The position numbers and the translations under genes were made by a program. Below, in pieces: positions 1-64,000 of a stretch of DNA of 64,000 nucleotides; positions within the stretch are counted from its first letter, which is position 1; the number at the start of each line of letters is the position of its first letter. Source of the DNA: Nitrosopumilaceae archaeon (lineage in GTDB: Archaea; Thermoproteota; Nitrososphaeria; Nitrososphaerales; Nitrosopumilaceae); NCBI GenBank assembly GCA_965214835.1, contig CBDCCK010000002.1, forward strand, positions 2,560,001-2,624,000. Reading direction: 5' to 3'. The notes below the pieces were generated by a model, which had not been told where the DNA came from, did not search any database, and saw nothing but the letters and a program-made list of their open reading frames with translations.

Positions 1-1111
1 TCACGGCTGCCGCCTCGGTCCCCTCCTCGTTTACATCGACAAACGCCTTTTGTACCGACTTGCTTACGAACATTTTTCGATCCGACACGTCTGCGATGCC
101 CGAAAGATTGGCCTTGTGGGGATCAAAGACGTCTGTCACTCCAAGCCTCGTCAGGGAGTCTGCGACGTCATAGTGCGTCTCCATCCTGAACTTTGGCATC
201 GACACCCTCACGTCCGTCTGGAGCATGTCTTTATTCCATTTCTGTATGAGATCAGCCGAGAGCGTCTCCTGCAGCGGATCCATCCCGTCCCTGTCTGCCG
301 GCAGTATTACCAGCATGGAGAGCCGATCACCCTTGTATGGAAGCCTGAGCACCTGCACGCCGTCCTGCTGCGTATGGTCGAACATGCTCACCACGTTCAT
401 AAAGTCCGTCCTGACGCTCTGCGTGCCGTCCTTCCAGAACTCGGACTCGCGCGTGTTCTCCTCTGGAAACTGCGTCACCCACGTTCCCTTGAAGTATATG
501 GCGTTTGCCAGGACAAGCGCGGTCAGGTGATTTACATCCTCGGGTGCGAGTATCTTCTTTATCTTTTCGCGCGTCTTCTCATACGCCCAGCTGTTTATCC
601 TGTCCGTGCTGCCCTGCGAGTCTTTAAAGTCAACGCGCTCGATGTCGGCAAGGTATGTGCCGCGTATGGTATTCACATACGAGTCATACGGTGCAAGCCA
701 GTCGGCAAGCCACATCGAGTTTGCCAGCTCCAGCGTCGAGTGTGGATCGTATCTGGAAATGGAGGACATCGTATGTGCAGTAGCGTTGTGGCGCGTCTGC
801 TCGTCTGGATCAAAGCCAAAGGCAGTCTGTATCTGCTCTGCACTGTCGCCTCCTGCCCCCTCGTACAGCATGGAAAAGACCACGTATATGCTGGCAGGCG
901 AGAAGAAGATGTTCTTATCATTGTCTGAGACCTGCTTGTAAAAGTCTACTGCAAAGCCGTTGTTTGCAGACGCGATATCCTCTGGAATCGCAGCGGATCC
1001 TAGCTGCAAAAATGCAACTATGGAGTGCGGTACCGTCGTTTCGGCGTACAAAAAGACGGATGCCGCAATCACAACGGCGGCTGCTGCTACGGCATAGAGG
1101 CGCCTTTTCAT
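1..1111 (-). CDS. Serpin (serine protease inhibitor), N-terminal signal/anchor, runs off the window edge
   Basis: Manual translation (missing from the ORF track): MKRRLYAVAAAAVVIAASVFLY...ANNGFAVDFY...NIFFSPASI...KAFVDVNEEGTEAAAV (serpin hinge motif). Start overlaps the upstream stop (ATGA). Confidence 0.92.
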   Translation of the reverse strand, partial: MKRRLYAVAAAAVVIAASVFLYAETTVPHSIVAFLQLGSAAIPEDIASANNGFAVDFYKQVSDNDKNIFFSPASIYVVFSMLYEGAGGDSAEQIQTAFGFDPDEQTRHNATAHTMSSISRYDPHSTLELANSMWLADWLAPYDSYVNTIRGTYLADIERVDFKDSQGSTDRINSWAYEKTREKIKKILAPEDVNHLTALVLANAIYFKGTWVTQFPEENTRESEFWKDGTQSVRTDFMNVVSMFDHTQQDGVQVLRLPYKGDRLSMLVILPADRDGMDPLQETLSADLIQKWNKDMLQTDVRVSMPKFRMETHYDVADSLTRLGVTDVFDPHKANLSGIADVSDRKMFVSKSVQKAFVDVNEEGTEAAAV

Positions 1112-1368
1112 GGAACGATCACCGTGTATGGCTCGCGATCATGGTCCTGCAAGTCCGATGCGGTGACCCAGAAGACATATGTGCCCGCTGCCGTGCCGTG
1201 ATCCGTCACCGATACGGAGCCTTCCGGCATGCTGTCCAGTATGCCCGGTATGCCAGAATGCGCCGAGCTCGTATCGTCTTGGGTGGTCTGCGACATGAAG
1301 GCTGCCGGAGGAATAAAGAGAGCCATTGAGAATAATACCATGAGAAGAATCGCCGTTCTGGTATTCAC
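1108..1368 (-). CDS. Small secreted/membrane hypothetical protein coupled to the serpin
   Basis: Hydrophobic N-terminus MNTRTAILLMVLFSMALF; ATGA overlap with the serpin start. Confidence 0.55.
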   Translation of the reverse strand: MNTRTAILLMVLFSMALFIPPAAFMSQTTQDDTSSAHSGIPGILDSMPEGSVSVTDHGTAAGTYVFWVTASDLQDHDREPYTVIVP

Positions 1369-1648
1369 AGTATACCGATGGAATCTTTAACCCATTTAAC
1401 ACTTACAAACCGTGTTGTGTTCTTAATTTCCCAAGTTTTATTTAGTTTGTAGCAGACTTTGTAATCGACCGTGTTCAAACTCAGCGGGGTTTTCCAGGCG
1501 CAGCTGCGTTGATCAGATCAAGCTGTTGCGTGCAGATGTGTCATGACGCGCGCAAGAATCGGCTCATGCCAAAAAGACGTACGCAATGACATAGCACAGT
1601 GATGTGCCCCGCCAAGTCAGAGAAAAAGGCAGCCCGTGCCGCCGTACG

Positions 1649-2629
1649 TCATATGTCAAGACGGCGATACTTTTTCTTTTTCAGTATAGTCTTGAGGTAC
1701 TCAAGGCCCGCAATTACCTGCATGAGATAGCTTGGATCCCTGGCGGTTCCGCCAAACGGCGTGGTCAGGATGGCATATCTCCTGGGCTTCCCTATGTAGT
1801 GCTCCACCCTGACGCGAACCCCACTGATCTGCCTGCGGTGCCTCTTCTGCGTCGCGGCAAGCTCCCCGTCTCCGGGCTTCTTGGGAGGCTGCCTGCGTAT
1901 GGCACCCGGAGGCATCCTTTTGATGCCATCAAAGCCCAGGTCGCTGTAAACTATAAACGCCGTTTCCCGGATCGTCTGCGTTTTCTGCGTTCCTCATTGC
2001 TCTCGTGTGTCTTCAAGTCCGGGCCGCCTCCCGCGTTCATCAGGCCCTTGTCGTTGACGCTGCCATCTACAGTCTCGCTGCAGTCCGGCGCGAGGCCGTC
2101 TAGGTTCGTGGTGACCGGCGTGTTGTACATGCGCCTCTTTTTTCTTCCCGTGTACCTGGTCTTTCTTGCAGTCTTGTCCCCGGGCCTGTCTGCCGGGGTC
2201 ATGGTTCCGTCAATCAGGATCGTCTTTGGGATCATCTCCTCTATCCTGTCTGCCGGGGTCTTGCAGATGACGTCCGCCATCTCTTCGGCAGTAGGCAGCA
2301 TCCGGCATAGTATCATGATACAGTACCAGAGGCACCAGGACATCGTAGACTGGACGTCAAATGTTGCAGCCAGACGGTGCTGCGTCGCGCCGGTCCTCAG
2401 GCTCGTGAGCTTTGCAGGCAGCGCGTGCCTGACGTGCAGCTTGCACCGGTTTCCGGCATCGCTGCTGCTCGCGTCGTCCTCCCAGAACAGGGACCTGTCC
2501 CCGTCGGCCATGACCGCCTCTGTAAAGCGCCCCAGCATGGTTCCCAGACGATACCCTTGCTAGCATGTTGATTGGTTTGGCATACATCATATGTACATTT
2601 GATCAAAACCCCTAACTTCGAATCAACCC
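1649..2629 (-). pseudogene. Degenerate IS5-family (ISL2-like, DDE_Tnp_4) transposase
   Basis: Fragments LRTGATQHRLAATFDV, LIDGT, YTGRKKR, GSVND and RVRVEHYIG split over frames; left end resembles MITE family 2 and the 9214 element. Confidence 0.7.
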
Positions 2630-2663
2630 CCAGGGACTAGATAAGGGAAGCGGAGACAGACAG

Positions 2664-3233
2664 ATGGCCATCATGAACACCATGGATATTTTTAAAAAGA
2701 CAAATAATGGAGGGAGCGCCAGATTTAGCATGAATGAAAAATTCCAGGCGTTTTTGAACGCATGCGACATCGATGTCGTAGAGAGGGGGATACTGCCCGA
2801 TGCCAGGCTGCCAGGCGACCATTCACGGCCAGACAACGTCCTCTATCGTACCGGAAAGGAAACTGAGATCAGGACGATGGACTGTACGATCACTTTTGGG
2901 CCGCACACCTGCTATGGGCACCACATGATGACGCACAACACGTACTATGTCAGCGTACACGGCAAACCGTTTGACTTTCTGGTCGCATACGGGATGTGTC
3001 ACGCCCTCAAATGCAAGAAAAACATCACCAATGGCAAGATCATAGCATATACGAACATATACGAACGTGACGGCAGCAAGTACATCAGCTTTGACGTGGT
3101 GAATAGAAGAGGCCTAAGCAGTTTCATGATATCCCTGCGTATGAACAATCCGGAGGCAGTCATGGTAAACGAGAAAAAATTCACAAAGATTGTCAAGGAT
3201 TTCATCTATTCTAACACATCCTCCTCCACATAG
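2664..3233 (+). CDS. Hypothetical protein
   Basis: 189-aa ORF with plausible composition; no motif recognised. Confidence 0.55.
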   Translation: MAIMNTMDIFKKTNNGGSARFSMNEKFQAFLNACDIDVVERGILPDARLPGDHSRPDNVLYRTGKETEIRTMDCTITFGPHTCYGHHMMTHNTYYVSVHGKPFDFLVAYGMCHALKCKKNITNGKIIAYTNIYERDGSKYISFDVVNRRGLSSFMISLRMNNPEAVMVNEKKFTKIVKDFIYSNTSSST

Positions 3234-3253
3234 GCCAAGTCCTGGCTTGCAGG

Positions 3254-3359
3254 CAACAGGTCGGGCTCGAAGCCGTCACTGATTTTAGGCACAAATTCTG
3301 TTTTGATCGATACTCATTGGTGGCAAAATTCATGCCTGGACTTCCAGTCTGACCTGTTA
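3254..3359. mobile_element. MITE family 5 (about 105 bp, TIR YAACAGSTCGG); other copies at about 14924-15033, 40285-40390 and 58837-58942
   Basis: Shared internal sequence (gaagccgt..tgattt.aggcac.aat) and inverted ends in four copies. Confidence 0.7.
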
Positions 3360-3464
3360 TTTGTGGTCAGACTGCTCTAATGTAGTATGAGTTTACCCCT
3401 TCACCTACTTGGTGAATTCTTCCTGACCGCCCGATCTACAAGATAGCACTACCTAGAAAAATGC

Positions 3465-3740
3465 ATGTCATCAGGCTCGGAGGTCAGGATACTGCGCGAC
3501 GAGATAGCCCGCCTCATAGCGGAGATTGGCAAGATGAAAAGGGAATTTGCCACAAGAAACGAGGAGCTTGCCACACAGCTGGCCGAGGCCACGGCACGAA
3601 TCGCGATGCTGGAGGCAGAAAACCGGCAGCTCAGACAGCACATCAAATATTACGAAAACCCGCACACCCCCTCCTCGCAGAACTCGATTCCGACCAGGCA
3701 GAAAAAGGCTGCCGCAAAGGCATCAGGCAGCAGACCGGCG
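3465..3740 (+). pseudogene. N-terminal fragment of an IS66-family transposase; a degenerate second copy lies at about 58700-58810
   Basis: Coiled coil followed by YYENPHTPSSQ, like LYESPNMPTS of the full IS66 copies. Confidence 0.6.
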
Positions 3741-3796
3741 ATACAGGTAGTAATCTATATCACAAAATACCACTTGGTGGCAGGCTGTGAAACAAG

Positions 3797-4022
3797 GTGA
3801 AGATCAGCACAATAGTCGACAAGATTAGACTGGAAAAAAAAGAGTTTGTTACATCAGACGAGTTGGAGAAATACTGTAAGGCATTCAAAATCGATCACAG
3901 GGCAGCCATCCACTATCTCACAAAAATGAGGTACCTAGTGAGGATATTCAGAGGCATATTCTATGTAAGGACCCTTAAAGAGTTCAAGCTTGGGATGACC
4001 ACAAGGTATAACCACTTAACTA
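3797..4022 (+). pseudogene. Truncated AbiEi-like (type IV TA antitoxin) wHTH gene, cut by IS630
   Basis: YLTKMRYLVRIFRGIFY resembles the AbiEi N-terminal L..R..RG.Y motif; ends at the IS630 TIR. Confidence 0.55.
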
Positions 4023-5118
4023 TACTGATGACCATTGAAAATTTCGCCTCCCTTACAAGCTGCGCTCAAGATACTTGTAGATGTCAACCCTGATGGAACA
4101 CGTCCTAAAGTATTCCGAGACGGCCTTTTTGAGGTGATCCACCGTGTCGTAAAAGGCCGACGTGACCAGCCTGTACTTGGCATCCTTCCAGACTGCCTCT
4201 ATGGCGCTCAGCTCCGGCCTAGCTACCGGCAGGTACAGCAAGACAACGTCGGGATTTTTCTTTAGGTATCTGCGGACCTTTTTGGTCTTGTGCTGTGCTG
4301 CGTTGTCCATCACCATCAGGACCTTTCCCCACTTTTTATGCGCCTGTTTAAGATAATGCACAAAGTTTGCGCTGTTGAACTTGTCGTACGTGCGCATCAG
4401 CCTGGTTCCGTCGTCTGCAATCGTTCCATACACCACGACGCGCTCCCTTCTGCCGGATCGTTCCACCTCGATCCTGTCCCCCACGGGCGACCAGAACTTT
4501 TTGCCGTCCCTTCCCGTACTGACGAATATCGATTCGTCCTGTACGGTTATCCTAAATCCGCGCCTTTTTGCAAGCTTTATCGCAGTTTTTGCCTCTCTTT
4601 GCCACCGTCTTACCGCCTTTGCGTCGGCAGCGTCTGCCAGCCTGGTGGTTGACGTCTTTAACGAGAATCCCATCGTGCGCAGGATTCTTCTGATGCTTCC
4701 CACGCTGTATGTGACATGCAGCCTGCGGCGCGCCCAGTTGCACAGCTTCTTCGGGGTGAGCTTTTCCATCCTGCGCAGCCTCGTGGTGATCTTTTTTATC
4801 CTGCCGACCGGAACTTTTGGCTTTTTGCCCCTGTCAGGGGAGTCACGGAGGCCGTCAATGCCGTCAAGCTCGAACCTTTCAACCCACATCTGTACTGTAC
4901 GCTGTGTCACGTCGGCAATCTCCGCAGTATGTGCGGTGGTGTTGCCAAGCAGTACGGAGCGCACCGCCATGATTCTGGTGTGAGTCTTGAGATCCTTTTC
5001 GACATGCATGGCATCCGTGAGGATTTTCGTCTTGTTCATGCCGGGAGTGACATGGTGGGGAGCTATAAACCTTTACAAGATGTGTGATCAGGCGAAATTT
5101 TCAATGACCATCAGTATA
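4021..5118 (-). mobile_element. IS630-family element, intact transposase at 4053-5039
   Basis: 29-bp TIR TATACTGATG(AC/GT)CATTGAAAATTTCGCCT including TA; QDES, MDNA and PELSAIE DDE motifs. Confidence 0.92.
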
Positions 5119-5139
5119 GACGCACTTTTGCAGACCTGA

Positions 5140-5286
5140 CGCGGCAGTCCTCCGCAGGTTGGGATTTTACGCTACTGCTGGTCGCAGGCGAGCTTGTCGT
5201 GGAGGCCAGAAGTCTTGCAGAACACGTGTTTGCCGGCCAGCCGTAGTATCTGGGCGGTCTCTGGAGGTTACATTTCCACCTACTGA
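5140..5286 (+). mobile_element. 3' end remnant of an ISH3-like element (also at about 43200-43336)
   Basis: Similar to the 3' end of the 37591-38222 element, ending GTTACATTTCC..CTACTG. Confidence 0.6.
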
Positions 5287-5330
5287 CTTGCAGTCTTTCC
5301 AAATGTAACCGGACTCATGGCGGTGCAGAT

Positions 5331-5465
5331 GGTTGATTCGAAATTAGCAGATTCTGATTATTTGTGAACGGGTTTGTATGAAGCAGCTCAAAACATCGAC
5401 AGAATGCAAGTTATCTGTGAAATCACTTGAAAAATTCGCACGGCTTCTGATTTTGGATCAATTCT
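5331..5465. mobile_element. MITE family 2 (about 135 bp, IS5/ISL2-derived); copies at 10807-10941, 13001-13138 and 50782-50909
   Basis: Ends of type GTTGATTCGAAATTAGCAGA...CTTCTGATTTYGGATCA, similar to the ends of the 9214 IS5. Confidence 0.7.
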
Positions 5466-5532
5466 TTGGAGGCGGGCAAACTCTACTGTCGTGCAGTCGC
5501 ATATGCTTTTATAACATCGCAGGCATCATCTC

Positions 5533-5967
5533 TTGTTGGAAGAGTCCGACGTTTGTAAGTTAATGGACGATGCAGGTATTCAATACAAAAAGATTCAGGA
5601 ATGTCCGCCGTCCTACCTGTATGCCTTACTTGCAACAAAGGACACCATAATGATGCTTGGCAAGTCGGATCTGGTTGAGCTGCAGGCCACGCACCCCTTC
5701 AGTGCCGAGATAACGGAGAAATTCTTCCAGACGAATGAATCCTCCAAAAACGTGATCAGGTACGAGCTGGAGCACATGCTGGCGACTCTGGACATCAGGC
5801 ACAAGATAATAGTAAACGACAGCAAGCGGTTTTTCGGTTTTTCACTATCCATATTTTTACGGGACAACACGTCTGCCGTCGATTTTCTCAATTCTTACAA
5901 CAAAGTCAAGGAGACAAGGGAACTCCTAGGAATGCGGGCAGTCACCCTCATTCAACGTCCCGCATGA
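5533..5967 (+). CDS. Hypothetical protein
   Basis: 144-aa ORF, first of three co-oriented genes. Confidence 0.55.
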   Translation: MLEESDVCKLMDDAGIQYKKIQECPPSYLYALLATKDTIMMLGKSDLVELQATHPFSAEITEKFFQTNESSKNVIRYELEHMLATLDIRHKIIVNDSKRFFGFSLSIFLRDNTSAVDFLNSYNKVKETRELLGMRAVTLIQRPA

Positions 5968-5983
5968 TGCGAGTGCGAATGCC

Positions 5984-6565
5984 ATGACACACGTGAGTGA
6001 CTCAAGTATGACGCAACACTTTGGTAGCATGATGACTGTCAAGGACCAAGACAATATCTACAAACAGACGAAGTGGCCAGCCCATTTTGTTGCACGAATT
6101 CTTATTGCACTGCAGGACCACGCCATACCGTACGATGGCGGTGCAGGCACCTCCAAGGACGTCATACCGTACGATGGCGGTGCAGGCACCTCCAAGGACG
6201 TCATAATGAGGAATCTGGACAGGATCATCTCCGAGGCAGCTGCAAAATATGACGAGGTCGACGTAGAGGATCTAAGGGGATTCGTTTCAGATCCGGCCGT
6301 CTTGTACATTCCACGCCTGCCGGAACGCCTCTCTGCGGTATTTGATGCAATACATGCATTCATAGGCAGACTAGATCATGCCGGAAAATCCCGAATTGGC
6401 GTGTTTCATGACGGCGACTCTGAAGACAAGCTTATCACCACAAAGTGGTACGTCAGCGCATCAGTCGACCAATGCATAAAATGGACAAATGAGATGGTCT
6501 CTGCAATTATTGAGATGGATGAGGACATGCTTGACATAATTATGGTACAGGTCGTTCCCAAATGA
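5984..6565 (+). CDS. Hypothetical protein, putative partner (antitoxin) of the HEPN gene; internal 39-bp tandem duplication
   Basis: ATGA overlap with the HEPN gene; IPYDGGAGTSKDV twice (6124-6201). Confidence 0.6.
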   Translation: MTHVSDSSMTQHFGSMMTVKDQDNIYKQTKWPAHFVARILIALQDHAIPYDGGAGTSKDVIPYDGGAGTSKDVIMRNLDRIISEAAAKYDEVDVEDLRGFVSDPAVLYIPRLPERLSAVFDAIHAFIGRLDHAGKSRIGVFHDGDSEDKLITTKWYVSASVDQCIKWTNEMVSAIIEMDEDMLDIIMVQVVPK

Positions 6566-7035
6566 GCGGTGATGGCTTTGAGCCCGGAGACTATCTGGAG
6601 ATCAGCTCGTCCATAGAAACGTCCCTCAAGGCCGACGCGGACATAAGGATGAAAAAGCACGCGGCGTGGATGCGCTGTGCGGTCAGCAGGGCATACTATT
6701 CTGCATTCCTGTCAATACGATCCAAGTTTGAAAAGGATGCGGAGCTGCGCAAGTACCTCAAAGAAAGCGGCAATCCCCACAAAGCCATTACCGATGGCCT
6801 GAGCGCGGACATGAAGACACATGCACACATCATGAACCTTCTGCGAGAAGCCCGGAACTGGTGCGACTATGATCTGCCACCCAAGTTTTCCGTCTGCACC
6901 GAGGTGGTGGAATGGGCCAATAAGCAAGCGAAGTGGCTGATTGCATGCTCCTCGGACATGGCTCGGACGTATGACGTACGAAAGGCCAGGACCGCCAACC
7001 AACGCCGTCGAATCAGCAGACAGCGGCAAGGATAA
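6562..7035 (+). CDS. HEPN-domain protein (UPF0332-like)
   Basis: AVSRAYYSAF, H..I and LREARNWCDY motifs. Confidence 0.85.
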   Translation: MSGDGFEPGDYLEISSSIETSLKADADIRMKKHAAWMRCAVSRAYYSAFLSIRSKFEKDAELRKYLKESGNPHKAITDGLSADMKTHAHIMNLLREARNWCDYDLPPKFSVCTEVVEWANKQAKWLIACSSDMARTYDVRKARTANQRRRISRQRQG

Positions 7036-8240
7036 AGCGTCCTAGAAATGATTGGAGATTAGCAGATTTTGACCCGCACGGGAACGAATCCGTACCTGAC
7101 GGATCCAAGTTAACGTCTCCTCATCTAGAGGCGGTCATCGCCTAATTCCATTTATCTGGTTCAACCTGGGTTGTTTCCTAATTCGCCAGAATTCCTGAAA
7201 ACCGTTGAGATGCCATATGGATCAGGCGTGCAAAAGGGCGGAAATTCAGAAAAATGTGCGGGTAGGGCCAGATAAATGGAATTAGGCGACAACCCCGCTG
7301 GCACGTACAAAAGGCCGGCCGGGGGTTTTTTCCTGACGCCGACGCGCCTTTTTTTTATGAAGTTCGACGGGAAGAAATTCGAGATGAGAGTGAATCACAA
7401 GGACGACGTAATGACCGGCATGCTGTATGAGCGACGCCGGTTTTTGGACGATGGCCGGATAATCATCGCCAGGATCAGGAAAAACCTGTAGTCTTGAGGC
7501 CGCCTGACACGGGGCTGTATCTGTGCGTGGACTAATCCATGCAGTGCCTTCCCTTGAGGATAATGTGCCCCTGTGTGTTTACCAAAAGTGGCGTAAAAGA
7601 TGCCTGGTTTTTTCGATCTGTGCTGACTACGCGAGAGGCCTAGCGCAAGACGATCCGATGTGATCCATGTCAAGGTCTTCGGCTGTGGTGCGGCCCCCTG
7701 ATAGACTAGTAGACGTATGGGATCCCGTCCACCCGCCATCCTGGGATTCCACTTGGGCACAAAATTCCAACCCAAAGAAGATCTGGGTTTCATGTCCCGA
7801 AGATTGCACAGAACCATTGGGCGGGGAACTGGGACATTAACGGGTGTTTCTTCTCCTTGGGACACGCCGGGTGCCGGAAATCTCCAATCTTGTAAGACTT
7901 AAAAACGGAGCATTTGTACGGTAGGCATCGGCACGGCATGGCCTTACTGGCCAATCAGGTGTTGGAGGTTTTACCTCAACACTTTTCATTTTAGGTTTAT
8001 CGCTCAACCCGACACGTCGGCTATATACGACGCCAAAAAAGTCATTCTGTGAAAATATGTGACTTTGTAGTGTCTGTGACGCGCATAGGCGACGTGGAAC
8101 CTAACTCTGTCGGCATAGTCAAGGAGATTCACGGCGCGTCGGCAAAGGTCTATTGTAAAAAAATAGACGGTGCAAAATGGCACCGATCCGGTTTCTCACC
8201 CGATATATTTTATATGTGACGTCCATTAATAAGTATTCGT

Positions 8241-8315
8241 GGGCCGGTGGTGTAATCGGGTAGCACAGTCCGGTTTCTCACCCGACTGGTACGGGTTCGA
8301 ATCCCGTCCGGTCCA
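8241..8315 (+). tRNA. Atypical tRNA or pseudo-tRNA: Glu(CTC)-like with 2 extra nt in the anticodon arm, or Arg(TCT) with a 6-bp stem
   Basis: Acceptor GGGCCGG/CCGGTCC, D stem GTGT/GCAC, T arm ACGGG-TTCGAAT-CCCGT; anticodon arm GTCCGGTTTCTCACCCGAC is 19 nt; TA-rich box about 30 bp upstream. Confidence 0.75.
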
Positions 8316-8344
8316 GCCCACACTTTTGATCAATCCGACGCAAA

Positions 8345-9213
8345 GTCGTGCGGCCAGACGTACTCCTTTTTGAGGGTCTTGTGGAAGGACTCGACATGTC
8401 CGTTCTGCTCGGGCGTGTTGTGCCAGATGTACTCGCACCGGACTCCCAGAATCTTCATGCTCTCCTTGAACTGGCGGCTCGTGTACTGGGTGCCGTTGTC
8501 GCTTCTGACCGGAAGCTTTCTTGCCTCGTCTGCCGAGATTGTAGAGACTGCCCTTGTCAGCGATTCGACTGCGACCTGTGCGGTGGCCTGCGTGGCAAAG
8601 ACGTATGCTATCCACTTCCGGGTGAACGTGTCAATCACGCTAAGGCAGTAGCACCACCCGTCTATACCGCACCAGACGTATGTAATGTCGGTCTCCCACA
8701 GCTGGTTTGGCCCTGTGAGCTTGAACCTGTCTCTTTTTCCTGCTCTTATTATGTCGTTTTTGGTCTTTTTAGGCGTGATCCAGCCTATTTTGCGGTATAT
8801 CTACTGTATCTTTTTGCGGTTTGTCGGCACGCCGGTCTCGCGGCTTATCTGGGCTGCCATGCGGCGCGTGCCGTATGTGGGCCTCTTGTTGCCGATCTCC
8901 CTGACAAGCGAGACCGTCTGCGGATCCGGTTCTGTCTGTCTTTGCGGCTTTTTTACGTGGTACCACGCAGTTCTGGAGGCGCCGCTGTACTGCAGGGTCT
9001 TGTCCATGCTCCAGCCCCTCTCCCTTAGCAGTATTGCAACGCTCACCTTTTGCCTGCCTCCAAGGTTTTTTTTAAAAGCGCATTGGCTATGGCATACTCG
9101 CCGATGATGTTTTTGAGCGACTCGTTCTCCTTTTGGAGCCTGCCTTCGGCCGTTGCAGGGCCGCTGCCTGACAGCGATGCGCGTCCGCCCTGCAAAAAGC
9201 GTTTCCTCCACTG
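8345..9213 (-). pseudogene. Truncated, frameshifted copy of the IS3-family element
   Basis: Near-identical to 20825-21695; in-frame stop and both ends missing. Confidence 0.9.
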
Positions 9214-10298
9214 AGAAGCGATTCTTAATTAGCAGATTTTGACCCACTTGGGCACTAATCTATGCCTGACGGATCAAAATACCTGTAAAACCATGTACAA
9301 ATCATGTGTTTGATCGATAGACTGACAAAAAACCCACGGACGTTCCGGATGTTTGCAGGAATGACCGAGGCAGAGTTTGACCAGCTGTGTACCGAGGTGC
9401 AAAAGAAATTTCCAGATACCGAGAAGAAGAGGCTCTCAAGGCCCGACCGTGTGCGGGATATAGGCGCAGGCAGGCCCTTTGCCCTGGATCTGAGGAACCG
9501 CGTACTGCTGGTCTTGTTCTACTACAGGACGTACGTCTCCCAGGACGTGGCTGGCGCCATGTTCGGTATAGGACAGGCGTCGGTCTCGCGCTCCATAAGC
9601 CTGACTGAGCCCCTGCTAAAACAATGCCTGCCGATCCCCGAGAAGATCTACAAGGACTCCAAGAGGATCTCCTCAGTCGAGGAGCTGGCCGAGATCTTCC
9701 CGGGGATGGTGTGCCTGACTGACGCCTCCGAGCAGCCCACAAACAGGCCCAAGAGAAAGGACATGGAAGAGTCGCACTATTCGGGCAAGGCAGGCACGCA
9801 CACGGCCAAGGTCCAGTATACGGTCAACATACACGGTGCCATAGTGCACAAGACCCCGCACTCGCCGGGGCGCGTAAACGACGTCAAGATATACCAGATG
9901 AAGCATCCCACGTTCTGGAGCGGTGAGGAGGACGGCGAGGAGCTGCGGCACTATATGGATCGCGGATACCAGGGTGCGCAGCACATCGATGCAGGGACGA
10001 AGGTTATACTTCCAATCAAGAAGAGTCCTGGCGGCAAGCTGACCGACGATGAAAAAGAGTACAACAGAACACACTCAAAGATACGGGTGTACGTGGAGAA
10101 TGGCATACGCAGGGTCAAGACATTCAAGATAATGAGCTACAAGTACAGAAACAGGCTCAGAAAGTACGATCTGGCCAACAGTATCGTGTGCGGGCTGGTC
10201 AACCTGAGGATACTGGAACGGATAGCCGCTGTGGCCTGAAAAACACGGCAGAAAACAACTGCAACCTGCCACTCGTAATTTAATTACGGATTGCTTCT
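9214..10298 (+). mobile_element. IS5-family (ISL2-like) element, transposase at 9304-10239
   Basis: TIR AGAAGC(G/A)AT(T/C)C(T/G)TAATTA flanked by CTG on both sides; TDASEQ, YSGK, MDRGYQG and RVYVENGI motifs. Confidence 0.9.
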
Positions 10299-10347
10299 CT
10301 GCGGTTACGATAACAATCTTAAAAGCGTGGCTGGACATATAAAATCC

Positions 10348-10557
10348 ATGAAGACAAGAAGGTTTACCGTGCAGGTGATCAAGTCTCCTGAAGGCGGATA
10401 TACGGGCAGGTGCCTTGAACTGCCCGCTGCCATAAGCGAGGCAGACACGATCGAGCAGCTAGAGACAAACATGAGAGAGGTCATCACTCTGGTCTTGGAG
10501 GTCATTGAGGAAAAAACAAGACCCGACCAGAAAATTACCATCGAGATCCCAAATTGA
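10348..10557 (+). CDS. hicB: HicB-family antitoxin
   Basis: EGGYTGRCLELPAAISEADTIEQLETNMREVI. Confidence 0.85.
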   Translation: MKTRRFTVQVIKSPEGGYTGRCLELPAAISEADTIEQLETNMREVITLVLEVIEEKTRPDQKITIEIPN

Positions 10558-10769
10558 GCCTTAGGAACCACAATTGGCTGGATGTCACAAAGGCACTGGG
10601 CAGGTTTGGATACTATGTAAACAGGCAGAGAGGAAGCCATATTATTTTGCAAAACAAAGCTGGCAATATCGTTCCGGTGCCAAGACATTCCCCAATAAGA
10701 GAATCCACACTGAAAGTGATCCTAGCGCAGGCCAAAATATCAAGGGATGATTTTCTAAAACATGTCTGA
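10554..10769 (+). CDS. hicA: HicA-family toxin
   Basis: RQRGSHIIL...VPVPRH...TLKVILAQA; overlaps the hicB stop. Confidence 0.9.
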   Translation: MSLRNHNWLDVTKALGRFGYYVNRQRGSHIILQNKAGNIVPVPRHSPIRESTLKVILAQAKISRDDFLKHV

Positions 10770-10949
10770 TCTTTTTGGGACGGGGGTTGCTCATGTATGT
10801 TCTCCTGAGAGGTGATCCGAAATCAGGGATCATGCGAGTTTCTCAAGTGACTTCAGACAGTTTGCATTTTGCTGGTATTTTGGACTGTCATGCAGATTCG
10901 TTCGCAAACAATCAGAATCTGCTGATCTCGAATCGACTCTCGGCACGGG

Positions 10950-11900
10950 TCACCGGTCCCAGTCAAAGCGACGCTGCAAGAGATCGTACAGGCGCTCGTT
11001 GTGCGGCCGAAAACAGTCCACCAGCATCCTGCGCGTGTCGTCTCGCATCGGGAGGTAGCTGTCTATCTTTAGACTTCTAGGATCCCCGTCTGGCCGGATG
11101 CTGTCTGGCCGCAGCCCCAGCTGCAGCACTCGACGGGGATCACGCAGGACCGCGCCGCCTGCGTCAAACGGCTCCAGTCCCAGAAACTCAAAGACCCGGT
11201 CAAGCATGCCCTGCCGGTCCGCCTCACTCATCGGTAGTCAGGACAAGGAGCCTGTCCCCATCGTAGTGTCTGAGCCATCTGGCCAGCTGCTCTGCGTAGT
11301 GGCCCTTGTGAAGGTAGGAGTACCGGTGCAGGCTGTGCCAGTGAAACCCCGGATCCGATGCGGCTCTTCCCATCTCGTATGATATCCTGTCCTTCTCTGC
11401 CGCTATCGCGTCCTCAAACGTCAGCGATTCGATCCCGCGGCGGAGATCCTGTTATAATCAGAGTAGGCGCGGTCTACCGGGTTGCGCAGGATGGCAATCA
11501 GCCTGACGTCCGGAAGCGCGGCCTTGACCCTGCCTGGCGCCAGCGGGTGGAATATGTAGACGGGGGTGGCCTCTCCGGACAGCATCCTGCTGTCTGTCTT
11601 CCATGCAAGGTAGCGCTTGCGCAGGACGGTCGGAAAGTAGGAGCGGTACCACATCATGCCCCTTCCTATAGGCCAGAGCATTGGAAAAAAAGTGCACCTC
11701 CTTGGGCGCAGAAAGCACCTGCGGATGCGTGTTTATCAGGCTGTACAGCGACGAGGTCCCCGACTTGGTAATCCCTATGGTGAGAAAGTCAGGCAGGGTA
11801 CGGAGAAACGACGTGTAGATGCCATTCCTGTGTGCCATACGGGTGATCCAGTGGGTGCGCTTAACGAGACTGCCCGGCGGCGGGGGGACATGCCCGTATT
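10950..11900 (-). pseudogene. Frameshifted sulfotransferase (heparan 3-O-sulfotransferase-like)
   Basis: PDFLTIGITKSGTSSLY, KEVHFF, EATPVY, LRNPVDRAYSDY and FRPHNERLYDLL spread over several frames. Confidence 0.85.
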
Positions 11901-12436
11901 TGCTGCGTCCACTGCCGGCACCGGCACCTGTAGCATCGCCCTCCCCCCCCCCACTCTTCACAGTGGCACCGGGTACTTGGGCACCAACAACACTACGGCG
12001 GAGTTCGCGCGAGATCAGCTTTGGCACGAAGTCCAGAAGCATCGATACTCTCGGGTATTTTGCGAGCCGCCAAAAGTCCGTCCTTAAGACGTGTCGTGAA
12101 CGTCCACAAACGGGACACCTCACGCGACAGTCATGCGATCCCATGGGCTCGAACAGCAGGCTGCGCGTCTTATTCGGCTCAAGGCGTGCCCCACAGACAT
12201 GAAAGACCCACGTCACCAGTCACAGCGTAGCATGTTGGGCGATGCGATATAAATGTACAATGTCAGGCGGGGTTGTGTCTTGTGCGGAAATTTTTTTTTT
12301 TTTTTTGGACAACCCCCGCCCAAGGCGTCCGGATAACGAGAATGATAATCACAGCCAAGAAAAATACACCTCACGGCAGGCCTCATGTTTTGAAAAAAAA
12401 GATAGGCTGCAAGGTGCGCTTTCAAAACATGTCTAG

Positions 12437-12790
12437 TTGAACGTCAACAGGACATGCGTTTACCTGCGACAGGGATGGATGGCGATAGCGCCAGTATTTG
12501 GATTTGGCAACTTTATCACGCTTATCTGCATAACGGTCGGGTTTGACGTTCCGCTGTACGTGTTTGCGCCGCTACTGGCAGCCGCCGGGCCGGTCTTTAC
12601 AGGCAAGCTGTTCAGGGACAGGCAGGTGCCAACGGACATGAGCGTGAAATATTTTCGATCACAGGAAGCGCTGACGTCCCAGTACATTTTGTGGGAGCAG
12701 ATCAAGCTGATCTGCAAAAACAGAGGAGTCCCACTCCGAGACGAGTTTGTCAGGCGTCTTGACACGCTAAAGACAGCAGCCAAAAAGTGA
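12437..12790 (+). CDS. Small membrane hypothetical protein
   Basis: Two hydrophobic segments followed by a polar tail. Confidence 0.45.
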   Translation: MNVNRTCVYLRQGWMAIAPVFGFGNFITLICITVGFDVPLYVFAPLLAAAGPVFTGKLFRDRQVPTDMSVKYFRSQEALTSQYILWEQIKLICKNRGVPLRDEFVRRLDTLKTAAKK

Positions 12791-13158
12791 GCGGCCACAG
12801 ACACCGCATCCCGAACAGATCCACGGTGGGTAGAGAGACGGCAACAAGCAATCCCGGTGCAAGACCGCATGGGAAAAATCACCGTTGCACGGTACCTGCT
12901 TTTACAGCAGCTGACTGCGCATGGACTCCCCTTGACATCCCTGAATCCGTGACTTGTCGTGCCATCATCAAGTCACATGATCCCAAACGGCTTTGATTCC
13001 TGAGAGTTGGTCCGAAATTGGCAGAATTTGATCATATGTGATCAATTTGCACAGAACGTCTCAAAAAACTGGCAAAATGCAAACCGTCTGCGAAATTACT
13101 TGAAGGATTCGTACGGCTTCTGATTTCGGATCACGCCTTTGCAGTTAGTTTTGAGCGG

Positions 13159-13968
13159 TCAGAGATGCGGTTCAATCTTGCCTAAAATTTCCCTTGCGGC
13201 AACATCCCACCCCACTCGAAGACCTTTTGGAACGTATGGATTTGTCGAGCCGTGCAGGCCCTTCATTTTTTGCCCATCCAGAAATTTTTCCGTCATTCTT
13301 GTTCTAAAATCATCGTATTTTATGTCAGCGGAGTTTAGAACATCTTTCAAGATTTTGATTATTGTGCCTGTTTCACTCGTAATTTTGAGGCCAGAGTAGA
13401 TGTCATAGACGTCTTTGCCCTCGTCTCTCTCGTAAAACGCCTTTAGTTTTTTGGCAATCAGAGTATGGAGCGAATAGACCGGAACCTTGTCTACTGTCAG
13501 CGGGAGTATCGTGCTGCTTGCGCCGGTCACTTGGCTGTTTCCAGCCGTTGCTTCTCCCATATTGAATTCAAGAAACACACTATCATCCATATTGATTTCG
13601 TTTTTGAATTTGCACGTAAAATGAACAATGTTTTTTCGCCGTGCCTCTTTTGGAATTGTGTAAGAGCTGCTCAATGGGGCAATAACGTTGTTTTTAATAA
13701 ATTCTATTTTTTCATCTTTTGATCTGTCATCTTTGAAAAATATATCCAGATCAACATCCTCTGAGAATCTCTGTATATGGCCAAGATATACTTTGTTCAG
13801 TGAGGTACCGCCTTTGCATACTATTTTGGCCTCAGACAAAACTGCATCAGACAACATGACAGGACACGTCTTGCTCCAGATGTCAAACACCCTTGCCTCT
13901 TTTAGGACGTATTGCATTCCAATGCCGGTTCTTGCAGCTGCCTGCTGTGCTTCCCGTAATTCAACCAT
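13159..13968 (-). CDS. abiEii: AbiEii/AbiGii nucleotidyltransferase toxin
   Basis: KGGTSL, RFSEDVDLD, KKLKA..ER...KDVYD. Confidence 0.9.
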   Translation of the reverse strand: MVELREAQQAAARTGIGMQYVLKEARVFDIWSKTCPVMLSDAVLSEAKIVCKGGTSLNKVYLGHIQRFSEDVDLDIFFKDDRSKDEKIEFIKNNVIAPLSSSYTIPKEARRKNIVHFTCKFKNEINMDDSVFLEFNMGEATAGNSQVTGASSTILPLTVDKVPVYSLHTLIAKKLKAFYERDEGKDVYDIYSGLKITSETGTIIKILKDVLNSADIKYDDFRTRMTEKFLDGQKMKGLHGSTNPYVPKGLRVGWDVAAREILGKIEPHL

Positions 13969-14785
13969 CGTACCACCACGAGAGAAGATTTCTCTCCCCT
14001 ATGTTATCTGTCACCATCCATTCTTTGATGTACCTTCCGCCCTTCAGGGCATAGTCAAGCTTTGCCTTGTTTTTTACCCTGCCCTCCAAATATTCCACAA
14101 AGTCTGCAGGGATGTCATATCCCGTCTCTTTGCGAAGCAGTGAAAGCACATAACCAATCTTCTGGCACAGGCTAGACGATCCAAGGCGGTCAAGATGTTC
14201 CTGCATTTCAGTCCAGTCGATTCCTTCCTCTGCCAGGTGCAGGGATTTTAAAACCTCAGAATAGCCGCCTGCGTGACACGGATGGCAGAAGCAGTCAAAG
14301 AACGTCTTTGCCTTTGTTGAGACTGTGTACTTTCCTTTTTTCTCAAATCCGGCGAACCTCCTTCCAAGCTTGACGGCCTTTACCTCATAGTGCTCAAGCA
14401 ACGGGGTCGTCTCCGATTTGTTTTTGGTCGCAACAAAAACTGTGAATGGCTCGTATTCGCTTAGCCCGTGTATTCTCAGTGCGCTTTGGAAGGCAAGGTA
14501 CCCCGAGTACATCTTCAGGCCGACCTCGAAGGGATCCTCAAGGTATGCGCGTCCCTCAAACGCAGTGCTGGCCGGGAGTCTCAGATATACGCCCTTTCCC
14601 ACCCCGGTTATCCAGCCCTTCTTTTCCAGCCTGTTGATTACCACGTAGAGATAGGCCCTGCTCAGTCCCAGTCTTTTATCATCTATTTCAGATACCTTAA
14701 AGGAGTTCTTTCCCATGCTTTCCAGATGGAGATAGAACTTTTGCTCTTCATGGCTGAGTGGCACTGTGGAGAGGTTTAGGTCCAT
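13961..14785 (-). CDS. abiEi: AbiEi antitoxin / transcriptional regulator
   Basis: wHTH LEKKGWI...GKGVY, YLAFQSALRIHGL, KTFFDC; overlaps the toxin. Confidence 0.88.
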   Translation of the reverse strand: MDLNLSTVPLSHEEQKFYLHLESMGKNSFKVSEIDDKRLGLSRAYLYVVINRLEKKGWITGVGKGVYLRLPASTAFEGRAYLEDPFEVGLKMYSGYLAFQSALRIHGLSEYEPFTVFVATKNKSETTPLLEHYEVKAVKLGRRFAGFEKKGKYTVSTKAKTFFDCFCHPCHAGGYSEVLKSLHLAEEGIDWTEMQEHLDRLGSSSLCQKIGYVLSLLRKETGYDIPADFVEYLEGRVKNKAKLDYALKGGRYIKEWMVTDNIGERNLLSWWYDG

Positions 14786-15229
14786 AATCTAACCATGACA
14801 GTTAGATTTTAAATTCTTTTCTCGCCAACAGGCATGTGGGATCGGATGCCATCTATCTATCCGAGCAGTCTTTCAACTGCCAGAATTGTAATAGGTTAGC
14901 CCCTAGCCAGATTCGCATGAGGGTAACAGGTCGGACTCTGGAAGCTCAGGCGTGAGTTTTGTCACTGATGAATGTCGATCAAAACAGAGTTTGTGCCTGA
15001 AATCAGAAACGGCTTCCAGAACCCGATCAGCTGCCTGCAAAGCAAACCGTAATTTTGACACATCGTGTCTGTTTCGATGAAAAGATATTCGATTTTCGAC
15101 CGTGCGCACTTGCAAATCAATGCCGTCTCGGGCTGACACGGGGAACGGGGTTTTCATACCTTCATTAATGGCCGCCGTTCCTCGTAGCTGTTCACGAAAT
15201 TCTGTACCGTCTGTGACACAAAACTCTCC

Positions 15230-16830
15230 CAGAACTTTCACGATGCTGGCGGTCCTGGAATATGCCCCAAATGCAATCCCGAGATGATCATTCCAAAGAG
15301 TCAGGCATTTGGAGCGAATCGTTCCGGAAAAACGAGACCCTGCTCCAAGGGCTGCGGCGCCGAGATCTACTGGGATGGCTCGTTCAAGTCTGACAGTGGC
15401 AAGTTCGTTCCGATTGATTCGAGGACTGATGAGCCGCATCGGTGCGACGGTGCGGCCAAACCAGCAGGGCCCGCCATACTGCCAGCGAGGCAAAAGAACA
15501 CCCCGGGAAAAAAGAGTCAAAGCAGGAATCAAAAATCCCGCTGCCCGAAGAAATCTTATTCGACGTCAGAAAAATCCCAAGATCCCTCATCGAGGATAAT
15601 CCGATAGTTCATGAAATCGTCCAGGGTCACAAAGAGAAATCCCTGGGGATAATTCACTAGACTTTATGCGTAATCGGCACAAATCAGAAAAATCAGGCAG
15701 CTTTTTCGTCGTTTTTGACAAATACGCATAAAGTCTACTATGAAAACATGGCATCCCCCGAGCCTGAAAAGATTCCGGTCGGATCCCTAAATGATGTCTT
15801 GTCTGAAAAAATCCTGAACGGGATTAAAAAATACGGTTTTTCGGGGCTTTTGCCTTTCCAAGCCGAGTCCGTCCGTTCAATTCTAAGTGGAAAAGACACC
15901 ATCATCTCTGCGCCCACCGGCTCGGGAAAGACCGAGGCCTTTAGCATACCTATTTTGGAGAGGATGTTGCAAGAGCCCGAGCTCAGGGTGTTTGCCCTAC
16001 TTGTGTACCCCCTAAACGCACTCATTGATGACCAGGTTTCAAAAATCTCAAGCCTGACAGACAAGTGTGATCTGAAAGGCATGATGGGCGTCTATTCCAT
16101 TCATGGGGGACAGAGTTCCCAATACAAAGACATGATAATTTCAGACGCCTCCAAAAAGTCGCTAGTCGTCGTGACGAATTTCGATTTTATCAATTACCAC
16201 CTGATTCTGCAGGACAAAAAATGGAACATACTGTTCAAAAACGCAAAAATCATCGTGATGGATGAGGCACACTCGTATACCAGATTTCACGGATCAAACG
16301 CGTATCACGTTCTAAAAAGGATGAGGCGCCACATGAAGGATGTTCAGTTTGTCGGCTCTTCTGCAACCCTGGACAACTTCCCGGAGTTTTTCTCAGACAT
16401 GTTTGACCTGCCCCAAGAGTCCTTTTCGTACATCAAAAGCAAGACCGGGCGGAAAAGAGACATGGAGATGATTTTCATCATGCCAAGAAAGTTTGGCCAG
16501 CGAACCACCATGGAGATGCTGGCATCCATCTGCCACAAGAACAAATCTGCACAGCTGATTTTCAGCAGCTCCCACAACGATGCGGAGTTTTTAGCGTCAA
16601 ACGTGGAATCTGCCAACGGCGGGATGTGCATCCAGATTCACCGCGGGGCCTTGACCAGAGCAGCCGAAAGCTGTACGAGTCCCAGACGAAGGCAGACGAG
16701 CTAGACGCCCTGTCCTGCACCCCGACCTCGGAGCTGGGCATCGACATTGGCCGCGTGGACGTGGTGATCTCTGCGTTCAAAAACGAGTTTGACTCTTTCG
16801 TGCAGAGGATTGGCCGCGCGGGCAGAATAG
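15230..16830 (+). pseudogene. DEAD/DEAH helicase (Hrq1/MrfA/DrmB-like) with a probable N-terminal Zn-binding region; broken by two MITEs and frameshifts
   Basis: APTGSGKT, YPLNALIDDQ, DEAH, SSAT, ELGIDIG and QRIGRAGR; removing MITE 15658-15737 rejoins GIIH to YYENM. Confidence 0.85.
15658..15737. mobile_element. MITE family 3 (about 80 bp, TA-flanked, TIR TAGACYTTATGCGTA); copies at 16828-16907, 16981-17060, about 24740-24816 and about 7565-7642
   Basis: Inverted ends and a shared aaaaatcaggcagctttt core. Confidence 0.8.
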
Positions 16831-17057
16831 ACTTTGCATAATCGGTTTAGATTTAGGATTATTACGAACAAATTCAACTCATTCAGGTCGATTACGCATG
16901 AGGTCTACTACACGATCTAGGCCAGCTGGACTTGCAGGGTACATTTTCAAGTATTGGCATGTGGAGTCTAGAGAAACTGCTAGACCTTATGCGTATTTGC
17001 CAAAAATGACGTAAAAGCTGCCTGATTTTTTTGATCTGTAGCGATTACGCATGAGGT

Positions 17058-17840
17058 CTATTCAATCACATTGGGTATTTCTTCTCTAATCTCAGACAAC
17101 ATTTTTGGAATGTTGATTGACTCGTTGATCAAACGTGTTAAACTGCGTAAATGTTCCTTCAAAACTTCTTCAATATCTTCAGGAAAGAATTGTCCGATGC
17201 CAGTAAATTTGACATTTTTTGTTTCACATTTTTTCAAAAAAAGATCTCCGACACCGTTCCAGATTTTGTTTTCTTTGAGCAATCGCCAGACATCATAGTA
17301 ATCCCTAATCTTTCTACGCTGGAGGATTGCTCTCAATTTTTCTGCCAGTATTGTTTCAAGTGAGTAAACGCTTACCGAGAATTTTGGATAGTCATAATAC
17401 TGTGGTACCGGCATTGCTACAATTTTGCCAATCTCCTCTTCGCGACTAATTTCAATTTTTAATCTAGCCGTGCTAATGGGCCCCGTATACTTGAACCTGC
17501 TTTGAAAATATCCCGGGTTTGTGTATGGTGATCCTTCAAGTTTTAACGCAATTTGGTTTTTTTGCATCACAATATTTGGTATTTCTTTTTCAATCGGCTT
17601 GACAAACTTTTCCCATGCTGTATTGCCTATGGGTGTGAAATCAAGATCTTCTGACAGCCTCCACTGGTTAGGAAAGTAGATCTTTGACAGGGCCGTACCT
17701 CCCTTGAAAACAAGCTTGTTAGAAATTGAACTGTTTGCAATGCCATAGAGCATCCATCCGAGAACATAGTCTTTTTCCACCGTGTCGACTCCGACTTTTA
17801 GCTCCACGGCCTTCTTCCTAAGTTCTTGATGTGAGATCAT
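17058..17840 (-). CDS. abiEii: AbiEii nucleotidyltransferase toxin (second system)
   Basis: VEKDYVL, FKGGTAL, RLSEDLDF, EKLRA..R..RDYYD. Confidence 0.92.
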   Translation of the reverse strand: MISHQELRKKAVELKVGVDTVEKDYVLGWMLYGIANSSISNKLVFKGGTALSKIYFPNQWRLSEDLDFTPIGNTAWEKFVKPIEKEIPNIVMQKNQIALKLEGSPYTNPGYFQSRFKYTGPISTARLKIEISREEEIGKIVAMPVPQYYDYPKFSVSVYSLETILAEKLRAILQRRKIRDYYDVWRLLKENKIWNGVGDLFLKKCETKNVKFTGIGQFFPEDIEEVLKEHLRSLTRLINESINIPKMLSEIREEIPNVIE

Positions 17841-18649
17841 TATTGCGTCCACCTGTCTGGATCAATTGTTGCATTGACAATCAGAGACCATTTTGTCTTT
17901 ATTTTGCCCCTTTTTGGAGAGAGTGGATCAAGCATGGAATATCCCTTTTTAACTTCTGCATTTTCCAAAACATTGAGACACTTATCAAGTCCCAGTACTT
18001 CGGAGATGTATCCAAGCCTTTTGACTACCGCGCCATTTCCAATCTTTACTGCCATCTTGGACAACGTTTCAAGCTTCAGCTCACTGGCAGAAAAATAAAG
18101 TGCCCTTGCAACCTCGTCAATGCCTCCCGCATGTTCCGGATGATCTAGGCAGTCTACGAATGTTTTTGCAGGCGTTGAGATGTTGACAGGCATGTTCTCA
18201 ACTGTGGTGATTGCGGCAACGCCAAACATTTTACGTGGAATTATTGTAACAAACTTGAATTCAACATTCAGTATTTTTCTAGAATTTCTTGGTTTTGGTG
18301 TGGCAATGTACACACAGGGCGGTGTCTGCTCTGTGAATCCGTAATGGTTGAGGGCGCTCCAATATCCGATGTAATATGGTTTTGCCAGCAGTGATCCTAT
18401 TACAAAGCTGTGAATGGTGTAACTGTCAGCTCCTTCCTCGCCTGCCTCAAATGGAGCTATAGCATAAACCCCCTTTCTTACTTTTAGAATCCATTTTTTT
18501 CTGACCAGCCAGTCTAGGACATTTTTTGGATTGCTTACTAGGTTCTTGACATCATCTAGCGTGAATATTGTCTTGTTTTTGTGACTGAGTCTTGCCAGAA
18601 CTCCCGCCTCCCTTTCCGACAATGTATGTCTGTATTTTTTTATGGGCAT
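17840..18649 (-). CDS. abiEi: AbiEi antitoxin (second system)
   Basis: LVRKKWI..VRKGVY, YIGYWSALNHYG, KTFVDCLDHP; TAATG coupling to the toxin. Confidence 0.9.
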   Translation of the reverse strand: MPIKKYRHTLSEREAGVLARLSHKNKTIFTLDDVKNLVSNPKNVLDWLVRKKWILKVRKGVYAIAPFEAGEEGADSYTIHSFVIGSLLAKPYYIGYWSALNHYGFTEQTPPCVYIATPKPRNSRKILNVEFKFVTIIPRKMFGVAAITTVENMPVNISTPAKTFVDCLDHPEHAGGIDEVARALYFSASELKLETLSKMAVKIGNGAVVKRLGYISEVLGLDKCLNVLENAEVKKGYSMLDPLSPKRGKIKTKWSLIVNATIDPDRWTQ

Positions 18650-18785
18650 TCGAACCATAACTCGAAAATCATTAAGAAAATATAGGTTTTTGGTGCTTAA
18701 AAGTATGACGGAAACCGGCTTGTTGCATAACCCCGATTTTAGGCACGAAAAACTGGCTGTTTTTACGCGTTCAGGCACGGTTATG

Positions 18786-20234
18786 CATCCATGGTAAAAC
18801 GCCCGCCAGTAACATGGCGACGTTCCTTTCGTCTTCTGATCCGTGCCTAGTCGGCCGGGCCGTGCTTTATAGCTAACGCTAGCAATACGCACGAGCCAGT
18901 CCTGTCGCACCTGCCGAGGTGCGGGCGGATCATTGGGTGGGTGGGTGGGGGATGGAAGGTGGCAATCCTATGCCGTTCCCACCAGTTCTGTCACCCTCTT
19001 GATCTTCCTGTCGTACAGGGCAGCATTGCGCGATGAATACACAGTCTTTGTCGTCAGCATGTGCCAGATTATCCTGAGCATCTTGTTTGCAACATGCGTT
19101 ATCGCTATGACGTGGTTGTTGCCGTTCCTTTTGCGGACCCTCTCGTAGAACTCCCTCATCCTGTCGTCGTGCTGTACGGCGACGTTGGCTATCTGGATCA
19201 TCAGCCAGTTGATCCTGCGGTTTGCATCCTTTTTCATGTGGCCGTGGTACTCGCGATCCCCCGACTGGTACACCCGGGGACACATGCCGGCCCAGGACAC
19301 AAGCTGGTTCGGCGATGGAAACCTGGTTATGTCACCGATCTCTGCTATCAGCAGCATTGCTGCAAAGGTGTCTATTCCCGTCATGCTCAACAGCAGCTTG
19401 GCATCCTCGTTCGATCCTGCCTGTCTTCCTATGTCCTCCCCTGCTTGGTCTATCTCCTCTGTGACGTGTACAATCCTCCTAGTGCAGCTTGCCAGTATCC
19501 TGTCATCGTTTGGCATGTTCAGCCTGGTATTGGAGATCTTCCGTATGGCCTTCTTGGAGTACATCGTGGATGCATCTATGGCTATGTCGTACTTGTCAAG
19601 CCAAGCTGTGCAGCCCGTTTATGACTGCGGTCCTCTCCTGCACCATCCGTATCCTGTACCTCATCAGCTCCCTGACATCCCTCAGCTCTGCTGATGCCAC
19701 GTAGCATCGTGGTATCATTCCGGCCCTGAGCGTTTCGGCTATCTTCCTTGCATCTATCGGGTCAGTCTTTACGCTGGTCTCTGATACTATCTTCATCTTG
19801 AGGGTGTTTGCAAGCAGTATGGGGATATGCTGATCCTCAAACGCCCTGAACGTCTTTAGCCACATGTTGCCCGTTGACTCGCACGCGGCCTGGCACTTTT
19901 TGTACTCTTTTTTCAGTCGTGCAGCAAGCTTTGATGCCTCCTTGTACGTGTTGTTATACGAGCCCTCCTCTAGCACGTGTCCCTTGGCGTCGATGACGCA
20001 CACTGCGCATTTTCTCTTTCCAATGTCTATTCCTATGCTTCTCAATCCTTTTCTTTCACCTCCTTTTGGATATGGTTTGACAGATCAGAAGCTGCATTCA
20101 TCCATCAGTGCGCGTAGCACAGGAACACAGCAGCTCGGATATCCCCATTCAACAGGTAGTGCGCGAAGCACATGCATAACGAGGGGTTGATCCATCACCC
20201 TGGCTACGGCGGGGGCGTTTTTATCATGTGTTCA
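18786..20234 (-). mobile_element. IS110-family element; recombinase at 18968-20045 with a single +1 frameshift near 19600
   Basis: GIDIGK, CESTG and KTDPIDA (DEDD), GMCPRVYQSG (catalytic Ser); CA core at both ends; subterminal IRs AAAACGCCC. Confidence 0.92.
20060..20215 (-). ncRNA. Putative IS110 bridge RNA (target-binding and donor-binding loops)
   Basis: Two stem/internal-loop/GTGC-N5-GCAC modules whose loop strands match the element's own target and donor junctions. Confidence 0.85.
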
Positions 20235-20251
20235 ACAGGCTAGGAAACCGT

Positions 20252-20629
20252 AGCTTGTTGCATAACTCCGACTAGAGCCCAGCCAATTCTTCCGGATCAC
20301 TACCGGCGCTCGGTTCCTACACGGCAGCCACCGCCTCTGCGATCCACTTGTTGTACAGCCATATCCTCAACTTTACCTCCTGCACTATATTGGACCACTT
20401 GAGGGCCTTTACGTCCTCGCCAAACATGCGCTTTATGGCCGATATCACGATCTCGACGATCCATCTGATGCCAAAGCCGACCGTGCTCTTCGGGTACCGC
20501 AGGTTCTCCTGCCTCTCCTCCTTTGATAGGCTGCCCACCGGCTCCTCGGGGCCGCCCCCGAGCTGCCATCGCACCAGCCGGCCCCACTTGTCGCCGCTGC
20601 CCAGGTGCATCTTGACAAATCCTCGCCTT
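20252..20629 (-). pseudogene. 3' fragment of an IS5-family transposase with its right TIR
   Basis: RWIVEIVISAIKRMFGE; TIR AGCTTGTTGCATAAC; truncated by IS3. Confidence 0.75.
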
Positions 20630-21890
20630 TGGTGCGGACCCCAAAAAAAAGAAGGAACGATCTGCAATGCACACTTTTTTAGTTCGGAGGTCGAATCACA
20701 GATATGACCAAGAAAACATGGAGTACGCAGGACAAGATAGGGATAGTCATGGAGCACTTAAACACCAACATCGAAACGGCAGATCTATGCCGCCGCCACA
20801 ACCTCTCCCCCAAGACGTTTTACCAGTGGAGGAAACGCTTTTTGCAGGGCGGACGCGCATCGCTGTCAGGCAGCGGCCCTGCAACGGCCGAAGGCAGACT
20901 CCAAAAGGAGAACGAGTCGCTCAAGCACATCATCGGCGAGTATGCCATAGCCAATGCGCTTTTAAAAAAAACCTTGGAGGCAGGCAAAAGGTGAACATTG
21001 CAATACTGCTAAGGGAGAGGGGCTGGAGCATGGACAAGACCCTGCAGTACAGCGGCGCCTCCAGAACTGCGTGGTACCACGTAAAAAAGCCGCAAAGACA
21101 GACAGAACCGGATCCGCAGACGGTCTCATTTGTCAGGGAGATCGGCAACAAGAGGCCCACATACGGCACGCGCCGCATGGCAGCCCAGATAAGTCGCGAG
21201 ACCGGCGTGCCGACAAACCGCAAAAGGATACAGCAGATATGCCGCAAAATAGGCTGGATCACGCCTAAAAAGACCAAAAACGACATAATAAGAGCAGGAA
21301 AAAGAGACAGGTTCAAGCCCACAGGGCCAAACCAGCTGTGGGAGACGGACATTACATACGTCTGGTGCGGTATAGACGGGTGGTGCTACTGCTTTAACGT
21401 AATCGATACGTTCACCAGGAAGTGGATAACATACGTCTTTGCCACGCAGGCCACCGCACAGGTCGCAGTCGAATCGCTGACAAGAGCAGTCTCCACGATT
21501 TCGGCAGACGAGGCAAGAGGACTGCTGGTCAGAAGTGACAATGGGACCCAGTACACGAGCCGCGAATTCAAGGAGAGTATGAAGATCCTGGGAGTCCGGT
21601 GTGAGTACATCTGGCACAACACACCCGAGCAGAACGGACATGTCGAGTCCTTCCACAAGACCCTCAAAAAGGAGTACGTCTGGCCACATGACTTTGCCAG
21701 GTTCCAGGATGCCGAGGCCGTCCTGGCAGAGGCGTTTGCAGATTACAACAAAGACAGGATCCACTCGGCACTGGGATACCTGACGCCGGACGAGTTTGTC
21801 CGGAAAATGCAGGAGGTGCCACAAAAATGAGCGATCAGAGCGTGCGTAAAATATCGCAAAAAGCGTTCCTATTTTATGGGGTCCACTCCA
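20630..21890 (+). mobile_element. IS3-family element, orfA 20704-20994 and orfB to 21830, with a -1 frameshift site
   Basis: TG...CA TIRs (TGGWGYGGACCCCA); slippery TTTAAAAAAAA; WETDITY, SDNGTQY and NGHVESF integrase core; solo right TIR also at 60761-60785. Confidence 0.93.
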
Positions 21891-21982
21891 GTATATCGGA
21901 CTATGGGATGCTGCCCCAACCCCCTCCACCGGTGCCTCCATGATCTGCTTCATGGAAGACGGCATAATGGGCATTTGCCGTA

Positions 21983-22249
21983 TCAGTCCTTGCCGTATGC
22001 TGACTTGTGGTCGCAAACTCGCATCAAATCTATTATCTTTTCAGAGTATCTTATGCTAAAGATCATTCTGTATTTCCCGATCTTGTATGCAAAAACGCGC
22101 ATGCCTGGCTTGTAAACCCCCAAATCAGAAGGGTTTTCCGAATTGGCAAGTTCTTCTAACGCACTGTTGATGCGTTTTTTCGTTTGCAGATCTAGTCGTC
22201 TAAACTGCTTCAGAAATTCGGATCTACGGTAAAAATTCCACATCATCAT
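21983..22249 (-). CDS. relE: RelE/ParE-family toxin
   Basis: EFLKQFRRLD...KRI...YKIGKYRMIF...DH..AY. Confidence 0.85.
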   Translation of the reverse strand: MMMWNFYRRSEFLKQFRRLDLQTKKRINSALEELANSENPSDLGVYKPGMRVFAYKIGKYRMIFSIRYSEKIIDLMRVCDHKSAYGKD

Positions 22250-22371
22250 TCGTTGAGTTCTTCCAAGAGTTCCTCAAGAGTTCTAGTTTTCCCGTCATCA
22301 CTTTCTCTGAATTCCTCAATATCTCTGATCTCTTCTGGTGACAAGTCGTCTGTCTGTCTTGCCTTTGACAT
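22246..22371 (-). CDS. RelB-like antitoxin
   Basis: Acidic peptide ending GKTRTLEELLEEL, overlapping the toxin start. Confidence 0.7.
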   Translation of the reverse strand: MSKARQTDDLSPEEIRDIEEFRESDDGKTRTLEELLEELNE

Positions 22372-22476
22372 GTTTTTCTGTATTTTGCGTACTTTAAAAA
22401 TAGTTGTATCGTAGTCTTCTTGCATCATATGAAAATCATGTCGCATCACCACCAATGCACCGGACCCTTCTTGCAA

Positions 22477-22673
22477 TCTCGGGCACGCCTACATCATCTT
22501 CTAGCACAAACGTCAACGCCATGATCCTTTTGTAGACTTTGGCATCCTTTTCTTTGCGCATGGCCTCTGACAGGCTGTCTGTTTCTTTTGCCATGCCCAC
22601 TACGCCTGTTACGTGATCATCATACTTTTCGAATGAACCCTGTTTTGACTCAAAGACTTCTGCTCGTTGTTAT
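22477..22673 (-). pseudogene. 5' fragment of the IS630 element found at 23156-24265
   Basis: Close nucleotide similarity to 24070-24265. Confidence 0.8.
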
Positions 22674-22691
22674 AAATCAAAACACAGCATC

Positions 22692-23156
22692 TTAGATTTT
22701 TCTAATCCTTCTGAGTTTTTTTATTAACTTGTCATCAAATGTTGATTTTTCATCTATTCGATAAGGGAATTTTGTATCATCATTTGTTAGAGGCTTCTTA
22801 GACTCTTTTGTATATGCAGATTCAAGTTTTTTCAGTGCATTTTTCATTTTCAAAGTTTGTTTTTGAGCTGCATCTAATTCATTTTCTAAATCAGTAACTT
22901 CTTTTTTAGATTTCTCTTCTAAAAATTTTATTCGTTCTTTTAGTTTTTCTGATTCTTGTTTAATTTCATCTGGATTTTTTTCTAATATTAAATCCATTCC
23001 TGTGGTTGCAGGTTTAGGTAGATAATCAGACAGTATTATGTTTGGATCAAATCCTACACTTGTGAGATTCTTCCCACAATTAGGGCACACCACAGCAAGA
23101 ATATCTACCGGGGTATTACAATTATCACAAATTATTTTGAAACTATCAAATGACAT
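22692..23156 (-). CDS. Zinc-ribbon plus coiled-coil protein (AT-rich)
   Basis: CDNC...CPNC followed by a heptad K/E region; sandwiched between IS630 ends. Confidence 0.6.
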   Translation of the reverse strand: MSFDSFKIICDNCNTPVDILAVVCPNCGKNLTSVGFDPNIILSDYLPKPATTGMDLILEKNPDEIKQESEKLKERIKFLEEKSKKEVTDLENELDAAQKQTLKMKNALKKLESAYTKESKKPLTNDDTKFPYRIDEKSTFDDKLIKKLRRIRKI

Positions 23157-24265
23157 ATAGCAACGGTCACAAGTAATTGAGGGCTTTGACCGGCGATCTG
23201 TAAATGTACTTGTACATGCAAAGGTGGGCAAATGACACCGTCCTATAATATTCGGATATGGTGTGCCGCAGCTCGCTGATCCTTCTGTACACTATCCCCC
23301 TGAAAACAAAATGTTTGCCCAGGTTCCAGCATTCTTCCACGATATTGAGGTACGGCGATCCTTTCGGAATCATTATCAGCCTGACGTCGGGATGGCCCGC
23401 CAGATATTCTGCGACATCAGTAGATCTGTGCACACTCCACCTATCACAAAAGACTGCAACCTTGCCAAACTTGATGCGCAGCGCCTCCAGACATTCTATG
23501 AACTGCACCGACGTAAACGATCCCGTAAACGTCCTGAATAGCCTTCTGCCGTCTTCTGCGATGCTTCCAAACACGGCCACCTTTGTGTGGTCCCCCGAAT
23601 ACGATGCCACGCTTCTGGTGCCGACCGGACCCCACACGTATCTGTCGTATGCGCCCTGCACGAAGAACGCCTCATCAGATGACACCAGCGTAAAACCGTC
23701 GTTTTTCAGGCACGGAATCCGCACGTTTTCAAGGTATCGCTGCCACGAGTATACCGAGCTTGGGGTGGCATGGTTGACATGTATGTTTTGCACCTTGCGG
23801 CGCGACAGGCCGTGCTGGCACATCAGTCTTCGGACATGCTCTATGCTGTATTCTATCCCGATGGCATTCCTTATGTCATCGCGTACCGTCATGACATCGG
23901 TACTTTTGCATGCAGTGGACAGATCCATTATGGCTGCAATACTTTCTCTGTCCACCTTTGATCTGCATCCGGAACGGGGAAGATCCCGGAGACCGTCTAT
24001 GCCGCCCTCCGAAAACCTCACCAGCCAGTTGCGCACGGAATTCTCACTGCACCGGATCTTTCTTGCAGTCTCGGGTACGCCCATGTCGTCTTCTAGCACA
24101 AACATCAGCGCCATGATCTTCTTGTAGACTTTGACATCCTTTTCTTTGCGCATGGCCTCTGACAGAATGTCTGTTTCTTTTGTCATACATACTGCGCCAG
24201 TTACGTGATCATTATACCTTTCGAATGACCTTGTTTTGGCTCAAAGACTTATGCTCGTTGCTATA
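23156..24265 (-). mobile_element. IS630-family element, transposase at 23167-24186
   Basis: TIR TATAGCAACG..CA.AAGT..TTGAG; SDEA, CDRW and SPYLNIVE motifs. Confidence 0.9.
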
Positions 24266-25314
24266 CAATAGCATATCCGGTTTCGACGGATTCTGTTGAC
24301 TGTCCCGAATGCGGCGAAAAAATAAATTTATTGCCGTTCAGGCAACAGATGGAATCGCAGACTGGAAAAAAGGTGGTCGAATAAAATGTCCGGAGACGGA
24401 TTTAAGATAATCTTTGAGCACATGGACAAGGAAATGAAAGGACAGGCAGAGCTGCAGGCAGATGCGATCAGGTGCGCGCTGGAGCAAAGCGACGAGATAA
24501 GAAAATTAATCGAGATTATCAACGACGCGGCCCCGGCTGACGAACCCCTCCTCTATTCCAGCTCATAGGTTTCAATTCCTGATTTGAGACCTTGTCGGGT
24601 CGTACTTTGTCCATCTCCGATACTATCTTCATCTGGAACGCGTGTGCAAGCTGTATCCATGATGCATGCAACGCATCTCCTCTTTCCAGTGTACATGCAT
24701 ATGCTTCCCAATCCTTTCATCACCTCCTTGTGAATTGCTAAACCTTACGCGTAGTCGGTGCAGATCAAAAAAATCAGGCATCTTTTACGCCATTTTTGGC
24801 AAATACCATAAAGCCAATTGTGGAATCCATACCAGATAATTGAACAAAAGGTAGACAAGTGCAAGAAAACCACAAAGCTATGTGAACGTTTGATGTCTGC
24901 CGTCATGGTCTTTTTTGGATTTTTCTGCAAACGTATCCTGTTGGGAGGAATTTTTCGGAATGGTCTTTGCGGTCATCCATAAAATCATTGATTTTGAGAA
25001 AAACTTTGGAACATCTGGAACAAAAAGGTGGCAAATATATCAAAAAGCGATCAGAAAAAGCGACCCGAAACAGATGGAGGGGGACATCAATGACCGGCGG
25101 GCATGATTTTCATACAAAACGAGGCGACTCAATCCTCGAAATCATCTTTTGTGATTTTTCGTGATTCTATGATGTCAAAAGTGCCTCTGGGCCTGATTTG
25201 ATACGCCAGTGGACTCTCATCACAGTCATACATTTTTTTTACCCGTTCCTTTTCTGCGTCGGTAATTTTACCCATAGTGTACATACCCAACACCGTTATT
25301 AAAACTTGTAAGGG

Positions 25315-26226
25315 TCAGACAAACACCATCAGCAGGCCAAGACCGATCGGCATCAAATACCAGGCCATCAGCTGCCTTCTTATCTCGTGATCGGCCTGAA
25401 TACTGGGCAGTACCAACGAGGCGCCGACTACAAACAGCCCGATGTCGATTTTTTTCGCCAGAAACAGTTCAAATCCAGCCATGTTGGAAAGGCTTGCCAG
25501 AAAGTACATGATCGGCAAGAGGCACAGGGATATCACGCCTGCCTTTGTCAGTATTTTTGAGGAAGGACTCGCAGCAAGCGAGTAGGTCAGCACAAAATCA
25601 TATTCTATCTCTTTTCTGACCCTCAGGGACATCGAGTGGTAGCTGTTGTGCACTTCAATATGTTCAGGCGGCCTGTCTACGGTTTTAATTCCATCAGACT
25701 CTAAAGATGTGAATCTTGGCCGATCAAAATCAAAGCGGTCGGGTGAAAACAGCGAGTAGTATACGGGGAAATTCTGCGTGTTGATCTTGATGAATATCTC
25801 GGGATTTTTGACCTTCTCCAACTGTGGAAGATATGTCAGGGTAAACGTTCTGATCTGATCCTTTTGCAGGGGCCGGTCCTTAAGCGAAAGCCAAATCATG
25901 TGCTTTTTCTGATCACGTATGTCCTTCAACTCCCTCTCTAGCAGGGATTTCTCGTGTCCTGAGCTGTTCTCTATATGGTATGTGTAGAGAATCTCTGTGT
26001 CCTTGCTTGACATGAGAGGAACGGTGCTGCCCTGCTCATCATGAATAAGCAGGCTGGGAAGGAACTTGTCGTAATTTAGAAAGATGTTCTTCAATTGAGG
26101 CAGCTTGGATCTTATGGTGTATTCTACGGTTATTTTTCTTTGGCTTGTACTGGCATGATCTATGAACAGCCTCTGGCGTATGATTTCCATTGAGCTTCCG
26201 GCCGTCACAACCCCACTTTCAGACAA
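25315..26226 (-). CDS. Hypothetical protein with C-terminal transmembrane helices
   Basis: 303-aa ORF with three hydrophobic segments at the C-terminus. Confidence 0.7.
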   Translation of the reverse strand: MSESGVVTAGSSMEIIRQRLFIDHASTSQRKITVEYTIRSKLPQLKNIFLNYDKFLPSLLIHDEQGSTVPLMSSKDTEILYTYHIENSSGHEKSLLERELKDIRDQKKHMIWLSLKDRPLQKDQIRTFTLTYLPQLEKVKNPEIFIKINTQNFPVYYSLFSPDRFDFDRPRFTSLESDGIKTVDRPPEHIEVHNSYHSMSLRVRKEIEYDFVLTYSLAASPSSKILTKAGVISLCLLPIMYFLASLSNMAGFELFLAKKIDIGLFVVGASLVLPSIQADHEIRRQLMAWYLMPIGLGLLMVFV

Positions 26227-26469
26227 TTATCACGGTTTGTTGTTTGGGGACTATTAACATGTTGTCTCAAGCTGCGTGTCACCACCCATGCCTGAAAAAC
26301 AAGAGCTTCAGGAAACCGCCAAGACGGTAAATGGATCACGGCCAAAGGGATCCGGAATCGTGAGGGCGCCACACGCGGCGTCTGACGACATACGCCGGCA
26401 GTCTCACGACGTGTCGAGAGGGGCCAGGCCAGTTTCTGGACTCACAGCTTGGACTGAAACGCCTCCCGC

Positions 26470-26698
26470 TTAGTCCCCGCCGGCGTACCTGTCAAGGCTC
26501 ATCTTTTTCGGCTGCCAGTCAGGATTCGGTTCGAACTCCTTGGGGAGTCCCGCGATTATCCTGTCTGATTCGACACCGGCGTAGACTGCACGCTCTATCA
26601 CAGATATAATGTCGGTGCTGGTGCAGGGGTCGTTTGTTATGCCGCCGTCCTTGTCCGTGGTGATTTTGTAGCGGCCTACTATCCATTCAAGTGACATC
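26470..26698 (-). pseudogene. C-terminal fragment of a Type ISP (LlaBIII-like) restriction-modification enzyme
   Basis: SLEWIVGRYKITTDKDGGITNDP...IERAV...VESDRII..LP. Confidence 0.75.
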
Positions 26699-27297
26699 CT
26701 GCCGTACTTGCGGCGCAGCGCTCTGAGAAATTCGAGGAGCGTGCCCGTGTTGGCCTTGTCGTAAAAGAGGCAGCCAAGGCCGTTCCTTGAGAGGGCCCCC
26801 ATAGCATAGAACCTCTTCCTTGACAGGCTGACCGGCGTGAAGACCGGGCCTTCCCACGGGATACCGGCCGTTCTTGACGTTCCATCTCAGAATGAACGAG
26901 GCCTCATCCCCTATCATTACCGTGTACCCCCTCTTTGAGTAGTACCTTGCGTACCACCTAGCTTTTTTTGAACTCCTCTTTCTCGGATTCTGAGGCTGAT
27001 TTTGGGTGCTTTGGGCCTGGGCTTCCTGCATGAAAAGTCCATCCTGTGCAGCAGGTCGTACATGCCCGTCTCCGCGTACGTGATGCCGAACTTTTTTGAC
27101 GTGGGCGATGGCCAGCGATCCGCTCCATGTCGTCGCCTAAGCCGCAGCTGCGCGGGCCCGCAGTCAGGCTGCGCGCAGCTGCCAAGCCCAATTGCCGCCT
27201 TGGCGTTCTCGGACTTGTGCATCTTGAAAAGCTCGTCCCTGCCTGCTATCCCGTGCAGGAACGCAGTTCCCGCCGGCAGTTCCTTCCTTCCTTTCAT
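26699..27297 (-). pseudogene. Degenerate IS630 transposase
   Basis: KFGITY...LLHRMDFSCRKPRP, GDEASF and YGAL fragments. Confidence 0.75.
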
Positions 27298-27583
27298 GTG
27301 TTTGTACAGGATCGGCTGGATCTTGGATCCTTTGGTTGAAGAAAATCGCCCTTTTTGTGATCAACTGGTAGCCGAGGATACTACGGTACTACATTTTTCC
27401 ATGATGCTGTACATCAAGCACCAACAGACCAAGATTATGATGATCCATAAAATCCTTGGTACTACTCCAGCTAAGTGAAATGTAAATGGGATTGTTGTTT
27501 TTGCCTTGTCATTGAGGCGTCGTATCTCTTGCCCAGTTTCTGTTTTTGTTCGATTTTCTGGTACATTTCACTTATCTGTACTC

Positions 27584-27705
27584 CAGTCTTCCCAAATGTA
27601 CCTGACTCATCGCGGTGCAGGCGTCCACATGCGGATCTGCAGGCAGCTTGGTTTGAACTGTTTCGAGTTTTAGAATCGCTTTGTGGATTACTTCTGGGAA
27701 GACTG
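27584..27705. mobile_element. MITE family 1 (about 120 bp, TIR CAGTCTTCCCA, 5-bp TSD); copies at 36900-37018, 48997-49114 and 49787-49907; single ends at 5291 and 46817
   Basis: TSDs TACTC, GCTCT and CAGAG flank three copies exactly. Confidence 0.88.
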
Positions 27706-27969
27706 TACTCCACATAACGCAAATGTATTTCACATTAACGCGTGTTTTTTGCTTGTATTGACGAAGATTGCCGATTTGGGGGGGGTTATGGCAGCGTGGT
27801 GGGTTGGCATGTCCAGTGTAACGGACGGATTCTAGGCTAGTAAGGCACCGGTGGCGTGGTAGTGGTGCCGCAATATGCCTGGATGGTGCGGCATCTGGCG
27901 TAAGAAGAATCCGAAATTCGGATTGGCAGTGGGTGTATACGGCGGGCCGCAGTGCAGAACGTTAGGCAG

Positions 27970-29242
27970 TTACGGCGGCGGCAGAGCTGGCAGGACCGGC
28001 GGTGGTGGCGGTGGCAGTCCGGCTTCCGATCCCATCACGCATACGGCAAGCATCACATCAAGCAGGGAGTGCAGCGGCAGGACCGGCGTCTCAAGAATGC
28101 GGCTGTGAGACGACCAGGCCAGCATCATGTTGGCACACACCCACGCATTGTAGAGGACGGCAGTCATCATAAAGTACATGACCCTGACCCCATGCGACTT
28201 GCTGCGTGTCTTGATCCTCATGGACTCGATCATCTTGTAGCCGTTCTCGATACCCCATCGCCTGACGTACCCGTCCACGTCAATGTCCGGATCGTTGGTT
28301 GCAAAGCCGATGTATTTGTTCTCCGGAAGAAGGTTCCCGTCATCCTCTCCATCTTTCTTCCTGCTCTTTTTCCGGCTCTTCCTCTTGCGCTCCGTTATGA
28401 TCAGAGAGTAATCTGCCGTGGTTCTACCTGCACTAGTGAGGACGGCATCTGATACCCGGTCCCTTTGCTTGTCTGAATACTCGCGTATGCCTGCAATTAC
28501 GCTGGGGTGGTTTACGCACGGAACCATGTATGTGATGCCCAGGCTCTTCATCAGGTTGATGATCGCAGTAGAGAAGAACTCGCGGTCCATCATGAGCGTC
28601 TTGATCTGGATGCAGTGCATTTTGCACGTGTCAAGCAGCCTCTTGACTACGTCCTCGTTGGAATCCAGCGGTGCAAACGGCAGGATGCCCAGTATGAACC
28701 GCCTGCCGCCTGCTATACACTGCACCGTACAGTACGTCTCAAAATAAGGTGCCTTTTTGCCCTTTGTCACACCGTGCACCAGGTTCTCCCTGTGCTTGCC
28801 GTCCCTGCGTTCAATCTTGTGCTTGCCAATGGCCACCTCGACGGTCTCACCGTCTTTCCAAGCTCCAATCTTTTTGAGATCTGCAAAAAACATCCCCCGT
28901 GTTTTTGTCAAATGTCTTGATGGCCTCCTCGACGGTCACCTCTGATACCATCTTTCGGAGCCACTCACCTGAGGGTGTGCCCTTCTGCCTGTCACATTGT
29001 TTGGAACCACCGCCTTTGCCCAGTGCAAGGGATACATCGAGCTTGGCCCTTGCAGCCGTAGCCATGTTCTTGTCACGTATTGCAGCGTTGATTGCGCACC
29101 TGCAAAAGTCATTCCTGCCATAAATGGCATTGTGACGCTCAGAGAAGGGCAGAATATCAGCTATTCGGCCAAAGCCCTCAAAAGTATCCTTATAAACAAC
29201 CGGATTGTTTAACATATTGCGTTTCAAGTGATTTGTTTTCAT
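27970..29242 (-). pseudogene. ISH3-family (IS4-like) transposase, frameshifted
   Basis: MMDREFFS, FATN and YVRRWGIENGYK; two overlapping ORFs. Confidence 0.85.
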
Positions 29243-29385
29243 TGCTGATAATAGGTCACCAAACGCATCTTTTAGATCTTTTGGTTGGGAGCAATCGTGC
29301 TCTGCTAACTCGTTTTACATTTGCGTTATGTGTACTCAATTCAATACTCGGCAACGAATATTACATGATCTTTTTTTATTTTGGT

Positions 29386-29652
29386 ATGAAACATAAAGTT
29401 GTTTTTTCAGGGGCAGTATCCATAATAATCGGAGTTGTATTTTCTCTTCAACCGTACAATCCGGGCAGATTTCAAACAGTTCATGAATTTACCATTCAGT
29501 GCCACTTACGTTCAGATCATTTTCTCGAAGTGTTTGGAGGTTCATTGGCAGAATTAGACTGGTGTCTTCACAATACGGGGTTATCCTTGACGCTATATGC
29601 AATAGTTGGAATAGGCGCATTCTTGATTTACAAGTCAGGGATCAGGCAATAA
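29386..29652 (+). CDS. Small two-TM membrane protein
   Basis: MKHKVVFSGAVSIIIGVVF...LYAIVGIGAFLIYK. Confidence 0.5.
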   Translation: MKHKVVFSGAVSIIIGVVFSLQPYNPGRFQTVHEFTIQCHLRSDHFLEVFGGSLAELDWCLHNTGLSLTLYAIVGIGAFLIYKSGIRQ

Positions 29653-29890
29653 GACTTCGGATGAATTTGCTAGATCAACAGGCAATCAACACGGAGAGAT
29701 CAGCCGGAGACGGACGCAGAACCTCAGAATATGCGGGCCGGGGACAGGAGGTGGTTTGGTCAGGCAGTACCGTCTGTGTCTCCAATACTTGGAATGTAAC
29801 ATGGTAGCCCCTGCCCAGAGTTGGAATCACGTCCCTTGCAGGTCAGGCATGAAAACCACAGCTGCAGGCATATTCGTGCCTAGTTGGTTG

Positions 29891-29981
29891 TATGTGGTCA
29901 CGTCCCCTTGCTAGCTAGGCACGAAGATCACAATCACTCATGCTAATTCGTGCCTGACTGATGGGGGTAGGTGACCTTGTA
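29891..29981. mobile_element. MITE family 4 (about 90 bp, TA-flanked, TIR TATGTGGTCAC); copies at 41105-41194, 43841-43931, 49363-49450, 50691-50781 and a partial at 32401
   Basis: High similarity between copies; internal AGGCACGAA/TTCGTGCCT inverted repeat. Confidence 0.88.
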
Positions 29982-30052
29982 CAGTTGGTTAGTGGGTGGC
30001 AACCCCGTACGCAAAAAGTCGCAAAATTCATTAACACAGTATTATGCCAAGA

Positions 30053-32176
30053 TCATGCACTTGCTTTAGTTGCCCTGTATGCCTGGTCAAGACGGCGCAT
30101 GATTTGTTGTAATGATCCTGGCGACATGGTTATTTTTCTTCCTTTTCTTCCAGGGAAAAACGATTCGGCCACCTCTCCTACTTTTTCACCATCCGCATCA
30201 AATGAGTTTGGATTTATTCTAAAAACGACATCTATGACGTATTTTTTACACTCGACTATTGCAAATAAATTACGCTCTTCGGCGGGTTTCTCGGTGTAAA
30301 AAAATAGCCATTTGCGATATGGTTCTGACACGCAATCGAATTTATCATCTATCATTGAAATCAGCTCGTCTACTCTCTCGCTGTTCGCCGGTGTCGCCCT
30401 TTCAAGGCTTGAATCCCATGTATCCCTGTCCTCGCCTTCTTTGCTCGCCAAATCTTTCTCACGTTTTTTTTCATTTGACAGTTCCGGATATTTCCAGATT
30501 TCAAGGGATTTTTTTGCCATGTCATCTGCTCGCTTGCAAATTGCAGTTTTGTTCCATTGCAGCAGATCTTTAAGCTTTAAAGTTAGCCCTATTTTACTGC
30601 TGGAATAGATGAGTTGCTTATCTTGAAATGATTTATCGCTCAACTCGGGATTATAACCCGTCAGTGTAAGATTTCCAATTGTGTGTAGGTGTTTAGAGCG
30701 GATCTCCTCCCACTCTCCTCCCAATTCTTTCTTCCATTCTTCTGACAGGTTTGGGTTTTGCGGCATAATGTGTTCAACAGTTAAGGGCTCGAGGCTAACA
30801 GTTTCTTTTTCTTCACTAAATTTTTCTAATTTGACTAAAAGATATTTCGCTATGCGAGTATTGTAAACATCTTTGTGGATTAACTTGCCTTCAAATTCCT
30901 CATCATCTGGAAATCTTTGGTGTGGTTTCATGCTAACAAATGCGTCCTTTATGCTCTCAACATAATCGCCTTTGGTTTTTCTTGCAAGATTTGCAAATAT
31001 CCTGTTTAATGAGTTTGCGGGAAGTTCACATATGGAACGTCTGAACACATAACTTTCAACCATTGAAAATATCTCCAAAATGTCATTTTTTGTGATTTTT
31101 TTCTCTTCGGATTCTTCTTCTTTGCCTTCTTTATCGTCTTTCTTGTAGTCAGAATAGACCCTTAGCAGGAATGGATATGCAACATCAACTTGAAGTGCGT
31201 TGATATCTGCAATTTTTTGATTAAGATCCGTGTCTGATTCCTTCTCAAATGCCAGCTTGCAAAAGAACTCTGCAAAACGTTTGATGTCAGATACTAGCTC
31301 ACGCGTGAATTCCTGCTCGGATTTTTGCTTGGCAAACTTCTTGAAGCTGGAATACACGTCTTTGATTTTAGGAATCTGGCCTGTTCTGATTGTAAGATAA
31401 TCCCTCATGAATCTGTCAAAATGCTCAGTTCCTTGAGCGTGGAAATTTTCCTCAATGCGAGACCAATAATTGTTGTAAATGTAGTCCTGCTCTTCTTTGT
31501 TCAAATCCATCAAAAGATAATTTCGAATCAGATCTGCTTGTGACAATTCCAGCCCTGTAGAATTCAGGCTTTCAAAGATTAGTTGCGGATCATCATGGTT
31601 GTTGTCCAGAGCAATACAAACGATCATCAATCCACGAATTCCCTGTAATAGCTTATCCAAATTGATTTTACTTTTTTCTATTTTATTTTCAAAGAATTCA
31701 TAATTATTCCGGATGTTAAATGATTCTTTCTCCGAAGGTTCTTGCCCGTCTAATAATCTGATCAAAGTATCTCTGTCACTTTGTGTTAAAATCAGCTTGT
31801 ATTTTTTTTCTCCATCCCCTTTACTGTTAAGTAAAAATTTGCTGATTTGTTCTTTTGTAACTTCAGTGTATCTTTGTTTTTTCAGTGCTTTTGAAAACGC
31901 CGACAGCAGCAATGTCAAAGTTGTTAGACGCTGCTGCCCGTCAATTACGAAATATTCCTTAACTCCTGATTTGCTCTTCTGTTCTTTGTCTTTGTCTATG
32001 TATACGATAGAACCAATAAAGTGTGGATTGTCTTTATTTTTTGAGGCATTTTCGATATCTCTCCATAACTGCTCACACTGTTTCTCAGTCCAGCTGTACG
32101 TTCGTTGATAAATTGGAATGATAAACTGGTTAGAATCTTCTAAAAGTTTTGTTAAACGAGCCTCCTTTGCGTGCAC
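30053..32176 (-). CDS. GmrSD-like type IV restriction endonuclease (DUF262 plus DUF1524) with an extra C-terminal domain
   Basis: IPIYQRTYSW, IDGQQRLTT, IFESLNSTG, VEHIMPQ and IGNLTL..N motifs. Confidence 0.92.
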   Translation of the reverse strand: MHAKEARLTKLLEDSNQFIIPIYQRTYSWTEKQCEQLWRDIENASKNKDNPHFIGSIVYIDKDKEQKSKSGVKEYFVIDGQQRLTTLTLLLSAFSKALKKQRYTEVTKEQISKFLLNSKGDGEKKYKLILTQSDRDTLIRLLDGQEPSEKESFNIRNNYEFFENKIEKSKINLDKLLQGIRGLMIVCIALDNNHDDPQLIFESLNSTGLELSQADLIRNYLLMDLNKEEQDYIYNNYWSRIEENFHAQGTEHFDRFMRDYLTIRTGQIPKIKDVYSSFKKFAKQKSEQEFTRELVSDIKRFAEFFCKLAFEKESDTDLNQKIADINALQVDVAYPFLLRVYSDYKKDDKEGKEEESEEKKITKNDILEIFSMVESYVFRRSICELPANSLNRIFANLARKTKGDYVESIKDAFVSMKPHQRFPDDEEFEGKLIHKDVYNTRIAKYLLVKLEKFSEEKETVSLEPLTVEHIMPQNPNLSEEWKKELGGEWEEIRSKHLHTIGNLTLTGYNPELSDKSFQDKQLIYSSSKIGLTLKLKDLLQWNKTAICKRADDMAKKSLEIWKYPELSNEKKREKDLASKEGEDRDTWDSSLERATPANSERVDELISMIDDKFDCVSEPYRKWLFFYTEKPAEERNLFAIVECKKYVIDVVFRINPNSFDADGEKVGEVAESFFPGRKGRKITMSPGSLQQIMRRLDQAYRATKASA

Positions 32177-32423
32177 ATGCCTGATTTTTTGAGACCCATG
32201 TTAAAACCTTGTGTCGATAGCAATGGATGAAAGTGTACCCCGCAAATCCCGCTATCTTGGATTGTGCTACCTCCCATGGTAGAAACACCGCTGTTTATAG
32301 GCATCTTGGCGAAAAAATCGTATCAATTCATTCAAAACAATCAGACCTTTACAAAGGAGTTACACTTTCAGCCACTGTGAGGGGGCAACCTCGTGCTGGG
32401 TATGTGGTCACGTCCTCCTGCTA

Positions 32424-32645
32424 TCCTGTCGTTTATGGAGTCAATTATGCCCAGCTTGTCATCTATCCTAAAGTTGCCCAGCCTTCTCACCCTTGAGATC
32501 CACGGTGCCGAGAACGGGTTTCCTCTTACCTGTATCCTGTTTTGCAGCAGTATCGCATGTATCTGGTTCTTTAGTATGGTTCTTGACTGCACCATCTTTG
32601 CGCGATGCCTAGTCAGTTGCCTGTTCTGTACCGTCTCGCTGGATG
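32424..32645 (-). pseudogene. Internal fragment of a second IS110 transposase
   Basis: RQLTRHRAKMVQSRTILKNQIHAIL; cut by a MITE family 4 end. Confidence 0.7.
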
Positions 32646-32722
32646 TGTCTTATACAGAAATTAGATCCGCCTAAGATCAGGCGTACTTTGAAGGATTATT
32701 TTAGGCTGTACCGATCAAAAAA

Positions 32723-33120
32723 CGTGAGGAAAAAACTGGAGGAAAAGTCGCTTCGGTACATAGAAAGGTAGAGGAAAAAGGGCGTGCCTGCAAGGCAGAT
32801 AGCCCGGGAGCTGGACATCAGCGACAGGTACGTCAGGAAGATATGGGCCAGGTTCCGCAGCTCCGGCACGGTCCTGCCACGGAGCGGGGCAGGAAGGCCC
32901 GGCATGGATACGGATCTTGGGGATGTGAAGGCGATCCTTGATGCGTATTCCCGGATGCCGTCGGGCGTGGAGCGGCTGGCATTGCGCATGAGGGCCGCAG
33001 GCAGGCAGATAAGCTACTATACCGTATACGGGATCATGAAGGCCGAGGGAATCACGAACAGCTCGCCCGGAAGATCCAGGCAGCCCAAATGGCTGCGCTA
33101 TGAGCGCATGTATTCCAACG
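32723..33120 (+). pseudogene. IS481-family transposase N-terminus, truncated by IS66
   Basis: HTH ARQIARELDIS; WLRYERMYSN. Confidence 0.7.
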
Positions 33121-35153
33121 GTACAACTTCAGGTCCTATTTAAAGCGCCTAGGGAACTTTTTGCCCGGAACTTTTTGATCCTTCCGCATCCGTTGTGACA
33201 GACCCGTTGCACCACCACACATCCTTTGTACATGCCAGGACCGGCGCCATGCAGGCAACACATTGACGAGTGGCATCTGCAGGCAGTCAGGAGCCGTTGC
33301 ACTCGATGCCGTTGACTGGCAGATTCAGCCGGATCCTTCGATATGAGGCTACGGGTTACGCCGTCCCGTAGGCGCCAGACGGATCATGATATCATCGGGG
33401 CTACGGGTACGACGGCCGTCTGGTTCCGGCGTACCGCCCCCTTGCCTGCACCCGGCCACACCGGCGGCGGCCCGGGACACTCAAAGACGCTGTATCTTGT
33501 ACCGTCCGGATCTACAAGCGAGGACAGGCGTGGTGCGTCATCCTTGGCCCTGGCAAAGATGTCCCACTCCGGATCCCGCAGGTACTCCAGGAGCGCCCTG
33601 GCAGGATGTATGCCCTGCTTGCGGCACGTCATCGAAAACGTCGACATCACGGAAAATGTCTCCCTTCCCCCGTCGGTCACGATCTTGTGGCGCGCATTGC
33701 GCTGTGGTATGATCCCGTCGCGTATGCACCGCTCGGTGTCGTTGTTGTGCGGCGGCATTCCCGGATGCGCCGCAGACGTAAGCATGTACGGTATGGCGTT
33801 TAGCAGGTGCGTGCGCACGCGCTTGTCCACGTATGTGCTGATTATTTCGTAGGCCTGCCTGGAAAGCTCCATGCATGTAAACGGTGCAAGCGTCCTGATT
33901 TCTTTTATCGTCCTGTAAAGTTCAAGCAGCAAATTATACCGTACCTCATCATCCCCGCCCATCCTGACTGCAAGCTGCTCGGCATATGCCAGAAGGTGCC
34001 TCCAGCACCTCTGGATTATTGTAAAGAACCGCCTGTACTGGGCCAGCCCGTCGACGACTATTGGAACCCTGGGATCCAGCCATCCAAAGTATGTATGCAG
34101 GACATCGGAGGACCGGGACGGTGCAAAGACTACAAAGCACGCCCCCGTACAGTTGAGCACCCAGACGTACCCCGTGTGCCCGTCGCCGCGCTTAAAGCCG
34201 GTCTCGTCCATCTGTATCCACGGCCGGGCAGCAATGAACGACTGTATGCGCTGTATCATGTTTTGCTGGAGCGCATTTGCCATTGCGCGCCGCGCACCTG
34301 TCACGGTATTTGGGGCCATCCTGAACCCGAACAGGACCCGAAAGTACTCTGCAATGTCCTCGTCGGTGTTTCCCTTCTCGGAGAACGTCGTGATTATGGA
34401 AAGCGAGAAGGGCCCGAGCGACGTTCCGCCCAGGAACGGGGTGGCCGCAACTACCTCGCCGTTGCATTTGGGACACACGGCATTCTGGATGATGGCATTG
34501 GCAGCACGCATGCGCATGGAGTCGTCCAGGTCGTTTACAAGCTTGTTGAGCGGCTTGAGCATCCTCAGCTGGACGTCGCACTTTGGGCACGCCTTGGAGT
34601 CAAGATCGTACCTCAATGTCCTAGACGGCCGGTTGCGGTGCGATACGCCCCGGTGTCCGCACGGGGGGCCGCGCTTTTTGCCCCTGGCCGTGTCACCCGG
34701 ACTGCCCCCCGGATCCTCGCCCCTTCGCTCCCTGAACTTCTTTCTGGCGTCATTATATAATGACGGCGTGGATGTGGGCATGTTGGGACTCTCGTACAGG
34801 GCAAGCCTTGCCTGAAGCTTGGTGTTCTCCTTTTTGATGTCGGAGAGTTCCTTTTCCAGCTTGGAGATCTTCTCATCCCGCTCCATGATCATGACAAGTG
34901 CCTTTCCAGGATCCGTACAGCGTGCAGGCGCGGCTTTGGAGTCCATGTGTACACCAAGCAGGCAAGATCAAAAAAGATTCCCGTTGAAATTCTTTGACCC
35001 GGATACTAATACTGGCACCCTTTCAGAAATTTCATGCCTGCGATGTCTGGTCACAGATGTTTTATGCCCAGCCATGACTGCAAGGACATCTGATCATAAG
35101 ATGCTGCCCAGGAAATGCCTGCCTGTCAGTATAAAAAGGACCTGAAGTTGTAC
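33121..35153 (-). mobile_element. IS66-family (single-ORF, ISBst12-like) element, transposase at 33384-34946
   Basis: TIR GTACAACTTCAGGTCCT; CPKC zinc finger, MDETG, QRCWRHL and NNDTER motifs. Confidence 0.9.
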
Positions 35154-35569
35154 GCCTCATCAAATTCTATGTCTCCAGACAGCATTTTCATCTCTCCAAT
35201 TGCGGCCTCGTATATGGCATCGCGAAACACCATGAACGCATGTTCTATGGACCTAAGACTGACGTTTATGCTAAATCGCAACCTGTATGCCGGAACTCCT
35301 ACCGAAAACAGATACAGCAAAAGGATTACCGTGTTGGGTGGAAGCCTGATCCTTGCCAAATATGTGCCAGTAAACTCGTCGAACCTATACCAACATCTTT
35401 TACACCGGAATCGATCTCCTGTGCGATAGACCTTCCTGCACCGCATTTGGAACATGTCCTCCTTCCATTCCATCTGGCGTGTCGAAAATAGACCCTACTT
35501 TTTGACACGCTATTGGCCAGTTTTATTGGATCTGCGCTAGGCACGACTTGGGCACGAATGCTGGTCATA
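35154..35569 (-). pseudogene. IS1595-family transposase N-terminal fragment
   Basis: Zn ribbon CSKC...RCKRC, FTGT and LSGDIEFDEA; truncated by IS66. Confidence 0.75.
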
Positions 35570-35773
35570 TTATCTGTTTTTTGCTCGGCCAACTGACTAC
35601 ATATTACCTTATTTTTTTTGTCAATATTCTAATTCCAACACCTTTGAAACATGTCACTGCAGTAAAACAATGTACATGAAACCTACAAAACCAAGAAAAA
35701 ATCGGATCGTTGATAAGTTAAGGATGGTAAACGGGTAAAGAAATATTTACTAAAAACTTGACGGTTTCATCAA

Positions 35774-36595
35774 ATGGCAGAAATTGTTTGCTCCTTTCAG
35801 GAATTTATAGATTTTATTGGTCCTAGAATAAGAAACAACATAGCAAACATGACTAGACCTTTTAAAAGAAACTTAGGATCAAAATGTCAGAAATGCGGAG
35901 AAAAGAAAAAAGAATTGGATGCAGCCCACAAACATGGTAATTCCAGACGAGAAATTATTGCAAGAGTACTAAACAACTATGAGACCACGAATGATGGGGT
36001 GTATAAGATAGACGATATTGCTCGAGTACTTGCTGAAATAAATAATGCTCATATCCCAATAGAGGATTGCTTCCTATTTTTGTGCAGGCCGTGTCACAGG
36101 GAATATGAATCAGAAACAAAATATTCGGACAGTTCAGAGATTCAAGAAGATGCTGTTAGTGCAAATTATAAACCACGAAAAATAGAAAATCAGCGAGTTC
36201 AAATAAAAGACCGTGACCGTCTTTGTAAAAAAATAAAACAGAGCTGGAAATATAAGATCGGTTGGACGTCACCCAAAAACAGAAAGAACATAGAAGAATT
36301 AATCTCAAAGATAGAAGAAAACTTTGATTGTCACACAGTCGCTAGCAAATCTTGGCATTATCATAATCGAAATGACAATGGCCGTCAGTTTTCAGGAATA
36401 ATATGTCATAAAGACAGATCACTGATTTGTTTCAGGGTGGAGCCTTTCTCCTTTACCACTAAGGACTCAAGAATCATTCATGGAAAGAGATGGTTTTTCC
36501 CAGAAGGCAAAGAGAAGCGAATCGATATTGTTCCAGAAAATTATAATTTGATAATTGATTGTCTGAGTCACGCGTACAAAGCATCAGGGCACTAA
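35774..36595 (+). CDS. Zn-finger/HNH-like protein whose C-terminal domain is shared with the GmrSD-like protein
   Basis: CQKC..ELDAAH...LCRPCH..Y; AT-rich. Confidence 0.75.
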   Translation: MAEIVCSFQEFIDFIGPRIRNNIANMTRPFKRNLGSKCQKCGEKKKELDAAHKHGNSRREIIARVLNNYETTNDGVYKIDDIARVLAEINNAHIPIEDCFLFLCRPCHREYESETKYSDSSEIQEDAVSANYKPRKIENQRVQIKDRDRLCKKIKQSWKYKIGWTSPKNRKNIEELISKIEENFDCHTVASKSWHYHNRNDNGRQFSGIICHKDRSLICFRVEPFSFTTKDSRIIHGKRWFFPEGKEKRIDIVPENYNLIIDCLSHAYKASGH

Positions 36596-37590
36596 TACTA
36601 AAGTCAAAAACCAACCCACAGTGGCAGGTAGAACCAATCTCCAACAAAAGGCACTTTATGGGCCTCCCGCAGGTGCCCTTTTCCCGTCCCGGGCAGGAAC
36701 CTGCTGCCAGCAGGAATCATAGCATCTTGTTTCATGCATTGTTGTGCATGTCCCGTGATCTAGATCCTTTGATCAAAAATTGTTGTCGCAATTGCGATCG
36801 GTTTTTGATCACGAATATCACGCCCGTGATCTGTAATCTTGGCGGGGGTCATTTTACGGAAAATGATTTGGACAGCCCCTACAACATACGAGGAATGCAC
36901 AGTCTTCCCAGAAGTACGTGATTCATGACTGTGTGAATGGCGATGGGTGAATCTGCAGGTATCATAATTTGATTTGTTTCAAATCCGGGACGTTTTCCGG
37001 GTTACTTCTGGGAAGACTAGAACCGAATCATCCTTTCATACGCTTTAACTCACTTCCCGATATCCCCTTTCTTGATTTTTAGCAGGCCGTCAAGTCCGTA
37101 TCGTTCTACTGCAAACGATCCAATCACGTTTCCGTAAACTAGTTTGTTGCAACAAACTACAAATACGCATAAGTCTATACATGACAAGCAGCAGTGATTG
37201 TCCCGTCAGTCCCATTCACTCCATGATTTTTTTATGAATCGGTTGCTGCTTTTTGGAAGAGCGTATATTCTTGTCGCGTTGGATTTTGCATATCTTTTCG
37301 ACTTTTTGAGCCGCCTTGCTCCGAGTATTCTTTTCCACGGTTCAAGCGCGCCGCTCATGTCTCTCTCCACTTTGTCTATCGCGTCAGGATCCTCACTGTA
37401 CGACAGAATATTCTTGATTTTTCTCGGATCGATGCCAATCTTTTTGGACTCGCTTTTCATGTATGTGGCCATCTGCCCGCGCAGGATTCTGAGCCTTGTT
37501 TCCTTGTCACCCATGCCTTCCATCCCGTACTTGACTCTGTTCATCGCAGATAATATATCGCTCCTGGCAGCTTTGATAACGCTGGCGATT

Positions 37591-38222
37591 CCAGTAGACG
37601 GAAATGTAACCCCCAAAAGCCACCGCGGCCCTACGGCGGCGGGCCGGCAAACCCGTACTCTGCAAGATTCCTTCTGGCAGCCATGAGAAGCCCGCATACT
37701 ACCAGTAACAATGTAAAGTCCCTTCTCTCACACCATATGTCGTCCCTGTTGCGCTCGACGGCCCACATGTTGTACACAAAGACAGACACAAAGAATGCAA
37801 GCAGCCTGATGTCCTGGTTCCTGCTTATGGTCTTGGCCCGTATCTGTTCTATCTGCCTGTATCCTGTCTCTATCCCCCACCTCTTCCGATAGTCCGGTGA
37901 GGCAGTATCAATCTCGTGCAGTGCGTTGGAGAACGGGAGGTTGGTGGCAAATGCCACGTACTGTTCCACTACGGTCTTGCCCTCCTGCCCGTGCATGGCA
38001 GATGGCACAATAACCAGGTTAAATGATGCGGTCTTGCCTTTGCTGTTTGTAATGGTAAAGCCCGACACGCAGCTTCCATCGGTCTTGCCTGCTGCGTGTG
38101 CCGTCTCTATCGCATTCTTTACGGTGGCATTCTTGACTGCAGGCATCAGGAATTTTTTTCCTGCGCGATACATCTCTTTCATTATGTCGACTGAGTAGAA
38201 CTCCCGGTCCAGCAGAAAAAGT
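37591..38222 (-). pseudogene. 3' half of an ISH3-family element
   Basis: LDREFYS, FATN and YRKRWGIETGY; end CAGTAGACGGAAATGTAAC; cut by IS66. Confidence 0.8.
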
Positions 38223-40276
38223 GTACAACTTCAGGTCCTTTTTATACTGACAGGCAGGCATTTCCTGGGCAGCATCTTATGATCAGATGTCCTTGCAGTC
38301 ATGGCTGGGCATAAAACACCTGTGACCAGACATCGCAGGCATAAAATTTCTGAAAGAGTGCCAGTATTAGTATCCGGGTCAAAGAATTTCAACGGGAATC
38401 TTTTTTGATCTTGCCTGTTTGGTGTACACATGGACTCCAAAGCCGCGCCTGCACGCTGTACGGATCCTGGAAAGGCACTTGTCATGATCATGGAGCGGGA
38501 TGAGAAGATCTCCAAGCTGGAAAAGGAACTCTCCGACATCAAAAAGGAGAACTCCGACACCAAAAAGGAGAACACCAAGCTTCAGGCAAGGCTTGCCCTG
38601 TACGAGAGTCCCAACATGCCCACATCCACGCCGTCATTATATAATGACGCCAGAAAGAAGTTCAGGGAGCGAAGGGGCGAGGATCCCGGCGGCAGTCCGG
38701 GTGACACGGCCAGGGGCAAAAAGCGCGGCCCCCCGTGCGGACACCGGGGCGTATCGCACTGCAACCGGCCGTCTAGGACATTGAGGTACGATCTTGACTC
38801 CAAGGCGTGCCCAAAGTGCGACGTCCAGCTGAGGATGCTCAAGCCGCTCAACAAGCTTGTAAACGACCTGGACGACTCCATGCGCATGCGTGCTGCCAAT
38901 GCCATCATCCAGAATGCCGTGTGTCCCAAATGCAACGGCGAGGTAGTTGCGGCCACCCCGTTCCTGGGCGGAACGTCGCTCGGGCCCTTCTCGCTTTCCA
39001 TAATCACGACGTTCTCCGAGAAGGGAAACACCGACGAGGACATTGCAGAGTACTTTCGGGTCCTGTTCGGGTTCAGGATGGCCCCAAATACCGTGACAGG
39101 TGCGCGGCGCGCAATGGCAAATGCGCTCCAGCAAAACATGATACAGCGCATACAGTCGTTCATTGCGGGCAGGCCGTGGATACAGATGGACGAGACCGGC
39201 TTTAAGCGCGGCGACGGGCACACGGGGTACGTCTGGGTGCTCAACTGTACGGGGGCGTGCTTTGTAGTCTTTGCACCGTCCCGGTCCTCCGATGTCCTGC
39301 ATACATACTTTGGATGGCTGGATCCCAGGGTTCCAATAGTCGTCGACGGGCTGGCCCAGTACAAGGTGTACTTTGAGATAATCCAGAGGTGCTGGAGGCA
39401 CCTTCTGGCATATGCCGAGCAGCTTGCAGTCAGGATGGGCGGGGATGATGAGGTACGGTATAATTTGCTGCTTGAACTTTACAGGACGATAAAAGAAATC
39501 AGGACGCTTGCACCGTTTACATGCATGGAGCTTTCCAGGCAGGCCTACGAAATAATCAGCACATACGTGGACAAGCGCGTGCGCACGCACCTGCTAAACG
39601 CCATACCGTACATGCTTACGTCTGCGGCGCATCCGGGAATGCCGCCGCACAACAACGACACCGAGCGGTGCATACGCGACGGGATCATACCACAGCGCAA
39701 TGCGCGCCACAAGATCGTGACCGACGGGGGAAGGGAGACATTTTCCGTGATGTCGACGTTTTCGATGACGTGCCGCAAGCAGGGCATACATCCTGCCAGG
39801 GCGCTCCTGGAGTACCTGCGGGATCCGGAGTGGGACATCTTTGCCAGGGCCAAGGATGACGCACCACGCCTGTCCTCGCTTGTAGATCCGGACGGTACAA
39901 GATACAGCGTCTTTGAGTGTCCCGGGCCGCCGCCGGTGTGGCCGGGTGCAGGCAAGGGGGCGGTACGCCGGAACCAGACGGCCGTCGTACCCGTAGCCCC
40001 GATGATATCATGATCCGTCTGGCGCCTACGGGACGGCGTAACCCGTAGCCTCATATCGAAGGATCCGGCTGAATCTGCCAGTCAACGGCATCGAGTGCAA
40101 CGGCTCCTGACTGCCTGCAGATGCCACTCGTCAATGTGTTGCCTGCATGGCGCCGGTCCTGGCATGTACAAAGGATGTGTGGTGATGCAACGGGTCTGTC
40201 ACAACGGATGCGGAAGGATCAAAAAGTTCCGGGCAAAAAGTTCCCTAGGCGCTTTAAATAGGACCTGAAGTTGTAC
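38223..40276 (+). mobile_element. Second, inverted copy of the IS66-family element, transposase at 38430-40013
   Basis: Near-identical reverse complement of 33121-35153 with the same TIRs. Confidence 0.92.
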
Positions 40277-40486
40277 GTTTTGCGCAGCTTAGCAGGCTCT
40301 AAAAGCCGTCTCTGATTTCAGGCACGAATTCTATTTGATTGGCATCACCAGTAGTAAAATCCATGCCTGAACTTCGAGCCCGGGCTGTTATCTTTGAGCC
40401 GGCTCCTGTATCCATAGCCTGTCATCTTGAACTTCTTGACCATGAGAGTCGATCCAAAGTTTGCTAATTTTGAGTCGCCTCACTGC

Positions 40487-41347
40487 TCAGGCAGATGCGC
40501 GATCTTCTGCGGGAGCTCCTTCCCGGGAGGTGACCGCCTGCGTGTCCTGCAGCCGGCCCCTCTTGGAGAGGAAGGCACGCACGTCACACGGATACGTGAC
40601 CCGTAGCCTTCCACGCGTTATGATCCCCATGTACTCGTCAAGCGTGACATGATCCCCGTCGTTTGATATGAAGAGTACGTTGTGGTCTCCTGCAAGCGTT
40701 GCGGCCTGGGCAAGCAGCAGGGCGTCTCCCCCCCCCCCTGCCGGCCTCCCTGCACAGACCGTCCAGGATCCCCCTCCTTTCATCCCGCATCATGCGCCTT
40801 ATGCCGCGTTCGCCGTACTTGTGGCCGTACTTCCTGTGGATCCAGTCGATGGCCTCGTTGGTATCCGGATGGTTCCGCATCCACAGCTGCCTTCCGGTGA
40901 TGTTTTCCAGCATCTCCCTGTGACTGCCTATCCTGTTCGTATAGTCCTCAAAGCCCTCTGCCTCGATCCTCTCTCTTATCTCGTTCATCCTGTCCGTTCC
41001 CGCGCCGTCAAACACCACTCCCCTCTTCCTGTTGGACTGCCCGTCCTCCGACCATGTGACGTGCTTTTCCAGCTGGCTTGCGCTGGTCTTGAAGAGGATC
41101 TTCGTATGAGGTCACGTCCCCTTGCCAGCTAGGCACGAAAATCATAATTGTACATGCCAATTCGTGCCTGATTGCCAGGGTAGGTGACCACATACGGATC
41201 TTCTTCTCGTTCCTCAGCACCGACCCTAGGCCCTGCACCAGGGCTGCCTCCTCCGCCTCCCTCCGGCTCCGCAGGTTCTACCTGCCGAGATAATAAAGCA
41301 GCGTGCTAGTGTCAAAGGATACCAGCAGCTCCGACCTTACAGCCATG
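40487..41347 (-). pseudogene. PIN-domain protein broken by an in-frame TAG, a MITE and a poly-G frameshift
   Basis: VSFDTSTLL...GDALLLAQA...FISNDGDH rejoin after removing MITE 41105-41194 and one G of G11. Confidence 0.65.
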
Positions 41348-41699
41348 CGACACCAGCACCGGTCATCGTCTGGTATGGCAGAGGATGCGGTAAAAACATT
41401 GCGAGGGTCATGGTATGGGTCAGCCCGCCGGACTCTTCGGCCGCGGCTGCCCGGATGCATTGCATGCGGGATTGCGAGGCGCCGCTACTTCAGATTCCTC
41501 ATAAAAAATCAATTAGGCAGGGCCAACATATTGCCACGCCGACTTTGCATGAACCCATGTGGATTCTCAGGGATTCGCACATCATGAGCCGCCTTTTTCT
41601 GCCGAATCGCCACGGCGCCGCACTTCCGGATCTCACAATACAGGCAGCGCTCTCTCAAGCACTGTGTTGATTCGCGCCGCGTCCTTTGCATCAAGGAGA

Positions 41700-42230
41700 T
41701 CAAGCCGCCGCCTGACCCCTGCAGGCATGCCACGAACCGACGGAGCCGCGACTCTGCAGGTTCCGGGCCTGCCAGCGCGGATGCCTCCCGCGCATCCTGG
41801 CGCCTACCGCACTGACCTGCCCGGATGCAAGCTCCGACATCAGCACGGCCCCGAGGACCTTCAGATCGTCGACGGAGCCGCCGGTGATCCAGCACAGGTT
41901 GTGGTGCGGACAATACGTGCCAGTATCCATTGCTGTCGCCCCGTTCCTGCTCAGATCGGCAGGCAGCAGCTTGGGCCTGCAGGCAAGGCCGGGGCGTATC
42001 CCGTCAATCATTCTGTGCCATTTTGACGGGTTTCTCTTGACGGCGTACCTCCCCCCGAGCGCCCCCTTGCGGGAGCGCAGATACGCCTCCGTTCACGGGT
42101 ATCGATCCAGCCTTACCACGGTGCCGTCATCATCAAACGGGTTGAGCATGTGGCTGCCCGACCGGCGGATTCTTCCGTCGCGGATGTCGCCTGAATGGAC
42201 TATAGACACAAGGCGGTCTTCCTCCACCGT
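41700..42230 (-). pseudogene. C-terminal fragment of an Eco57I/TaqI-like methyltransferase
   Basis: KLLPADL...DTGTYCPHHNLCWIT...LMS...MRG...RWQA..L. Confidence 0.65.
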
Positions 42231-42292
42231 GGGGCGTGACCCCACATGTGCATCACAAGCGTTAAAAATCCGGGCCTCCCAGCCATATCAAC

Positions 42293-42964
42293 ATGGAGCG
42301 CGCCAAGATCTTTTTGAGTCATGCAGCAGAGGACCGGATTACTGCCAGGCGCCTGGTAGAGGGGCTGGCAGAGCATGGCTTTGACGTGTTTAGAGTAGAT
42401 GATGATTTGGTGCTCAAGAAGGACGGGGAGAATACGGTAAAGGATCTAATCGAAAAGTGCATCCTGTTCGTGGCGCTGCTGTCTGAGAACTTTAAAAACT
42501 CGGACTTTACGGATCACGAGGTCGGAATCGCCATAGCGTGCAACAAGAAGATATTTCCAGTCAGCCTTGATCATGTCACGCCCTATGGCTTTATGTTCGG
42601 GCTTGGGGACTCTCAGAAAATTGATCCGAAGATTGATCCGGATGAGATGTCGGTGCTTGCGCGGGCCATGAGATCGCTTCTTGACAAGGATCGAAAAGCG
42701 ATCGACAGGCTGATAGAGGTGATGCGCTGCGCCGACTCGGTTGAAGATGCCGGCATGGCAGCCTATGTGCTGTTTGAACACACCGCATTCTCCCCAAAGC
42801 AGATCAATGGCGTCGCCGTTGCGTTTCTTGAGAACGACAACATCAGTGACAGCTGGATGGCAGAACCCATCTGCCTGGCCTTTCTCAATAGCAATTGGGA
42901 TTTGATAGACCCCCGATACCGGGACGAGCTGAGCCAGATGCACCCCGATCTGGGCCACTCCTAA
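42293..42964 (+). CDS. TIR-domain protein (TIR_2)
   Basis: KIFLSHAAED, FVALLSENFKNSDFTDHEVGIA, KIFPV. Confidence 0.88.
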   Translation: MERAKIFLSHAAEDRITARRLVEGLAEHGFDVFRVDDDLVLKKDGENTVKDLIEKCILFVALLSENFKNSDFTDHEVGIAIACNKKIFPVSLDHVTPYGFMFGLGDSQKIDPKIDPDEMSVLARAMRSLLDKDRKAIDRLIEVMRCADSVEDAGMAAYVLFEHTAFSPKQINGVAVAFLENDNISDSWMAEPICLAFLNSNWDLIDPRYRDELSQMHPDLGHS

Positions 42965-43329
42965 ACTGGGATGCCTGGCAGGACGGCCCGGCCGCCCAGA
43001 CCAGGACAGCGTGCATCTGGCCATGCCCCTGATCATCGGATCCGTGCAGCCCAGCAGATCCCCCCTGTGAATCCGAGGCAAACTCCCTTCTGGCATGAAT
43101 CATGTCATCGGCGGCGGGCGGATCCGGTCATCGGATTATGCGGGGCGCGGCCGGCCGTCATACATACCCAGGATCAGGGATGGCTTGGCCCGAGCTGCTG
43201 CAGGCGGTGGGATTTTACGCTGCTGGTCGCAGGAGCGCTTGTCACGGCGGCCAGAAGAAATCGCGCAGAATGCGGATTTGCCGGTCCGCCGCAGGATCTG
43301 GGCGGTTTCCGGAGGTCTTGTATCTCCGT

Positions 43330-43840
43330 TTACTGGTCTGTCTCACACTCGACGCGCCGATGCCCGGAGACCCTGCTTCTGCGGCGCTGCTCCCTCACCG
43401 ATTTAAACGCCGCGGCCAGCTTGTACATTCTCCCCTCGGACATCACGCTTCCATGGTACAGCTCAAACAGCGCCCCCACGCTTCGCTTTGACCCCTTCCT
43501 GTCATTCCACGCCAGCGTCTCACAGTACATCTCCTCCATATACAGATCCCCCAGGATTATGCGGCTGTTCAGGAAGCGCCTCAGACTCCTTCGCCTGCCC
43601 GGATCCGGCTCGTACACGTCGACTATGATCTCCCCCCTGCCGGGCACTGCATTCTCGCCGACGGTCACCGTCTCATGCCTGTATCCGCCCTCGCTCTCAA
43701 GGACATACCGGGACAGCCTGTCCTCGTACTTGAAGCTGACACTCAACGTGCAGGTACAGGATCGCCTCCACTTGTAAACGTTTATGCTGCGCTTCTGGGA
43801 ATCGACGGAGAACCGAGGCGGCCGCCCTGGTGAAAATTTG
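43330..43840 (-). CDS. Hypothetical protein, 5' end abutting a MITE family 4 copy
   Basis: About 170-aa ORF; no motif recognised. Confidence 0.4.
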
Positions 43841-44231
43841 TATGTGGTCACGTCTCCCTGCTAGCTAGGCACGAAAATCACAATCATGCATGCTAATTCG
43901 TGCCTGACTAATGGGGGTAGGTGACCTCATACGAAAATTTGAAGGTTTTGAGCCGGCCATGCAAAAAACATTTCTGCGTGCGATGATTGCGGCCTGACCT
44001 GGCCCACGCCGCCTCCGGATGGACCGGCACAGTCTGGATCCGGTTGCCGCCACGATACAGGCGTCATGTCTGGCATGGATAATGCCGGCACACTTGGTTT
44101 TATGGCGTTTGGGGAATTCCCGCATCCGAGTGGCCGCCGTCATGTCGCCTACAGGCAGACGCCCGGAATCGGGACGAGCTGGGCCAGACGCACCCCAATC
44201 TGGGGGGACCGGCAAAAAAAAGTGGTGGATT

Positions 44232-44684
44232 CTAGTAATCCAGGATCACGGCACCCGCGTCGATGAGCCTCTGCATCTTTGGCATCCTCGGATGCGAGTC
44301 GATCTCTATGCCCGGAAGCAGGTCGCCAGGACTCATGCCTGCCATTGCAATGCAGTGCTCGCACGCAATCACCCTTCCCCCAGAAGACATAAAGTCGCCC
44401 ATCATCTGGCTTGCCGGCTGCAGGGCCTGCTCGGGCTGGCCGGCGCCTGCCCTCACCCCGTCCACGTCCAGGAGTATGGCCACGTTTTTGCCGGAATCCA
44501 GCATTGCTGCTGCGTGCTGGACCCCCATCATCACGCGGTGGCCCTCATCGGACGCTATGTGGATAAGCACCGATCTGGCATACGCGTCTGCCTCCTGCTC
44601 CTGGGCCGGAAACGCGGCCACGGCCACCAGGAGGACGGCCGCAAAGGCCGGGACTGCCAGCGAGTATTTCATAACGGACTTCAT
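44232..44684 (-). CDS. Secreted DsrE/DsrF-family protein
   Basis: Signal peptide; VAILLDVDGV, GGRVIACEHC, ends VILDY. Confidence 0.8.
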   Translation of the reverse strand: MKSVMKYSLAVPAFAAVLLVAVAAFPAQEQEADAYARSVLIHIASDEGHRVMMGVQHAAAMLDSGKNVAILLDVDGVRAGAGQPEQALQPASQMMGDFMSSGGRVIACEHCIAMAGMSPGDLLPGIEIDSHPRMPKMQRLIDAGAVILDY

Positions 44685-44746
44685 TGGTAACCGTTGCACC
44701 CGATGATAATAAACCGGATTGGAGACTTTGTAAAATGTACCAGGCG

Positions 44747-45322
44747 TTACAGTGCCAGGAATATGTCCTCTGCGTGCCCGGCCTTTTCATCAAAGAGACT
44801 CGCAAACTCCTTCTTGAAGGTCTTTTTGAACAGCTCCCTGTCCGTGATCCTGTAGCAGTCCCGGCCGTCCTTTCTGCACTTTTCGACCACGCCTGCCTCA
44901 ATCAGGCCCGAAAGGTTCCATGAAAGGGCAGCCGGACTCTTGTCCATCTTGGATGCCAGATCCCGAAAGCTTGGATTCCCCTCTACTATTATCCTGAGTA
45001 AGATCTCCTTTTTTGTCGGCCTTCTCATGCTTTGAATCACCGGGATCTCCTCCTCAAAGACGTCAGCGGGATAGTATCCCCTGTACCTAGGGTGCCTCTG
45101 TGACTTTACCTTGCCATCCCTCTCCAGCTGCCGCAGGTGGTGCATGACCACGCCGTTTTCCAGCCCCGACTCCCTCATCAGGCCCCTTACGTGGATTCCT
45201 GGGTTTCCACGGATGATTTTGAGGAGTCTCTCCCTTCTTTGCACGATCGTACCGTCCGGCAGCCCGCAGTTTAATGATTGCCACGATCCGTCCCGGCGCG
45301 TGGCCCCGGGCACCGGGGGCAA
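44747..45322 (-). CDS. Double winged-helix transcriptional regulator
   Basis: NPGIHVRGLMRESGLENGVVMHHL and a second wHTH SPAALSWNL. Confidence 0.8.
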   Translation of the reverse strand: MPPVPGATRRDGSWQSLNCGLPDGTIVQRRERLLKIIRGNPGIHVRGLMRESGLENGVVMHHLRQLERDGKVKSQRHPRYRGYYPADVFEEEIPVIQSMRRPTKKEILLRIIVEGNPSFRDLASKMDKSPAALSWNLSGLIEAGVVEKCRKDGRDCYRITDRELFKKTFKKEFASLFDEKAGHAEDIFLAL

Positions 45323-45478
45323 GGATCCCCCGGTGTGCAGACGAGGCCTCCAGACCTGCTGCCCCCCACATGTGCAGTGCCGGCACGGGGGCCCAAAACG
45401 GGGCCGCCGTACGGCCTCCGCTGCCGGCTCCGGTGAGGCATGCGGTGCAAAGGCTGCCGGCTGGAAAAATCCAGGCAG

Positions 45479-46168
45479 CTAGTGCCTCTTTGGCAGGAAC
45501 GGAATCAGCGCCCTTGCAAACTCCATGATGTTCTTGGTCTGAAGGTATACCGTCCCCGGGCCCGTAATCTCGATAATCAGCGCCTCCCCGCCAAACAGGG
45601 TCGTCTTCAGGCTTCCGTGCTTTGTGATCCTGTACCCCGCGGTGGAGCTCAGGGCCACCAGCTGGTAGTTGTCCAGATGCATCCTTTCGCCGGACTGCAG
45701 CTCCTTTCTCAGTATTCCACCCCACGCGTTGACAAACATCCTGCCGGTACCGACGGTCTTTAACATGAACAGATTGCTGCCAAAAACCCCCTTTGTGAAC
45801 CCCTGCCACTTTGTATCCAGCTCCAGATCTGCAGTAGAGCACACAAAGGAGCCCGACTGGACGATAAGCTCCTCGGCGACGTCGATGGCCTCGATGTCGC
45901 CCAGCATGTTTCCGGTAAGCCCGAGCCTGCAGCCGTCCTCCTCGGCGGTGAACTCGTTGACAAAAAACGACTCCCCGCCCAGCGCCGCGGCCTTGAGCGA
46001 CCTGAGGAATCCCCCCCTCCTCATCCGGGTCTCGGTCCTGATGTCCCCCCTCATGAACACCATTGCCGCGGCCTCTGCGGTGACGCTCTCGCCCCGGTTC
46101 AGCGTGAACTCTACCAGCCCCATCGGGTTTTTCACGATCTCGTATTCCATGCAGTGCCGCTGCGCCAT
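45479..46168 (-). CDS. TIGR00266/AIM24-family protein
   Basis: ESVTAEAAAMVFM, GGESFF and GGEALI..TGPG.VYLQT. Confidence 0.9.
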   Translation of the reverse strand: MAQRHCMEYEIVKNPMGLVEFTLNRGESVTAEAAAMVFMRGDIRTETRMRRGGFLRSLKAAALGGESFFVNEFTAEEDGCRLGLTGNMLGDIEAIDVAEELIVQSGSFVCSTADLELDTKWQGFTKGVFGSNLFMLKTVGTGRMFVNAWGGILRKELQSGERMHLDNYQLVALSSTAGYRITKHGSLKTTLFGGEALIIEITGPGTVYLQTKNIMEFARALIPFLPKRH

Positions 46169-46968
46169 GATCTAATAAACGATCGTATGCTGCCAATCAC
46201 AGGTTCCTGAAAAGCACCGAACCCCCTCGGGCGGGCCTCGTGATTTCAAGCTGCATACGGGACGCCCCCATGCATTCAGACGGCATGCGCCCCGTCATCC
46301 CAAATGCAAGATGACACCCGGAGGACGGCACGTCCATCTTTGGCCGCCGCTCCCCGATGCGGCGTGCCTGCGGCGCTCAGTCCGGCCACAGGCATCCCCC
46401 GTTTGCCCTGATGCAATACCTCATGAACCACTTTAGAAAGTGCATCTTGTCGCCGCCAAACTGCGAGCGCTCAAGCGCCCCAAAGTAGCGTCCCCTGCTT
46501 TGATCAGCAAGAGCGGACATCCGTTTTGTGCAGCATATGGTCCGTTGCCAGCCTTGAGATCCTGCCGCCTCCGTCCGCAAACGGGTGCATCGACACGCGC
46601 CTAAAGCATGCAAGCGCCGCAAGCTCCACGGGGTTTCTTGACCCGTCCTGCCGCTAGGGTTCAGCCAGCTGAAAAACCCCCTTACCCACTTGGATCTCCA
46701 GAACCGTCGCAAACTCCACGTCCAGATTGGTCGCCACGCCGACGGCGTGAGACCAAAGCGAGCTTGCCTCCTCGATCTTTGTCTGTCCGAACACCCCTCC
46801 ACCGGTGTCTCCCAGGGTTACTTCTGGGAAGACTGTATGGTAAAAGCCGGCGTTGCCCCTCCTCCCCCTTATGACGTTCACCGCGGCACTGTTGGGTACC
46901 GTATGGTTATGAATCCAGTAATTTGCATAAAATTCGGTACCCAATGCATCGCTCATGGCCCGGCAGAT

Positions 46969-47556
46969 TCAGGACCTGGCCCCCTCCTCCTCGTGCAGCC
47001 TCTTTACTCGCCTGATGATCTCCTCGAACTGAGAAATCTTGGTGGATTCAAAAAGGGCCTCAAAGTGGCAGTGGATTTTCCCCTTCATCGTATTGCCGCT
47101 TGCCGAGCGGAGATCCCCATAGATCCAATCTTCGCAGGAGTCGATGACGCCACCAAACTCGTCTTTGTACTGGCCATGCTCATCCTCGTCTGCCTCAAGC
47201 GAGAATTTCGCCGAGGTGAACGCGTCTCCCCCAAACTGGATGCGCATGCCGTCTATGTGATCTGACTCGACCGGCTCGATCGTAAACAACATCGACTCGT
47301 CTTCTGGGATGTATCGGCAGCCGGATATCGAATAGCTGCGGCCCTCCATGGCTTCGTCAATCAATGCATTGAACACGTGGCCTGCCGAGGCCGTGTGCAC
47401 CAGCCCCTTTATCGCATCCTCAAGCGACTCGCCATTTGCACGGACAGGTGACAGACGATCCATGAAATCCAGCAGGCGCGCGACCATCCGTTCCGGCGTG
47501 GTCTGAAACTCCTCGGCCATCCCCATTATCAGCTCCTCGTCGACCTCTACCTTCAT
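46969..47556 (-). CDS. Acidic hypothetical protein, paralog A
   Basis: 195 aa, highly similar to 48087-48674. Confidence 0.75.
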   Translation of the reverse strand: MKVEVDEELIMGMAEEFQTTPERMVARLLDFMDRLSPVRANGESLEDAIKGLVHTASAGHVFNALIDEAMEGRSYSISGCRYIPEDESMLFTIEPVESDHIDGMRIQFGGDAFTSAKFSLEADEDEHGQYKDEFGGVIDSCEDWIYGDLRSASGNTMKGKIHCHFEALFESTKISQFEEIIRRVKRLHEEEGARS

Positions 47557-48086
47557 CGGATTCCCTTGGCCGCCGATGGTTAATCAGTGTTTGTCGCCTT
47601 GGTAGGGGGCAGGGCATCCGGATGCCATCATCATTGCAGCCGCACCGGCAAAAAGGACGCGGGCGCTCCCAAAAAGGAACTGGGTCAGGAACTGCAGCGG
47701 ATCAAGGTTGTTGAGCACCGGCAAAAAGGACGCGGGCGCTCCCAAAAAGGAGCCCCGAGAAACATGGATTCCACCGGTTACTTCCTGCCGGCCGCCACGC
47801 ATAAGACCTCCGCCCGGCTTGCAGGAGCTGCCGAAAACCCATGCGGTCTCATCCTGGCAAGCGGTGCAGAATGGGGCGGAAATCCAGCAAGGCGCGCGGA
47901 TCAGATGCATCAAAGCATACCACGCTCAGTGAACTTCCCCGGATGCCCCTCTGGAATCGTCTTGGAAAGACCGAGTCCGGCCGGCCCTGCAATGTCTTGT
48001 GTCGTCACCGGGATAAAAGACAAGCCCCCACGCATTCTGGGGGAGACAGGGCCAGCATGCAGGGTGGCAGGATAATGCCTTGATCC

Positions 48087-48674
48087 TCAGGACATGGATC
48101 TCTTCATGTCGTGCAGCCTCTTGACTCGCCTGACAATCTCCTCGAATTCAGAAATCGTGGCAGATCCAAAAACATCCTCAAAGGCGCAGTAGATTTCCCC
48201 CTTCATCGCATTGCCGTTTGCCGAGAGGAGATCCCCATAGAGCCAATCTTCGCAGGAATCGATGACGTCGTCAAACTCGTCTTTGTATTGGCCATGCTCA
48301 TCCTCGTCTGCCTCAAGCGAGAATTTCGCCGAGGTGAACGCGTCTCTCCCAAACTGGACGCACATGCTGTCTATGTGATCTGACTCGACCGGCTCGATCG
48401 TAAACAACATGGTCTCCTTTCCCATGTCGTGCTGGCATCCGTATATCAAATAGCTGCGGCCCTCCACGATGTCGTCAATCATCGCACCCGCCGCGCGGCC
48501 TGCCGAGGCCGAGTTTGCCAGCTCCCTGACTGCATCCTCCAGCGATCCTCCCTTTGCACGGACAGGCGGCATCTGGTCCATGAGAACCAGCAGGCCCTCG
48601 GCCATATGTTCCGGCGTGGTCTGAAACTCCTCGGCCATCCCCATTATCAGCTCCTCGTCTACCTCCACCTTCAT
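48087..48674 (-). CDS. Acidic hypothetical protein, paralog B
   Basis: 195 aa; about 95 bp upstream is also duplicated. Confidence 0.75.
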   Translation of the reverse strand: MKVEVDEELIMGMAEEFQTTPEHMAEGLLVLMDQMPPVRAKGGSLEDAVRELANSASAGRAAGAMIDDIVEGRSYLIYGCQHDMGKETMLFTIEPVESDHIDSMCVQFGRDAFTSAKFSLEADEDEHGQYKDEFDDVIDSCEDWLYGDLLSANGNAMKGEIYCAFEDVFGSATISEFEEIVRRVKRLHDMKRSMS

Positions 48675-49511
48675 CGGATTCCCTTGGCCGCCGATGGTTA
48701 ATCAGTGTTTGTCGCCTTGGGAGGGGGCAGGGCATCCGGATGCCATCATCATTGCAGCCGCACCGGCAAAAAATACACGGATGCTCTCAAAAAGGAACAC
48801 AGATCACATGGATTCCACCATCAGACTGACCGACGTTTCCGTCGGCTCGGCCTCTCAAAATGGAACACAGATCACATGGACTCCATCCGGTTATTTCCTG
48901 CAGCCCAGCTTGCAGGAGCTACCGAAAACCCATGATGTGGGATTGCCTCTTTCAGTAATCCTGCAGCGTCATGCCAAATAAATCCACATCTGCTCTCAGT
49001 CTTCCCAGTACCGCATCAAATCATCCCCGGCTCGAAACAATTCAGATGAGGCTGCCTGCAGATCCGCATGTTACCTCCTGTACCGCCACGAGTCGGTTAC
49101 TTCTGGGAAGGCTGGCTCTCAACAACTGGCAGTTTCCTTCACTTGGCTTCCATGCTCTTGAACCCCAAATTGTCGGATCGAGACGAGGTTGTCGCGTAAT
49201 TCTACCTATCTGACTCAATCTGTACGTTTTTCTGAACTTCTGCCCCTCTTGCACGCCTCGGTCCAGATGACATCGTATGGTTTTCAGGAGTTCTGATGAA
49301 TTACGCGACAACCTCGATCGAGACACATTTTGATCACCGCATTTGAGGCAGCACATGACAAGTATGATCACCTGCACCCGCCAATCAGGCACGAATCGGC
49401 ATGTGCAATTATGGTTTCCATGCATGGCCAGCATTGGATATGACCCCATACTGTTACGTATCATGGATTTTCGACTCCTGTCTTGCAGTGCCAGGATGTC
49501 TCCTATGCACG

Positions 49512-50048
49512 TTAGAGTTTCTTCTCTATCATTTCCAAGGAAGAGATCATCCTTGTCATGACGCCCATCATCTCGCCATGGTTTTGATTCTGGGATGACG
49601 CCATCTCCTTCTGGGATGACGCCATCTCCTTCTGGGATGACGCAATTTCCTTGAGGATTTCGGTATGGGTTTTCAGGGTATCATCTAACGCGTCAAACCG
49701 CTTGTGAAGGCTCCTTACTACCCGGCGTGTTGCCAGCATCATGTATATTCCTACGGAACCGGCGATAATAAAGGCGCCTCCCAGAGCAGTCTTCCCAGAG
49801 GTTCCCCACAAAGCGGCTTCAAACTCGAAGCGGTTCAAGCAAAGCTGCCTACAGATCCGCATATGGCCGTCTGCACCCCCACGAGTCGGTTACTTCTGGG
49901 AAGACTGCAGAGCCTGCAGCATCTCTGGGTGAAACGGATCCAACCCAGATGACAGAGTGGCTGCCCCTGCTACGACTATTGCAATCAGAAAGGAGTTGTC
50001 TATCACAATCTCACTCAAGTTTCTTGAACCGTCCTGCGGGTTCATGAT
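49512..50048 (-). pseudogene. Two-TM plus coiled-coil protein interrupted by a MITE family 1 copy
   Basis: Removing 49787-49907 plus one TSD gives ...EMLQALGGAFIIAG...; 21-bp repeats (SSQKEMA). Confidence 0.75.
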
Positions 50049-50438
50049 GACTTGCCCCCACTCATGTTGAATGTGGCAAGGCATTGCAGTGTCCTTTCGC
50101 GATGATTTGACAGCAGTTGAGAATTCATCCACCAATCCTTCCCACATACATCAGTACTTCCTATAGTGGCGACTGAAGGTCTTTGATCACCAAAAGGTGT
50201 CTTCCTGCGTAGTTTACACCCATGTGTGCTCAAAAACTTTTAATCGTCACCATAGGTGTGCTTTTGCAGACCCGGCACGGCATAGCCGCTAATTTCGTTT
50301 ACGCATAAGGTCTTCTCCAAATTACGCAATTACCGTGCCTGTAAAAGTACACCTAGCAAGTGCTGACATAGCAGCCGGCTTCCTGTGCGGAGGATTTTAT
50401 CAAACTGCGGGGCGAGGATGCGTTCAGGAGTCCCTGAT

Positions 50439-50618
50439 GTTCAAAAAATAGCACGGCAGGCCGCCACGGTGCACCGGTATCGACAACTGCTTGGGACAGA
50501 TATGTCGGAGTTCAAAAAATAGCACGGCAGGCCGCCACGGTGCACCGGTATCGACAACTGCTTGGGACAGATATGTCGGAGTTCAAAAAATAGCACGGCA
50601 GGCCGCCACGGTGCACCG
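50439..50618. repeat. 71-bp tandem repeat, about 2.5 copies
   Basis: Units start at 50439, 50510 and 50581 and are identical. Confidence 0.95.
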
Positions 50619-51049
50619 TACTGACTCGGCGCCTCCGCAGAGGCCGGGCAGGCTCTCGGCACAGTCCTGCAGAGAGATAGTCCGAAATTGTACGAGGTCA
50701 CCTGCCCCTACCAATCAGGCACGAATTGGCACGTATGGTTATGATTTTCACGCCTGGCCAACGGGGGGACGTGACCACATACCCGAAATTAAAAGCCGTA
50801 CGAATTTTTCAAGTGATCTCATAGATAATCTGTATTTCGTTGACATTTTGGGTTGTTTTATGCAAATTTGTTCACAAATAATCAGGGTTTACTAACTTCG
50901 AACCAACTCCCAGGGGACGCCGAGATACGACGCAGGCAGGCGCGGCCTGCAGCCAAAGCATCTAATGAGTCACACCGTCTTGTGTATCAAATTAGACCAC
51001 ATAGATCTAATATCTGATCGCAGAAACCATACAATGCAGGAGGTTTGCA

Positions 51050-51298
51050 TTGGCCAGGACTAGGAGGGCAAACAGGTACTGCGTCGACTGCGGCGCAAGG
51101 CTGGTCTACTATCCCAGGCTCTCAAACCCAAAGGCGCCCAACGAGCACCGCGTCCTGGTGTACGCCTGCCCGGACTGCACCGAGGACTTTGAGCGCCCAA
51201 AGATGTTTTCGATAAGGCGCAACCAGGTCGAGGATCCGCTTGAGGCCGTCGAGGTCGAGATCACGCAGGTGCAAAAAAAGGCAGGCAGTGCGCGGTGA
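51050..51298 (+). CDS. Small zinc-finger protein
   Basis: CVDC...CPDC; GGAGG RBS upstream. Confidence 0.75.
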   Translation: MARTRRANRYCVDCGARLVYYPRLSNPKAPNEHRVLVYACPDCTEDFERPKMFSIRRNQVEDPLEAVEVEITQVQKKAGSAR

Positions 51299-51381
51299 GT
51301 CCCGGGCGGCATCCTGAGGTGGGGCCGGGCGCCGCCCGTGCCGGAGATGCCTTTTGGCTTTGAGGGTGGATCCGGCGGCAA

Positions 51382-51612
51382 GTGATCCAAACCCTATTAA
51401 TAAAGCCGCAGACGCGTAATCCCGTGCTGCGCAAAGCATACCCCGTGTTCATAGGCCTGCTGGCACTTGGCGCCATAATCATATCCGTAGGGATGATAAT
51501 CGACAGCGACGAGTACTGGCTGGTTGCCGACTATACGACCATCGGCATCTTTGCGGCCTCTGCCGTATTCCTGATCGTATTCAGGCAGAGGGGGTATGGA
51601 CGGCAACTATAG
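51382..51612 (+). CDS. Small two-TM membrane protein
   Basis: Two hydrophobic helices. Confidence 0.5.
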   Translation: MIQTLLIKPQTRNPVLRKAYPVFIGLLALGAIIISVGMIIDSDEYWLVADYTTIGIFAASAVFLIVFRQRGYGRQL

Positions 51613-51819
51613 CCTGCAGGCTTTGCACAGGGCATCGCGGACTGTCCGCCCGGGCCAAGCCGCGAACCGCAGGGCGGCCTGCGTGCATCCCCGAGTTGTG
51701 GGATCATCTCACGAGTGGGCAGGAGCCCAAGGGATTCCAAGACAGGCAGCTCGGAGCTGACACAATCATCAAGGCAGGTTCACACAAGGGTTAAAGGGCG
51801 CACGTGACAAACCACTCCC

Positions 51820-52020
51820 ATGCATCCCGAAAAACAAAGGAGCAACATGTGGTTTCTTTTGCCGATATTCATGAATGTGTGCGGCGGACTGATCGCATAC
51901 TTTGTCCTGCGGCATGACGACCCCAGAAAGGCCAAAAACTGCCTCTATCTCGGAATCGCCCTGATAGCAGTCGGCATCACGACAAGCTTGATCTTTTCAC
52001 TGACAGGCATAGACATGTGA
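51820..52020 (+). CDS. Small two-TM membrane protein of Nitrosopumilus type
   Basis: WFLLPIF...GGLIAYFVLRHDDPRKAKNCLYLG. Confidence 0.75.
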   Translation: MHPEKQRSNMWFLLPIFMNVCGGLIAYFVLRHDDPRKAKNCLYLGIALIAVGITTSLIFSLTGIDM

Positions 52021-52248
52021 GGCATAACAGGCAGCAGCTGATCCTTCCGGGGATCTGTAGCCTCAGGCCAAGAGCCGCGTGGACGGATCAGCTGCGGCCG
52101 TCCGGGCCTTTCCCTGCGGCGTTTTTTTGTCTGGGCATCATTCTGTCTTTTTTTGAAAGGTTCCGGCGGGCCGGAAGCGCCGCTTTGCCATCCCCTACAA
52201 GAGCTGCCTGCAGAGTACAGTCATAAGTAGAGGGCCGCACGGGATGTC

Positions 52249-52698
52249 ATGGAGGCGGCAAGGCTCAGGGACAGCGTGGAGAGGTGGCTGATCCACGAAA
52301 GCTACAGGTTCTCCCAGGTACAAAATGATGAAAACAACTTTACCCTGACGGTAAAGCATGCAGGCTCATTTGGAAACCAGATTGAGATCTTCAGTCCAAG
52401 GCAGCAAAACGTCGTCCTGGTAGTAGGCAGCCTCGTTCCCCTGGCAAACCGCCAGAATGCCAGGTATCAAAAGCTGAACCATGCGCAAAGGGAGGGCCTT
52501 GCAAGAAGGATAGGCGACTATTGCCACTCCATAAGGGCCATAAACAGGGTGATGCTGGAGGACGGCAAGCTGACAGTCGGCGCATACGCGGTGCTAGATG
52601 ACGAGGAAAAGCTCAACCAGCACGACTTTGCCGATACCATGGTCCTGGTGGCAGAGATGGGCGACAGGGTGACCCGGTTTTTGCTAAAGACGTTCTAG
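52249..52698 (+). CDS. DUF2299-like protein
   Basis: LRDSVERWLIHE.Y.F...ENNF N-terminus, recalled from this family. Confidence 0.65.
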   Translation: MEAARLRDSVERWLIHESYRFSQVQNDENNFTLTVKHAGSFGNQIEIFSPRQQNVVLVVGSLVPLANRQNARYQKLNHAQREGLARRIGDYCHSIRAINRVMLEDGKLTVGAYAVLDDEEKLNQHDFADTMVLVAEMGDRVTRFLLKTF

Positions 52699-53115
52699 CT
52701 CCGGGCACCCACAAGGCCGGATCACACAAAAGCCTCGACTCGGGCTCTTGCTCTGCCGGCCAGACGAGACCATGGTGAGGCTTGTACAGCACCGCTGCTC
52801 TCATGGCGCAAATATTTTACCCGTATTCTTCCTGCACTTTTTGCATGCCTCATTTACAGCAACATGTCCCCCCAATGTGGCATGATCCGGGACTCACGTA
52901 CGAGGCCGCCCGCCACCCCAGTCAGGCACAAGCTGGCGCGTATAGCCCGCACCAAAAAAATCCCAAAGGTTCCAGTTCGACTTACTGCATGGAGACGGCG
53001 GCGATCCTGTCAGGACGGCGCGGCACGCATGCAGCTGCGCGCTCTACTGCATGCCGGCGCGCATGATCTTCGCCGGCGCGGCGATCAGCATCACGCTTAT
53101 GAATGACACCACAGA

Positions 53116-56100
53116 ATGCCATGCATGATTGTTCTGCATGCCGGCGCGGCCGACAACGGCATGGCGTTCTGGGGCGAGATCGCAGGCGACGGTAAGTCTC
53201 GCAGGCCCGCAAGGGGCAGGAAGGCCAAAATCAGCAGGCACCCGTACTCTGCTACCGAGCAGGAGATCAGCGACAGGTTTGCAGCGCAGAGGGGCATGAA
53301 GGCCAGGGGGCGCCCCGTCGCTGCAAGCGTATGGCTTCCAAGTACGGGGGACGGCCCCCTCCCTTCGGGCGGGGGCGGCATGCAGCCAGGATCCGGCGTG
53401 GAGATCAGCCTCATGCGGTGGGGGATCAAGGCGGTATTGCTCTCGTGGATGGACTCCATACGGGTGCTCTCAGAGGTGGTGCGCAACAGGGATGTCGTGG
53501 CCGGGATGGCCGTCGGCCCTGACCTTGCATACTGGGCCGACGTCCTGCGCCTTGCCGCATCGATGGTGGCGTGCCAGAAGTTCATACCGGATATGTCGAC
53601 GTATGACGGCTCGTGCGAGGCATACTGGATCCCCCTGACCACAAGCAGGGACCGGGAACGGCTCGACGTCCTGGCAGCCCGCATGCCGCCGGCCGCCCGC
53701 GCGCTTGATCACGCCAAGAAGACCATACCCAGGGAGCCGCCCACCAGGTTGCTCTACACTGCTTGGGCCGGCCTAGTCGACGGCATCGTGCGCGCCAGGG
53801 CGTTGGCAGGGGTGCCGCGAGGATATACCAGGCGGAGATACTTTGACAGCACGCATGACGGCTGGCTTCACTCCCTGAGGACCGAGTACCCCGCCATGGG
53901 TGACTACCCGGTCGTCACCGCGTTTGAGGAAAGGGTACACGTATGGCAGCGCCCGCTCGCCTACCTGAGCGACCCGCTTCTAAGGATGTGCCTCCGCCTC
54001 GAGGATCCCCAAGAGGGCGTGGACGGATCCGGCCTGTACTGGCCCATCAGGTACTTTGTACAGTCCCGCAAGGATCCCGGCCTCATGGTTCCTGCCGACG
54101 AGATATGGAGTAAAAAGACTGCCATTCCGGGGCTCGACGGCGCATATGCAAGGGGGTTCATGATGACAGCGCTTGGGAACGCCACCACGATAGTAGACGG
54201 AATGTCCGAGGGCATAAAAAAGTACGGGGTGGCAGGATATGCCGTCGGCACCGCCGAGGCCCACAGGTTCCTGCGCGAGGAGGCGCCTGTCCTAGAGCAG
54301 TTCGGATACGGCGTCATGCTGCCCTCGTGGTGGGCCGGCGGCCGCGCGGGGGCCGGGCTGAGGGCGCGTGCCAGCGTGACATCAAGAATGAAGACCGGCA
54401 GGATGCTGGACATAAACTCCCTGGTCAGCTTCGACTGGAAGCTTGCCCTAGGGGATCAGGGCATCACGCTGGACGAGCTGCGGGGGCTGGCAGAGGAGAA
54501 GGCGCCGCTGGTCAACATGTACGGCAGGTGGATCGAGACGGGGTCAGAGGAGATCCGGCGCACGATAGACTTTGTGACAGAAAACGAGACGGCCACCGTC
54601 CGCGACGCGGTAATGATGGAGATCGGTGCAGGCACAGCGCCCGAGTGGGTGGATCTCGATGTCTCCAGCAGCGACGACAGGATTGCCGGCATGATGGGGA
54701 TGCTCAGGGGGGACGCGGCGATGAAGGAGCTGCCGCAGCCCGAGGGGTTCGAAGGCACGCTGCGCCCGTACCAGCTGCGCGGATACTCGTGGCTGTCGTT
54801 CCTGCAGGAGATCGGCATGGGCGGGTGCCTGGCCGACGACATGGGGCTGGGCAAGACCGTCCAGGTGCTGGCGCTGATCCAGCAGTACAGGCTGGACGGC
54901 GGGAGGCAGCCGGTACTCCTAGTCTGCCCGACGTCGGTGATGGACAACTGGAGGAGGGAGGCCGCCAGGTTCGCCCCCGGCATCTCGGTGGCAGTCCACC
55001 ACGGATCGGACAGGAGGAGGGGCGACGCGTTTGCAGAAGAGGCCGCAGGACACGACGTGATAGTCTCCAGCTACGGTCTGATACAGCGCGACATAGAATC
55101 GATCAGCAAGGTCAGGTGGGGGGGCGTGGTGCTTGACGAGGCGCAGAACATCAAGAACGCCGACACCAAGCAGGCGCGTGCAGTCAGGACGCTGGATGCC
55201 GGGTTTCGCTTTGCGCTGACGGGCACGCCCGTCGAGAACAACGTCGGCGACATCTGGTCGATAATGGAGTTTCTTAACCCCGGGCTGCTCGGGACCCGGG
55301 CCGAGTTTAGGCGGAATTTTTTTGCGCCCATACAGACGAGGAGGGACGCCGCGGCAACCGAGACGCTCAGGCGCATAGTAAGCCCGTTCATGCTGCGCAG
55401 GCTCAAGACGGACAGGTCGGTGATCTCGGACCTGCCAGAAAAGATGGAGGCCAACACCTACTGCTCGCTGACCCGCGAGCAGGCCTCCCTGTATGCTGCC
55501 GTGCTCAAGGATCTCGAGGAGGGGATCAGCTCGGCCGAAGGCATACAGCGAAAGGGGCTCATACTGGCAGCGCTGACCAAGCTCAAGCAGATCTGCAACC
55601 ATCCGGCGCATTTTCTCAAGGACGGCTCGTCCATACCGGACCGGTCCGGCAAGCTGTCAAGGCTGACTGAGATGCTCGAGGAGGTGACAGAGTCCGGCGA
55701 TCAGGCGCTGATATTCACCCAGTTCGTCGAGATGGGCGAGATACTCAGACGGCACATATGTGAGACGACCGGCCGCGAGGTGCCGTTCCTGCACGGCGGG
55801 ACGCCGAGAAGGCAGCGCGACGTGATGGTAGAAAGGTTCCAGGACGGCGGATCAGGGGTGCTTGTGGTCTCGCTCAAGGCTGGGGGTACAGGTCTGAACC
55901 TGACGGCGGCAAACCACGTGTTTCACTTTGACCGCTGGTGGAACCCGGCAGTCGAGGACCAGGCCACCGACAGGGCGTTTCGCATAGGGCAGGAGCGCAA
56001 CGTCCAGGTACACAAGATGATATGCTCCGGTACGCTAGAAGAGCGGATAGACGAGATGATACGCCGCAAGAAGGAGATATCCGACGAGGTGATCGGCACC

Positions 56101-56181
56101 GGCGAGGGCTGGCTGACGAGCCTTTCTGATGATGACATCCGCAAGGTGCTGTCTCTGAGCAGGGAGGCCATCCAGATATGA
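53116..56181 (+). CDS. SNF2/SWI2-family helicase (DUF3670 type)
   Basis: LRPYQ, LADDMGLGKT, DEAQNIKN, LTGTPVEN and DRWWNPAVEDQATDRAFRIGQ. Confidence 0.96.
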   Translation: MPCMIVLHAGAADNGMAFWGEIAGDGKSRRPARGRKAKISRHPYSATEQEISDRFAAQRGMKARGRPVAASVWLPSTGDGPLPSGGGGMQPGSGVEISLMRWGIKAVLLSWMDSIRVLSEVVRNRDVVAGMAVGPDLAYWADVLRLAASMVACQKFIPDMSTYDGSCEAYWIPLTTSRDRERLDVLAARMPPAARALDHAKKTIPREPPTRLLYTAWAGLVDGIVRARALAGVPRGYTRRRYFDSTHDGWLHSLRTEYPAMGDYPVVTAFEERVHVWQRPLAYLSDPLLRMCLRLEDPQEGVDGSGLYWPIRYFVQSRKDPGLMVPADEIWSKKTAIPGLDGAYARGFMMTALGNATTIVDGMSEGIKKYGVAGYAVGTAEAHRFLREEAPVLEQFGYGVMLPSWWAGGRAGAGLRARASVTSRMKTGRMLDINSLVSFDWKLALGDQGITLDELRGLAEEKAPLVNMYGRWIETGSEEIRRTIDFVTENETATVRDAVMMEIGAGTAPEWVDLDVSSSDDRIAGMMGMLRGDAAMKELPQPEGFEGTLRPYQLRGYSWLSFLQEIGMGGCLADDMGLGKTVQVLALIQQYRLDGGRQPVLLVCPTSVMDNWRREAARFAPGISVAVHHGSDRRRGDAFAEEAAGHDVIVSSYGLIQRDIESISKVRWGGVVLDEAQNIKNADTKQARAVRTLDAGFRFALTGTPVENNVGDIWSIMEFLNPGLLGTRAEFRRNFFAPIQTRRDAAATETLRRIVSPFMLRRLKTDRSVISDLPEKMEANTYCSLTREQASLYAAVLKDLEEGISSAEGIQRKGLILAALTKLKQICNHPAHFLKDGSSIPDRSGKLSRLTEMLEEVTESGDQALIFTQFVEMGEILRRHICETTGREVPFLHGGTPRRQRDVMVERFQDGGSGVLVVSLKAGGTGLNLTAANHVFHFDRWWNPAVEDQATDRAFRIGQERNVQVHKMICSGTLEERIDEMIRRKKEISDEVIGTGEGWLTSLSDDDIRKVLSLSREAIQI

Positions 56182-57104
56182 CACGATACGGCCGGCACGA
56201 TTCGATCAGGGCGACCAAGCGGTGCATCAGGATGAAGGCGGACTCGGACTGGCCGCAAAGCGGGCCTGTCCGCGGGTGGATGTACATGCTGGGCGCATCA
56301 TGCGCCGGTGAAGGCAAGGGTCGCCACCACGACGTCAGGAATCTTCCCTATTTCGAGATTATGGAGGCTGCAAAGGCCGACACAACCACGAATCTCGGCA
56401 GGACGCATGCACAAAGCGGACACGTGACAGCATTGAATGTGTACGTCGGACAGGTCAGTGCGTGGGTGCAGGAGCCAGGGGAATTTACATGCAGGGTGGA
56501 CATGTGGATCGACGTGATTAACACGCCCGCGTGGAAGAGGCTGGCAGAGTCGCTGTCCACGCGGCCGGACATGGCCTCAGAAATCCTTACAAGAAGGATG
56601 CCCGACCACATAGAGTATGCATTCGAGTCAGCCGGCCTGCGCCTCTTTCCCACAAGGGACGAGATCAAGGTCGAGTGCCTGTGCAGTGACGGGGCCAAAC
56701 TGTGCAGACATGCCATGGCCGCCTTCTTCGTGCTTGCCCAGGAGTGCGAACACAATCCCTTCTTGATGTTCGCGCTGCGCGGGTGCGATATAACGGATCT
56801 GCTGGAGGCGGCAGGCCTCAGCCCCACTCCAGAGGCGATGCCGGAGATCAGCAGTGATCCCGACGAGCCGACATCTGAGCCCCTGCCTGCGGATCCGGAC
56901 GTCTTCTGGGGCAGGAATGCGGACGCATACGATCACGGGGACGCGTTTATCCTCGCCACAAACGCCGTGGCACCCAAGATGCTCGGGGAGTTCCCGTTCT
57001 GGCAGGGCAGCGACGACTTTACCCCGATAATAGAAAGGATATACCGCGAGGCGTCCCAGGACGGCATGAGGCTGTTCCGGGGGGAGCCGCGCGACGGCAT
57101 CTAA
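56178..57104 (+). CDS. SWIM zinc-finger protein
   Basis: CLCSDGAKLCRH, PFLMFALRG; ATGA overlap with SNF2. Confidence 0.9.
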   Translation: MTRYGRHDSIRATKRCIRMKADSDWPQSGPVRGWMYMLGASCAGEGKGRHHDVRNLPYFEIMEAAKADTTTNLGRTHAQSGHVTALNVYVGQVSAWVQEPGEFTCRVDMWIDVINTPAWKRLAESLSTRPDMASEILTRRMPDHIEYAFESAGLRLFPTRDEIKVECLCSDGAKLCRHAMAAFFVLAQECEHNPFLMFALRGCDITDLLEAAGLSPTPEAMPEISSDPDEPTSEPLPADPDVFWGRNADAYDHGDAFILATNAVAPKMLGEFPFWQGSDDFTPIIERIYREASQDGMRLFRGEPRDGI

Positions 57105-57195
57105 CGGTACGTCACGGAGCGGGGCCCGGGGGGCGAGACCGTCCACCGGCACCACCCGCCGAAAGCATTATTTTCCAGCGGATTCCAGAAAGGGC

Positions 57196-58233
57196 GTGCC
57201 CTCCTTTGACGACTTTACCGAGTGCGAGTTTGAGAGGATATTCCTAAACATCCTGAATCTGACTTCCAAGGACAACACGTACAAGTTCGCCCTCGCCCGG
57301 TTCCTCCTGGATTACAGCAGAGAGCACGGGCCCCGGGGGGCGCACGTCGGGTTCCATACCATGGCAGAGTACTTTCTCAGCTACTATTGGCCGCAGGTCT
57401 GCAAGCTAAAGATGAAGCACGCCCCGCAGTCGACGAAAAAGCCGATGATAGTCAGCATAATAGAGAAGGAGTTTGACAGGCCGTACTATCCACAGGCATA
57501 CCCCCAGATACTGGCCGAGGAGCCAGAAAGGATCAACAGGTGCGTAGAGTCGATCGTGAAGAGATGTTTTCACAACGTGACATGGAGGTTCCAGCGAATA
57601 AGGACGAACGGGGCGACCGAGGTAACGGCGTTTTACAGCTATACCATCAAGAGGGTCGTCAACCGCAACAAGAAATACGTGGATCTCGACGCTGGCATAA
57701 CGCTCAACCCCGAGGCGATGGCGTTTCTCAAGAAATACAACGTCGTCCTGCTAAAGGCAACAATACTGGAATGGGCCCGATTCCTTGAGCAGATGAACCT
57801 GGGACTGCCAAAGATAATCACAAAGACGGAGGGAAAGAGCATTTCAAGGAGGGGCCTCTCAAGGTACAAGCGGAGGCTAAGGCCGCTGTTTGAAAGGTGC
57901 TTTTACTGTAACGGCGTCCTAGAGGAGGGATCAAAGACGCACGTGGAGCACGTGATACCGTTTGACTATATCGCAGAGGACAACATATGGAACCTTGCCC
58001 TGGCATGCAAGCCGTGCAACATGAGGAAGCTCGGCGCCCTGCCCCCAATGAAGTTCATAGAAAAGATCACAGACAGGAACCGCAGGTACAGGGAGGCGAT
58101 ACCGGGCCTGGACAGGTCACTGCGCAGGCTTGACTCGGACTTTGGACGCATAATAAGGAACCATTACGAGACGGCCAAATCCCACGGGTACATGGTCCTA
58201 GAGAGATTTCCGGACTCTGGTCCTGCAGGATAG
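57196..58233 (+). CDS. HNH endonuclease
   Basis: NTYKFAL N-terminal domain; CFYC...HVEHVIP...NLALACKPCN..K. Confidence 0.9.
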   Translation: MPSFDDFTECEFERIFLNILNLTSKDNTYKFALARFLLDYSREHGPRGAHVGFHTMAEYFLSYYWPQVCKLKMKHAPQSTKKPMIVSIIEKEFDRPYYPQAYPQILAEEPERINRCVESIVKRCFHNVTWRFQRIRTNGATEVTAFYSYTIKRVVNRNKKYVDLDAGITLNPEAMAFLKKYNVVLLKATILEWARFLEQMNLGLPKIITKTEGKSISRRGLSRYKRRLRPLFERCFYCNGVLEEGSKTHVEHVIPFDYIAEDNIWNLALACKPCNMRKLGALPPMKFIEKITDRNRRYREAIPGLDRSLRRLDSDFGRIIRNHYETAKSHGYMVLERFPDSGPAG

Positions 58234-59055
58234 CAGGTAAAAAATCCCCCCAGACAGGCTTGTGATGCGGGACCGTCATGCTACGACGCAGGCCGGATCG
58301 TTAACTATTATAGGATTCTATAACAAACGGATTCGCTATTATAGGAAACGGCGTTTTTCTTTAATTGGGTATTGTTTTGGACTCTAGTTTGGCCGTGACA
58401 CGATCCTGAATGTCCTCAGGGAGTTTCTCCCACTTGAACACGCTGAACTTGAGACCCATGATGATGTCGGAGACCGACAGGTATTCGTTATCACAATGGG
58501 ATGCAAACGTATTCTTTATGTTTCTCTCAGATGAACTCGACGTGACCATTTTTCTTAACCCTCACTATGGTTTCTTGGTCGTACTTGCTTTTAAGTGTCT
58601 TAAGAGGGTAATCGGTCAGGTTGGGCACAAGGCCAATTTTTGATCACCGCGAGATCCACATGGACTCAAGCCGTATCTGGGTTCACTGTCTGATTAGGAG
58701 ACCAAGATACTGCGCGACGAGCTGGCCTGCGTCATAACGGAGAGCGACAAGGGGGGGAAGAAATCCCACCACGCAGCTTGCCGAGGCCACGGCGAAAATC
58801 TCCATGCAGAAAGTCAGGCAGCCCTATCAAAAGATGCAACAGCTCGGACTCGAAGCCGTTCCTGATTTCAGACATGAATCTGTCCTAGTGGGCCTCCGGG
58901 GTGGCAAAGCTCACGTCTGAGCTTCCAGAGCCCGAGCTGTTGCCTACAAACTACAAGTCATCTGTAAAGTTGCTTGACAAATCTACAAAAAGATCCGGAC
59001 ATTTGCACGGCTTCTAATTATGAGCCACTTCTCAATACTGCCAAAACAAAACATT

Positions 59056-60291
59056 TCATCGCGTAGGATCCATCACTCTGCCCATAAACAGAATCTGTTC
59101 TGAATGATTATCTTGTATTATGTACACAAATGGATGATTCGCCCTGAATATGACTGGCGGCCCTGATTGGAGTTTTGCCATGGTACCGGTAGCCGCTGCG
59201 GCCTCCGTGCCTAATTCATTTACCTCGACTGCAGCCTTGTGAGCTGCCTTGTCTATGTAGATTCCCGGATAGTCTGCAATGCCGCCAAGATCTGCCTTGT
59301 CTTTATCAAAAGGCAAGTCCATCCCCATCCGTATTAGCAATTTTTTTAGATCATAGTACGCTTCCGCCGTAAATTTTGGGATGTACACCCCTGCCACGGT
59401 TTCTGACAGCTGCGATCTCCATTTTTTCAAGTTCGAGTTTGACATCTCTCTTTCTAGTTTTGAAATCTGATTTTTTTCTGTTGGCAGCATTACTAGCATC
59501 GATATTTTATCGCCCTTGTATGGCAACTCTATGATTTCTACGATATCGTTTTGCATGTGCCTGATGGGGTTCATCTCATTATTCATCATATGAACCGTTA
59601 CTGTCTCGTCGTTGCTTACAAAGAATTCTGATTCCCACGTGAATCCCGGTTCAAAGGGATGCAGCCATTCCCCCTTGAAGTAAATTGCATTTGTAATTGC
59701 AACGAGTGTGAGGATGTCCGTAGATCCTAGTTCAAACAGCTTCTTGATCTTGCCATTTGTCTCTTCGTTTACCCATGAGTTTATTGTGTTTACCCCTTGA
59801 TCTGATACAAAATTCACATTTTGAACAGAGCCATCATAATGGTTTTTTGCAACATCTACGTACCCTGAATTTAATTCGTACTTGTCTGATATCCAAAGCG
59901 CATTTGCAGTATTCAATGAGTATTGAGAATTTTGCACGTTCAGAATCTTTGTTGCGTTGTAGTATTGCCCTCTTCTCTGTGTGTCGTCTAACTCAAAACC
60001 AAACCTGTTTTGCATACTTTCTGCAGTGTCTCCTTTGGCACCTTCATACACCATTGCAAAAACTGCGTCTATGCTGACTGGTGAAAAAAATAGGTTTTCA
60101 TCGCTGTCTGATATGTGTGAATACAGCTCAAAACCAAACTCGTTTGTTTGCCTTGCCAGACTCTCATTTGACCACGATTCATCCGGGCCACTCCGGCCTT
60201 CCGGCGTTATTCGGGCATCTGTATACTCGTACACTAAATACGCACCTAAAATGGCTATGGCCACAGCAATTCCCAGAATCTTTGCATTCAT
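59056..60291 (-). CDS. Serpin with N-terminal membrane anchor
   Basis: NLFFSPVSI, NAIYFKGEW, EVNELGTEAAAAT and FRANHPF. Confidence 0.96.
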   Translation of the reverse strand: MNAKILGIAVAIAILGAYLVYEYTDARITPEGRSGPDESWSNESLARQTNEFGFELYSHISDSDENLFFSPVSIDAVFAMVYEGAKGDTAESMQNRFGFELDDTQRRGQYYNATKILNVQNSQYSLNTANALWISDKYELNSGYVDVAKNHYDGSVQNVNFVSDQGVNTINSWVNEETNGKIKKLFELGSTDILTLVAITNAIYFKGEWLHPFEPGFTWESEFFVSNDETVTVHMMNNEMNPIRHMQNDIVEIIELPYKGDKISMLVMLPTEKNQISKLEREMSNSNLKKWRSQLSETVAGVYIPKFTAEAYYDLKKLLIRMGMDLPFDKDKADLGGIADYPGIYIDKAAHKAAVEVNELGTEAAAATGTMAKLQSGPPVIFRANHPFVYIIQDNHSEQILFMGRVMDPTR

Positions 60292-60381
60292 CCTCAATCG
60301 TTGATCCTGTACCCGACTATTTATGGAGTGTCCGGCTCGTCCAAGGCGTCTTCTGTCTCTAGACAATTTGTACATTGCAGA

Positions 60382-60745
60382 TCACAGGTTCGTGAATAAA
60401 ATCGATCCTCCCCGGATGAACCCTCTGACGTCAAGCTGAATGCTGGAGGCTTTCAGGTATTCTGACAGCCTGTGCCTCATCTCCTCAAACGAGTACTCGG
60501 AGACCGGCACATCCATCCTTGACTTGTTCCAGTACTGCTCCATCCCACTGGCCTCAGGCGCTGCAGCCGGCATGTACGTGGCCCTCAGACGATCCTCGCC
60601 CCTGGTGTAATCACTGCGGTGTATGCCGAGGCGCCCATTACGACATGGACCTTGCCCGTCCGCAGCTCGTCCAGGCGGGCCTTCATGCCGCCCCTCTTGA
60701 AGAGCTGCACCCGACGGCGTACCCAAGTCGCTTACAAAAAACGAT
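60382..60745 (-). pseudogene. IS630 3' remnant
   Basis: YMPAAAPEASGMEQYW resembles the final DDE motif. Confidence 0.6.
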
Positions 60746-60914
60746 GGCCCCACAATCAGTTTCCTATTTTATGGGGTCCACTCCAGAAACAACCCTTTGT
60801 GTGCCACACGTAAAAGCCGGCCCCGATCAGCCACGTATATTATAAAAACAAAAATCAAAGAATTTTTTTATAAAAAAATAATTTTTATAAACTAGGCGTA
60901 CCCTAGTACACAAG

Positions 60915-62168
60915 ATGGGCAATATTTGGGCAGATCTTGGGCTGGATGGCAACCCATATGATCCAAGGCCGCTTTCAATTGATGCACGCGGCAGAAAACT
61001 GTTCGTAGGCCGTGCAAAAACGCTTGACGAGTTTAACATCCTACTAAGCAGTACAGGGGGCGGCATGGTGATAGTTGAAGGCGGAGTCGGGGTAGGCAAG
61101 ACGAGCTTTGTAAACATCTGCCTGTATGACAAGCTCAAATCAGACAGCTATCTTCCCTGTGACAAAATAGAGCTGGATGGCAACATGGACGTTGTCCAGT
61201 TTGTTCTTTCGGTTTTTTCAAACATGTTTCACAGCCTTGAAAAGTATGACAGGACAAAAAGACTGGGCAGGTTTTCAGTACACGGAGAGGCAAGGGTGCT
61301 GTTGAGCCAAACAATCCAGTCCAGCTGGAGTGGCAGCATACAGGTTCTCGGGACAGGCGGGGGAATAGGTAGACAAAAATCCACAACGGCACCGACTGCC
61401 GTTGTCCTCTCATCCATTATTCCGGTCATGAGCAAGTGGGTGAGTCTTGTCACAAACAAGCTGAATTACTCTGCCATCGTTGTTCCAATCAACAACCTAG
61501 ATATTGTCGACGATGCAGATATCGTGGATTTTTTAAATAGGGTAAGGGATACCCTGACTGGGTTCAACGGAGTGTGGTGGGTACTTGTTGGCAAGCCAAA
61601 CCTATTTTCATTGCTTGAAGGAAAGGCAAGCAGAGTAAGTGAAATGATAACTGGAAGTCCAGTCAAGCTAAGTCCATTACCAAAAAAAGAGATACACGAA
61701 ATGATAGAACTACGAATCAAGAACCTTTCAAAAAATAAGATAAAGCCTCCCATTCCGGAAAAAGTAATAGACATTCTTTATGATGTCTCAAAGGGGGAGG
61801 CAAGATACATACTAAAGAGATGCGGCGATCTCATACTCAAGTTTCATGCAAAATTTCCCTCAGAGAAGACAATTCCAGAGAAAACGGCCATCGAGATGCT
61901 GTCCTTCATGGCCAGGGAAAAAATTGAGGCCATCAATCTTTCAAGCTCGGACAGAAAGACGCTGGAACGGATGGCTAAAAAGGGCAGGTTTCAAAACAAG
62001 AGCTACAAGCAGTTTGGCAAGCCATCTGCTCAGAATTTTAACCACCTGACTAAAAAGCTGCTTTCACAGGGATTGATAGCCAGGGAGGAGTCAACCGGCA
62101 GGGATGTATACTATCATACAACGGGGGACGTCAACATGGTTTTTGCAGCCAGGCAAAATGCGCCATAA
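60915..62168 (+). CDS. P-loop ATPase (AAA+-like) with C-terminal winged helix
   Basis: FVGR, Walker A GGVGVGKTS, Walker B-like IVVPINNLD. Confidence 0.8.
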   Translation: MGNIWADLGLDGNPYDPRPLSIDARGRKLFVGRAKTLDEFNILLSSTGGGMVIVEGGVGVGKTSFVNICLYDKLKSDSYLPCDKIELDGNMDVVQFVLSVFSNMFHSLEKYDRTKRLGRFSVHGEARVLLSQTIQSSWSGSIQVLGTGGGIGRQKSTTAPTAVVLSSIIPVMSKWVSLVTNKLNYSAIVVPINNLDIVDDADIVDFLNRVRDTLTGFNGVWWVLVGKPNLFSLLEGKASRVSEMITGSPVKLSPLPKKEIHEMIELRIKNLSKNKIKPPIPEKVIDILYDVSKGEARYILKRCGDLILKFHAKFPSEKTIPEKTAIEMLSFMAREKIEAINLSSSDRKTLERMAKKGRFQNKSYKQFGKPSAQNFNHLTKKLLSQGLIAREESTGRDVYYHTTGDVNMVFAARQNAP

Positions 62169-62295
62169 ACGGCAAGTCTGAAGAAGCCAAACAGATCAAG
62201 CTGGAGAAGGGGGACCATAGTCAACACATAAAAAAACGGACAATTGTGACAATTGTTTTTGATCCAAGGATTAAGATCAGGCAGGCCACGCGCAC

Positions 62296-62694
62296 ATGCA
62301 TGGACACACAGAAAAAGCAACTCGTAGCATCGGGGGCAAGTTCCTGCCAAACACGTCACGCTCCTACCTCCTCAAGGCGTACGAGACCGACAAGAGAAAG
62401 CGCGACAGGCTGCTTGCATACATGCAGCGCAAGGACGGCAGCAGCATATCACAGATAGCAAAGAGCCTCTGCCGGCCAACGTCTGCCATATCAGAGTGGC
62501 TCAACTGCGCACAAGACGGGGGGACACGCGCAAGGCACGAGCGGCCAGACAGGGGACGCAAGCACAAGCTGAGCGAGTCGAAGATGAGCCAGCTTTACGC
62601 GGATCTCAAGGCGGGCCCCGGGGACTGCGGACAATGTCTGGTATTTCAGGAGGGCATGACGGCTTGTCTGAGGGAGCAAGCCCCCCCTCCATGA
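62296..62694 (+). pseudogene. IS630 N-terminal HTH remnant
   Basis: RDRLLAY..RKDGSSISQIA...W...RGRKHKLS. Confidence 0.65.
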
Positions 62695-62903
62695 CGTCAG
62701 AGCCGGGGCACTTTTCACTTGGCTGTTTTAATGAAAGCATTCTAAAAAACAGTCAGTTTGCCTGCTGTCCTGCGCGGCCTGCGCGCACGCCCAGTCCCTG
62801 TACGAGCATGTCCCGCCCGAAATACAGCTACGGCCAGGCCGCAATCCACCAGACACGCGCTTGGGTCACTACACATATTATCTCATTTGGCGCAATGTGA
62901 CGC

Positions 62904-63560
62904 ATGCGAACTCGTGCAGGCAGACAAGGTTCCAGTCTGGCAGGCAGCAGACATGCTGTTGTCGCCTGCACCATTTCTGCATCCCTGTTTCTATTGGCAT
63001 TCATTTTCCCCGCGTCGGCGCCGGCGCTTGCACAGCCGGACCCCGAATACGTTCCCACATGGGTCCGCGACCTCGCCCTGTTGTTTGATAGTGGCGGCAT
63101 CACCGCTGCCGAATTCGACGCGGCGCTGACATACCTGATGAGCAACGACATTCTGGATTTCGGTAGTATAGATCCTTCAGAGGCTGACAATCCAGAGATG
63201 GTCAAGGGAATGATGGTGCGCGTCATAGACGGCAACACGGTGCACATAGACAGCACGAGAATAAGGCTGTCGTTGGTTGACGTAGAGAACAGCGGGGACA
63301 CGGAGGCCCCGCACGCCGTCCTTGCCAGAATCCTGTGCCCGGTTGGCTTGGCGACATATCACGACGTTGACGACATGCAGCCAGTAGACGTGTATGGCAG
63401 GACGGTTGCAGTCGTGTACTGCTCCGGTGCATCACTCAACCAACTGATGGTGGAGTTTGGGCTCGGTTGGATAAACGAGTACTATTGTCCGCGGTCCGAG
63501 TTTCACGACGAGGGGTGGGCGTGGCCATGCGCCGATGTCGTACATGGCAGAGCGGGCTGA
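62904..63560 (+). CDS. Secreted thermonuclease (SNase)-family protein with a thaumarchaeal (I/V)PxW surface domain
   Basis: Signal peptide; VPTWVR...GGIT..EF..ALTYL; VRVIDGNT, IRL..VD and DVYGRTVA. Confidence 0.8.
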   Translation: MRTRAGRQGSSLAGSRHAVVACTISASLFLLAFIFPASAPALAQPDPEYVPTWVRDLALLFDSGGITAAEFDAALTYLMSNDILDFGSIDPSEADNPEMVKGMMVRVIDGNTVHIDSTRIRLSLVDVENSGDTEAPHAVLARILCPVGLATYHDVDDMQPVDVYGRTVAVVYCSGASLNQLMVEFGLGWINEYYCPRSEFHDEGWAWPCADVVHGRAG

Positions 63561-64000
63561 CCGGCTTAGGACCCCCAGCAGATGTGCCGATGCCGCGATT
63601 TTGCGTGCTGGATCTGAAAACGCCCGGTTTTGCCCCAGTACCCCAAAATGCACATGCAAAGTGGTCACGTGATGGGTGCATCATGTAGGGTGGCAAAAAA
63701 CACAGGTTTCGCGTTCCTGATTTAAAATTCATATGGTAATTGATCTGATTTCAAGTGAGCCGCACAACCCGGCGCAAACCTGTGCAGTATCGTGTTTCCA
63801 CAAACGCCTGTTGCCGCAGTCTAGGCCTAGTGCACCTGTGACTTTATGCTCCTGGCAAGCTTGGCCCCGATCCCGCCTATCCGGGCCAGCCTTGCAGTCG
63901 AGACGCCCGGTATGTCGGCGCGTGTTCTGATTCCCTGCCGGTACATCTGCCTTGCCCTTACGCGGCCAACGCCTTTTAGCGAGACAAGATCAACTAGCTC

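What the first reader, a model, noticed from the sequence alone, without database searches (positions are those of the whole stretch)
18780..20241. Archaeal IS110 with a fully decodable bridge RNA matching its own target and donor junctions
Seen: on the minus strand upstream of the recombinase are two similar modules. Loop 1 reads CCCC-TC[GTTATGCA]T-GTGC-TTCGC-GCAC-TA[CCTGTTG]AAT-GGGG (20186-20143). Loop 2 reads AGCTGC-[TGTGTTC]CT-GTGC-TACGC-GCAC-TG[ATGGATG]AAT-GCAGCT (20135-20090). The element junctions on the + strand are GTTATG-CA-TCCAT (18780-18792) and TGTGTT-CA-ACAGG (20227-20239), giving an empty target GTTATG-CA-ACAGG and a circle donor TGTGTT-CA-TCCAT. Loop 1 carries the target left half and the reverse complement of its right half. 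Loop 2 does the same for the donor, with one mismatch in the core. Known: IS110 bridge/seek RNAs such as IS621 program recombination this way. Inference: this is an archaeal programmable recombinase with a CA core. The DEDD residues and the QSG serine are intact, and deleting one G near 19600 would restore one ORF of about 359 aa.
Basis: partly seen in the sequence, partly recalled or inferred. Interest (0 to 1): 0.9.

Follow-up and report, generated by a model that had tools for sequence, protein, structure and literature searches.

The report
Archaeal insertion sequence with bridge RNA
This is a copy of a jumping gene in an archaeon that carries its own small guide RNA spelling out both where to insert and its own ends, a known bacterial trick seen here in an unusual mixed layout.

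Summary
Window 18788-20234 (minus strand, 1,447 bp with one TG core) is an IS110-superfamily element in an archaeon. Its left end encodes a two-hairpin RNA. Loop 1 matches the flanks and loop 2 matches the joined ends.

This is far beyond chance:
- The genome holds at least four loop-1 classes. The 13-mer read from each loop alone occurs 4, 23, 61 and 2 times exactly (about 0.1 expected), always at the tip of another multicopy element.
- Across 25 guide classes in 9 genomes, the 3' guide matches the 5' flank at 96 of 125 positions (0 of 100,000 shuffles). The 5' guide against the 3' flank is weaker (20 of 100,000).
- The RNA helices covary.

- Ends and guide order are IS1111-like, not IS621-like.
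- The frameshift is shared by 11 of 12 copies, and both halves remain under selection.

Additions: recombinase-less derivatives keep the RNA, and the right end has a conserved promoter-like box plus a complement to the RNA's base.

No RNA or circle evidence exists. Verdict: real, a new variant of a known kind.

The parts
18780..18785 (-). Right half of the target (CATAAC in element sense). It belongs to the terminal repeat of a small TIR-bounded repeat.
   Evidence: the same CATAAC... continuation follows CCTGTTG at uninterrupted paralogous sites.
18786..18787 (-). Core dinucleotide TG (CA on + strand) at the right junction.
   Evidence: TG precedes the left end in 44 of the 45 insertions tabulated (L029 reads TA) and closes every right end located.
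18788..20232 (-). Body of the element (1,445 bp; 1,447 bp with one core copy).
   Evidence: 44 matches in the own genome, six others full length at 98-99%. Searches give filled versus empty sites.
18791..18807 (-). Right subterminal inverted repeat GGCGGGCGTTTTACCAT, followed by a 3-bp extension GGA (18790-18788).
   Evidence: Read. It is an imperfect inverse of 20227-20208. In the class C paralogue the repeat is a perfect 18 bp.
18833..18844 (-). Right-end motif ACGGATCAGAAG, complementary to the 3' strand of the RNA's basal helix.
   Evidence: repeat I4 (12 nt, 92%); 10-12 pairs in 13 of 13 elements, with compensatory changes in class C, G067 and G085.
18866..18871 (-). TATAAA inside a conserved box (GCTAGCGTTAGCTATAAAG). 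Candidate archaeal promoter facing the right end.
   Evidence: the box is conserved in 5 genera, with a spacer of fixed length (22-24 nt) but free sequence before GGATC. Function is inferred only.
18968..19564 (-). Downstream ORF (198 aa from the internal ATG), Tnp domain with the YQSGD serine motif. The frame stays open back to about 19600.
   Evidence: (PF02371, 1.6e-26).
19601..19602 (-). GG where one extra G shifts the frame (..AGC TTG GCT TGA C..).
   Evidence: present in 11 of 12 copies, absent in L010. One search confirms read-through.
19596..20045 (-). Upstream ORF (149 aa, TTG start), RuvC-like DEDD domain. A GGAGGTG ribosome-binding site lies at 20063-20057.
   Evidence: (PF01548, 1.2e-28).
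20080..20194 (-). Bridge/seek RNA core. A basal helix (20194-20188 with 20087-20081) encloses the target-binding hairpin (20186-20143) and the donor-binding hairpin (20135-20090). The true 5' and 3' ends are unknown.
   Evidence: 92.3% of cells paired, 22 of 32 pairs with double changes, 0 of 500 shuffles.
20173..20180 (-). Loop 1, 5' guide GTTATGCA. [quoted passage not shown]
20150..20156 (-). Loop 1, 3' guide CCTGTTG. It is identical to the left target plus core, so it pairs with the bottom strand.
20122..20129 (-). Loop 2, 5' guide TGTGTTCC. It pairs with the left end GAACACA. The last base is mismatched to the core.
   Evidence: In G019 the left end reads AAGACA and the guide reads TGTCT.
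20099..20105 (-). Loop 2, 3' guide ATGGATG. It is identical to the right end plus core.
   Evidence: The variants ATGGATG, ATAGATG and ATAGGTG each match their own right ends.
20208..20227 (-). Left subterminal inverted repeat ATGATAAAAACGCCCCCGCC. It is preceded by AACAC, which with the core makes a 7-bp extension.
   Evidence: Read. Compared with the IS1111 description in PMC11187229 (passages).
20233..20234 (-). Core TG at the left junction.
20235..20241 (-). Left half of the target (AGCCTGT in element sense), the outer tip of the interrupted terminal repeat.

Best explanation
The element is one copy of an archaeal insertion sequence of the IS110 superfamily. It moves by RNA-guided site-specific recombination.

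Proposed mechanism:
- Its left non-coding end, on the same strand as the recombinase gene, encodes a structured RNA of about 115-150 nt. A basal helix carries two hairpins, each with an internal loop.
- The two sides of loop 1 pair with opposite strands of a 13-bp target, CCTGT-TG-CATAAC. That target lies 9-10 bp inside the terminal repeat of an IS5-type element and its miniature derivatives.
- The two sides of loop 2 pair in the same way with the joined ends of the element itself, ATGGA-TG-AACACA.
- By homology with IS621 and ISCro4, a DEDD/serine recombinase holds this RNA, brings the circularised element and the target together, and exchanges strands at the shared TG core without a target duplication.

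Shown here: element boundaries, protein family, RNA structure by covariation, guide-flank and guide-end matching, and natural retargeting of loop 1 to the tips of at least four different repeat families in one genome.

Inferred: that the RNA is made and bound, that a circle forms, and the chemistry.

The layout is a hybrid. The ends (long subterminal inverted repeat, 7/3-bp extensions) and guide order are as in IS1111-type elements. The RNA sits upstream of the gene and has two plain internal loops, as in IS621-type elements.

The window copy's recombinase gene needs a +1 shift to be read through. I lean (about 55:45) to this copy being moved by recombinase supplied in trans by the one intact paralogue, using its own RNA. 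The recombinase-less derivatives must be moved that way.
For: Protein:
- PF01548 and PF02371 match the two ORFs.
- The intact paralogue aligns over both domains to ISCro4 9t56 (4.2e-9) and IS621 8wt6 (9.2e-9).
- The IGID, CEST, KTDPIDA and YQSGD motifs are present in the window copy.

Boundaries:
- Six other full-length copies at 98-99% sit at different loci, all flanked ...CTGTTG | ... | CATAAC.
- Uninterrupted paralogous sites read tagCCTGTTGCATAAC plus the same continuations.

Targets predicted from loop 1 alone, counted in the genome (about 0.1 expected for a 13-mer on both strands of 3.2 Mb):
- Class A: 4 exact, 30 with at most 1 mismatch.
- Class B: 23 exact.
- Class C: 61 exact.
- Class D: 2 exact, 24 with at most 1 mismatch.
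- These sites are termini of DDE_Tnp_1 and IS66-type elements.

Covariation of guides:
- The 3' guide versus the 5' flank scores 5 of 5 in 23 of 45 insertions and 4 of 5 in 13 of 45. Across 25 classes this is 96 of 125, against a shuffled mean of 42.6 and maximum of 69 (0 of 100,000 shuffles reach it).
- The 5' guide versus the 3' flank scores 6 of 6 in 10 of 28 copies. Across 12 classes this is 39.3 of 72 against 22.6 (20 of 100,000).
- Copy L010 (intact ORF) fits perfectly on both sides.
- The loop-2 3' guide has three variants, each equal to its own right end.

RNA:
- The consensus fold has compensatory changes.
- 92.3% of cells are paired, against 30-52% when slid. 22 of 32 pairs show double changes (0 of 500 shuffles).
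- G-U pairs fit only the gene-sense strand.
- The RNA model is found in 11 of 61 genomes of the family, in 6 genera.
Against: - No RNA run holds the locus, and no circle junction was seen in contigs. Expression and excision are therefore untested (listed under tried).
- The single-sequence fold is not more stable than shuffles (z = -0.38).
- No Rfam family matches.
- The fit is imperfect. Six of 45 5' flanks match at 2 or fewer of 5 positions. Seven of 28 3' flanks match at 3 or fewer of 6 (L009, L012, L017, L023, L026, L063, L070).
- In G067 and G004 the core part of the 5' guide is not complementary to TG.
- Targets predicted the same way in other genomes were not clearly multicopy. In G085 there was 1 exact and 5 one-mismatch hits against 2 for the control. 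There were none in G010 and none in G004.
- Only 1 of the 14 RNA-bearing copies with recombinase homology has an uninterrupted frame.
- The alignment used for one search was fitted to the model.
Confidence: 0.9

Rival explanations
1. The complete RNA is made only from the excised circle. The right end carries an archaeal TATA-type promoter and, just after the start site, the true 5' strand of the closing helix. Transcription would run across the RE-LE junction, through the inverted-repeat hairpin and both guide hairpins. The RNA gene is therefore split by the element's ends while it is integrated.
For: - A conserved box (C)YAGCGnTAGCTATAAA is followed by a spacer of free sequence but fixed length (22-24 nt), then (C)TAGGCRYGGATC. 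The motif lies 57-59 nt from the right end in 5 genera.
- The following 10-12 nt are complementary to the 3' strand of the basal helix in 13 of 13 elements. Changes are compensatory in class C (GAGAGA / TCTCTG), G067 (CGGAA / TTCCG) and G085 (CAAAA / TTTTG).
- The predicted duplex is stronger than the left-end alternative in 13 of 14 elements.
- In-silico junction transcripts close with this helix in 10 of 11 folds.
- The recombinase-less derivatives keep about 200 nt of the right end.
Against: - The left end has its own GGATCA strand that also pairs (8-10 bp), and its own A-rich box at the same spacing.
- A T4-T5 run lies between the motif and the right end and could stop an archaeal polymerase.
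- G010 and G004 each carry one mismatch in the helix.
- The same pattern could be a DNA-level inverted repeat bound by protein.
- The TATA box has decayed in the short derivatives.
- There are no expression data.
Confidence: 0.22
2. The frameshifted recombinase gene is functional. A programmed +1 shift at GCU-UGA-C, or expression as two polypeptides, yields active enzyme, so the window copy is autonomous.
For: - The extra G is shared by 11 of 12 copies, including lineages with dS of 0.14-0.32 between them.
- dN/dS between those lineages is 0.18-0.34 in both halves.
- Within the near-identical class A copies there are 15 synonymous and 21 non-synonymous variant codons, where about 8 and 28 would be expected if neutral (the expectation is my arithmetic).
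- Both halves are open in 7 of the 10 frameshifted copies examined.
- A shift-prone site followed by an in-frame UGA resembles known +1 sites. This resemblance is recalled, not tested.
Against: - Relatives in G010 (377 aa) and G004 (366 aa), and the paralogue L010 (378 aa), have one uninterrupted frame.
- L009 looks chimeric, so gene conversion could have spread the G and inflate apparent selection (24 differences in the left end against 8 in the right end).
- ORF2 within class A has a ratio of 0.68.
- GCU-to-CUU slippage is poor.
- No ribosome-binding site is evident before the internal ATG.
- Trans supply clearly operates for the recombinase-less derivatives.
Confidence: 0.3
3. Target choice is made by the protein alone. 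The loop matches would then be by-products, for example relics of old insertion junctions, or an RNA that only regulates expression.
For: None beyond the absence of direct RNA evidence and the imperfect 3'-flank fit in 7 of 28 copies.
Against: - Guides change together with flanks in 25 classes across 9 genomes, while the RNA scaffold and the protein stay similar.
- Class A and B scaffolds are near-identical outside the guides, yet the copies sit in different repeat families.
- Homologous bacterial enzymes have been shown to use such RNAs (PMC11208160, PMC11187229).
Confidence: 0.03
4. The RNA is read from the opposite (+) strand.
For: Both hairpins are near-palindromic, so they also fold on the other strand.
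Against: - G-U pairs are frequent in the gene-sense reading (for example GU in 25 of 41 rows at one pair and UG in 19 at another). They would be A-C mismatches on the other strand.
- On the other strand the guides would pair with strands running towards the core, unlike IS621 or IS1111 RNAs.
Confidence: 0.03

Closest known systems
IS621 / ISCro4 bridge recombinase with bridge RNA (IS110 group; PMC11208160 sections 6, 7, 12 and passages read; PDB 8wt6 and 9t56)
   Same: - DEDD RuvC-like and Tnp (serine) domains.
- RNA in the left end, upstream of and on the same strand as the gene.
- Two hairpins with internal loops, the first for the target and the second for the donor.
- Each side of a loop pairs with the strand that runs 5' to 3' away from a 2-nt core.
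- No target duplication, and insertion into repeats.
   Different: - The guide order is reversed relative to the element. Here the 5' side pairs with the top strand on the right and the 3' side with the bottom strand on the left.
- The core is TG rather than CT.
- There is a long subterminal inverted repeat (17-20 bp) instead of 2-3 bp.
- Both non-coding ends are long (about 187 and 182 nt).
- No sigma-70 junction promoter is expected in an archaeon.
- Protein similarity is only E of about 1e-8.
IS1111-type elements with seekRNA (ISEc11, ISKpn4, ISPa11; PMC11187229, passages read)
   Same: - Subterminal inverted repeats with asymmetric extensions of 7 bp (left, counting the core) and 3 bp (right).
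[quoted passage not shown]
- Orientation-specific insertion without duplication.
- Natural reprogramming among relatives.
   Different: - In those elements the RNA lies downstream of the gene. Here it is upstream.
- According to PMC11208160 section 12, many IS1111 RNAs hold the donor guides in a multi-loop. Here the donor loop is a plain internal loop.
- I could not place the protein in the IS1111 or the IS110 clade.
ISMtsp17 (upstream non-coding region within the IS1111 cluster) and ISHvo10 / ISAcp5 (long non-coding regions on both sides), named as exceptions in PMC11187229 (passage read)
   Same: The layout is mixed, or long non-coding ends sit on both sides. ISHvo10 carries a haloarchaeal name. 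The best plasmid hits to this recombinase are haloarchaeal IS110-family genes at 31-35% identity.
   Different: No RNA or guides were described for them in the passages I saw. My RNA model finds nothing in three haloarchaeal loci (best E = 0.0038, inside the coding region). I never held their sequences, so no direct comparison was made.
ISPpu9 with the ssr9 module (PMC12288879, abstract only)
   Same: A recombinase-less module rides on the IS110-family enzyme supplied in trans.
   Different: Per the abstract, ssr9 is a downstream small-RNA gene that is not needed for transposition. Here the short derivatives keep the whole guide RNA, with guides of their own, plus the right end.
IS4321 / IS5075 inserting in the terminal repeats of Tn21-type transposons (recalled, not looked up)
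   Same: An IS1111-type element that uses the terminal inverted repeat of another transposon as its specific target.
   Different: Those are bacterial and each has a single target family. Here one genome holds lineages retargeted to the tips of at least four different repeat families.

Membership tests
IS110 superfamily (DEDD recombinase insertion sequences) | N-terminal DEDD RuvC-like domain plus C-terminal Tnp domain with a conserved serine. | tested here: met
   - PF01548 (1.2e-28) and PF02371 (1.6e-26) match.
- The protein aligns to IS621 and ISCro4 over both domains.
- The IGID, CEST, KTDPIDA and YQSGD motifs are present.
- Which residues are catalytic is recalled, not tested.
IS110 superfamily | Site- and orientation-specific insertion without target duplication, around a short core shared by target and joined ends. 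| tested here: met
   Filled and empty paralogous sites differ by exactly the element plus one TG. TG flanks both junctions in all lineages.
Bridge/seek-RNA-guided recombination | Structured non-coding RNA in a long non-coding end. | tested here: met
   Covariation-supported fold. The model is found next to recombinase homologues in 6 genera.
Bridge/seek-RNA-guided recombination | RNA segments covary with both halves of the target. | tested here: met
   0 of 100,000 shuffles; 20 of 100,000. Targets predicted from the loops are multicopy. Tests in three other genomes were mixed.
Bridge/seek-RNA-guided recombination | RNA segments match the donor (joined ends). | tested here: met
   The right-end variants ATGGATG, ATAGATG and ATAGGTG equal their 3' guides. 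The left end ACACA versus AGACA tracks TGTGT versus TGTCT. Few independent changes support this.
Bridge/seek-RNA-guided recombination | The RNA is expressed and bound by the recombinase, and a circular intermediate forms. | not testable with these tools
   No RNA run is listed. Only contigs could be laid, and no junction was seen.
IS110 group in the narrow sense (IS621-like) | RNA in the left end, upstream of the gene. | tested here: met
IS110 group in the narrow sense (IS621-like) | [quoted passage not shown] Subterminal repeat absent or 2-3 bp. | tested here: not met
   The order is reversed (against PMC11208160 sections 6-7). The repeat is 17-20 bp, and a perfect 18 bp in class C.
IS1111 group | Subterminal inverted repeats of about 11-13 bp or more, with 7-bp left and 3-bp right extensions. 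| tested here: met
   The window copy reads TG-AACAC | ATGATAAAAACGCC... and ...GGCGTTTTACCAT | GGA. The criteria come from PMC11187229 (passage).
IS1111 group | [quoted passage not shown] | tested here: met
   The criterion comes from PMC11187229 (passages).
IS1111 group | The guide RNA is encoded downstream of the recombinase gene. | tested here: not met
   The RNA is upstream. The downstream end is long and conserved but holds no guide loops.
IS1111 group | The recombinase clusters with IS1111-type proteins. | not tested
   No named IS1111-type sequences were in hand, and the plasmid annotations gave no subgroup.

The most novel reading that the evidence does not exclude
The guide-RNA gene is split by the element's own ends. 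A conserved archaeal TATA promoter and the 5' strand of the closing helix sit in the right end, and the guide hairpins sit in the left end. The complete RNA, and with it efficient recombinase expression, would then arise only after circularisation. A conserved +1 frameshift would act as a second brake. This would be an archaeal, promoter-in-one-piece answer to the bacterial junction promoter. It would also suggest how the RNA could move between ends during IS110/IS1111 evolution, simply by shifting the recombination site around the circle.
Probability: 0.15. Interest if true: 0.8.

Novelty: new variant of a known kind. Interest (0 to 1): 0.6.

Why it matters
RNA-guided recombinases are being developed as genome-writing tools, and all the tested ones are bacterial. 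This family offers several things.

- **An archaeal enzyme-RNA pair with a compact two-loop RNA.**
- **A natural retargeting experiment.** In one genome, near-identical scaffolds carry different loop-1 guides, and each set sits in the tip of a different repeat family. This gives ready-made guide-target pairs for a swap assay.
- **A hybrid layout.** It combines IS1111-type ends and guide order with an IS621-type RNA position and loops. This bears on how the two subgroups are related and on how donor ends are recognised.
- **Short derivatives that keep only the RNA and the ends.** They show that guide RNAs can spread as parasites of the recombinase.
- **A point of contact with the Nop5 proposal.** An archaeal IS110 RNA is of interest for the idea that archaeal Nop5 and C/D RNPs descend from IS110 recombinases (bioRxiv 2024.06.21.599552, passages read). 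I found no conserved K-turn in this RNA.

Against this, archaeal IS110/IS1111 members and thousands of predicted bridge RNAs are already in print, so the principle is not new.

Tried and rejected
**Searches and tests that gave nothing**
- Rfam at E up to 10 over 18000-21000 found nothing relevant.
- The single-sequence fold is not better than shuffles.
- The search for related loci in genome contigs with the intact protein confirmed 0 of 80 pattern matches.
- No RNA holder was listed among 18 runs.
- Contigs of four runs were laid on 18000-21000. No joint linked the right end to the left end, and none skipped the element. Loose ends at 18787 continue ACAGGCTA..., the uninterrupted repeat tip, probably from paralogous sites.
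- No support was obtained for expression or for a circle.
- RNA model R1 on three haloarchaeal IS110 loci, with filters off, gave a best hit of 14.2 bits (E = 0.0038) inside the coding region. This is not a match.

**Out-of-sample targets in other genomes**
- G085: weak, 6 hits against 2 for the control.
- G010: none.
- G004: none, although four one-mismatch sites in G001 equal the actual G004 flanks.

**Ideas considered and dropped**
- C/D-box or K-turn reading of GUGAUGG...CUGA at the base of the RNA. GUGAUGG is absent in G010 (CAGUGG) and class C (GACGUGG). The CUGA varies to CCGA and UUGA with Watson-Crick compensation.
- That the conserved flanks belong to the element. Empty sites rule this out.
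- Protein subgroup placement from plasmid annotations. The names were uninformative.
- The class D target element was not identified. The neighbour of the site I picked is a TPR gene.

**Rows dropped before the counts**
- One search used 42 of the 48 model matches, plus x1, x2 and x4. Six were left out: L012 (2-nt deletion in the guide), L066 (flank cut by the contig end), and L069, L072, L081 and L087 (register uncertain).
- For L074 and L083 I took the 7 nt before GAAAAAC as the flank, because their left end lacks 8 nt. This choice favours a match.
- One search used only the 28 copies whose right end I could place.

**Tools and files not available**
The ortholog tables of PMC11208160, Supplementary Fig. 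2 of PMC11187229 and the 86 models of 10.64898/2026.10.21.760802 may already contain this family.
- "Not found in print" rests on searches only.
Full report
**What is in the sequence**

Reading the minus strand and checking the + strand strings confirms every letter of the finding. The element runs from A at 20232 (AACACATGATAAAA...) to A at 18788 (...TTTTACCATGGA). A TG sits on both sides, at 20234-20233 and at 18787-18786. It is flanked by ...AGCCTGT on the left and CATAAC... on the right.

Two ORFs carry the two Pfam domains of IS110-family recombinases. ORF 19596-20045 matches PF01548 at 1.2e-28, and ORF 18968-19564 matches PF02371 at 1.6e-26.

The host is an archaeon. The archaeal SSU model scores 1452.6 bits over its full length. 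Archaeal SSU and LSU win the clan competition on the rRNA locus.

**Boundaries and copies**

The 1,462-nt stretch has 44 matches in the 3.2-Mb genome.
- Six other copies cover it fully at 98-99%.
- One copy is interrupted and one is 5'-truncated.
- Diverged lineages lie at 92%, 85-89% and about 65%.
- There are many short pieces.

All class A copies share ...CTGTTG before AACACA and CATAAC after GGATG, then diverge. The 3' continuations fall into a few repeated types. The uninterrupted forms of those repeats read tagCCTGTTGCATAAC plus the same continuation. The insertion is therefore the element plus one TG, with no duplication. The target is the outer 13-15 bp of the terminal repeat of another mobile element.

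**The decisive test**

I read the target from loop 1 alone, as the 3' guide followed by the reverse complement of the 5' guide, overlapping at TG. I did this for four loop-1 classes in the genome and counted exact occurrences.

| Class | Predicted 13-mer | Exact | At most 1 mismatch |
|---|---|---|---|
| A | CCTGTTGCATAAC | 4 | 30 |
| B | GTAGTTGAAAATG | 23 | not cited |
| C | ACTTCTGGGAAGA | 61 | not cited |
| D | GAGGTTGTCGCGT | 2 | 24 (mostly GAGGTTGTCGCCTAATTC) |

A random 13-mer is expected about 0.1 times on both strands (my arithmetic). Each sequence sits at a fixed distance (7-10 bp) from the point where flanks become variable, that is, at the tip of a repeat family. Neighbouring ORFs identify a DDE_Tnp_1 element for A and B and an IS66-type element for C. 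The D repeat was not identified.

Copy L010 is the only copy with an uninterrupted 378-aa frame. It has both flanks exactly as its loop predicts.

**Covariation beyond this genome**

The protein has relatives in 16 of 61 related genomes. A covariance model of the RNA finds it in 11 of 61 genomes of the family, in 6 genera.

From 48 aligned matches I tabulated guides, ends and flanks.
- **3' guide versus 5' flank, five non-core positions.** Scores were 5 of 5 in 23 insertions, 4 in 13, 3 in 3, 2 in 5 and 1 in 1, out of 45. Collapsed to 25 guide classes this is 96 of 125. Shuffling guides among flanks gives 42.6 ± 5.5 with a maximum of 69, and none of 100,000 shuffles reach 96.
- **5' guide versus 3' flank, six positions.** Scores were 6 of 6 in 10 copies, 5 in 5, 4 in 6 and 3 or fewer in 7, out of 28. 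For 12 classes this is 39.3 of 72 against 22.6 ± 4.1, and 20 of 100,000 shuffles reach it.
- **Misfits.** They are mostly copies whose 5' flank fits but whose 3' flank belongs to another target class (L009, L016, L017, L023). This looks like rearrangement between copies. I did not test that.
- **Loop 2.** The 3' guide has three variants (ATGGATG, ATAGATG, ATAGGTG), each equal to its own right end. In G019 the left end AAGACA goes with the guide TGTCT.

**The RNA**

RNAalifold on 16 sequences gives a basal helix enclosing two hairpins, each with an internal loop holding the guides. On the 48-row alignment:
- 92.3% of cells pair, against 30-52% when partners are slid.
- 22 of 32 pairs show changes on both sides.
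- No shuffle of 500 reaches any of the five measures.

That alignment was fitted to the model. Frequent G-U pairs fit the gene-sense strand only. A single copy does not fold better than shuffles, and Rfam has no match.

**How it compares**

The intact protein aligns over both domains with ISCro4 (4.2e-9) and IS621 (9.2e-9).

[quoted passage not shown] The left donor lies in the right end (PMC11208160, sections 6-7 and passages). Here it is the other way round in RNA sense. The chemistry is the same after a 180° turn of both DNAs.

Siddiquee et al. report this reversed order for IS1111-type seekRNAs. They also describe subterminal inverted repeats with 7-bp and 3-bp extensions (PMC11187229, passages). 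The window copy has TG-AACAC before ATGATAAAAACGCCCCCGCC and GGA after GGCGGGCGTTTTACCAT. Class C has a perfect 18-bp repeat.

Yet the RNA is upstream, as in the IS110 group. The same paper names exceptions: ISMtsp17 with an upstream region, and ISHvo10 and ISAcp5 with long regions on both sides. The passages I saw do not describe their RNAs.

The best plasmid hits are haloarchaeal IS110-family genes at 31-35% identity. My RNA model finds nothing there.

A 2026 preprint predicts 32,190 bridge RNAs with 86 models (section 8 read). This family may be among them, but I could not check.

**The frameshift**

All class A copies, L009 and L012 carry CAGCTTGGCTTGAC where L010 has CAGCCT-GCTTGAC. That is 11 of 12 copies.
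- Between frameshifted lineages, dN/dS is 0.18-0.34 in both halves.
- Within class A there are 15 synonymous and 21 non-synonymous variant codons.

This argues for continued selection. Gene conversion cannot be excluded, because L009 looks chimeric. Relatives elsewhere are intact.

**Derivatives and the right end**

Of 29 RNA-model matches in the genome, 14 have recombinase homology downstream and 15 do not. Several of the latter are elements of about 370 bp made of the RNA region joined to about 200 nt of the right end, with guides of their own.

The right end is conserved across genera. It has a TATAAA box, a spacer of fixed length (22-24 nt), and then GGATCAGAAG, 57-59 nt from the end. That motif is complementary to the 3' strand of the basal helix, with compensatory changes. 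In-silico junction transcripts close with it.

This suggests an RNA spanning the circle junction. A left-end strand pairs almost as well, and a DNA-level repeat would look the same.

**What is missing**

There are no RNA data and no circle junction in contigs. Tests of predicted targets in three other genomes gave mixed results.

**Verdict**

This is a real bridge/seek-RNA element of archaea, a hybrid of the two known layouts. Its mechanism is inferred by homology and by strong natural covariation. The principle is known. The layout, the in-genome guide radiation, the RNA-only derivatives, the conserved frameshift and the right-end motif are the new parts.

Noticed in passing
window 19601-19602, and G000 copies L002-L009, L011, L012: The frame-breaking extra G is shared by 11 of 12 aligned copies. 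Both ORF halves still show purifying selection (dN/dS of 0.18-0.34 between lineages).
   Followed up: partly
window 18833-18871 (minus strand) and the same place in relatives (L010, L017, L063, L064, L065, L066): The right end holds a conserved TATAAA box, a fixed 22-24-nt spacer, and then a GGATCAGAAG motif complementary to the 3' strand of the RNA's basal helix at 20080-20091, with compensatory changes in three lineages.
   Followed up: partly
G000:C2 639982, 2955995, 10101, 3124529, 2139570 (loci L016, L019, L021, L023, L026): Elements of about 370 bp made of the guide-RNA region joined to about 200 nt of the right end, without a recombinase. Some carry loop-1 guides not seen in full-length copies (for example ACGCGACA / GAGGTTG).
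   Followed up: partly
window 18717-18785 plus 20233-20241: Before the insertion, the target was a repeat of about 77 bp bounded by inverted termini (AGCCTGTTGCATAAC ... GTTATGCAACAAGC), like a miniature derivative of the IS5-type element. A second such terminus (GTTATGCAACAAGC, 20253-20266) lies 11 bp from the left junction in the opposite orientation and is not occupied.
   Followed up: partly
window about 27690, 37004, 46820, 49892 (G000:C2 2587689, 2597003, 2606819, 2609891) and about 49185: The window itself holds four exact copies of the class C predicted target (ACTTCTGGGAAGA, IS66-type ends) and one exact class D target (GAGGTTGTCGCGT). All are unoccupied.
   Followed up: no
G000:C2:477403 (minus strand): A left-end fragment with a class B flank is cut after about 36 nt by the terminus TAGCTTGTTGCATAAC of the IS5-type element. 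The two families therefore insert into each other.
   Followed up: no
L074 and L083 (G010:C1 about 1328218 and 1542291): Two copies lack the first 8 nt of the left end (AACACATG). Their junction falls at the next TG, with flanks that still fit loop 1. Both sit in the same small TIR-bounded repeat and may have spread as its passenger.
   Followed up: no
L009, L012, L016, L017, L023, L063: These copies have a 5' flank that fits loop 1 but a 3' flank that belongs to another target class or to none, as expected after recombination between copies at different sites.
   Followed up: no
window 17840-18640 (minus strand): The ORF downstream of the element matches the AbiEi antitoxin domains PF09407 (1.4e-13) and PF13338 (7.5e-6).
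   Followed up: partly
window 20317-20757 (minus strand) and 20667-21830 (+ strand): The neighbourhood is a nest of mobile elements. A 146-aa ORF next to the IS5-type terminus has no Pfam match. It is interrupted by an element with a 387-aa ORF that I did not scan.
   Followed up: no

Follow-up and report, generated by a model that had tools for sequence, protein, structure and literature searches.

An archaeal IS110-family insertion sequence probably guided by RNA into the terminal inverted repeat of a MITE

The IS110-family elements IS4321 and IS5075 reportedly insert into the 38-bp terminal inverted repeats (TIRs) of Tn21-family transposons, an observation credited to Partridge and Hall (2003). 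Both carry subterminal inverted repeats, and both occupy a fixed position and orientation inside the TIR of another transposon. Nearly 900 IS4321 insertions are described as yielding the same target logo (PMC11187229). IS621 and ISEc11 are reported to use bridge-type RNAs (PMC11208160, PMC11187229). As IS621 and ISEc21 are presented in PMC11208160, the recombinase combines DEDD and Tnp domains, the RNA is encoded upstream of the transposase and contains two internal loops (target, then donor), and a 2-nt core takes part in all four pairings, with no target duplication. Elements of the IS1111 group (ISEc11, ISPa11, and ISKpn4) instead encode the RNA downstream of the transposase, bear subterminal inverted repeats of about 7–17 bp, and have RNAs with the top-strand match 5' to the bottom-strand one, according to PMC11187229.

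A stretch of 64,000 nucleotides from a Nitrosopumilaceae archaeon (hereafter, the window) contains an element of the same family. Positions 18788–20234 of the window hold an archaeal IS110-family insertion sequence (IS) that very probably entered the right TIR of an 80-bp MITE through RNA-guided site-specific recombination. The RNA-guided model is based on four lines of evidence: the anatomy of the element; its site specificity; covariation between guides and sites; and a conserved RNA fold.

The element shares with IS4321 and IS5075 the fixed position and orientation inside a TIR, and the subterminal repeats. However, their hosts are Tn3-family transposons on bacterial plasmids, whereas an IS5-family IS and a MITE serve as hosts in this archaeon; their RNA gene lies downstream of the transposase, and here it lies upstream; and here the same genome contains sister elements whose guides have been rewritten for the TIRs of two further IS/MITE families. 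(The original prediction, made from the sequence of this locus, had cited IS4321 as a precedent for TIR targeting, which agrees with the title of the 2003 paper.) All of the listed features of IS621 and ISEc21 recur. In both loops, however, the guides stand in the opposite order to the rule stated in PMC11208160 and PMC11187229; in addition, the subterminal repeat is about 20 nt, compared with 2–3 bp in the IS110 group. The IS1111 group provides the match for the subterminal repeats and for the order of top- and bottom-strand matches, but differs in its downstream RNA and in its terminal extensions (7 and 3 bp, versus 4 and 2 nt here); moreover, the present element has a donor loop built as a simple internal loop, a mirror of its target loop. 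Judged from sequence, the architecture is a hybrid: upstream RNA as in IS110; guide order and subterminal repeats as in IS1111.

A literature search retrieved no paper on TIRs of an IS or MITE as targets of an archaeal IS110 element, or on a MITE bearing a bridge RNA; the natural-target supplementary tables of PMC11208160 and PMC11187229 lay outside its scope and may contain such cases. The genome mining described in PMC11187229 was restricted to bacterial taxids.

Features of the locus are as follows, in window coordinates, with strand where one applies.

18710–18717: left direct repeat GGAAACCG, the MITE target-site duplication (same 8-mer at 20243–20250)
18718–18787, plus: 70-nt left part of the MITE (left TIR, body, and inner half of the right TIR); the last 2 bases, CA, are core copy 1
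18719–18731: one-mismatch target within the MITE left TIR, from a sequence scan
18788–20232, minus: IS110-family body, 1445 bp, with minus-strand transposase (8 near-identical full copies with the same ends; Pfam domains)
18790–18811: subterminal inverted repeat, RE arm, starting at nt 3 from the terminus (gapped local alignment of LE with the RE reverse complement)
18968–19564, minus: ORF2, 198 aa, transposase C-terminal domain (PF02371 Transposase_20, E 1.6e-26)
19602, minus: extra G that splits the transposase frame (comparison with the intact paralogue C2:513240-514648)
19596–20045, minus: ORF1, 149 aa, DEDD/RuvC-like N-terminal domain (PF01548 DEDD_Tnp_IS110, E 1.2e-28)
20089–20193, minus: predicted bridge-RNA structured core (from the consensus fold of 15 sequences)
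20097–20105, minus: 3' donor guide AUGGAUGAA, identical to RE end ATGGA plus core TG plus the first two LE bases (circle junction)
20123–20129, minus: 5' donor guide UGUGUUC, reverse complement of core G plus the first LE bases (G-AACACA)
20150–20156, minus: 3' target guide CCUGUUG, with the same sequence as left target and core (CCTGT-TG)
20173–20181, minus: 5' target guide CGUUAUGCA, 8 nt of which form the reverse complement of TG-CATAAC (core and right target)
20205–20228: subterminal inverted repeat, LE arm, starting at nt 5 from the terminus (gapped alignment)
20233–20234: 2-nt core, copy 2, which reads CA on the plus strand and TG in the orientation of the IS (empty sites have the core once)
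20235–20242, plus: outer 8 nt of the MITE right TIR (ACAGGCTA), which the insertion severs from the remainder of the MITE
20243–20250: right direct repeat GGAAACCG, an 8/8 match with the left copy
20251–20660 (end approximate), plus: IS5-family element end; its TIR at 20251–20266, assigned to IS5 end A, includes a one-mismatch target at 20254

The inserted DNA consists of the 1445-bp body plus one CA core, and so ends at 20234 and not at 20233. The left junction reads ...GGTTATGCA|TCCATGG at 18787/18788; the right junction reads ...TGTGTT-CA-ACAGGCTA, in which the body ends at 20232 and the TIR tip follows the second core copy. Occupied sites have the TG/CA core at each junction, empty sites have it as a single copy, and the target is not duplicated. 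A gapless repeat search missed the subterminal repeats, which were recovered by gapped alignment: the LE and RE arms match at 20–21 of 25 columns, with small gaps, and start 4 and 2 nt from the ends, respectively. The non-coding LE comprises 187 nt (20046–20232) upstream of the transposase, and holds the RNA fold.

Excision of the inserted DNA restores an 80-bp MITE, in line with the element of about 80 bp that the original prediction had reconstructed. The direct repeat it had described on either side is also present: GGAAACCG matches at 8/8 positions, and in the register used there, CGGAAACC/AGGAAACC, 7/8 positions match. Even when compared with one surplus A left in, the restored element is identical at 76 positions to an empty 80-bp MITE elsewhere in this genome (G000:C2:3110703-3110782). 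Over its 70-nt left part, it shows 100% identity to an empty MITE in the same-genus genome G002 (contig C50), which continues with ACAGGCTA; both of these empty copies are flanked by 8-bp duplications. The empty MITE whose existence had been anticipated was thus found as paralogues in G000 and G002, but a true empty allele of the window locus was not found among four same-genus genomes. Only G002 among these four contains the left flank of the window locus; similarity there ends at the same base, a different repeated element begins about 70 nt further on, and the orthologous flank has GGAAACC as a single copy. Contigs from public sequencing runs pass from 18787 straight into ACAGGCTA followed by varied sequence; these are empty TIRs of paralogous copies. 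The assembled contigs of runs X1, X3, X7, and X8 contained neither a joint across the IS nor a circle junction. Among the runs listed for this stretch, none is recorded as RNA.

The neighboring IS5-family element at 20251 is truncated, or interrupted by an IS3-family element. Its C-terminal ORF (20317–20757) resembles the transposases of intact IS5-family copies; the ORF at 20667–21830 has an rve domain. Two one-mismatch targets had been predicted, in the other TIR of the MITE and in the TIR of this IS5 remnant, and they are located at 18719 and 20254. For annotation, this reading of the locus accounts for the nest of four mobile elements that adjoins an AbiE-type gene pair.

The putative bridge RNA would be arranged, in order, as an outer stem, a target-binding internal loop with its apical hairpin, and a donor-binding internal loop with its apical hairpin. 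The consensus fold of 15 sequences contains five helices, with compensatory changes (UA to GC and GC to UA) in both apical hairpins. Pairing is retained in 95.3% of cells, compared with 89.2% in shuffles, and the covariation score of 0.171 (shuffles, 0.076) was reached by 0 of 500 shuffles; sliding the partners along the fold reduced pairing to at most 60.2%. In 14 of the 15 sequences the donor stem has a G.U pair at its base, which favours the proposed sense strand. The RNA is presumably transcribed from the element. An Rfam scan of window positions 17500–21500 at E <= 1 returned three chance matches and no bridge-RNA family.

In the proposed model, the bridge RNA with its two internal loops is specified by the non-coding end of about 190 nt that lies ahead of the transposase. 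The donor loop would read the element's own joined ends (RE ...ATGGA-TG-AACAC... LE), and recombination at the common TG core would then place the element 10 nt from the TIR tip, in one orientation, without target duplication. The chemistry may resemble that of IS621 or of IS1111-type elements.

The two guides in the target loop, CGUUAUGCA and CCUGUUG, specify the site CCTGT-TG-CATAAC; they match opposite strands and overlap at the core. CCUGUUG is identical to the left target plus core, and therefore pairs with the bottom strand. All four guide matches lie in LE, and RE contains no target match of at least 7 nt. The donor-loop matches sit 51 nt downstream of the corresponding target-loop matches. 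For a single copy such complementarity is not significant: an 8-nt reverse-complement match together with a 7-nt same-strand match occurred somewhere in the IS in 296 of 2000 shuffles. What gives the argument its weight is where the matches fall within the RNA fold, together with covariation.

This chance level, for one copy against a 22-nt site, is also what might be said for recognition by protein, in which the recombinase itself, or its contact with TIR-bound IS5 transposase, selects the site, and the RNA matches are coincidental. Coincidence would have to place the matches at equivalent positions in two paralogous internal loops. It would also have to extend to guides that co-vary with sites unrelated to IS5, and to an ISH3-like IS and a second MITE, whose TIRs harbor the same scaffold with other guides. 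Protein recognition is thus highly improbable, and of the explanations considered here it is the least credible.

RNA guidance is supported by the covariation. Paralogues and relatives with other guides occupy other sites, and guide and flank change together. A left-flank test covering 22 distinct 3' guides from six genomes found 77 of 132 variable positions equal to the flank, against a permuted mean of 46.1; none of 20,000 permutations reached 77. This result, along with the match of the target-loop guides to the TIR, bears out the central claim of the original prediction, that the IS110 guide is programmed against the TIR of an IS5-type element or MITE. The right flank gave 57 of 105 (permuted mean, 42.5) for 15 unique guide/flank pairs, a value reached by 117 of 20,000 permutations. 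This test is weak when reduced to one row per guide: 747 of 20,000 with the modal flank, and 2384 of 20,000 with the first row per guide, which by chance is a chimeric mini-element. Flank mismatches occur on the right side for copy 1517779 and mini-elements 640151 and 3124378, and on the left side for 3124378 and L054. Donor guides likewise co-vary with the element ends: AACAC accompanies GUGUU, AAGAC accompanies GUCU, and the RE ends ATGGA, ATAGA, and ATAGG each accompany the matching guide.

Three divergent full-length copies carry the guides CAUUUUCA and GUAGUUG, and have CAGTAGT-TG or TAGTAGT-TG as the left flank; in copy 1300856 a deletion has shortened GUAGUUG. On the same scaffold, a sister subgroup has guides that specify the TIR of an ISH3-like IS, and those of one mini-element specify the TIR of a second MITE. 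Among more distant relatives, copies in genome G010 lie within a small palindromic repeat, and those in G004 lie behind a conserved ...ACGTCG-TG motif with varied right flanks, so that the evidence for TIR targeting comes only from G000 and G002.

The target 13-mer CCTGT-TG-CATAAC corresponds to nt 4–16 of the TIR common to the IS5-family element and the MITE, which identifies those TIRs as the landing sites. Four intact 13-mers are present in the genome, where 0.09 would be expected, along with 26 one-mismatch versions (3.5 expected). All four intact 13-mers are in TIRs, and all four are perfect target sites without an insertion.

The genome contains 11 full-length copies, of which eight form the subfamily of the window element. 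Rather than lying mostly outside TIRs, these copies are confined to them: all eight occupy GTTATGCA|ACAG[G/A/T]CTA TIR sites, as do two of the three truncated copies with a readable RE junction. The eight sites comprise four MITE ends, two IS5 A ends, and two IS5 B ends; six match the 13-mer perfectly, and the other two deviate at the outermost guide position. Insertion is 10 nt inward from the TIR tip, in a single orientation. The copies diverge by 0.8–2%.

Could one or a few early insertions have been carried along by transposition or duplication of the host IS5 or MITE, with no repeated guide-directed insertion? Three copies do sit in one and the same MITE end, each of two pairs has its IS5 end in common, and the closest pair (2578788 and 2178171; 11 differences) has the same MITE context. 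However, four different TIR contexts are occupied, and nearest neighbors may lie in different ones: 2128808 (IS5 end B) and 1098260 (IS5 end A) have 11 differences, and 1835892 (IS5 end B) and 2950263 (MITE) have 12. Moreover, the mini-elements and the G002 copies also lie in this IS5/MITE TIR, and covariation between guide and flank reaches unrelated sites in other genomes. Carriage is further disfavored by the properties of DDE transposases, which would not be expected to move a host element with a split TIR. Such passive spread is therefore very improbable, and repeated guide-directed insertion is the preferred reading.

Intact hosts with this TIR, as foreseen, exist elsewhere. Three IS5-family copies have 16-nt TIRs and 8-bp duplications. 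A DDE transposase of the IS5 type is identified in copy C2:2021355-2022610, which scores 159 bits with NF033579 (cut-off, 140) and E 7e-20 with PF01609 over a 307-aa part of its ORF. The MITE, short and non-coding, is found at eight listed places in copies of 80–82 bp. It shares only its terminal 16 nt with the 1.25–1.5-kb IS5-family IS. A 1.3-kb element (C2:250417-251726) shares a longer end stretch with the MITE, and may be its true parent. Insertion may inactivate the host TIR and so disable the host element, and TIRs may constitute a "safe landing site" for the IS110 element.

The window transposase is frameshifted. The intact paralogue C2:513240-514648 encodes 378 aa in an uninterrupted frame, scores 234 bits with NF033542 "IS110 family RNA-guided transposase" (cut-off, 140), and shares donor ends and RNA scaffold with the frameshifted copies; relative to it, the extra base at 19602 is the sole coding-region indel. 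Similarity of the protein to those of IS621 (E 9e-9) and ISCro4 (E 4e-9) is distant and covers the C-terminal domain. A search for related loci in genome contigs, with the intact transposase as query, gave 80 pattern matches, none of them confirmed. Programmed frameshifting is not claimed: a recognisable slip signal is absent from ...AGC TTG GCT TGA C..., which to our knowledge includes neither a homopolymer run nor a slippery motif. Given its split frame, the window copy may depend on a recombinase supplied in trans, for which the one intact paralogue is a candidate.

Alternatively, the frameshift may have ended mobility of the subfamily, so that the pattern records past activity; this would be compatible with an RNA-guided origin. 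The same 1-nt insertion is present in 10 of the 11 full-length copies (all eight of the subfamily, plus 1517779 and 1300856), and the four perfect targets are still empty. Against this stands the intact paralogue, with its matching ends and scaffold. Moreover, a shared frameshift must predate both the spread into at least four contexts and the 0.8–2% divergence, unless it was distributed by gene conversion. Derivatives of about 370 bp that lack the transposase have spread as well, making movement in trans plausible. Extinction of the subfamily is therefore somewhat unlikely, though a good deal less so than passive carriage.

A broader proposal can be offered, tentatively and with rather less than even confidence. 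The elements would represent a third IS110-family architecture, specialised in one archaeal genus as a parasite of transposon ends, with guides rewritten at least three times (for the IS5-family IS and MITE; for the ISH3-like IS; and for the second, abundant MITE). What spreads would be the guide RNA with the two ends and not the gene for the recombinase: a frameshift marks the most successful lineage, and the 370-bp derivatives would be non-autonomous elements that choose their own targets and borrow the enzyme. If frameshifted and transposase-less copies do move with their own guides, then the bridge RNA is in itself a separable and selfish module. Archaeal transposons may also restrain each other by inserting into TIRs.

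RNA-guided IS110 elements are under development as programmable recombinases, and natural retargeting shows which changes are tolerated. In this genome a single RNA scaffold has at least three natural guide sets, each of them directed at the ends of other mobile elements.

A mini IS that is mobile with transposase and RNA supplied in trans has been described for ISEc11 (PMC11187229). MITEPpu9, related to the IS110-family element ISPpu9, is similarly short and transposase-less, has IS110-type ends, and is thought to be mobile in trans (PMC12288879). However, MITEPpu9 carries the Ssr9 small RNA and not a bridge RNA, whereas the elements of about 370 bp described here retain the complete bridge RNA, some with distinct guides of their own.

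The locus can be read directly as a small element split by a larger one, with both lying inside a short direct repeat (window positions, plus-strand reading):

18710-18717: left copy of the 8-nt repeat GGAAACCG
18718-18787: small element, 70 nt, first bases GCTTGTTGCATAACC, last bases GGTTATGCA
18788-20232: IS110-family body, 1445 bp, TCCATGG...TGTGTT
20233-20234: CA dinucleotide after the body
20235-20242: ACAGGCTA
20243-20250: right copy of the 8-nt repeat GGAAACCG
directly after 20250: end of a larger element, opening with TAGCTTGTTGCATAACTCC

The body belongs to the IS110 family, as shown by its two minus-strand ORFs, one with the DEDD_Tnp_IS110 domain and one with the Transposase_20 domain; its transposase gene runs leftwards in the window. 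The genome (3.22 Mb, two contigs) is that of an archaeon, since the archaeal Rfam model gives its SSU rRNA 1452.6 bits and the bacterial model 1089.2.

Empty sites read GGTTATG-CA-ACAGGCTA with CA once, whereas occupied sites have CA flanking the body on both sides. The inserted DNA is therefore 18788-20234, with a 2-nt core common to element and target, which reads TG when the element is viewed in its own direction. As the original prediction held, excision of the IS110 element restores an element of about 80 bp, which matches an empty MITE on contig C2 (3110703-3110782) at 76 positions, even when one surplus base is left in the restored sequence. Empty MITEs also exist in a same-genus genome (G002), whose copies consist of 70 nt identical to the window's left part followed by ACAGGCTA, with an 8-bp duplication around.

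The MITE shares its terminal inverted repeat (TIR) with an autonomous family. The sequence TAG(C/T/A)(C/T)TGTTGCATAAC lies at the ends of 1.25-1.5-kb elements with 8-bp duplications, whose ORF encodes an IS5-family transposase (NF033579, 159 bits where 140 is the cut-off; PF01609 also matches). Numerous ORF-less copies of about 80 bp end in this TIR too. The MITE has more of its end sequence in common with one 1.3-kb element (C2:250417-251726), which may be its closer parent. An 18-aa tandem repeat (KSIKKEEEQDCPDIVDTI) is present in the IS5-family transposase ORF, with four units at C2:189785-191196 and six at 2913900-2915419; the copy at 2021355-2022610 has none.

In element orientation, the left end (LE) begins TG-AACACATGATAAAAACGCCCCCGCC..., followed by two similar modules:

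Module 1 (target): CCCCU-CGUUAUGCA-(hairpin UGUGCUUCGCGCAC)-UACCUGUUGAAUGGGG
Module 2 (donor): GCUG-UGUGUUCC-(hairpin UGUGCUACGCGCAC)-UGAUGGAUGAAUGCAGC

The guide had been proposed to be programmed against the TIR, and it is: GUUAUGCA in module 1 is the reverse complement of TG-CATAAC (core plus right target half), and CCUGUUG equals CCTGT-TG (left target half plus core). Module 2 addresses the joined ends of the element itself: UGUGUUC is the reverse complement of G-AACACA (core plus LE start), and AUGGAUGAA reads as the right end (RE) ATGGA, then TG, then AA. Each donor match lies exactly 51 nt downstream of its target-match counterpart. The consensus fold (15 sequences from six genomes) comprises an outer stem plus two hairpin-capped internal loops; compensatory changes, UA to GC and GC to UA, occur in the hairpins. 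Paired cells amount to 95.3%, versus 89.2% after shuffling and no more than 60.2% with partners slid, and the covariation score of 0.171 (versus 0.076) was reached by none of 500 shuffles. A G.U pair in 14 of the 15 sequences favours transcription in the transposase sense.

Site specificity is directly visible in the genome. BLAST of the body found 11 full-length copies and many fragments; eight of the full-length copies form a subfamily with 98-99% identity to the window copy, and every one of them lies between GTTATGCA and ACAG(G/A/T)CTA. The host is a MITE end in four cases, an A end of the IS5-family element in two, and a B end of that element in two. The 13-mer CCTGTTGCATAAC is present without mismatch at six sites; at the other two, the difference falls on the outermost left-guide position. 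Across the genome this 13-mer occurs intact four times (0.09 expected), always in a TIR, and 26 times with one mismatch (3.5 expected), including the two such targets already noted in the window, at 18719 and 20254. Three truncated copies have an RE junction that can be read; two lie in such TIRs and the third elsewhere. Among 23 LE junctions, the neighbor is a TAGnnTGT tip in 14, (C/T)AGTAGT in five, a G-run tip in three, and other sequence in one. One alternative is passive copying of a single composite; nearest relatives among the eight copies frequently occupy different host contexts, however, which favours repeated insertion.

For a single copy, the guide match is not above chance: 296 of 2000 IS shuffles yield an 8-nt plus a 7-nt match somewhere. 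The case is therefore comparative. Three divergent full-length copies carry the guides CAUUUUCA and GUAGUUG (the latter shortened by deletion in copy 1300856), and their left flank is CAGTAGT-TG or TAGTAGT-TG. One of them, encoding the sole intact transposase (C2:513240-514648), has the right flank AAAATGC, in agreement with its 5' guide; on the right side, the other two are a poor fit (3/7 and 2/7). Relatives in five other genomes (G002, G004, G010, G019, and G022) supply further guides. Guides and sites covary: on the left, 77 of 132 variable positions equal the flank (permuted mean 46.1), a value reached in 0 of 20000 permutations (22 rows, one per distinct 3' guide; 5 of 44 rows dropped for gaps or truncation). 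The right-flank test, with 21 locatable junctions, is weaker: 93/147 versus 72.5 with all rows (10 of 20000 permutations); 57/105 versus 42.5 with 15 unique pairs (117 of 20000); and, with one row per guide, 747 of 20000 using the modal flank or 2384 of 20000 using the first row, an apparently chimeric mini-element. Misfits between guide and flank are present among the elements.

Other guides point to other TIRs. The sister-subgroup site, CAGTAGT-TG-AAAATGT, is the TIR (CAGTAGTTGAAAATGTACCCC) of a multi-copy 1368-bp IS (C2:1763087-1764454 and about a dozen further copies; 5-bp duplication ATAAT), from which both flanks of the intact-transposase copy derive. Its 415-aa transposase is ISH3-like, below the family cut-off (107 bits versus 225). 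Guides in the mini-element at C2:2955826 specify (G)AGGT-TG-TCGCGTA; the actual site, GGGGGT-TG-CTGCGTAATTCGCC, is a variant form of GGGGTTGTCGCCTAATTC, the TIR of a second MITE, which is about 125 bp long and very abundant (about 100 sites on C2, for example 509237-509350 and 620014-620126). A two-mismatch search gave 143 matches to its terminal 13-mer, most after an GGGGTTGT tip. Thus, at least three guide sets occur on one RNA scaffold in this genome, and the target of each lies about 7-10 nt within the TIR of another element. The two contigs also encode IS110-family transposases of at least five additional, more distant lineages (27-54% identity), for example at C2:311789-312883, 1472973-1473953, 1650743-1651936, 2136206-2137249, and 2665995-2667081.

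In 10 of the 11 full-length copies, the same extra base breaks the reading frame between the two transposase domains; the frame is undivided in relatives from G004, G010, and G022. There are also transposase-less mini-elements, about 370 bp long, made up of nothing but the RE and an LE that retains the complete two-loop bridge RNA. They occur in the source genome (C2:2139578-2139948, C2:2955617-2955987, ~C2:639990-640362, and ~C2:3124156-3124521) and in G002 (loci L038, L044, and L049), and some have guide sequences of their own. Two, 640151 and 3124378, look chimeric: the left flank is an IS5-type TIR tip, and the right flank the second MITE.

If the element works like IS621 and ISEc11, it would circularise on excision, the donor loop would read RE-TG-LE, the target loop would read the TIR, and strand exchange at TG would insert the element. 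The analysis shows the anatomy, the site specificity, and the covariation of guides with sites; from these we infer bridge-RNA transcription, this reaction chemistry, and a recombinase acting in trans on frameshifted copies and mini-elements. PMC11187229 reports experimental trans movement of a mini IS for ISEc11. Inactivation of the host element is plausible, because 1.4 kb of inserted DNA comes to lie between the outer 8-10 nt of the TIR and its remainder. The idea that TIRs are "safe" sites is an evolutionary interpretation rather than a result.

By the rules in PMC11208160 and PMC11187229, the architecture is a hybrid: like IS110-group elements it has its RNA upstream of the transposase, and like IS1111-group elements it has the top-strand match first and subterminal inverted repeats about 20 nt long. 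RNA-guided IS110-family elements and TIR targeting by IS4321/IS5075 are already known, so the finding is not categorically new. The literature search, outside which lie supplementary (including target) tables that may list cases, found no archaeal TIR-targeting IS110 element, no such hybrid layout, no single genome in which guides had been redirected serially to the ends of three different mobile-element families, and no non-autonomous derivative bearing a bridge RNA.

The surroundings hold further features. An IS3-family element (20660-21900; ORFs 20704-20994 and 20667-21830, the latter with rve, rve_3, and HTH_21 domains) lies within the IS5-family remnant, so that four mobile elements are nested or abutting within 3.2 kb. 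To the left, on the minus strand at 17058-18650, an ORF carries AbiEi antitoxin domains (PF09407, PF13338), and a 264-aa ORF directly downstream may be an AbiEii-type partner; the nest starts about 60 nt from the likely start of the AbiEi ORF. The orthologous left flank in G002 (C55:1-520, locus L064) ceases to match exactly at the MITE's first base, and a different repeated element lies about 70 nt beyond; this site may be a recurrent insertion point.
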